Origin: a virus
Lineage: Duplodnaviria > Caudoviricetes
Length of the DNA: 29,380 nt
Reading direction: 5' to 3' (one strand)
IMG/VR virus record: IMGVR_UViG_3300030376_000734
Coordinates: 1 to 29,380 of that record
Below are positions 1 to 29,380 of the stretch, one piece after another. Each line of letters starts with the position of its first letter. The stretch's first letter is position 1. The translations under genes were made by a program, and so were the position numbers. The notes under the pieces are model-generated. The model did not search any database and had not been told where the DNA came from. It saw only the letters and a list, made by a program, of their open reading frames with translations.

Positions 1-720
1 AAGGTAGACGAAGAAAAACGTATGCTAGTTAGTCCTGCTTTAATACCTAACAAGCAGATATTTAGATATGATCCTAACACCGATTCAGATTACTATGTTT
101 TCTTTTCAAAAGCGACGGTAGCTAAAGCATCTGAATTATATTTAAAACATAACAATCACCATAAAGCTACTCACGAACACAACGAAAGAGTATCAGGAGT
201 TTTAACAGTTGAGAGCTGGATTAAAGAAGGCGATAGCGACAAGTCTAAGCTATACGGATTTGATTTGCCTAATGGAACTTGGTTTGTTAAAATGAAAATA
301 ACAAATGATGATCTATGGCAAAAGATAAAAGCAGGAGAATTAAAAGGATTATCAATAGAAGGATATTTTACTAATAAATTTGAGCAAATGCAAAAGAAAG
401 AATTTACGACAGAAGAAGTAAGAACTGCACTTAGAGAATTGTTAAGTGTTCAGAAGGTAGAGTTAGGATTAATTGATGATGTAAACAAAACATATAACGC
501 AATAAAAAAAGTTAAAGACAAAATGGATGATGATTTAGCTAAAGCAAAGCGTTCTGCAATTATAGGCGACACAGAAATACAGAATTTTAATAAATTAGTA
601 GGCGATGTTGAGAAAGCAGCAAAGGAATTAGGAATACCTGTAAGCGATATGAATTTACAAAAATTATCTAATGACATAAAAAGTTTCCAAAAAGACTTTA
701 ATACTGTAATAGAAGCATAA
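1..720 (+). CDS. Prohead protease, XkdF-like (5'-truncated at window edge), with variable C-terminal KELG domain, allele 1
   Basis: The frame is open from base 1 and matches the interior of 28006-28887. Motifs LVSPALIPNK, H..HN, VESW, GTWFVKMKI and GELKGLSIEG are typical of XkdF/S78-type phage proteases. Confidence 0.85.
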   Translation, partial: KVDEEKRMLVSPALIPNKQIFRYDPNTDSDYYVFFSKATVAKASELYLKHNNHHKATHEHNERVSGVLTVESWIKEGDSDKSKLYGFDLPNGTWFVKMKITNDDLWQKIKAGELKGLSIEGYFTNKFEQMQKKEFTTEEVRTALRELLSVQKVELGLIDDVNKTYNAIKKVKDKMDDDLAKAKRSAIIGDTEIQNFNKLVGDVEKAAKELGIPVSDMNLQKLSNDIKSFQKDFNTVIEA

Positions 721-733
721 AACATAAAATAAT

Positions 734-1099
734 ATGAAACCAACACCAGAACAAATACTAAGTGCTTTAAATAAAATGATAAGAGAAAGCAAAACTGAAC
801 TAAAAGCAGAAAAGGTTGAGTTGAATGCAGTTACAGATACAATAAAAAAAGCATCTAAAGTTGTAAGTCAAATAATGAAAAATGAAATGAATATTTTATC
901 TTTAGCTGATGATGCAGTAAGTAAAGCAGGTGAGTTAAATCAATATATTGCAAAATTTAAAGAATACGAACAAGCAGCAAAAGAATTAGGCGTTGATAAA
1001 GTTGCAAAAGAAGCATCTGAAGCAATTACACATTATACTGATAAAATAAAAAGAGCAGATAAAATGCTTTCACAAGTTAAATCAGCAATAAAAAGGTAA
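734..1099 (+). CDS. Head-locus protein: conserved 30-aa leader plus variable KELG helical domain, allele 1
   Basis: 121-aa ORF; first 90 nt identical to 28893-28982; the rest is unalignable except AAKELGV. Confidence 0.85.
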   Translation: MKPTPEQILSALNKMIRESKTELKAEKVELNAVTDTIKKASKVVSQIMKNEMNILSLADDAVSKAGELNQYIAKFKEYEQAAKELGVDKVAKEASEAITHYTDKIKRADKMLSQVKSAIKR

Positions 1100-1103
1100 A
1101 AAT

Positions 1104-1132
1104 CAAATAAATAAATAACTATTCTATTATAT
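1104..1132 (+). promoter_or_regulatory. Putative phage late promoter (CAAAT-N13-TTCTATTATAT)
   Basis: The motif recurs in intergenic DNA before structural genes at 3491, about 16624, about 18223, 27452 and 29311. Confidence 0.7.
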
Positions 1133-1145
1133 TAAAAAAGAACCT

Positions 1146-1826
1146 ATGGACTTAAAAGAACAAATATTAGTAGCACTTGGCTTAAACAAAGCTGAAGAAG
1201 AAATTAAACTTGAGTGGCAATCTAAAGGAGTTGATGGCACGATTTATGTATCTACCGCAGAGGTGTTAGAAAGCGGCTCAGACATAAGCGTTCTCACAGA
1301 GGACGGAACTACAATTCCAATGCCAATCGGAACTTATAAAACTGAAGATGGTGTAAGCTTTAGAGTTGAAGAAGAAGGTGTAGTTGCTGAAGTTATGGAA
1401 TCTGAAACCGAAGAAGAAGTTGAAGCTGATTACGAGGATAAAGAAGAAATGGCAGAAGAGGCAGATGTTGCTGATTGGCAAGGTATGGAGAAAAGAATCC
1501 AAAACCTAGAAGATGCAGTAGCTTCTCTAAAAGAAGAAAAAGTAGGTGGTGATGATGAAGTAGAGGAAATGGCAGAAGAAGTAGTAGAGCCACGTTCTAC
1601 AAGTCCTAAGACTATAACTACTAAAGAGGTGGTAGAATTTTCAGCAGAAGATGAAATAAAGAACTTAAAAGCTGAAAACGAAAAACTTAAAACGGAATTA
1701 GCAGAATCACCTGCTGACAGTCCTTTAAACACAAATAAATTTAGCTCGGAAAAGCCTGTTATATCTAAAAAAGAATATAATAAACTTTCTAAGCAAGAAA
1801 AGTTTTTACATAACTTATACAATTAA
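1146..1826 (+). CDS. Capsid scaffolding protein
   Basis: Very acidic 226-aa protein with a coiled-coil C-terminal half and a repeated EEMAEE motif; lies between protease locus and capsid gene. Confidence 0.75.
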   Translation: MDLKEQILVALGLNKAEEEIKLEWQSKGVDGTIYVSTAEVLESGSDISVLTEDGTTIPMPIGTYKTEDGVSFRVEEEGVVAEVMESETEEEVEADYEDKEEMAEEADVADWQGMEKRIQNLEDAVASLKEEKVGGDDEVEEMAEEVVEPRSTSPKTITTKEVVEFSAEDEIKNLKAENEKLKTELAESPADSPLNTNKFSSEKPVISKKEYNKLSKQEKFLHNLYN

Positions 1827-1853
1827 ATAATTAATAATTAAAAAAAGAAAAAA

Positions 1854-2762
1854 ATGGCAATAGATGCAACAGCAAGTAATTATGCAGGAAAAGCGGCAGG
1901 ATTTTATATTTCTGCGGCACTTCGTCAAGCAAACTCAATGGAGTTCTTGACAATGATTGAAAACATCAAGTACAAAAGTAATATTCAGAAAATGGCAAAT
2001 GCCAATATGATAAAAAACGCAAGTTGTAATTTTGATGAAAAAGGAACTTTAACATTAACAGAGGCAATTTTAACACCTAAGAACTTACAAATTAATACAG
2101 ATATTTGTAAAAAAAGTCTTTTAGAATCTTGGGAAGCTTTACAAATGAGAGCAGGTGCAGGCGCACCACCACCAGCATCTTTTGATGATTATGTAATGTC
2201 TTACTTAGGCGAAATTATTGCAAATGGTACTGAAACTTCTATATGGACAGGAAATGATGCAACAGATGGAGAGTTTACAGGATTTGTAGGTGGCGGTGTT
2301 GGACACTTAGTAACTGACGCAACAGTAGTTGATGTAGCAAAAGTAGGGGCTACTTTTTTAGCAACTAACATTATAGAAAACTTACAAAACTGTACAGCAG
2401 CTATCGCAACAACAGTTTATACAAAAGATGATTTATATATTTATATGAGTCCAAAATCTTACAGACTTTATATTTCAGCAATTTCTACAATGGGATATGT
2501 TAACGCATACTCAATGAACGGAGATTACGATGCAGTATTTGAAGGAATAAAATTGGCTGTCTGCAACGGAATGAAAGATGATGTTTTAGTGGCGGCAGAA
2601 AAATCAAATCTTTTCTTTGGGACTGATTTACTTTCAGATCAAACACGAATCTCTATGCTCGATATGGCTAACCTCGATGGTTCAGACAATATGAGAGTTG
2701 TAGCTAGATACTCAGGTGGTACGCAAGTTGGAATTGGAGCTGACACAGTATTAGTATCATAA
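1854..2762 (+). CDS. Major capsid protein
   Basis: 302 aa directly after the scaffold; IWTG..GEFTGF and FFGTDLLSD segments resemble Bacteroidota siphophage capsid proteins; followed by a hairpin. Confidence 0.8.
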   Translation: MAIDATASNYAGKAAGFYISAALRQANSMEFLTMIENIKYKSNIQKMANANMIKNASCNFDEKGTLTLTEAILTPKNLQINTDICKKSLLESWEALQMRAGAGAPPPASFDDYVMSYLGEIIANGTETSIWTGNDATDGEFTGFVGGGVGHLVTDATVVDVAKVGATFLATNIIENLQNCTAAIATTVYTKDDLYIYMSPKSYRLYISAISTMGYVNAYSMNGDYDAVFEGIKLAVCNGMKDDVLVAAEKSNLFFGTDLLSDQTRISMLDMANLDGSDNMRVVARYSGGTQVGIGADTVLVS

Positions 2763-2779
2763 TAAACTTAATTAATAGA

Positions 2780-2808
2780 AGCAGGGGTGTAAAAGCCCTT
2801 GCTCCTTT
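2780..2808 (+). terminator. Hairpin after capsid gene (weak or leaky terminator, or mRNA stabiliser)
   Basis: AGCAGGGG (2780-2787) pairs with CCCTTGCT (2796-2803); only a short CCTTT tail follows. Confidence 0.55.
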
Positions 2809-2829
2809 AACCTTAAAAAATATAAAAAT

Positions 2830-3426
2830 ATGAGTTGTACAGCATTAACAAAAGGTAGAGGGCTAACCTGTGATAGAGTACAGGGTGGAATTAAGTATGT
2901 TTATTTTGGAGTTTATGATGATTTTGACACTGACGCTACAACAGGTGAAGTTTTTGGAACAGGTATCAAAGTAGTGTCAGGAGAGGTTACAGATATTGAT
3001 ATGGGCGCAGGAACAGGTCTTAAAAGATATGCGACACCTATTGGAACATCATCACTAACTGAAACAATTACAGGTACTAGAGATACAGGAACTATTATGT
3101 ATGCTCCACAGCTTACATTAGTCCTTAACCAATTTACAAAAGAAGATCAGAACGAAATAAAACTTTTAGGAACTACTAAGGTTGTAGTATTTGCACAATT
3201 ATATCAACAATTATCAGGTAAAGATGTTATTGTATGTTTAGGTGCAAGAAATGGAATGTACTTAAATAGTGGTACAGAAGATAGTGGAACTGCTTGGGGA
3301 GATAGAAACGGCTACACATTAACCTTTGACGGAATGGAGGAAACTCCTGCTGCTATTGTAGCACCTTATGGTACAAATCCATTTGACAATGGCGACTTTA
3401 CTAATGTATCAGTAGATATAGATTAA
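2830..3426 (+). CDS. Major tail (tube) protein, probable
   Basis: 198-aa beta-rich protein with MSC..LTKGR...C....GGIK N-terminus and GTAWGDRNGYTLTF, a pattern I recognise from Bacteroidota phage structural genes next to the capsid gene. Confidence 0.6.
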   Translation: MSCTALTKGRGLTCDRVQGGIKYVYFGVYDDFDTDATTGEVFGTGIKVVSGEVTDIDMGAGTGLKRYATPIGTSSLTETITGTRDTGTIMYAPQLTLVLNQFTKEDQNEIKLLGTTKVVVFAQLYQQLSGKDVIVCLGARNGMYLNSGTEDSGTAWGDRNGYTLTFDGMEETPAAIVAPYGTNPFDNGDFTNVSVDID

Positions 3427-3456
3427 TCTTATTTTAGTTTTCATATATTCTTGATT

Positions 3457-3483
3457 AGAGGGCTTTATGCCCTCTTTTCTTTT
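3457..3483 (+). terminator. Intrinsic terminator
   Basis: Perfect stem AGAGGGC-TTTAT-GCCCTCT followed by TTTCTTTT. Confidence 0.85.
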
Positions 3484-3490
3484 AATAAGG

Positions 3491-3519
3491 CAAATAAAAA
3501 CTTGACTTTTCTATTATAT
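3491..3519 (+). promoter_or_regulatory. Putative phage late promoter
   Basis: CAAAT-N13-TTCTATTATAT immediately after a terminator and 6 nt before ATG 3526. Confidence 0.75.
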
Positions 3520-3525
3520 TAATAT

Positions 3526-4005
3526 ATGATACAAGCTACAACAGAAACAGCCTTTAATGCTTATATACAAACAGAGGATAACAGAATAAATACTGCTGTT
3601 GCTAAAACTCAAATTAGGCACTTAATGAAGTTCACTAATGATATGGATAAGTCAGTTCAATATGCTTATGGATCAGTGGAAATATTAAAAGATAGATATA
3701 CTGAGATTAGGTTTTTGTATAACACAACTCCTGATGTATTTACAGGAAAAACAAAACTAATACCATCAGGGTTTTACAAGTACGAATGCTATGAAGTCAG
3801 TTGGGTAGGCACTGTAAGGCTTTTAGCTGAAACAGCACCTGCAACAGAAACTCAAATATTAGAGCCTAGCGATGATAATGGGGTGGTTCAAGGCTTAGTA
3901 ACTAAGGGCAAGATGTATGTAGCAGATAAAGCAGGAACGGCACAAGTTCAATACACTCAAAGGCAAGAACCAAGTGGAACTAATTATATATATTACGGAC
4001 AATAA
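3526..4005 (+). CDS. Hypothetical virion protein
   Basis: 159-aa ORF at the head of a late operon. Confidence 0.7.
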   Translation: MIQATTETAFNAYIQTEDNRINTAVAKTQIRHLMKFTNDMDKSVQYAYGSVEILKDRYTEIRFLYNTTPDVFTGKTKLIPSGFYKYECYEVSWVGTVRLLAETAPATETQILEPSDDNGVVQGLVTKGKMYVADKAGTAQVQYTQRQEPSGTNYIYYGQ

Positions 4006-4017
4006 AAAATAAAAAAA

Positions 4018-4278
4018 ATGGCAATAGAAAATGTACAACAATTATTAACAGAGCAACTAGGGAAAAATGCAGGAACGGAAGTGTTTACAGGTGCAGTAAC
4101 AGGTAAAGATTTTTACGCTGTCTATTTTCCTGTTGAAAGCGCAGTAAGTGCAATAACGGCATCAGGAGTAACAAATGCAACAGCACTTCAAACGACGCTG
4201 CCTGCTGGAACAACCTTACTGATGGGAGTTCAGGCTATGACCTTAACGAGTGGAATAGCAATAGGATATAAAGAGTAA
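4018..4278 (+). CDS. Small hypothetical virion protein
   Basis: 86-aa Thr/Ala/Gly-rich ORF with an A-rich start context. Confidence 0.7.
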   Translation: MAIENVQQLLTEQLGKNAGTEVFTGAVTGKDFYAVYFPVESAVSAITASGVTNATALQTTLPAGTTLLMGVQAMTLTSGIAIGYKE

Positions 4279-4279
4279 T

Positions 4280-4951
4280 ATGAAACTAGGATTAGGTTTA
4301 AGTTTATCTTCAATAAGCCCTCAAGGGGTTTGGTCGCCTGATGATGAAGCTACTTTAGAAGCGTGGTATCAAAACGCTGTTGGAATAACTTTAGATGGCT
4401 CTAATGTAAGTCGGTGGAATGACAGCTCTTCTAATGGTCGTGATATGGTACAATTAACCGACACTGAACAACCTGCTTATTCTTCTGGAACTTTAACTTT
4501 TAATTCAGCAGAAACTCAAAACTTACAAACATCAGGACAAATTGAATTGTCAGGAGCATTTACCATAGGCATAAAAATGACACCTACTTCTTTCAGTAAT
4601 GTTGTTATAGCTGACAACACAGCTCCTAACGAATTTATGAAAATAACAAATTCTAGCACAATCAGAATTAAAATAGACACAGGTGTTGCTGATTTTAGTT
4701 TAGATAGTGGCACACTTGGTGATGATTATATAATGTTCACAAGAGATAGCTCAGATTTAATTACTTTGTATAAAAATGGAGTGGCACAAGCAGACACAGA
4801 AACAAAAGCAGGAACAGTAGATATAGATTGTATTGGCGTAAGAGAAACAGACAAAAACGCTTATAATGGGGATATTGAAGAAATACAAATATATAGTTCA
4901 TCAAGTGCTGCTTTAACAGCTAATGTAAACGATAGGCTATCTAGTATATAA
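4280..4951 (+). CDS. ConA/LamG-like beta-sandwich virion protein (possible head fibre or glycan-binding protein)
   Basis: LEAWY, VSRWNDSSSNG, ITLYKNG and YNGDIEEIQIY match the LamG-like pattern; MKLGLGLSL N-terminus. Confidence 0.6.
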   Translation: MKLGLGLSLSSISPQGVWSPDDEATLEAWYQNAVGITLDGSNVSRWNDSSSNGRDMVQLTDTEQPAYSSGTLTFNSAETQNLQTSGQIELSGAFTIGIKMTPTSFSNVVIADNTAPNEFMKITNSSTIRIKIDTGVADFSLDSGTLGDDYIMFTRDSSDLITLYKNGVAQADTETKAGTVDIDCIGVRETDKNAYNGDIEEIQIYSSSSAALTANVNDRLSSI

Positions 4952-4961
4952 AAACAAAATT

Positions 4962-6941
4962 ATGAAAGACAGATTAATTTCAGTAAATTTAGAAACAGCA
5001 ACTGCTCCAATAGTACAAGAGGTTAGGGGTCGTGATTATATAGAGTATGGAACAGAAGATTGGAGAAACTTATATCCTCAATTTCTTATTGACTTATACT
5101 ACAATTCATCAACACACGCTGCTATCATAAACGCAACTTCAGAAATGATTGCTGCTGAGGACTTAATAGTTTCAGATGAGGACACTAGCTTAGACGCTTA
5201 TGTTAAATTAAAGAAATTTCTAAGACACGCTAATTCTAAAGAGTCTTTGCACCAAGTGATTAAAAAAGTAGCATTTGATTTTAAGTTACAAGGAGCTTAT
5301 GCTTTGCACGTTGTATGGAATAGAGAGAGAACTGAAATAGCGGAAGTCTATCACGTTCCTGTTGAAAGAGTAAGAGCAGGACGACCAAACGAAATGGGCA
5401 AGGTAGACACTTATTTTATATCAGCAGATTGGAGTAATACTAGAACGCATAAACCTTATCCAATAGCAGCCTTTAATGTCAACGACAGGACTTCAGGTAG
5501 TCAGTTACTTTACACAGGCTCTTACAGCCCTAATATGGACTGCTATCATACACCTGACTATTTAGCTGCTTGTAATTGGGCTTTAGTAGATCAAAGAGTT
5601 GCTGAGTTTCATCTTAATAATATAGAGAACGGCTTTAGTGGTAGCTACTTCATCAGTTTCGCAAATGGAGTTCCTAGTGCGGAGGAGCGTAGGCAAGTAG
5701 AGCAAAGTTTAACAGATAAATTTACAGGAGCTAAAAACTCAGGAAAGTTTATATTAACCTTTTCAGATGATAAGACTAGAACACCTGAGATTACGCCTAT
5801 AAGCGTTTCTGACGCAGATAAACAATATTTAGCACTCCAAGAGCTTTTAGTTCAAAATATCCTCACAGGACATAGAGTAACAAGCCCTATGCTAATGGGT
5901 ATTAAAAACGACACAGGATTAGGATCAAATGTAGATGAGTTGAATGCAGCTTTTAATTTTTATCTCAATACAGTAATTATTCCGTTTCAGCTAAATATTA
6001 AAAATACATTACAAACTTTATTCTCAGTAAATGATATGGACTTGCCTGTGGAGTTTGTTCAGTTAAAACCAATTACACTTACGTTTACTTCTGAGGACTT
6101 AAAAGGAATTATGACGGAAGATGAACTAAGGGCAGAAATGGGATTAAAACCTTTAGATGTTGAAGTAAGAGAAGATTTCAGCAAAGTTGGAATGATTGAC
6201 GGAAAACCTGTTTTTAGCACCATAGAGGAGGCTGAGGCTCACGCAAAGACTTTAGGGTGTAGTGGGTATCACGAACACGAATATGAAGGCAGAACGGCTT
6301 ATATGGCTTGTGAAGGGCATACAGAGGCAACAGAGCTTTCTAAATTCATAGAAGAATTTGGCGAGGATATTCCAGAAGATTGGGAATTAATAGAAGAAGA
6401 AATAGTAGATGGGGAACACCAAGACTTTGACTTTGAGGAGGTTTTAAATGATGCTGCTAATGAAAAAATAGAGCTAGCTTCAACAGGTAGTCCAAAACCA
6501 GGAAGAAAATCAGAGCAAGATGGGATCTCTAAAAAGACTTATGATTATTTTAGAGTAAGATATGTTTACGAACAGGATAATTTCTTAGTAAATAAGTCAG
6601 GCACAAAAAGAAAGTTTTGCAGACAAATGATGGGTGCTAAAAAAATGTATCGTAAAGAGGACATTTTAGCTATGAGTAAAAAGGCAGTTAATCCTGGCTT
6701 TGGTATTAAAGGAGCAAGTAAATACTCAATTTGGCTCTACAAAGGAGGACCGCAATGTTTCCATTTTTGGACTAGGAGAATTTTCAAAACAGTAATAGGA
6801 GAATCTAGGACTACTAAAATAGAAGATGCTGATTTGATTGGCTACACTAAAGCAAGATCAGAAGGCTTTACAGCAAAGAAGAATGACAAATTGGTGGCAA
6901 TACCGCCTAGAAAAATGAAAAATAACGGATATTACAATTAA
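4962..6941 (+). CDS. Portal protein with long C-terminal extension
   Basis: YPQFLIDLYYNSSTHAAII, FHLNNIENGFS, KFTGAKNSGK, ILTGHRVTSPMLMGI and DELRAEMGL are portal-like; about 250 extra residues follow. Confidence 0.85.
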   Translation: MKDRLISVNLETATAPIVQEVRGRDYIEYGTEDWRNLYPQFLIDLYYNSSTHAAIINATSEMIAAEDLIVSDEDTSLDAYVKLKKFLRHANSKESLHQVIKKVAFDFKLQGAYALHVVWNRERTEIAEVYHVPVERVRAGRPNEMGKVDTYFISADWSNTRTHKPYPIAAFNVNDRTSGSQLLYTGSYSPNMDCYHTPDYLAACNWALVDQRVAEFHLNNIENGFSGSYFISFANGVPSAEERRQVEQSLTDKFTGAKNSGKFILTFSDDKTRTPEITPISVSDADKQYLALQELLVQNILTGHRVTSPMLMGIKNDTGLGSNVDELNAAFNFYLNTVIIPFQLNIKNTLQTLFSVNDMDLPVEFVQLKPITLTFTSEDLKGIMTEDELRAEMGLKPLDVEVREDFSKVGMIDGKPVFSTIEEAEAHAKTLGCSGYHEHEYEGRTAYMACEGHTEATELSKFIEEFGEDIPEDWELIEEEIVDGEHQDFDFEEVLNDAANEKIELASTGSPKPGRKSEQDGISKKTYDYFRVRYVYEQDNFLVNKSGTKRKFCRQMMGAKKMYRKEDILAMSKKAVNPGFGIKGASKYSIWLYKGGPQCFHFWTRRIFKTVIGESRTTKIEDADLIGYTKARSEGFTAKKNDKLVAIPPRKMKNNGYYN

Positions 6942-6943
6942 TT

Positions 6944-7504
6944 ATGGCATACGTTTTATTTATATCAGAAGCTAAATTAAAAGACAGCACAGCAGTTAAT
7001 CTAAATGTAGATGTGGATATATTACTTCCGTTTGTTCGTGAAGCACAGAAGCTCTATGTTGAAACAGCACTAGGAACGGATTTAACACAAAAACTAAAAG
7101 ATGAAATTATTGCAGGAACTTTAGCAGGGGCTTACAAGACTTTGGTAGATGATTACATTGGTGATATGTTGCCGGGATATAGTCTTTTTCACGCTCTTCC
7201 GTACCTGAGATTTCGTGTAGAAAATGGTGGAGTATTTACACACTCCTCAGAAACAGGAACTCCTGTAACAACAGAAGAAGCACAACACCTTAGAGAGGAG
7301 GTTTTAAACACAGCTAGTTACTATCGTGAAAGAATGATTGACTATATATGTAATAACACAAGTAGCTTTCCTGAATATTCTACAAATTCTGGTGCAGATG
7401 TCAGCCCTTCAACAGAAAACTACTATACAGGTATGAACCTTGACACTCCACCACAAGGAACTAAATTAACATTAAGAGATTTTTTAACACCTGATTTAAC
7501 TTAA
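6944..7504 (+). CDS. Head-tail connector/adaptor-like protein
   Basis: 186-aa helical protein directly after the portal (LFISEAKLK, AQKLYVETALGTDL, FPEY). Confidence 0.55.
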   Translation: MAYVLFISEAKLKDSTAVNLNVDVDILLPFVREAQKLYVETALGTDLTQKLKDEIIAGTLAGAYKTLVDDYIGDMLPGYSLFHALPYLRFRVENGGVFTHSSETGTPVTTEEAQHLREEVLNTASYYRERMIDYICNNTSSFPEYSTNSGADVSPSTENYYTGMNLDTPPQGTKLTLRDFLTPDLT

Positions 7505-7626
7505 TGAAAAAACATTATAAGCCAAAACAAATAAATATTACAAAGCTAAAATCCTACTTGGATAAAAAGCCAAAATTAAATAAAGATGACAGATCTAAAA
7601 GACACGCTACAAGTAGGAATAGCTAA
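7504..7626 (+). CDS. Small basic protein (40 aa, MKKHYKPKQINITKLKSYL...)
   Basis: Hand-translated; TAATG overlap with the upstream stop. Confidence 0.55.
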   Translation: MKKHYKPKQINITKLKSYLDKKPKLNKDDRSKRHATSRNS

Positions 7627-7741
7627 CGGCTCGGCAATTTCCTTATCTTTAGTAAGTGAGGTAAATGAGATACTAACGCTAGTTTCTTTAGTATTAGCAA
7701 TATGTTTCACTATTTATAAATTCATTAAATTCAGAAAATGA
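7586..7741 (+). CDS. Small membrane protein, holin-like (51 aa)
   Basis: MTDLKDTLQVGIANGSAISLSLVSEVNEILTLVSLVLAICFTIYKFIKFRK: hydrophobic segment with basic tail, upstream of the endolysin. Confidence 0.65.
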   Translation: MTDLKDTLQVGIANGSAISLSLVSEVNEILTLVSLVLAICFTIYKFIKFRK

Positions 7742-7866
7742 AACGACGTAAATTAAATAGTACAAATCCTAAGTATAACAAAACACAAGAAAGTGAAGTT
7801 AAAATGCGTAAAGAATTTGTTAAAGAGGTTAAAGGGTGTAAAATCTACAAATCATACTACTTATAA
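7738..7866 (+). CDS. Small basic protein (42 aa, MKRRKLNSTNPKY...)
   Basis: ATGA overlap with the previous gene; stop lies 1 nt before the likely endolysin start. Confidence 0.55.
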   Translation: MKRRKLNSTNPKYNKTQESEVKMRKEFVKEVKGCKIYKSYYL

Positions 7867-7867
7867 T

Positions 7868-8233
7868 TTGGAACTGAAATATTTTAAACTATCAGAATTT
7901 GATAGTCCTGATGAACCAGGTTCAGGTTCTAATATGGATAAAAAATTTCTTGAAAAACTAGATTATGCCAGACATAATGCAGGTGTTCCATTTAGAATAA
8001 ATAGTGGTTATAGAACTAAAAGGTGGAATGATAAAATCTTACAAGCAAGAATAGGCAGCTCACATAAAAAAGGGTTAGCAGTTGACATACATTGTATAGG
8101 AAGTCGCAACAGAGCTTTAATCATTAAATCTTTAATGGACGTTGGTATTAACAGAATAGGAATAGGTAAGACTTTTATACATTGTGACGTTGATAACATA
8201 AAAGACCAGGACGTTATATGGTTATATAATTAA
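7868..8233 (+). CDS. Endolysin, peptidase M15 family
   Basis: SGYR, SSH..GLAVDI and FIHCD zinc-peptidase motifs. Probable start is TTG 7868 (MELKYFKLSEF) rather than GTG 7793. Confidence 0.85.
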   Translation: MELKYFKLSEFDSPDEPGSGSNMDKKFLEKLDYARHNAGVPFRINSGYRTKRWNDKILQARIGSSHKKGLAVDIHCIGSRNRALIIKSLMDVGINRIGIGKTFIHCDVDNIKDQDVIWLYN

Positions 8234-8261
8234 AATAAATTTACTAATCAAAAAAAAAATT

Positions 8262-8447
8262 ATGAAAAATTACATTATTACACAACTTTTAACATCTAAG
8301 AAAGTTTGGCTAGGGATCAGCTCAATCGTAGTGCCATTAATTGCTTCAGCATTAGGAGCTGATGAAGATGCAGTATCTAAAGTATGGTGGAGTTTAATTG
8401 CTATGCTAGGTGGACAATCATTTGCAGATTTTGGAAAGTCCAAATAA
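8262..8447 (+). CDS. Holin-like membrane protein (61 aa)
   Basis: Two hydrophobic segments; directly after the endolysin. Confidence 0.6.
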   Translation: MKNYIITQLLTSKKVWLGISSIVVPLIASALGADEDAVSKVWWSLIAMLGGQSFADFGKSK

Positions 8448-9171
8448 TAGATACAGATTAAAGCCACACGAGATAGAGCTTATTAAAGAAAGTAGGGCAA
8501 AAAACGAGAGGAGAAAATTGATCATACCAGATCTTCACGCTCCTTTCGTTGAGCCTGGTTTTTTTGAGCATTGTAAGGCTATGTATCGTAAGTGGAATTG
8601 TAATTCTGTTCACTTCACAGGTGATTTACTCGATAACTCATTTTCAAGTTTTCACGAGATAACGCCTGATGGCAAAAGTGCTGGAGATGAACTTGCGCTA
8701 GCCATTGAACAGATTAAGCCCTTTTGGGAAGAATGGAACGAGGCAACTGTTTGTATAGGCAATCACGATGCTATAATTTCTAGGAAACTTGTTTCTTCTG
8801 GACTATCACAGGCTTGGTTAAAAGACTTTAACGATGTTTTAGGTACTCCAGGTTGGATATGGAAAGACAAATTTGTTGAAGATGGTGTTATGTATATTCA
8901 CGGCACAGGAAGTTCAGGACGTAATGGGGCTATTAATAGAGCTATAAATTGGAACACAAAAATATGTCAGGGGCATATACATACAGAGTCTAGTATAATC
9001 TATCACGCTAATAAAGACAGTCTGTTATGGTCTATGCAATTAGGTGCAGCTTTTGACGTAAACAGTTATGCTGCAAACTATGCAAAAAACTTTACCAAAA
9101 AACCTATAATTGCTGTGGGTATAATAATTGACAATGGGCGTTTACCTATACTAGAGCCAATGCCCTTATGA
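8410..9171 (+). CDS. Calcineurin-like metallophosphoesterase
   Basis: DLH, GDLLD, GNHD, HG and GHIH motifs; the true start may be TTG 8431. Confidence 0.85.
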   Translation: MDNHLQILESPNNRYRLKPHEIELIKESRAKNERRKLIIPDLHAPFVEPGFFEHCKAMYRKWNCNSVHFTGDLLDNSFSSFHEITPDGKSAGDELALAIEQIKPFWEEWNEATVCIGNHDAIISRKLVSSGLSQAWLKDFNDVLGTPGWIWKDKFVEDGVMYIHGTGSSGRNGAINRAINWNTKICQGHIHTESSIIYHANKDSLLWSMQLGAAFDVNSYAANYAKNFTKKPIIAVGIIIDNGRLPILEPMPL

Positions 9172-9245
9172 AGATAAGCGACTCCACTAAACTATCTCTT
9201 TTTTACTTTCTTTTAATTGTATTGGTTTTATTGCTTAGTTTATAG
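9168..9245 (+). CDS. 25-aa single-pass membrane peptide
   Basis: MKISDSTKLSLFYFLLIVLVLLLSL; ATGA overlap with the upstream stop. Confidence 0.5.
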   Translation: MKISDSTKLSLFYFLLIVLVLLLSL

Positions 9246-9332
9246 CACCATACAGCCGTTTTAAGCACTTTATTTTCTTTTTAATACCTATATACTAGAC
9301 AGCACCTAAAGTTGCTTATCTAGCAAAAACAC

Positions 9333-9356
9333 TATTAACACTTAAATTGTTAATAA
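9333..9356. promoter_or_regulatory. Inverted repeat TATTAACA-N7-TGTTAATA (operator or DnaA-box-like pair)
   Basis: Perfect 8-bp inverted repeat just upstream of the early promoter. Confidence 0.5.
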
Positions 9357-9368
9357 CTTTGTAAGTAA

Positions 9369-9401
9369 TTTGGTTAATATCGTTTAATTTTTATATCTTT
9401 G
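9369..9401 (+). promoter_or_regulatory. Bacteroidota primary-sigma promoter (early operon)
   Basis: TTTG (9369-9372), 21-nt spacer, TATCTTTG (9394-9401): the established -33/-7 consensus, in the largest intergenic gap. Confidence 0.85.
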
Positions 9402-9436
9402 CCCTGTCAATCAAAGTTAAATTAAATAAAACTAAA

Positions 9437-9667
9437 ATGTTAATCACAAACAAAAACACAGGTTCTAGCTTTAACCTAAGTCCTAAAGAAACAGCAGATT
9501 TCTTTTATACTAAAAATGCTAAAGGCAAATACATTAATAGTAGACAAGATTATACTATTAAAGATAATAAAAAAGAAATAAGCGATATGAAATTCTTTTT
9601 AGCTATTATAGGTTTACTTGCCCTGTCTTATGCTTCATTCTATTTATTCTTACAATTCAATTACTAA
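9437..9667 (+). CDS. First early gene, C-terminal transmembrane helix
   Basis: 76 aa ending FFLAIIGLLALSYASFYLFL. Confidence 0.7.
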   Translation: MLITNKNTGSSFNLSPKETADFFYTKNAKGKYINSRQDYTIKDNKKEISDMKFFLAIIGLLALSYASFYLFLQFNY

Positions 9668-9668
9668 T

Positions 9669-9956
9669 ATGGAGTTAATTTGCGAAGATTTCCATTTTTA
9701 TAATAATGGAATAATTTATAAAAACATTAGAACTTTATCACCACAAGGCTGGTTTGCTGACTTAGACAAAGTAGAGCCAAGTATTAGAATTTTTGGAACA
9801 AGAGATCAGATAGAAGAAGCCCTTGACACTTATATTGAAATGACAGGACTTAATCTTGATGAGTGTTTTAATTATGACAATGAAGAAGGGTTAAAGTTTT
9901 ATAAAAAAGAATACAAAAAACTAAATAATAACAAAGCATTAATAGCAACGATATGA
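9669..9956 (+). CDS. Hypothetical protein
   Basis: In frame with the track ORF 9618-9956; ATG 9669 follows the upstream stop. Confidence 0.7.
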   Translation: MELICEDFHFYNNGIIYKNIRTLSPQGWFADLDKVEPSIRIFGTRDQIEEALDTYIEMTGLNLDECFNYDNEEGLKFYKKEYKKLNNNKALIATI

Positions 9957-10441
9957 AAAAACTAGAAGATTTAACTAAAAACCTACATAAGGAAATACCT
10001 TATAAATGGAGAATACAATCAATTCAGTATAATAAAGCAACCTGTGTAGCTTATATAGATGCTAGGGATTGTATGGATATGCTTGATAAAGTAGTAGGAG
10101 CTGAGAATTGGCAAAGTATGTATTATACAGAAGATAATAAATTATTTTGTAGAATAGGTATTAAAGCAGGGCTAACTGATTGGGTATGGAAATCAGACAC
10201 AGGATCAGAATCTAATGTAGAAAAAGAAAAAGGTAAAGTGTCAGATGCTTTTAAAAGAGCTTGTGTTCAATGGGGAATAGGTAGGTTTTTATATCGACTT
10301 CCTATACAAAAGCTACAAACTAAAAAACATACTAACGGAAAAGAGTACGCTTATTCTCCTGAAAAAGATATGATAATATTTGATGGAGAAACTTTAACAA
10401 AGTATATAAATTGGAAACTTAATAATAATCAAAATAAATAA
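9953..10441 (+). CDS. sak: Rad52/Sak-family single-strand annealing recombinase
   Basis: AYIDARD..D.LD.VVG.ENWQ and KGKVSDAFKRACVQWGIGRFLY. Confidence 0.85.
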   Translation: MKKLEDLTKNLHKEIPYKWRIQSIQYNKATCVAYIDARDCMDMLDKVVGAENWQSMYYTEDNKLFCRIGIKAGLTDWVWKSDTGSESNVEKEKGKVSDAFKRACVQWGIGRFLYRLPIQKLQTKKHTNGKEYAYSPEKDMIIFDGETLTKYINWKLNNNQNK

Positions 10442-10446
10442 AAAAA

Positions 10447-10776
10447 ATGGAAGTAAAAGGAAAACTAATTAAGAAGCTTCAAGCAGAAGCAGGAACATCT
10501 AAAGCAGGAAAGGCTTGGGAAAAACAAACAGTTGTAATAGATACAGGAAACGATTTTAACAATCTTGTAGCTGTCAGCGCATTTGGTGAAGATAAGATTA
10601 AACACTTAAATAAGCTAGAAGAAGGAATGACAGTAGCAATTTTGTGTAATGTTTATTCAAGAGAATACAACGGAAAATTCTATCACAATATAGATGGTTA
10701 TCATTTTACAAATCAAAGTAATGCTAAAGGTGGTGATGATTTTGTTACTCCTGATGATAACGATATGCCATTTTAA
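10447..10776 (+). CDS. SSB-like protein (DUF3127 family)
   Basis: GTSKAGKAWEKQ, SREYNGKFY and acidic DDNDMPF tail; follows the recombinase. Confidence 0.8.
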   Translation: MEVKGKLIKKLQAEAGTSKAGKAWEKQTVVIDTGNDFNNLVAVSAFGEDKIKHLNKLEEGMTVAILCNVYSREYNGKFYHNIDGYHFTNQSNAKGGDDFVTPDDNDMPF

Positions 10777-10777
10777 A

Positions 10778-11287
10778 ATGATAGCACAAGATAACTTTAA
10801 AACATTATGTGATTTAACTACGAGTTTAGTGGGATTGCGCAAAGGCTCACTATCTTATAAAAGTAGGGCGCAAAAATATCAAGTGCCAAGAAGTGTTGCT
10901 GCTGTGGTAGCAAGAATGGTTGATGACATTCACCCTACTGTGATTGCTAAAGAGATTAAAAGAGATAGGGTTTCTGTTTATCATTATGAAAGAACCCATA
11001 ACTCTAACTATAAATCTTTTCCAAAGTATAGAGAAATATTTAATAAAGTCTTTAATGCTTACAGTAATATAAAAGGATCAAAAAAGACATTTGCTGATTT
11101 AGAGCATTTAAGACAGCACTTAAAGGACAATGGGGTTGTTAGTAGTGATAAACACCAAACTACTCTTAGAATAAGCTCAGGAAGGGTAGAGGTTGATATT
11201 AAAGTTTCTTACAAGGATTTTTACAATCAATTAGAAAAGTGTAAGTTTGCCTTGACAGATTGCAACTACAACTTAGAGATCATCTAA
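10778..11287 (+). CDS. Protein with DnaA domain IV-like DNA-binding domain
   Basis: KSRAQKYQVPRSVAAVVAR...IAKEIKRDRVSVYHY parallels DnaA C-terminal SR....V..RQ.AMYL...IG....RDH.TV.H; likely start ATG 10778. Confidence 0.6.
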   Translation: MIAQDNFKTLCDLTTSLVGLRKGSLSYKSRAQKYQVPRSVAAVVARMVDDIHPTVIAKEIKRDRVSVYHYERTHNSNYKSFPKYREIFNKVFNAYSNIKGSKKTFADLEHLRQHLKDNGVVSSDKHQTTLRISSGRVEVDIKVSYKDFYNQLEKCKFALTDCNYNLEII

Positions 11288-11910
11288 TGACTAAACCAAA
11301 CTATTATGCAGTTATTCCTGCTGACGTAAGATACAGTAAAAAGCTAACACCAAATGCTAAATTACTATATGCAGAAATAACTGCTTTATGCAATATGAAT
11401 GGTAAATGCACAGCTTCTACTCAATACTTTTGTAAACTCTATGAAGTAAGCAGGGGATCAATTCAAAATTGGTTAAAAATGCTTGAAGATAATAACTATA
11501 TACAACGTGACGTTATATTTAGACAAGGTAGTAAAGAAATTTTGACAAGGTACATTAAATTAAAAGACAACCCTAGTCTAAAAAATTATACAGATAATAC
11601 TAATATAAATATAACTAATACTAATCTTACAGATAGTAATAAAAAAGGGCGCTTTAAAAAACCAACTTTAGATGATGTTAAAAATTATTGTATCTTACGC
11701 AATAACAATATAGATGCAGAAGCATTTATTGATTTTTACGAATCTAAGAATTGGCAAATAGGCAAAAACAAAATGAAAGATTGGAAAGCCTGTGTTAGAA
11801 CTTGGGAACGTAGGGAGGCAAAAAAGCCTCAGACAATGAGCAAGATTCATCAGCATTTGCAAAAAAATATAAACGTAAAAGAAAAACTTTTAAAACAATT
11901 TAAAAAATGA
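11287..11910 (+). CDS. Replication initiator (replisome organiser) with N-terminal HTH
   Basis: YYAVIPADVRY..LTPNAKLLY N-terminus, low-complexity linker, and FKKPT...FIDFYESKNW.IGKNKMKDWKA C-terminus. Confidence 0.8.
   Translation: MTKPNYYAVIPADVRYSKKLTPNAKLLYAEITALCNMNGKCTASTQYFCKLYEVSRGSIQNWLKMLEDNNYIQRDVIFRQGSKEILTRYIKLKDNPSLKNYTDNTNINITNTNLTDSNKKGRFKKPTLDDVKNYCILRNNNIDAEAFIDFYESKNWQIGKNKMKDWKACVRTWERREAKKPQTMSKIHQHLQKNINVKEKLLKQFKK
11519..11646. repeat. Putative replication origin: 22-bp-period iterons plus AT-rich tract
   Basis: GACAAGGTA at 11522 and 11544, GACAACCCTA at 11566, then an AT-rich stretch with TACAGATA and TAATACTAAT each twice. Confidence 0.55.
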
Positions 11911-12275
11911 AATTAATTAAAACAATGTCAAACGAAGATTTACTAATAAGTTCAGTAGATCTTGTAAGCAATACCTATATAGGGCTTGGTCAAAATAATG
12001 TTGAAGAAGATACTATAATGGTAATGGCTCAAAATTTAGCTAAAGATTTAAAAAGAATTTATAAAAACTTTTATATTGAAGATGCAAATAATGCTTTTTA
12101 TGAAGGTATAAGAATGGAAACTAAATCAGACTTTATTCATTTTAATATACCAATTTATATTAGATGGTTAAAAAGCTATAAAGATTTAGTATGGGAAGCT
12201 AGAGCAAGAGTTGATAGTGGAGAAAACCCTAAGGAAGTTCCTCATTATAGACCAGAACCAAAACTATTAAAATAA
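11907..12275 (+). CDS. Hypothetical protein (position of a helicase loader)
   Basis: 122 aa, ATGA-coupled to the initiator; function from position only. Confidence 0.6.
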   Translation: MKLIKTMSNEDLLISSVDLVSNTYIGLGQNNVEEDTIMVMAQNLAKDLKRIYKNFYIEDANNAFYEGIRMETKSDFIHFNIPIYIRWLKSYKDLVWEARARVDSGENPKEVPHYRPEPKLLK

Positions 12276-12286
12276 AAACTATTAAA

Positions 12287-12502
12287 ATGAAAAAAGAAGA
12301 AACAGCTCCATTACAATTACTATTAAATGCACTTGAAGTAAATAGAAATAATTTTGAAAAGATATGTTGGCAGGAAGAATTTATAAATTATATAGAAAAA
12401 AATAATATAAAACTATATAAAGAAGCTAGAAAATTTGCAGATGATTTAGAAGCTGATGGATATTTTACAAAAGAAGAAAAGGAAAAATGGGGAATGAAAT
12501 GA
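12287..12502 (+). CDS. Hypothetical protein
   Basis: 71-aa ORF within the operon. Confidence 0.65.
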   Translation: MKKEETAPLQLLLNALEVNRNNFEKICWQEEFINYIEKNNIKLYKEARKFADDLEADGYFTKEEKEKWGMK

Positions 12503-12558
12503 TAGGGTGGGTAATAATAACAGGAATTTTAATGTATATTTATAGAGAACTAAAATGA
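12499..12558 (+). CDS. 19-aa hydrophobic peptide
   Basis: MIGWVIITGILMYIYRELK; ATGA overlaps at both ends. Confidence 0.55.
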   Translation: MIGWVIITGILMYIYRELK

Positions 12559-12866
12559 AAACAAAAGAAACTATTAAAAAAATATTACTACAAAAACCTC
12601 ATTTAAGGGATAATGACAATAAACTAATTGCAGCTTATTGGTTTAGAGAATTAAGAAACAAAGGCATAGAATCTGATACTATTACAGCTTTAGATTTTTT
12701 ACATAAATACGCTGACAATGAATTAACTAACGCTGAATCAATTAGGAGAATGAGGGCAAAGTTACAAGAAGAAAACCCAACCCTAAGAGGTAGAGCTTAT
12801 GCAATTAGAAAAGGTAAAATACAGGATCAATGGCGGCAAGACTTAGGATATGAAAACAATAAGTAA
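12555..12866 (+). CDS. Hypothetical protein
   Basis: 103-aa ORF (LRDNDNKL, ESIRRMRAKLQE). Confidence 0.7.
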   Translation: MKTKETIKKILLQKPHLRDNDNKLIAAYWFRELRNKGIESDTITALDFLHKYADNELTNAESIRRMRAKLQEENPTLRGRAYAIRKGKIQDQWRQDLGYENNK

Positions 12867-13254
12867 ATTAAAAAAAGAATTAGACAAGTGGTTCAGTCTT
12901 TACATAAGGCTTAGGGATTCTGAAAATGGTTTGTGTCAATGCGCAACTTGCTCTAAGGTTTCTTATTACAAATCAGGTATGCAGTGTGGGCATTTTCAAT
13001 CAAGACGTTTTATGGCAACTCGGTATGATGAACAAAATTGTGCGCCACAATGTGTAGCCTGTAATATGTTTCGTGGGGGTGAGCAGTATCTCTTTGCCTT
13101 AGCTATTGATGCAAAGTATGGAGAAGGAACTGCTGAAGAACTGCAATATAAAGCAAGACAAATTCAAAAGTTTTCAAGAGTAGATTATGAAGATAAAATA
13201 AGTTATTACAAAGACGCTGTTAAAAACTTAAAAATAGAAAAAGGAATAGAGTGA
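12850..13254 (+). CDS. NinG/Rap-like recombination endonuclease
   Basis: FSLYIRLRD, C.TC, CGHFQSR and RYDEQNC..QC..CN. Confidence 0.8.
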   Translation: MKTISKLKKELDKWFSLYIRLRDSENGLCQCATCSKVSYYKSGMQCGHFQSRRFMATRYDEQNCAPQCVACNMFRGGEQYLFALAIDAKYGEGTAEELQYKARQIQKFSRVDYEDKISYYKDAVKNLKIEKGIE

Positions 13255-13256
13255 CT

Positions 13257-13271
13257 TTTTTTATATCTTTG
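13257..13271 (+). promoter_or_regulatory. Host-type -7 promoter element
   Basis: TTTTTATATCTTTG is identical to the core of the early promoter; no clear -33 TTTG; ATG follows after 4 nt. Confidence 0.6.
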
Positions 13272-13275
13272 ACGT

Positions 13276-13632
13276 ATGCACAATCCAATTTATTCAAGTC
13301 AAGAGCATAAGCTGATAATTGAATCGTATATGACAATGTGCAAACAGTTCGCCCAAGAAGTTTCAACACAAGCAAGATACCACAATTACCTAGAGGTTAT
13401 AGATCTCATTACAGAGTATTCTAACGGCTATGGTGACGGTGTAAGGGAAAATAATTTTTATGATTGGATAATGATTATACCTATAAATTTATCAGTTGCA
13501 ACAGCAGGGTTTTTTGCAGGGATAGAAACAAAAACAAATGCTCCTGTTGTGAGAGCTTACAAGGTTGTGTTGGATCAGATGTTACAAGAAACAGTAGGTA
13601 AGTTAGATGAATTAGAACCGACTAATGACTGA
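13276..13632 (+). CDS. Hypothetical protein
   Basis: 118-aa ORF overlapping the sigma-like gene. Confidence 0.7.
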   Translation: MHNPIYSSQEHKLIIESYMTMCKQFAQEVSTQARYHNYLEVIDLITEYSNGYGDGVRENNFYDWIMIIPINLSVATAGFFAGIETKTNAPVVRAYKVVLDQMLQETVGKLDELEPTND

Positions 13633-14209
13633 AATCTATATTGAAATATCTAAGCTAACAGATAAATTTAGAACAATGGCTTATGGATTAACAACAGATG
13701 AAAACAAAGTAAATGAAGCAGTACAGGAATTACTCTTGTATCTACTCCAAGCAAACCCTGAAACTATTAAAAAAATATATGATAATGATGGTTTAGAAGG
13801 AATAACAAGGTATGGTGCAGTTGCTTTGAGAAGGGCGTTAAGAAGTAAAAGAAGTAATTTCTATTATAAGTATGAAAAGTATTATACACATATTGACAGC
13901 TTTAATAGTAACGTCAGTTACTCTAGCAATAATCTTGATTATGACTGGAATACTAATTATTATAAAAATATTTCTAATCTTCCGAATGAAGAAGTAGATA
14001 CTTACAAAATAGATAAGTTGGAATTAATTGACCAGAAGTTGGACAAGCTGGACTCTTGGTACGATAGGGAGTTATTTAAACTTTATTATTATGAAGGGAA
14101 TACGCTAGATTCACTCGCTGCTAAAACTAAGATAAGTAGAAATAGCTTATTTACAACAATAGATAAAGTAAGAACAATTTTAAAAAAAGAATTGAATGAA
14201 GATGTATGA
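13625..14209 (+). CDS. Sigma-70/ECF-like transcription factor
   Basis: Region-2-like AYGLT.D....EAVQELLL and region-4-like LDKL..YDRELFKLYYYEG.TL..LA..TKISRNSL...I.KVR..LK. Confidence 0.7.
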   Translation: MTEIYIEISKLTDKFRTMAYGLTTDENKVNEAVQELLLYLLQANPETIKKIYDNDGLEGITRYGAVALRRALRSKRSNFYYKYEKYYTHIDSFNSNVSYSSNNLDYDWNTNYYKNISNLPNEEVDTYKIDKLELIDQKLDKLDSWYDRELFKLYYYEGNTLDSLAAKTKISRNSLFTTIDKVRTILKKELNEDV

Positions 14210-14339
14210 TCCAGAAAAAAATGACAGCTTTGTAATGCAGTTTGGTTTCAGGGCGCCTGATTGGCAACCTAAAACAGTAAATAACTATATAAAAAAAGAA
14301 GATAGAAAAAATGATAGTAATTTGGCCAAATTAAAATGA
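14196..14339 (+). CDS. Small hypothetical protein (47 aa)
   Basis: MKMYDPEKNDSFVMQFGF...; fills the gap and is ATGA-coupled to 14336. Confidence 0.5.
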   Translation: MKMYDPEKNDSFVMQFGFRAPDWQPKTVNNYIKKEDRKNDSNLAKLK

Positions 14340-14737
14340 ATAGGTTTTTCGTTCCTAATGAAGTTTATGAAGATAGGATAGCAATATGCAAAGAATGTGT
14401 TTACTATTTTAAACCCACAGGAACTTGCAAGGATTGCGGTTGCTTTATGAAGATCAAAGCACGATTAGCGCCAATGGCTTGTAGTCAAAAAAAGTGGCAA
14501 AAGACTACCGAGATAGAAACGCCTGATGATTTACCACAAGAAATAATAGATGAAATATTAGATATGTGGAAAGACTTAAAAACAGGAAGGGCTAAAAATG
14601 TACAAGCAAAAAAAAGAATGATAGAAACTTACAATACTATCTATATGACAAATTATTCAACAGGAACTAATTGCGGTTCTTGCTTGTCTACTTGTTTTGA
14701 TGGCATTAAAAAACTATATAAAAAATACAGCGAATGA
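14336..14737 (+). CDS. Cys-rich putative metal-binding protein
   Basis: RIAICKEC, TCKDCGCF, C...KW and a C-terminal CGSC. Confidence 0.7.
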   Translation: MNRFFVPNEVYEDRIAICKECVYYFKPTGTCKDCGCFMKIKARLAPMACSQKKWQKTTEIETPDDLPQEIIDEILDMWKDLKTGRAKNVQAKKRMIETYNTIYMTNYSTGTNCGSCLSTCFDGIKKLYKKYSE

Positions 14738-14949
14738 GTTATTTAACGCACTTAAAAAGAAACAAGCATCATTATTCAAGCAGATGGATTGTAAAGTATG
14801 ATGATGATAATTTAGTAAGGGAAGTAAAACTAATATTCAATCCTGAAGAATATAGGAAGTTTAAAAGACCAAGAACATTAAATACACAAGAAGGACTAAT
14901 TAAAATTTTAGAAAATGACAAAGAAAGAAGATTACAAAACGAATCCTGA
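14734..14949 (+). CDS. Hypothetical protein
   Basis: 71 aa, ATGA overlap. Confidence 0.6.
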   Translation: MSYLTHLKRNKHHYSSRWIVKYDDDNLVREVKLIFNPEEYRKFKRPRTLNTQEGLIKILENDKERRLQNES

Positions 14950-15178
14950 ACCGCATTACTACACAGGAACAAAATATGGTTATTCTGCAAGATGTGTTGT
15001 AGAGGACTTTGATTTAAGTTATAATTGTGGCACAGCAGTATCATATCTTTTAAGAGCTGGTAAAAAAGAAGGCAACCCAGCACAACAAGATATTCAAAAA
15101 GCTATTAACCATTTACATTTTGAGCTTGACAAATTATATAAAGAAAATGAAATAAAAACAGGACAGTTAGTAGAATGA
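14915..15178 (+). CDS. DUF3310-like protein
   Basis: P.HYY, G.AVSYLLRAGKK and QDIQKAI.HL. Confidence 0.75.
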   Translation: MTKKEDYKTNPEPHYYTGTKYGYSARCVVEDFDLSYNCGTAVSYLLRAGKKEGNPAQQDIQKAINHLHFELDKLYKENEIKTGQLVE

Positions 15179-15429
15179 CACTATACAAATGCCCTTGTGG
15201 CGAACAAGAAAAAGAAGTAGCAAGAGCAAAAATCATTTATAGAGAAAATAAGTGGGTTGCTGATGTTGTCTGTGAATGCGGCAAGTATATGGATAGTGAG
15301 CCAGAAGAAGGTATGCCACAAATAAAAAGAACTGAGGCATCTTTAAGCAAAAAGAAAAGACACGACAAGTTGTGGGAAGGAGCAAAAGAAAAGCTATGTG
15401 GAGAACGAGGAATCAATGAGGACTTCTAA
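15175..15429 (+). CDS. Small zinc-ribbon-like protein
   Basis: YKCPCG and CECGKYM pairs. Confidence 0.65.
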   Translation: MTLYKCPCGEQEKEVARAKIIYRENKWVADVVCECGKYMDSEPEEGMPQIKRTEASLSKKKRHDKLWEGAKEKLCGERGINEDF

Positions 15430-15812
15430 TGAACTTCGTAATAAACAACAGTCAAGATAAGCAAACGCTTTTTAATTACTTAAAAGAATTAGAAAGTGAC
15501 TATATTGTTAAAGTAAAGAAACAAAGAAACAACAGAAGTAATATGCAGAACAATTACTATTGGGCTTGTATAGTTCAACCATTAGGAGAATCACTTGGTT
15601 ACTTTCCTGATGAAATGCACGATACTTTAAAAGTAAAATTCGCAAGTGAATGGCAAAGTATAGATGTAAACGATAAACAAATAGGACTGCAAACAGTAAA
15701 CAGCACAGCAAGAATGAACACTAAAGAGTTTGAAGTTTATGCAGAACAAATAAGGATATGGGCTTTAACAGAACTAGGCATAAGATTAATGTTGCCCAAT
15801 GAATACGAATAA
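15429..15812 (+). CDS. NinB/YbcN-like recombination protein
   Basis: RS..QNNYYW, EMHD.LK and STA.MNTKEF..Y.EQI. Confidence 0.7.
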   Translation: MNFVINNSQDKQTLFNYLKELESDYIVKVKKQRNNRSNMQNNYYWACIVQPLGESLGYFPDEMHDTLKVKFASEWQSIDVNDKQIGLQTVNSTARMNTKEFEVYAEQIRIWALTELGIRLMLPNEYE

Positions 15813-15813
15813 T

Positions 15814-16635
15814 ATGAATGTATTAAGTTTATTTGATGGAATGAGTTCTGGGCAAATTGCACTTGAAAGAGCAGGTATAGAAGTTGATAATTATTTTGCA
15901 AGTGAAATTGACAAGTATGCAATAGAAGTAACTAAAAACAACTTTCCGAACACAAAGCATATCGGTAGTGTAGTAGATGTTAAGGGTAGTGATTTGCCTA
16001 AAATTGATTTGTTAATTGGTGGTAGTCCTTGTCAGGGGTTCTCAACAGCAGGTAAAGAACTTAATTTTGAAGATTCAAGAAGTAAGTTGTTTTTTGAGTT
16101 TGTAAGACTATTAAAAGAAACAAAACCGAAATATTTTATGCTTGAAAATGTAAGTATGAAAAAAGAGTTTAGAGACATTATTAGTATGTATTTAGGGTGT
16201 CAACCTATATTTATCAATTCATCAAAACTTACAGCACAAAACAGACCAAGATTTTATTGGACTAATATACCAAATGTAAAAGAACCTGCTGATAAAAATA
16301 TAAAGATAGAGAATGTTTTAGGTATAAAAGGTGTAAGAGTGGGTCAACCGCAACCCTTCCCTAGAGACTATAAGAAACTAGGATTAAAAAGAGTTGAGAG
16401 AATGGAATTTAGAAAAGACAATAAATCAAATTCTATCATAACTAATAGTAGTAAAAATCAAATAGAAACACACGAAGGATATAGGAAACTAACACCTTTA
16501 GAATGTGAGAGACTGCAAACAGTACCTTTAAATTATACGCTAGGAGTAAGTAATACACAAAGATACAAGATGTTAGGTAATGGTTGGACAGTAGATGTAG
16601 TGGCTCATATATTTAATAACTTAAAAACAAATTAG
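15814..16635 (+). CDS. DNA (cytosine-5)-methyltransferase, orphan
   Basis: Motifs I (LSLFDG), IV (GGSPCQ), VI (LENV), VIII (QNRPR) and X (LGNGW); likely start ATG 15814. Confidence 0.92.
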   Translation: MNVLSLFDGMSSGQIALERAGIEVDNYFASEIDKYAIEVTKNNFPNTKHIGSVVDVKGSDLPKIDLLIGGSPCQGFSTAGKELNFEDSRSKLFFEFVRLLKETKPKYFMLENVSMKKEFRDIISMYLGCQPIFINSSKLTAQNRPRFYWTNIPNVKEPADKNIKIENVLGIKGVRVGQPQPFPRDYKKLGLKRVERMEFRKDNKSNSIITNSSKNQIETHEGYRKLTPLECERLQTVPLNYTLGVSNTQRYKMLGNGWTVDVVAHIFNNLKTN

Positions 16636-16652
16636 ATTAATTTCTATTATAT
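16624..16652 (+). promoter_or_regulatory. Putative phage late promoter for terminase operon
   Basis: TTCTATTATAT at 16642-16652 with an A-rich upstream element. Confidence 0.65.
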
Positions 16653-16685
16653 AGTATAGAATTGAATAATCAATCTTTTTCAATT

Positions 16686-16952
16686 ATGGATAAAAGAATA
16701 AACAACGGAGGAGCAAGACAAGGCGCAGGGCGTAAGTCTAAGGCAGCAGAACAAAAGTTAATAGAGAACTTAACACCTATGAATGAAATGGCTTTAAAGT
16801 CTTTAGAACAAGGTTTAGAGAAAAAGGAACAATGGGCGGTTAAATTGTTTTTTGAATACTTTTATGGTAAACCACAACAAAGAGTAGATGTTACCTCAAA
16901 TGAGGAAAGTATTAATATGCCTTTAATAAACTTTGTAAAAACTGAATCTTAA
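16686..16952 (+). CDS. terS: Terminase small subunit
   Basis: NNGGARQGAGRK motif, small size, directly upstream of terL; likely start ATG 16686. Confidence 0.7.
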   Translation: MDKRINNGGARQGAGRKSKAAEQKLIENLTPMNEMALKSLEQGLEKKEQWAVKLFFEYFYGKPQQRVDVTSNEESINMPLINFVKTES

Positions 16953-18144
16953 CGAAAAATACAATCCTTTATTTGAATCTGATGCTCGTTATTTTATAAT
17001 AACAGGCGGTAGAGGATCAGGAAAGTCATTTGCTGTTACAGTATTCCTTACTCTACTTACAATGGCTAAAGGAATCAGGGTATTGTTTACAAGGTACACA
17101 ATGGTATCAGCTCACTTATCAATCATTCCTGAGTTCTTGGAAAAAATAAGTCTATTAGGTTTTGAAAACATTTTTAGTGTCAATAAAGCTGAGGTTGTAA
17201 ACTTAGGGAATCAATCAGACATATTATTTAGAGGGATAAAGACATCAGCAGGGAATCAAACTGCTAGTCTAAAGTCTTTACAAGGCATAAGCTGTTGGGT
17301 GTTAGATGAAGCAGAAGAATTAATTGATGAAGATATATTTGATACGATTGATTTAAGCATTAGAGAAAAGAATATACAGAACAGAATAATATTAATTTTA
17401 AACCCTGTAACTAAAGAACATTGGATTTACAATAGGTTTTTTGAAAGCAAAGGTGTTGAAGCTGGTTTTAATGGCATTAAAGACAATGTATGCTATATCC
17501 ATAGTACATACCTAGACAACAAAGAAAATCTCTCTAAGAGCTTCCTAGAGCGTATTAAGACTATAAAGCACATCAACTTTAAAAAGTATCAGCACAAAAT
17601 ACTTGGTGGTTGGTTAGATAAGGCAGAAGGTGTTGTGTTTGATAATTGGAGTATAGGGGAGTTTAATCCTAATGGATTGCAAGTTTCTTGTGGACTTGAT
17701 TTTGGGTTTTCAATAGATCCTGATTCTTTAACTTCTGTCGCAATTTGCAAGAAGCATAAAAAGATATACCTTAAGGAAGAAATTTATCGTAACGGACTAA
17801 AGTCACAAGAGCTTGCTCAAATAATTTTAGACAAGGTAAGTAATACACTTTGTGTTGCCGACAGCAGCGAGCCACGTTTAATAGCCGATCTAAAACATTT
17901 AGGTGTTAATATAAAGCCTGTAAAAAAGGGAACTATTGAAAGTGGTATAACTCGTATGCAAGACTATCATTTAGTAATAACTCCTGAATCAACTAACATA
18001 GCTAAAGAATTAAACAATTATGTTTATGCAGACAAGGGAAGTAAACTATATGTAGATAATTACAATCACGCTATTGATGGAATAAGGTATAATGTTATAT
18101 ACCACTTAGACAACCCAAATGCAGGTAAGTATTTTGTACAATGA
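16942..18144 (+). CDS. terL: Terminase large subunit (PBSX/SPP1-like)
   Basis: The frame extends upstream of track start 17062 to include Walker A TGGRGSGKS; also LDEAEE, LNP, GLDFGF..DP and NHAIDGIRY. Start codon uncertain (CTG 16942). Confidence 0.9.
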   Translation: MNLNEKYNPLFESDARYFIITGGRGSGKSFAVTVFLTLLTMAKGIRVLFTRYTMVSAHLSIIPEFLEKISLLGFENIFSVNKAEVVNLGNQSDILFRGIKTSAGNQTASLKSLQGISCWVLDEAEELIDEDIFDTIDLSIREKNIQNRIILILNPVTKEHWIYNRFFESKGVEAGFNGIKDNVCYIHSTYLDNKENLSKSFLERIKTIKHINFKKYQHKILGGWLDKAEGVVFDNWSIGEFNPNGLQVSCGLDFGFSIDPDSLTSVAICKKHKKIYLKEEIYRNGLKSQELAQIILDKVSNTLCVADSSEPRLIADLKHLGVNIKPVKKGTIESGITRMQDYHLVITPESTNIAKELNNYVYADKGSKLYVDNYNHAIDGIRYNVIYHLDNPNAGKYFVQ

Positions 18145-18204
18145 AAAACCCCCCACTTAGTATTACGACAAATGCAGTAGTGAGGGGCTTAAAAACTAAA
18201 ATGA
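18144..18204 (-). ncRNA. Putative small antisense RNA (about 60 nt)
   Basis: Minus-strand promoter directly upstream; 12-bp stem AAGCCCCUCACU/AGUGGGGGGUUU running into a U-tract. The stem is fully paired only on the minus strand because of G-U pairs. Confidence 0.6.
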
Positions 18205-18208
18205 GGCG

Positions 18209-18239
18209 CAAATATAACTAATAAACTAAATTAAGCAAA
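18209..18239 (-). promoter_or_regulatory. Bacteroidota primary-sigma promoter on the minus strand
   Basis: Reverse complement reads TTTG (18239-18236), 19-nt spacer, TATATTTG (18216-18209), then C. Confidence 0.7.
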
Positions 18240-18251
18240 TTTCTATTATAT
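18223..18251 (+). promoter_or_regulatory. Putative phage late promoter for tail operon
   Basis: TTTCTATTATATTAATATATGA is identical to the sequence at 3508-3529. Confidence 0.75.
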
Positions 18252-18257
18252 TAATAT

Positions 18258-18902
18258 ATGAAGGTTAAAATTAAGAAGGAAGGCAAGACAAAGCAGTTCA
18301 AATTAATTAGCAGTTGGGAAGAAGTTACATTAGAAAAGTGGTTAAAGCTAATTGATTTTAAGAATGAAACAAAGACAAAGGAAGCAGAAGAAACAATAGC
18401 AGCCTTATCTACAATTCCTAAGCAACTGATAAAACAGTTGGAGTTAAAAGACATAGCAGCTATAATGAGTAAGCTGTCAGAGTTTCAACAGCAGCAAGAT
18501 AGTTCTTTAAAAAGGATAATTGAAATAGATGGAAAAAGATACGGATTCCACCCTGATTTGGATTCCATTACTCTTGGAGAATGGGCAGATTTGGAAACAT
18601 TTATAAAGCAGGACATTGAAAAGAATCTACCTGAAGTGATGGCAATACTTTATAGACCTATCACAGAAGAAACAGATAGTGGGGTTTATACCATAGCAGC
18701 TTATGATGGTAATATAACCATAAGGGCGGAGCAGATGAAGAAGATGTCAGCAGAGCAAGTGCAGAGCGCCTTGCGGTTTTTTTTTGCTTTAGGGAACGTA
18801 TTGTTAATGACTTTGCCATCATTTTTGATGGAACGGCTGAAGGAAATGAAGATGCAATCGCAACAGAATCCTTCGCAGAAAAGTGGGGATATTTCGGAGT
18901 GA
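18258..18902 (+). CDS. Tail assembly chaperone (gpG-like)
   Basis: 214 aa containing a slippery T9 run at 18777-18785 with an overlapping -1 ORF. Confidence 0.7.
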   Translation: MKVKIKKEGKTKQFKLISSWEEVTLEKWLKLIDFKNETKTKEAEETIAALSTIPKQLIKQLELKDIAAIMSKLSEFQQQQDSSLKRIIEIDGKRYGFHPDLDSITLGEWADLETFIKQDIEKNLPEVMAILYRPITEETDSGVYTIAAYDGNITIRAEQMKKMSAEQVQSALRFFFALGNVLLMTLPSFLMERLKEMKMQSQQNPSQKSGDISE

Positions 18903-19036
18903 TGTATAGATTGTGTAATGCCGATATATCAAAGTTAGAAAAGATAACAAGACTTAATCTTTTAGAAGCGTTTACTTGGTTAAGTTATGAAACAGATTTA
19001 CAAACACAAAACAAAGTGAAATATGGCGGTAACTAA
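18785..19036 (+). CDS. -1 frameshift extension of tail chaperone (gpGT-like)
   Basis: -1 frame reads CFRERIVNDFAIIF...FAEKWGYFGVMYRLCNADISKLEKIT...KYGGN and fills the gap to the next gene. Confidence 0.75.
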   Translation, partial: CFRERIVNDFAIIFDGTAEGNEDAIATESFAEKWGYFGVMYRLCNADISKLEKITRLNLLEAFTWLSYETDLQTQNKVKYGGN

Positions 19037-19571
19037 TAAGAGCTACAATAATGTAATTGACACTTTATGCCGACTAGGGCAATACCACGAGCAAATCTCT
19101 ACTGTATCTGTTGGGGATATATTTGACATCAACTTAGAAAAGATGGAGAAAATGCCTTTACTTCATATTAACCCAACATCAGTAACAACAGGTGATGCGG
19201 AATTAATCTATAATTTCCAGCTCTTTATTTGTGATCTTGTAAGTGAAAAAGCTGATTGGCAAACGCATCAAGCAGAACAATTGACTAAGCTAATTGATCC
19301 TAAGAACAATGAACAACAGGTATGGAATCAGACATTAGAAATATGTACTGACTTTATTGGTATGCTTAGACATAGTTCAAGACAATCTTTAGCAGGTGAT
19401 AATGATATAAACGCACCACTATATTTTACACAAGATCAGTTTACAATAGAGCCATTTCAAGAAAGGTTTGACAACTTACTTTGTGGGTGGACATTTACAA
19501 TAGGAATAAGAACACAGAATAATTTTGACACTTGTACAATTCCTGTAACTGATGCAGGGGCTGGGTACTAA
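19023..19571 (+). CDS. Tail completion/terminator-like protein
   Basis: 182 aa in the tail operon; assignment mainly from size and position. Confidence 0.5.
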   Translation: MAVTNKSYNNVIDTLCRLGQYHEQISTVSVGDIFDINLEKMEKMPLLHINPTSVTTGDAELIYNFQLFICDLVSEKADWQTHQAEQLTKLIDPKNNEQQVWNQTLEICTDFIGMLRHSSRQSLAGDNDINAPLYFTQDQFTIEPFQERFDNLLCGWTFTIGIRTQNNFDTCTIPVTDAGAGY

Positions 19572-19639
19572 TGTTTAAATTTAAGATATGGAAAATAGAG
19601 ATACAACTAATACCACCAAAAATAACAATCAAGCTATGA
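19571..19639 (+). CDS. 22-aa peptide MFKFKIWKIEIQLIPPKITIKL
   Basis: TAATG overlap upstream and ATGA overlap downstream. Confidence 0.45.
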   Translation: MFKFKIWKIEIQLIPPKITIKL

Positions 19640-19643
19640 GTTA

Positions 19644-19958
19644 ATCAGTATAAAGTTTGAAACTTATAATGACTATCCACAAGCAGCTACTAACAATGCT
19701 AAAAGAGCTAGAAAATGGAAAGAAGAAAATGGTAGTGATTGCGGTACTAGGGTTGGTTGGACAAGATCAGCACAATTAGCAAATAGAGAAAATATAAGCA
19801 GAGATACAATAGCAAGAATGGCATCATTTAAAAGACACCAACAACATAAGGACGTACCATATTCAGAGGGTTGTGGAGGTTTGATGTGGGATGCCTGGGG
19901 TGGTTCATCAGGCGTAAATTGGGCAATTAATAAATTAAAACAAATAGATAAAAAATAA
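19644..19958 (+). pseudogene. 104-codon phage head-associated domain lacking a canonical start (damaged 5' end or non-AUG start)
   Basis: Reads ISIKFETYNDYPQAATNNAKRARKWKEENGSDCGTRVGWTR...WDAWGGSSGVNWA; frame opens at 19626 with no ATG/GTG/TTG until 19818; ATG 19636 stops after two codons. Confidence 0.6.
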
Positions 19959-19963
19959 AAATT

Positions 19964-20419
19964 ATGGCAGATTTAGTAGTAACAATTTCCGAGAGTGTAA
20001 CAATCAATGGATCACTCAGAGGTTCATCAAACAATTTAACAGTAACAGGAATTGAAGATACATTTGAAAGGGTAGTGACTTGCCCTCATTCTAATACAAC
20101 CACAATAGCTACATTCAACAGTAATGTATATGGTAGTGCAGGTGCTTTAGACTTAGAAAATTGTAAGTATATTAGAGTGACCAATATTGACACATCAGAC
20201 GGCGTTATAGACTTAGCAATTGTAACTGAAAACACTAACTATCAAGTTGTAATGACAGCAGGTTCTTCACATTTGTTATGTCAAGCAGATACAGCAGCAA
20301 TAGGTGAAAATGATTCATCACCTAACTTTCCAACCTTAGAAGATGTAACAAGCATACAAGTAAGACCAAGAGGCGCATCTGCTAATGTAGACGTTGAAAT
20401 ATTTGTAGCTAGCGTATAA
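19964..20419 (+). CDS. Hypothetical virion protein
   Basis: 151-aa beta-rich ORF in the tail operon. Confidence 0.7.
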   Translation: MADLVVTISESVTINGSLRGSSNNLTVTGIEDTFERVVTCPHSNTTTIATFNSNVYGSAGALDLENCKYIRVTNIDTSDGVIDLAIVTENTNYQVVMTAGSSHLLCQADTAAIGENDSSPNFPTLEDVTSIQVRPRGASANVDVEIFVASV

Positions 20420-20952
20420 TGAAAGGCAAAAATATAGAAAGGTATTTAAACAGTTTTGGTAAGCAGGTTGTAAATAGAGCAAAAGGAAATTTACAAAAAG
20501 CTAAAGGCGGTGGCACTAATTTAGAAAATTCTATAACATTTAAAGTAGTTACAGATTCTGATGGGTTTACAGTACAGTTTTTTATGGATAGTTATGGAAC
20601 TTTTGTGGACAAAGGAGTTTCAGGAAATAAAACAAAAAGAAAATACAAAGACTATAAAAACAAAACAGTTTCAAGTCCTTATAGTTATACAACAAAACAA
20701 CCACCTCCAGGAATATTAGCGAAATGGATAAGTAAAAAAGGTATTAAAGGTAGAGATAAAAAGTCAGGTAGATTTATAAGTAATTTGTCTTTAGCTTTTA
20801 TTATGGGAAGGGCTATCAAAAGAGATGGTATTCAGGGTATTAGTTTTTTTCAAAAACCCTTAATGCTAGGAATGAAGCAGTTTGGGCAAGACTTATTAGG
20901 AGCAGTAAAAGAAGATATAATAGAAGGTTTAACAACAGCAACAGTAAATTAA
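20419..20952 (+). CDS. Basic virion morphogenesis (neck/tail completion-like) protein
   Basis: YGTFVDKG, KQPP...LAKW..KKG and I.RDGI...FF; TAATG-coupled. Confidence 0.55.
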   Translation: MKGKNIERYLNSFGKQVVNRAKGNLQKAKGGGTNLENSITFKVVTDSDGFTVQFFMDSYGTFVDKGVSGNKTKRKYKDYKNKTVSSPYSYTTKQPPPGILAKWISKKGIKGRDKKSGRFISNLSLAFIMGRAIKRDGIQGISFFQKPLMLGMKQFGQDLLGAVKEDIIEGLTTATVN

Positions 20953-20958
20953 AAAATT

Positions 20959-22368
20959 ATGGCAAATTGTGTAATAGAACAAGCTCCACTATTTCAAAAC
21001 TTCCCTGTAGGGCAAGATATAATCTTTGTGGTTTCTAATAATGATGCAGTAGCAAATCAGATACAAGTAAAGTTTGTAGCTGAGGTTCATATTTCAACCA
21101 CGCAGCCAAACCCATCTGCTGTAACTGATATTATAGGAACTTTTAAAACAACACCTAACAATGCAGGAGTAGGTATATTTGATTTAAGAAATGTGTTAGA
21201 GAATTACGTTAAGGCGGATCACATAGCATCTGATAATGCTATATTTGGCGCAGCAATCCCTTCTGTTGATTTGCCTGTACACCTTATTGACGCTTTTTCT
21301 AAAAGTACAGATATTTTAAGACATTTAGTCATTCAGTTTAAAGTAGAGTTTTTAGATCAGGTTTCAGGATCTTCTACTTTCGGACAGCTTATAACAACAG
21401 GCGCACAAAACAGTTTGCCTTATAAATTCTGGAATGGATATGTTAAATATACAGATGTTATTTCTGTTGGTAGCACAGGAAACTTTGGTTATAATATTGG
21501 CGACTTTTTTCCAGCTAACGCTAATAGAAGGTATCTTACAAATGCACCGACAACTCAATATGCAAATGTAGAAGATTATGGAACGTTGGCATTTATGACA
21601 CTTACGGCAGCCCAAAGAGCATTAACTTATGAAGTAAAAATAACTGCTTATAATGCAGCAGGTTCAGCTTATAGCACAACCAATGATATAGAAATGAGTA
21701 TTGCCAATGGCTCTTATGATACTTGGAATGATGATGCTGAAAGACAATTAGTATATCTTGGCGCTTTTCCTGCAAATCTACAAGGAACTTGGTGGAATGG
21801 AGCAATAGGTTTTGGAATGACATATTATGTAATACAAATGGAAGATTCAACAGGAGCTGATACACTAGAGCCTGTAACAATACATATAAACTGTCCTAAC
21901 ACACAAGGATATGAAAGTGTTAGGCTTTGTTGGCTTAATCAATGGGGTGCTTGGGATTACTACACTTTCACGCAAAAGTCTATTAGAACTATCAGCACAC
22001 AGGGCAGCACTTATACACAACTAAACGGATCTTGGAACGAAGCAAATTATAAGTATGCGAATCAACAGGGTGGTAAAAAATCTTTTAGAAGAAACGCAAC
22101 AGAAAAAGTAACAATTAATACAAACTTTGTTACTGAAAACTATAATGTAATGTTTGAAGAACTAATGAATAGCCCAGAGGTTTACATACTACAAGGAACA
22201 CAAGCATCAACATCTTTTGGTATTTACTCTTTTGAATTAAGCCAATATGTTACACCTACAAGGATTCTTAATTCTAGCTTCACAAAAAAGACTAAAGCTA
22301 ACGACCAATTAATACAATATACATTTGAAGTGGAAAAAAGTAAAACACTAAGAACACAGACTATCTAA
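20959..22368 (+). CDS. Tail/baseplate structural protein
   Basis: 469 aa with C-terminal WLNQWGAWDYYTF and EELMNSPEVY. Confidence 0.65.
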   Translation: MANCVIEQAPLFQNFPVGQDIIFVVSNNDAVANQIQVKFVAEVHISTTQPNPSAVTDIIGTFKTTPNNAGVGIFDLRNVLENYVKADHIASDNAIFGAAIPSVDLPVHLIDAFSKSTDILRHLVIQFKVEFLDQVSGSSTFGQLITTGAQNSLPYKFWNGYVKYTDVISVGSTGNFGYNIGDFFPANANRRYLTNAPTTQYANVEDYGTLAFMTLTAAQRALTYEVKITAYNAAGSAYSTTNDIEMSIANGSYDTWNDDAERQLVYLGAFPANLQGTWWNGAIGFGMTYYVIQMEDSTGADTLEPVTIHINCPNTQGYESVRLCWLNQWGAWDYYTFTQKSIRTISTQGSTYTQLNGSWNEANYKYANQQGGKKSFRRNATEKVTINTNFVTENYNVMFEELMNSPEVYILQGTQASTSFGIYSFELSQYVTPTRILNSSFTKKTKANDQLIQYTFEVEKSKTLRTQTI

Positions 22369-25205
22369 TGAGTGTACAATTAATATTATTTCCGCAAAAC
22401 TATGAAGGTCGTATGAGTACCTTTACAGGTGATCCTAACCAGATTGTGGTCAACGGAACTTCATTTAACGGATTATCAATAGCAAGCTCTACCACAACAG
22501 GAAGCATAGCTTTAGGGGGTATAGTCCTTAATATGGTAACTGCTAATCCTGCGACAGTTCCAAATACTTGGTACAGGTATAGATATGGTCAGGGCGGTGT
22601 TTTTCCTGACCTGCCTACTGACTCTGGAAATAATGCAATTTTTGATATTATATCACTAAATGGAGTTTCTGGAATCTACCAAAGAGTCACTAATTTAACG
22701 ATTGGAACTCAATATAAGTTTAGTGTAATTTTTGGCTCATTTACAGCAGGTAAGGTGCAGCTTTATGATGTTAGAAGTAGTAGTGTTGTGGGTGGAGCAT
22801 TTGTTTTGCCAGGCACTTCTAGTTACACTCTAACCTTTACGGCACAAGCTACAACAACCACAATAGCTATTGTAACATCTTCTAGTTCTTCATCAGTAGG
22901 AAGTGTCACAATACAATCTGTTTCTTTATTAAATGCGACAATAGCCCCTTCACAAACAACTAATCTTTTAGGTGATGGGCAAGTAATATGTGATTTGTAT
23001 GAAGATGAAGAAATACCCTTAACTTTAAGTGTTGATGAGTTTAAAAATGCAGCAGAGCAAGTGCAATCTTATTCTAAGGCGTTTATGTTACCAGGAACAA
23101 AAAGAAATAACCAAATATTTGAAAATCTTTTTGAAATAACAAAAAGTTCACTTGGCAATCAAGGGGTTGTCACCTTTAATCCTTATGCTAAAACCCAATG
23201 TATCTTAAAGCAAGATGGATTAGTTTTGTTTGAAGGTTATTTAAAAATGCTTGATATTCAAGATCAAGAGGGAGAGATAAGTTATAATGTAAACCTTTAT
23301 TCACAAGTAATAACTTTAGCAGATATATTACAAGACAAAAAGTTTAACGATTTAGATTTTTCTGAATTAGAACACACTTACGATAAAACAAGTATTAAGA
23401 ATAGTTGGTACGAACCATCAGAGGGTACAGGGTTGCCGTTAACAAACCCTTTATCAGTAGATAGTTTTGCTTATGATAACACGAATCAACCTGCTTATGG
23501 TGCAAGTCAAACTAATGTTTTAAAATACCCATTTTGTGATTGGGAGCATACTTGGTTAATTTCTGATGGGTTTACAGGTAGTAACGCAACACTAAACGAG
23601 CCTGAGTTAACTATGTTTCAACAAGCGTTTAGACCTTTTATTCAAATCAAATACATAATAGATATGATATTTGACCAAGATGATGTACCTTTTTCTTATA
23701 CAAGTGATTTCTTTAATACTGCTGATTTTAAAAAATTATTTATGGACTTTAATTGGGGATCTACACCTGATATACTATACGGAAGTGTTGTTTATGGTAT
23801 TAATCAAACAGCCGATCCTTCTACTACTTCTTTTGCTAATTTTCCTTGGGACGGAACAAGTGGAGATATATTAGACGACCAATTTGGATATGATGTAAAC
23901 CTTTATAAATTTATAGGTCAAGAAAACAACCAACAATACACTTTAGAATACAACCTAGCGTTTGAGCTTACCACGTCTAACCCTGCTGACATTTCTATGC
24001 AAATAGTACACAAAAATAGTGGGGGAACAGTTATAGATACATACGAGCAAAGAACTTTTAACACAGGAAGTAATTTTTATAGCACTTTGTATGGTTTAAT
24101 TAACATAACTGCAAATCAAAATGACACAATAGAAGTACAATGGAAAACAGCAGTAGCAGGTAGGGCGCAACCTTATATCACAGGTGCTGCTAACTCTTGG
24201 AGCAGAATGCAGGTAACCACAGGTGCTGTAACAGTAACCACAAACGATTTATTACAAAGTTTAAGGGGAGGGTTAGGTCAATGGCAATTTCTAAAAGGAA
24301 TTATGAATATGTTCAATTTAGTAAGTATTCCTGATGACGAAAACCCTAATAACATTTTAATTGAACCTTATGGAGATATATTTATAAGCAACACTAAAAG
24401 CGGTAATACTAATGACTTAAGCTTAAAAGCTAGAAGCATTCAGCACGATTGGACAGAAAAAATAGATGTTTCAGAAATGAAATTAGTGCCATTGACTGAT
24501 TTGAATAAGAGTCTTATTTTTCAATTTGAAGAAGATGAAGAAGATTATACTTTTATGAATTATAAATTAAATACAGAAGATCATCTGTATGGCAGTAAAA
24601 AATATGATGCAACTTTAACAACAGGGGGCTTACAAAGTGTCTTAGAAGGGGAAGAAGAAATTATTGCCTCTCCATTTGCAGCTACTATACCAAAGGCTCT
24701 AGCTACACAATTTGACATAATAGTTCCTGCGCTTTATTCTTACAATCCTGATGATGGTACTTCTCAAGGGTTCAACAATAAGCCAAGAATAATGTACAAC
24801 ACAGGAAGAAAGACTATAGGAAAGGGAGGAACTTATTATATCCCTGAACAAAACGGCACAAATAGTGAAAACTCTACACTTTATTTACAGTTTAGTCATT
24901 TCAATGAAGTGCCTAGTCTTGCTACAAGTTTAGATTTTCATTTTGGAGAGTGTCAATATTTTCCTGGTGTATCAACAAGTGGAACGACAAACAATCTATT
25001 TAACACTTATTGGCTGCCATATCTTAATGAACTTTACAATTCTGACACTAGAATAATGACTATAAAAGTCAATTTAACAGCAGGAGATATTAATACGTTT
25101 AAAATGTATGATACAGTTTTTATTAAAAACAGACAATTTAGAGTTAACCGAATAGATTACAAGCCAACCGATTTATCAACTGTTGAATTTATACTAATAC
25201 CATAA
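22368..25205 (+). CDS. Large tail tip/baseplate hub protein
   Basis: 945 aa; DLYEDEEIPLT..SYSK.F.LPGT..NN hub-like segment after an approximately 200-aa Ser/Thr-rich beta module. Confidence 0.65.
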   Translation: MSVQLILFPQNYEGRMSTFTGDPNQIVVNGTSFNGLSIASSTTTGSIALGGIVLNMVTANPATVPNTWYRYRYGQGGVFPDLPTDSGNNAIFDIISLNGVSGIYQRVTNLTIGTQYKFSVIFGSFTAGKVQLYDVRSSSVVGGAFVLPGTSSYTLTFTAQATTTTIAIVTSSSSSSVGSVTIQSVSLLNATIAPSQTTNLLGDGQVICDLYEDEEIPLTLSVDEFKNAAEQVQSYSKAFMLPGTKRNNQIFENLFEITKSSLGNQGVVTFNPYAKTQCILKQDGLVLFEGYLKMLDIQDQEGEISYNVNLYSQVITLADILQDKKFNDLDFSELEHTYDKTSIKNSWYEPSEGTGLPLTNPLSVDSFAYDNTNQPAYGASQTNVLKYPFCDWEHTWLISDGFTGSNATLNEPELTMFQQAFRPFIQIKYIIDMIFDQDDVPFSYTSDFFNTADFKKLFMDFNWGSTPDILYGSVVYGINQTADPSTTSFANFPWDGTSGDILDDQFGYDVNLYKFIGQENNQQYTLEYNLAFELTTSNPADISMQIVHKNSGGTVIDTYEQRTFNTGSNFYSTLYGLINITANQNDTIEVQWKTAVAGRAQPYITGAANSWSRMQVTTGAVTVTTNDLLQSLRGGLGQWQFLKGIMNMFNLVSIPDDENPNNILIEPYGDIFISNTKSGNTNDLSLKARSIQHDWTEKIDVSEMKLVPLTDLNKSLIFQFEEDEEDYTFMNYKLNTEDHLYGSKKYDATLTTGGLQSVLEGEEEIIASPFAATIPKALATQFDIIVPALYSYNPDDGTSQGFNNKPRIMYNTGRKTIGKGGTYYIPEQNGTNSENSTLYLQFSHFNEVPSLATSLDFHFGECQYFPGVSTSGTTNNLFNTYWLPYLNELYNSDTRIMTIKVNLTAGDINTFKMYDTVFIKNRQFRVNRIDYKPTDLSTVEFILIP

Positions 25206-26038
25206 TGGCAATACCATACTTAACAGGATATTTTGTAAAGCCTATCTCTATTGATGGAATAGGTGAAGTTACTTTTACTGATGGAACAAATGAATTTCCA
25301 CCCAATCAGCAACAATGTGAAGCGTATGGATATAAATACGACAAAGCAACAGGAACCTGTAGTGCTTTTAATTACACTTCAAATATTGCTGCTAACGTAA
25401 TAAATGAAAACAATAATATTCAAGGAACACAAAACACAACCGAAACAGGTACTAATAATACCTATATAATGGGTGAGAGTAATGCTGTAAAGGGATTTTC
25501 AAGAAACAACATTATAATAGGAAGTCATAACGAAATATTAGCAGAAGTAAATAATGCTGCTGTTCTTGGAAACTTTGGAATAGCAAGAAATGCTGGGCAA
25601 ATAGTTTTCGGTGGTGGTGGGTTTAATGGAGCAGGAAAAGGATATGCTCAAAGTTCAGCCATCACTTTAACAGGAACAACTACAAACAATACTTCTACCG
25701 CTTTATTTGTTAATGGAAATCCTAATGTAACAGCAATATCAATGGGTGGTGATTTAGGCAAAAAGTATATAGGCTACGAAGCAGCATTAATAGGTGCAAG
25801 AACAGGAGGATCAGCAGCAGGGAGTGTTGGTGACAGAATATTCCTAACAATTAGTGGTATTATTTATGAAACAACAGCTAATGAATCAAGTGCTGCAATA
25901 GTACAAGTAGGAACAGTATCAGGTTGGACAGGTTTAATAGACTTTGATGGTAGTAATATGGAGTTTAGTGTTACAGGTGCAACCAATGTAGACATAAGCT
26001 GGAGCTGCACTCTTAACCTTTATGAAATGAGAATATAA
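25205..26038 (+). CDS. Tail fibre/spike-like protein
   Basis: Gly/Asn/Thr-rich with short I.G..N repeats. Confidence 0.55.
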   Translation: MAIPYLTGYFVKPISIDGIGEVTFTDGTNEFPPNQQQCEAYGYKYDKATGTCSAFNYTSNIAANVINENNNIQGTQNTTETGTNNTYIMGESNAVKGFSRNNIIIGSHNEILAEVNNAAVLGNFGIARNAGQIVFGGGGFNGAGKGYAQSSAITLTGTTTNNTSTALFVNGNPNVTAISMGGDLGKKYIGYEAALIGARTGGSAAGSVGDRIFLTISGIIYETTANESSAAIVQVGTVSGWTGLIDFDGSNMEFSVTGATNVDISWSCTLNLYEMRI

Positions 26039-26049
26039 AAAATAAAATT

Positions 26050-27447
26050 ATGGCAGATAAAACAATAATAGAAGCTGAAGTAAAATCAAATGTAGGCGAA
26101 GTTACGGAAGAAGTAAATAAGCTAGACAAGGCAACTGATAAGGCAGCAAAAGATGGTTTTGGGGGAATGCAAAAAGCTATTAAAGGAGTTGGTGATGCAC
26201 TAAAAGCCGCAGGAATAGGTTTGGTTGTAGGTGCATTAGCTGCTTTTGCAGATGCTTTTAGACAAAATCAAAGGGTAATAGACTTTTTTAACACTACACT
26301 TAAAGCAACGTCAATTGCTTTTAGTGATTTATTTGTATTTATAGATAATAATTTTAAAACAATACAAGGATATTTAAAAGGATTATTTAGTGATCCTATT
26401 GGCGAACTTTTTAAACTAGGGCAAAGCATACAAAGATTTTTTATTGACAATCTAAGTGGTGTTGGTGAAATGTTAGGCGCATTAGGTAAGCTAATGATGA
26501 CAAACCCTATAACTAATCCTAAATTATTTGCAGAGAATTTAGCTAAAGTAGGACTTGCGGCAAGTGATGCAAAAAAAGAAATGACTGATATTTTTAATGA
26601 GATAACAAGTTCAGTTAAAGAATACACAAGTGGCATTATTGACCAGGCTTCAGCTATGGTTGAGTTAGACAAAAAAGCAGCATTAGCGGTTGCAAGGAAT
26701 CAAAAAATCCTTGAACAAAAAGATAGGGAAGCTGAGATCCAAAGACAAATAAGAGATGATGAAACAAACACTTTTAAAGTTAGAATTGAAGCTAACGAAA
26801 AGTTAAACCTTATTTTAGACGAACAGGAAAAATTAATGTTAGCTAATGCTAAAATAGTAAAAGAAGCTGCTAGGGCACAAAAAGATTTAACAAAAAATGA
26901 TGCTGATAGAATAGCTTTTATACAAGCAGAAGCTGAAGAATTAGCTATTTTAGCACAAATAGAAGGTTTTAGATCAGAGCAAAAAATAAACGCTATATCA
27001 CTTACAAAAGAAGAAAAAGCGGTAGCAGAGGAGAATACTGAAGCTCAATTAGCGGCTTATTCAGGGCTAGCTAAGTCACTAAGTGGACTAGCGGCTGACA
27101 ATAAAGAGTTAGCGGTAGCAGGAGCAATTATAGACACCTTTGCAGGAGCAAATAAAGCATTAAGAGAAGGAGCAGGAACACCACTTGGTTATATTAATGC
27201 AGCAGCTATTATAGCAGCAGGACTTGCTAATGTAAACAAGATAATGTCAGTAAATGTTGGCGGTGGAGGAGGAGGCGGTGGAGGAGGCGCACCTGCACCT
27301 AATACCCCAGCCCCACAAATGATGTCAGGAGCTTTTGATATGACAGGAGGACAAGCACCAGGAGCTATGAGGGCATTTGTAGTAACTGATGAAATGACCA
27401 ACAGCCAAGATCAACTAGCAAACATAAGACGTAGAGCAACAATTTAA
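26050..27447 (+). CDS. Tape-measure-like protein
   Basis: 465-aa Ala-rich helical/coiled-coil protein with hydrophobic segments and a Gly10-Pro linker near the C-terminus. Confidence 0.7.
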   Translation: MADKTIIEAEVKSNVGEVTEEVNKLDKATDKAAKDGFGGMQKAIKGVGDALKAAGIGLVVGALAAFADAFRQNQRVIDFFNTTLKATSIAFSDLFVFIDNNFKTIQGYLKGLFSDPIGELFKLGQSIQRFFIDNLSGVGEMLGALGKLMMTNPITNPKLFAENLAKVGLAASDAKKEMTDIFNEITSSVKEYTSGIIDQASAMVELDKKAALAVARNQKILEQKDREAEIQRQIRDDETNTFKVRIEANEKLNLILDEQEKLMLANAKIVKEAARAQKDLTKNDADRIAFIQAEAEELAILAQIEGFRSEQKINAISLTKEEKAVAEENTEAQLAAYSGLAKSLSGLAADNKELAVAGAIIDTFAGANKALREGAGTPLGYINAAAIIAAGLANVNKIMSVNVGGGGGGGGGGAPAPNTPAPQMMSGAFDMTGGQAPGAMRAFVVTDEMTNSQDQLANIRRRATI

Positions 27448-27451
27448 AAAT

Positions 27452-27480
27452 CAAATAAACTAACTAAAATTCTATTTAAT
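27452..27480 (+). promoter_or_regulatory. Putative phage late promoter for head operon
   Basis: CAAAT-N13-TTCTATTTAAT, 3 nt before ATG 27484. Confidence 0.65.
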
Positions 27481-27483
27481 AAT

Positions 27484-27996
27484 ATGCCTTGTAAGAAATG
27501 TAAAGACGAAAACTATAAGTATGGTAATACAGGAGAATGTAAGTATGCCACTAAAGAGGCTTGCGAAAAAGCTAATCCAAAAAAATATAGTAAAATGCAA
27601 CCAACACCACTAGGAAAAAAGACGTATGAAGAATACGAAAAAGAATTAAAAGAGTTTAATTTAAGTTCACAAAGGTTTGAATTTAATACACAAAAGGAGC
27701 TATTTGCATTACTTGATGAGTTTTGGAAAAATTTTGATAATGCAGTTTTGCCATTTGATAAAGTTGAAGGTGTCTTAAAAGGTATGATTAAAAGTGCTGA
27801 AAAGGCAAAATCAACTGCAAATGAATATATAAAAAAAGCTGAACAATTTAATAAGCAAATAAAAGAATTAGGAATTTCAGAAAAAGAGGCTAAAGCAGGT
27901 TCTTATATAAAACAAAAAAAAGAGGATATTAAAAGTGCTGATAACTGGATAAGAGTTATAAAGAAATTTATAGCTGATGCTAATAATGTAGATTAA
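27484..27996 (+). CDS. Head-locus protein: Cys-containing leader plus KELG helical domain
   Basis: MPCKKC...C...C leader ending LSSQRFEF, then a 103-aa helical domain with QIKELGI. Confidence 0.8.
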   Translation: MPCKKCKDENYKYGNTGECKYATKEACEKANPKKYSKMQPTPLGKKTYEEYEKELKEFNLSSQRFEFNTQKELFALLDEFWKNFDNAVLPFDKVEGVLKGMIKSAEKAKSTANEYIKKAEQFNKQIKELGISEKEAKAGSYIKQKKEDIKSADNWIRVIKKFIADANNVD

Positions 27997-28005
27997 AATA
28001 ATAAT

Positions 28006-28887
28006 ATGAAAGAAACTAAAATAGTAGAATTAGTAATAGCAGATGATAGTCAAGAACTAGCTATTGATGCTATTAGCTTAGTCAATTCTCCTGCAATAGA
28101 GCAGGACTTTGTATTCTTTGGTAAAGAGAAAAACAACTTGACTTTCGCTAAGGTAGATGAAGAAAAGCGTATGCTAGTTAGTCCTGCACTTATCCCTAAT
28201 AAACAGATATTTAGATATGATCCTAACACCGATTCAGACTACTATGTTTACTTTAGTCCTGATACAGTTAGAAAGGCTAGTGAGTTATATTTAAAACATA
28301 ACAACCATCACAAAGCTACTCACGAACACAACGAAAGAGTATCAGGAGTTTTAACAGTAGAGTCTTGGATTAAAGAAGGCGACAGCGACAAGTCAAAATT
28401 ATACGGATTTGATTTACCTAATGGAACGTGGTTCGTTAAAATGAAAATAGAAAACGAAGAACTTTGGCAAAAGATAAAAGCAGGAGAATTAAAAGGACTT
28501 TCAATAGAAGGTTATTTTACTAATAAATTTGAACAAATGCAAAAGAAAGAATTTACAACAGAAGAAGTAAGAACTGCACTTAAAGAATTGTTAAGTGTTC
28601 AGAAGGTTGAGTTAGGATTAATTGATGATATAAAAAAAGATTTGGTAGAAGCAGCCGATAAGCCAATGTCAAAAGCTATGGACTTATTAGGACAATCTAT
28701 AAAGTTAGTTAAACAAGCAGAAAGTAATACAAAAGCAGTAGGTAAAAATATAGATAAGGCAGAAAAACAAGCTAAAGAACTTGGAGTTGATATTCCTGAA
28801 TTAAAAGAATACACTGCTTTATATAAAAAAAATCTAAACTTTTTTAAACAAACTATCGCTGAAATTCAAAAAGCTAAAATATATTAA
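28006..28887 (+). CDS. Prohead protease, XkdF-like (complete), with variable C-terminal KELG domain, allele 2
   Basis: AISLVNSPAIE N-terminus, protease core through GLSIEG, then a 90-aa tail after KVEL. Confidence 0.88.
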   Translation: MKETKIVELVIADDSQELAIDAISLVNSPAIEQDFVFFGKEKNNLTFAKVDEEKRMLVSPALIPNKQIFRYDPNTDSDYYVYFSPDTVRKASELYLKHNNHHKATHEHNERVSGVLTVESWIKEGDSDKSKLYGFDLPNGTWFVKMKIENEELWQKIKAGELKGLSIEGYFTNKFEQMQKKEFTTEEVRTALKELLSVQKVELGLIDDIKKDLVEAADKPMSKAMDLLGQSIKLVKQAESNTKAVGKNIDKAEKQAKELGVDIPELKEYTALYKKNLNFFKQTIAEIQKAKIY

Positions 28888-28892
28888 ATAAT

Positions 28893-29306
28893 ATGAAACC
28901 AACACCAGAACAAATACTAAGTGCTTTAAATAAAATGATAAGAGAAAGCAAAACTGAACTAAAAGCAGAAAAGGTTGAGTTGGGTTTAGTTGATGATTTA
29001 AAAACAATTTTAAAATCAGCAGAAAAATATAAAAAAGAAAGTAAAGAAAATATTAAATCAGCAGAAGGGTTAAATAAACAATCTTTACAAATATTACAAA
29101 AACAAGAAGCTTTAGATAAGAAATTAAATAAAGCTGAAGATGATGCAAAAAAAACATACAATCAATTTAAAAAAGCTGCAAAGGAATTAGGTGTAAATGA
29201 TAAAGATAGTCCTGCTTTTAAAATTAATGAAGAAATATTATCAAATTTGTTATTATCAAGTAGAGAAGATGATGTAAAAAGTATTTTAACAATGAGATTA
29301 AAGTAA
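28893..29306 (+). CDS. Head-locus protein: conserved 30-aa leader plus variable KELG domain, allele 2
   Basis: 137 aa; leader identical to 734-823; contains AAKELGV. Confidence 0.85.
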   Translation: MKPTPEQILSALNKMIRESKTELKAEKVELGLVDDLKTILKSAEKYKKESKENIKSAEGLNKQSLQILQKQEALDKKLNKAEDDAKKTYNQFKKAAKELGVNDKDSPAFKINEEILSNLLLSSREDDVKSILTMRLK

Positions 29307-29310
29307 AAAT

Positions 29311-29339
29311 CAAATAAATAAATAACTATTCTATTATAT
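29311..29339 (+). promoter_or_regulatory. Putative phage late promoter (second copy of 1104-1132)
   Basis: Identical sequence. Confidence 0.7.
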
Positions 29340-29352
29340 TAAAAAAGAACCT

Positions 29353-29380
29353 ATGGACATTAAAGAACAAATATTAGTAG
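29353..29380 (+). CDS. Start of scaffolding protein, second copy (truncated by window end)
   Basis: MDIKEQILV versus MDLKEQILV at 1146. Confidence 0.85.

Follow-up and report, generated by a model that had tools for sequence, protein, structure and literature searches.

The stretch of viral DNA analysed here, referred to as the window (29,380 nucleotides), carries a phage genome of about 28.1 kb in circularly permuted form, with genes for a terminase, a portal, an XkdF protease, a scaffold-like protein, a capsid protein, tail proteins, and a Rad52-type recombinase. Between its tape-measure-like gene and its scaffold-like gene lies a set of cassette genes, in which a leader is followed, after a short junction, by an exchangeable C-terminal domain, the payload, that carries a KELG turn. 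The five open reading frames listed in an earlier note on this DNA (27484-27996, 28006-28887, 28893-29306, 1-720, and 734-1099) all exist as given there, and the payload sizes of 84-107 aa proved exact, with 103, 90, 107, 84, and 91 aa after the respective junctions. The K of the KELG motif falls exactly at 27862, 28774, 29181, 622, and 980, as recalculated from the turn offsets.

The cassette parts, the AT-rich element before slot 1, the scaffold-like gene, and the recombinase gene described below lie on the plus strand. The leader of slot 1 (27484..27684) is composed of a four-Cys mini-domain, a helix, and the junction RFEF, a variant of KVEL, and is followed by a payload of 103 aa with an N-terminal arm of 62 residues (27685..27996), whose class is also found fused to the protease in P0272. 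The four-Cys mini-domain (27484-27576) heads slot 1, and in many loci without this slot it is fused straight to the protease. Slot 2 resides on the prohead protease itself, an XkdF-type (S78_2) enzyme with an N-terminal pro-peptide (28006..28557) that matches PF14550 over aa 46-170 (E 2e-18; 66.8 bits against a cut-off of 24). Residues H108 and S166, which we take to be catalytic, are invariant in 37 sequences. A C-terminal helix (aa 185-198) and the KVEL junction (aa 199-203, non-helical in the AlphaFold model) occupy 28558..28614 and lead into a payload of 90 aa (28615..28887). This allele recurs at 82-100% identity on proteases that are 76-100% alike, behind several leaders, and is found at 93% in a stand-alone slot-3 protein. 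In slot 3, the leader (28893..28982) is a duplicate of the protease C-terminal helix that ends in KVEL, and the payload (28983..29306) comprises 107 aa with an N-arm of 69.

At the other end of the window, a second protease allele, cut at its 5' end (1..720), carries a different payload of 84 aa (466-720), and a second slot-3 allele (734..1099) carries a payload of 91 aa (824-1099) that is 62% identical to a protease-borne payload in L048. The following gene (1146..1826), assigned as a scaffold from its position before the capsid gene, encodes an N-terminal helix with an E[VI]K[LM] motif and many E[LFM][ASG] sites. A conserved AT-rich element, a putative late promoter, precedes slot 1 (27448..27476) and recurs before the scaffold at 29307-29335 and 1100-1128, giving three matches versus none expected by shuffling; under a strict pattern, it precedes the scaffold in 62 of 76 loci, but just 8 of 75 have it behind the tape-measure gene. 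The element may be read by the product of a gene at 13625-14209 that looks sigma-factor-like by eye and has no Pfam match.

The ends of the window overlap as two strains, or alleles, with 88% nucleotide identity over 1-489/28150-28638 and a second overlap at 96% that takes in the leader of slot 3 and the beginning of the scaffold gene; across the payload regions the two alleles do not align. All five payloads occur as exact contigs spanning both flanks in the marine run X1, possibly the source sample of the window, which indicates that the leader-payload joins are real; these contigs confirm single joins and do not tell which payloads belong to one genome. The runs listed as holding the stretch are mostly labelled marine or seawater, with no RNA dataset among them. 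The closest cultured relatives are the Nonlabens (Persicivirga) phages P12024L/S of the genus Inhavirus, with 40% identity in the protease, 24% in the capsid protein, and the same gene order. Since these relatives infect Nonlabens, the host is probably a member of the Bacteroidota; a search of genome collections returned five close matches, on contigs in unrelated MAG bins, and one weak match, and named no host. Unlike the window, P12024L/S have a 349-aa protease gene that leads to the capsid gene without a small gene between, and this region gave no cassette match at a threshold under which one weak true cassette also went undetected.

The five payloads had been regarded as unalignable apart from short motifs, but profile work aligns them as one family. 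A protease search retrieved 565 related IMG/VR stretches, and the best 80 of these yielded 161 payloads, including the five of the window; a recount added one in L048. At 50% identity, the 157 full payloads group into 84 classes; the distribution of pairwise identity has its peak at 25-30%, and only 11 of 12,246 pairs lie between 45 and 60%. A 60-member profile detected 246 short homologues among 5,288 candidates, and 54 of the 55 longer homologues carry the XkdF domain PF14550, the 55th being a shortened protease. In a representative library, 1,684 clusters (50% identity) matched at E<=0.001, generic coiled coils among them, and a strict pattern recognises both junction and turn in 136 of the best 150 of these matches. 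Another 46 loci came from a DNA pattern search; 24 of them represent a distant lineage (43-55% identity in the protease, 32-40% in the capsid protein) whose cassettes occupy the same position. The pooled set numbers 414 distinct payloads, which form about 209 classes including 144 singletons. At 50% identity, the near and distant lineages have just one class in common.

The number of slots is variable. In place of the three slots described earlier, the 71 of 80 loci that are complete from tape-measure gene to scaffold hold zero (5 loci), one (13), two (32), or three (21) cassettes, and three loci of the distant lineage have a further slot on the portal side, between tail tube and portal. These counts refer to intact cassettes (the third copy in L005 is a 24-aa stub) and to loci without dereplication, of which 65 of 71 are non-redundant, and slot combinations in metagenome contigs may be chimeric. 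The five empty intervals sit in two parts of the protease tree, and L134 is also empty; the contigs of the empty loci, which are 18-74% complete, show no cassette match elsewhere, and across the 71 loci there were no matches outside the interval from tape-measure gene to scaffold. L133 and L134 lie on one 36-kb contig with two protease alleles, one with and one without a payload, resembling the arrangement in the window. Repeated classes within a locus were absent (0 of 59), which is not significant as avoidance (P 0.35).

Exchange between slots and backbones is directly visible in the DNA. Among 38 multi-member classes, 19 are present in more than one slot, and ten cross-slot pairs have payload DNA that is 85-98% identical. 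This identity persists for about 15 nt upstream of the payload, drops to 27-47% at 30-60 nt in eight of the ten pairs, and stops at the stop codon; the swapped DNA therefore runs from the KVEL junction to the stop codon. Behind the payload stop lies either TAATATGAAA, which is common to the protease and slot-3 starts, or the conserved AT-rich element, and TAATATGAAA follows the stop in 61 of 85 cases with a near ATG. Leaders and payloads reassort: the same payload class is shared by only 4 of 46 protease pairs at 93-97% nucleotide identity and by 13 pairs below 88%. The earlier proposal that payloads swap wholesale while leaders stay fixed thus holds for the swap, but a given leader is conserved only inside its own lineage; across lineages the leaders differ, and only K[VI]EL with a small residue after it is general. 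A Rad52/Sak-type recombinase gene at 9953..10441 (PF04098, E 5.5e-12) is a candidate exchange engine, and Rad52-like phage recombinases are described as working on short, diverged homology (PMC3945230). Such an enzyme would likely drive exchange through the junction codons together with the shared stop-TAATATGAAA or promoter-like flanks. Two other routes to diversity were set aside: chimeras of N-arm and C-arm with a hot spot at the turn, as 14 examined of 100 discordant pairs were mostly indels and frameshifts, and integron- or DGR-type diversification, as neither an integrase nor a reverse transcriptase was found among the ORFs scanned. Taken with a common predicted hairpin fold, this slot swapping confirms the earlier claim of a diversifying cassette set that includes a protease-borne copy.

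Within classes, the payloads are subject to purifying selection, with a dN/dS of 0.17 (26 classes/pairs at >=75% identity); without the identity filter, dN/dS reaches 0.24 for core and 0.33 for exposed residues, pN is below pS in 29 of 32 classes, and no sign of positive selection on the payloads was detected. These values exclude junk, yet do not tell the payloads apart from the scaffold, whose dN/dS of 0.21 is no different from the payload range of 0.17-0.33. Three further observations are more telling than dN/dS, namely the deep discrete classes, the class-specific conservation of the surface, and a drop in depth. Within-class conservation is 0.65-0.71 for exposed and 0.74-0.81 for core positions, compared with about 0.1 between classes in the mid-arm. 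In four seawater runs from two studies, the contig depth over payloads, which sums all related phages and is not a copy number, lies about 10 to 1000 times below that of the flanks. Each allele is rare in seawater.

An AlphaFold model of the slot-2 payload forms a two-helix hairpin (helices 5-61 and 66-93, pLDDT 91), in line with the helical hairpin with a Gly turn that had been proposed. The turn had been called central and is off-centre, the N-arm measuring 51-145 aa and the C-arm 34 +/- 5 aa. The distance from junction to Gly equals 6 modulo 7 in 58 of 83 classes, and in 34 of 59 once the modal length of 62 is removed, so the long arm varies in seven-residue steps. The long arm displays a broad hydrophobic stripe, and its N-terminal part is unpaired, features suggestive of a partner or of self-assembly. 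Arm lengths of 62 and 34 residues make a three-helix antiparallel dimer conceivable; a covariation test for an antiparallel payload dimer gave a noisy signal. Several long variants (L090, L096, L100, L111, L114, L121, and others) combine an N-arm of 125-145 aa with a C-arm of about 20 aa and are accordingly no simple two-helix hairpins.

The origin of the leader can be traced to the protease. A slot-3 leader profile matches proteases at aa ~180-220 in 20 of 58 cases and none of 324 other structural proteins, and payload-less proteases end in the amphipathic helix that also begins slot 3, which indicates that the leader is a copy of the protease tail. Leader length is 12-36 aa in 129 of 136 profile matches. 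In both lineages, the protease pro-peptide and the first helix of the scaffold end in a [VIL]-x-[LFM] pattern that the junction shares; since none of 58 scaffold first helices matched the slot-3 leader profile, the likeness between scaffold and leader is architectural only. In a model of the full protease, whose core itself has low confidence, leader helix and payload are joined by the junction as a non-helical linker, also of low confidence. The motif E[LFM][ASG] is enriched 3.0-fold in 58 scaffolds (176 versus 58.5 in shuffled sequences), whereas capsid and tail-tube proteins stand at 1.0 and 1.15 and the interiors of 228 payloads at 0.76; the z-scores overstate certainty because the sequences are related, and two other motif definitions were less selective. 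Payload interiors without motif excess, together with the likeness of the junction to motifs at the protease pro-peptide end and in the scaffold, fit cutting at the junction and retention of the payload. In the tape-measure-like proteins (26050-27447 in the window), whose length ranges from ~456 to 613 aa, the putative cleavage motif is enriched 1.8-fold. The proposal that payloads are loaded into the capsid and released at the junction thus agrees with the copied leader, the shared motif, and the modelled flexible linker, a correspondence at the level of sequence and structure prediction.

The payloads form one helical-hairpin family that is unnamed so far. Pfam, PHROGs, and PADLOC scans of 60 payloads yielded scattered coiled-coil matches with at most 3 of 60 per family, and a single payload gave one weak match to an 'internal head protein' (E 0.0015); neither these scans nor the fold comparisons connected the payloads to a known anti-defence protein. 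PDB sequence searches returned designed bundles and generic coiled coils, Foldseek searches of PDB and viral structures gave nothing at E<=0.001, the ESM Atlas search gave no usable match, and the best VIA score (Z 9.4) fell among generic bundles. WXG100, ESCRT-III, small-terminase, and SerRS-arm hairpins are likewise two-helix antiparallel (Z 8-9.4), although these scores are below the level of kinship for helical bundles. A literature search, beyond whose reach lay subscription papers and supplements such as phage proteomics tables, found no description of the family.

The nearest functional parallel is offered by the internal proteins of phage T4, which are described as dispensable, basic, and targeted by pro-peptides of 10-19 residues, with IPI blocking a restriction enzyme (PMC9026906). 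The cassettes resemble IPI, IPII, and IPIII, as portrayed there, in a short N-terminal leader, a likely prohead-protease site, and a small, basic, and variable cargo that may also be dispensable. The T4 proteins, according to the same source, are divergent cargoes of a T4-like myovirus cut by gp21, with IPI having an alpha/beta fold, whereas the cassettes share one all-helical fold, comprise hundreds of alleles, occupy tandem slots within the head operon of a phage of 28 kb, include a copy on the protease C-terminus, and go with a [VI]-E-L site and an XkdF protease. The payloads showed no sequence similarity to T4 IPI, IPII, or IPIII. For MuF polymorphic toxins and polyvalent phage proteins, head-module genes are likewise reported in which a constant delivery part precedes a variable C-terminal part (PMC12226406, PMC5512222). 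Unlike them, the payloads are non-enzymatic hairpins behind a leader of 12-36 residues, without an enzymatic toxin domain, and the five cassette proteins showed no MuF match. The gene next to a cassette is another cassette, the protease, or the scaffold, with no adjacent immunity gene as in MuF systems. The C-terminal segment of HK97 gp4 reportedly has a proposed role in prohead targeting and is removed by self-cleavage. A C-terminal pro-peptide, likewise removed by self-cleavage, has similarly been proposed to target the SPN3US protease gp245 to the prohead (PMC7411985). In the present phages, unlike either case, a second copy of the tail helix serves as a free-standing leader, and an exchangeable folded domain comes after it. 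Judged by sequence, the cassettes appear to work like T4 leader cargo and to be organised like MuF systems, being homologous to neither.

The reading that we favour, with a probability of roughly 45%, is that the payloads are packaged, released, and delivered cargo with allele-specific host targets. In this scheme, the leader helix would load the hairpin module into the procapsid, the XkdF protease, a member of a family described as head-processing peptidases (PMC7824862), would cut the module free after [VI]-E-L, and the freed module is predicted to stay in the mature head; it would then reach the cell together with the DNA, and there each version may bind a different host protein, for example a defence component. 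The individual parts differ in strength: the leader is probably a packaging signal copied from the protease's own C-terminal helix, and cutting of the payload at the junction by the protease is likely to an equal degree; we lean towards survival of the payload in the mature head; and delivery with allele-specific action on the host, rare alleles being favoured, has slightly less than an even chance. Prohead proteases themselves are reported to trigger CBASS (bioRxiv 10.64898/2026.03.04.709575), so that the protease gene would be exposed to host immunity. A bolder form of the favoured reading, put forward tentatively, is a phage binder library in which one hairpin scaffold with hundreds of surface variants is recombined into up to three or four capsid-loading slots, one of them on the maturation protease, and injected early, each allele neutralising another host defence or receptor-linked factor.

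Packaging and release could also serve one generic job, the payload being a basic, self-assembling coiled-coil rod that aids DNA packing or ejection or stabilises the head, with diversity arising as variants evade host sensors that detect virion proteins, or through long drift and recombination. This explanation, which we consider possible though doubtful, accommodates the single fold, the heptad-quantised arm length, the positive net charge of 125 of 157 payloads, and a dN/dS like that of the scaffold, as well as exposed residues that across classes are generic K/E/D/S while the N-tip and turn stay constant, and T4 IPIII is reported to affect assembly rate and burst size (PMC9026906). It accounts poorly for class-specific surface signatures that hold across lineages with different leaders, for arm lengths from 51 to 145 aa, and for a copy number of 0-3 that is untied to tape-measure length (rho -0.01, 49 loci).

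The conserved turn reads E-L-G and could be a second cut site; the payload might instead be an accessory scaffold or core filler degraded at maturation, an idea that the location between protease and scaffold and the conservation of the turn K and E/D in ~93% of 288 payloads would suit. Nevertheless, this is unlikely, given that payload interiors lack the motif excess of the scaffold, that the turn E-L lies at a helix end in the model, that a KELGV loop also occurs in a designed helical bundle and can thus be purely structural, and that a degraded filler offers no reason for hundreds of maintained, mobile alleles. More improbable still is a selfish cargo that exploits the packaging helix and acts on co-infecting or superinfecting relatives, by exclusion or by spoiling foreign proheads: many related phages with different alleles do co-occur in single samples, and alleles cross backbones and leader types, but neither an immunity gene nor a membrane anchor accompanies the payloads, and exclusion proteins are usually early or membrane proteins. 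An assembly artefact or a chance likeness of low-complexity coiled coils, conceivable because the window joins two strains and leaders form shared nodes among co-occurring strains, is largely refuted by the exact bridging contigs, the synonymous differences between cross-slot copies, and the 136 of 150 top matches with junction and turn.

Further modules were observed in the same head genes. Distant-lineage proteases (L096:2934-3830, L103:2612-3742, L115, L121, and L102:3089-3964) bear another cargo-like module, ~90 aa long, which follows an EEL/KLE junction, contains an LLWGG motif, and has no Pfam match; in L102 it precedes a KELG payload. DUF3721, a small Cys/His domain, occurs below the Pfam cut-off on the portal of the window (6213-6320, aa 418-453) and on the protease tails of L101 and L103, which suggests further mobile head modules. 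The C-terminal extension of the portal (6460-6941), which has no Pfam match, begins after KIEL-A, a motif resembling the cassette junction, and includes a Cys/His motif.

These results expose a large unnamed protein family at a hypervariable spot among the head genes of phages that are common in marine and other aquatic settings. If the payloads are indeed delivered cargo, T4-style leader loading would extend to small phages with XkdF proteases, a testable cleavage rule would become available for this little-studied protease family, the alleles would provide a ready panel to screen against bacterial defence systems, and the leader of 20-30 residues would constitute a simple capsid-loading tag. 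If the binder-library form holds as well, this abundant group of aquatic phages would possess a combinatorial anti-defence repertoire built on a single fold.
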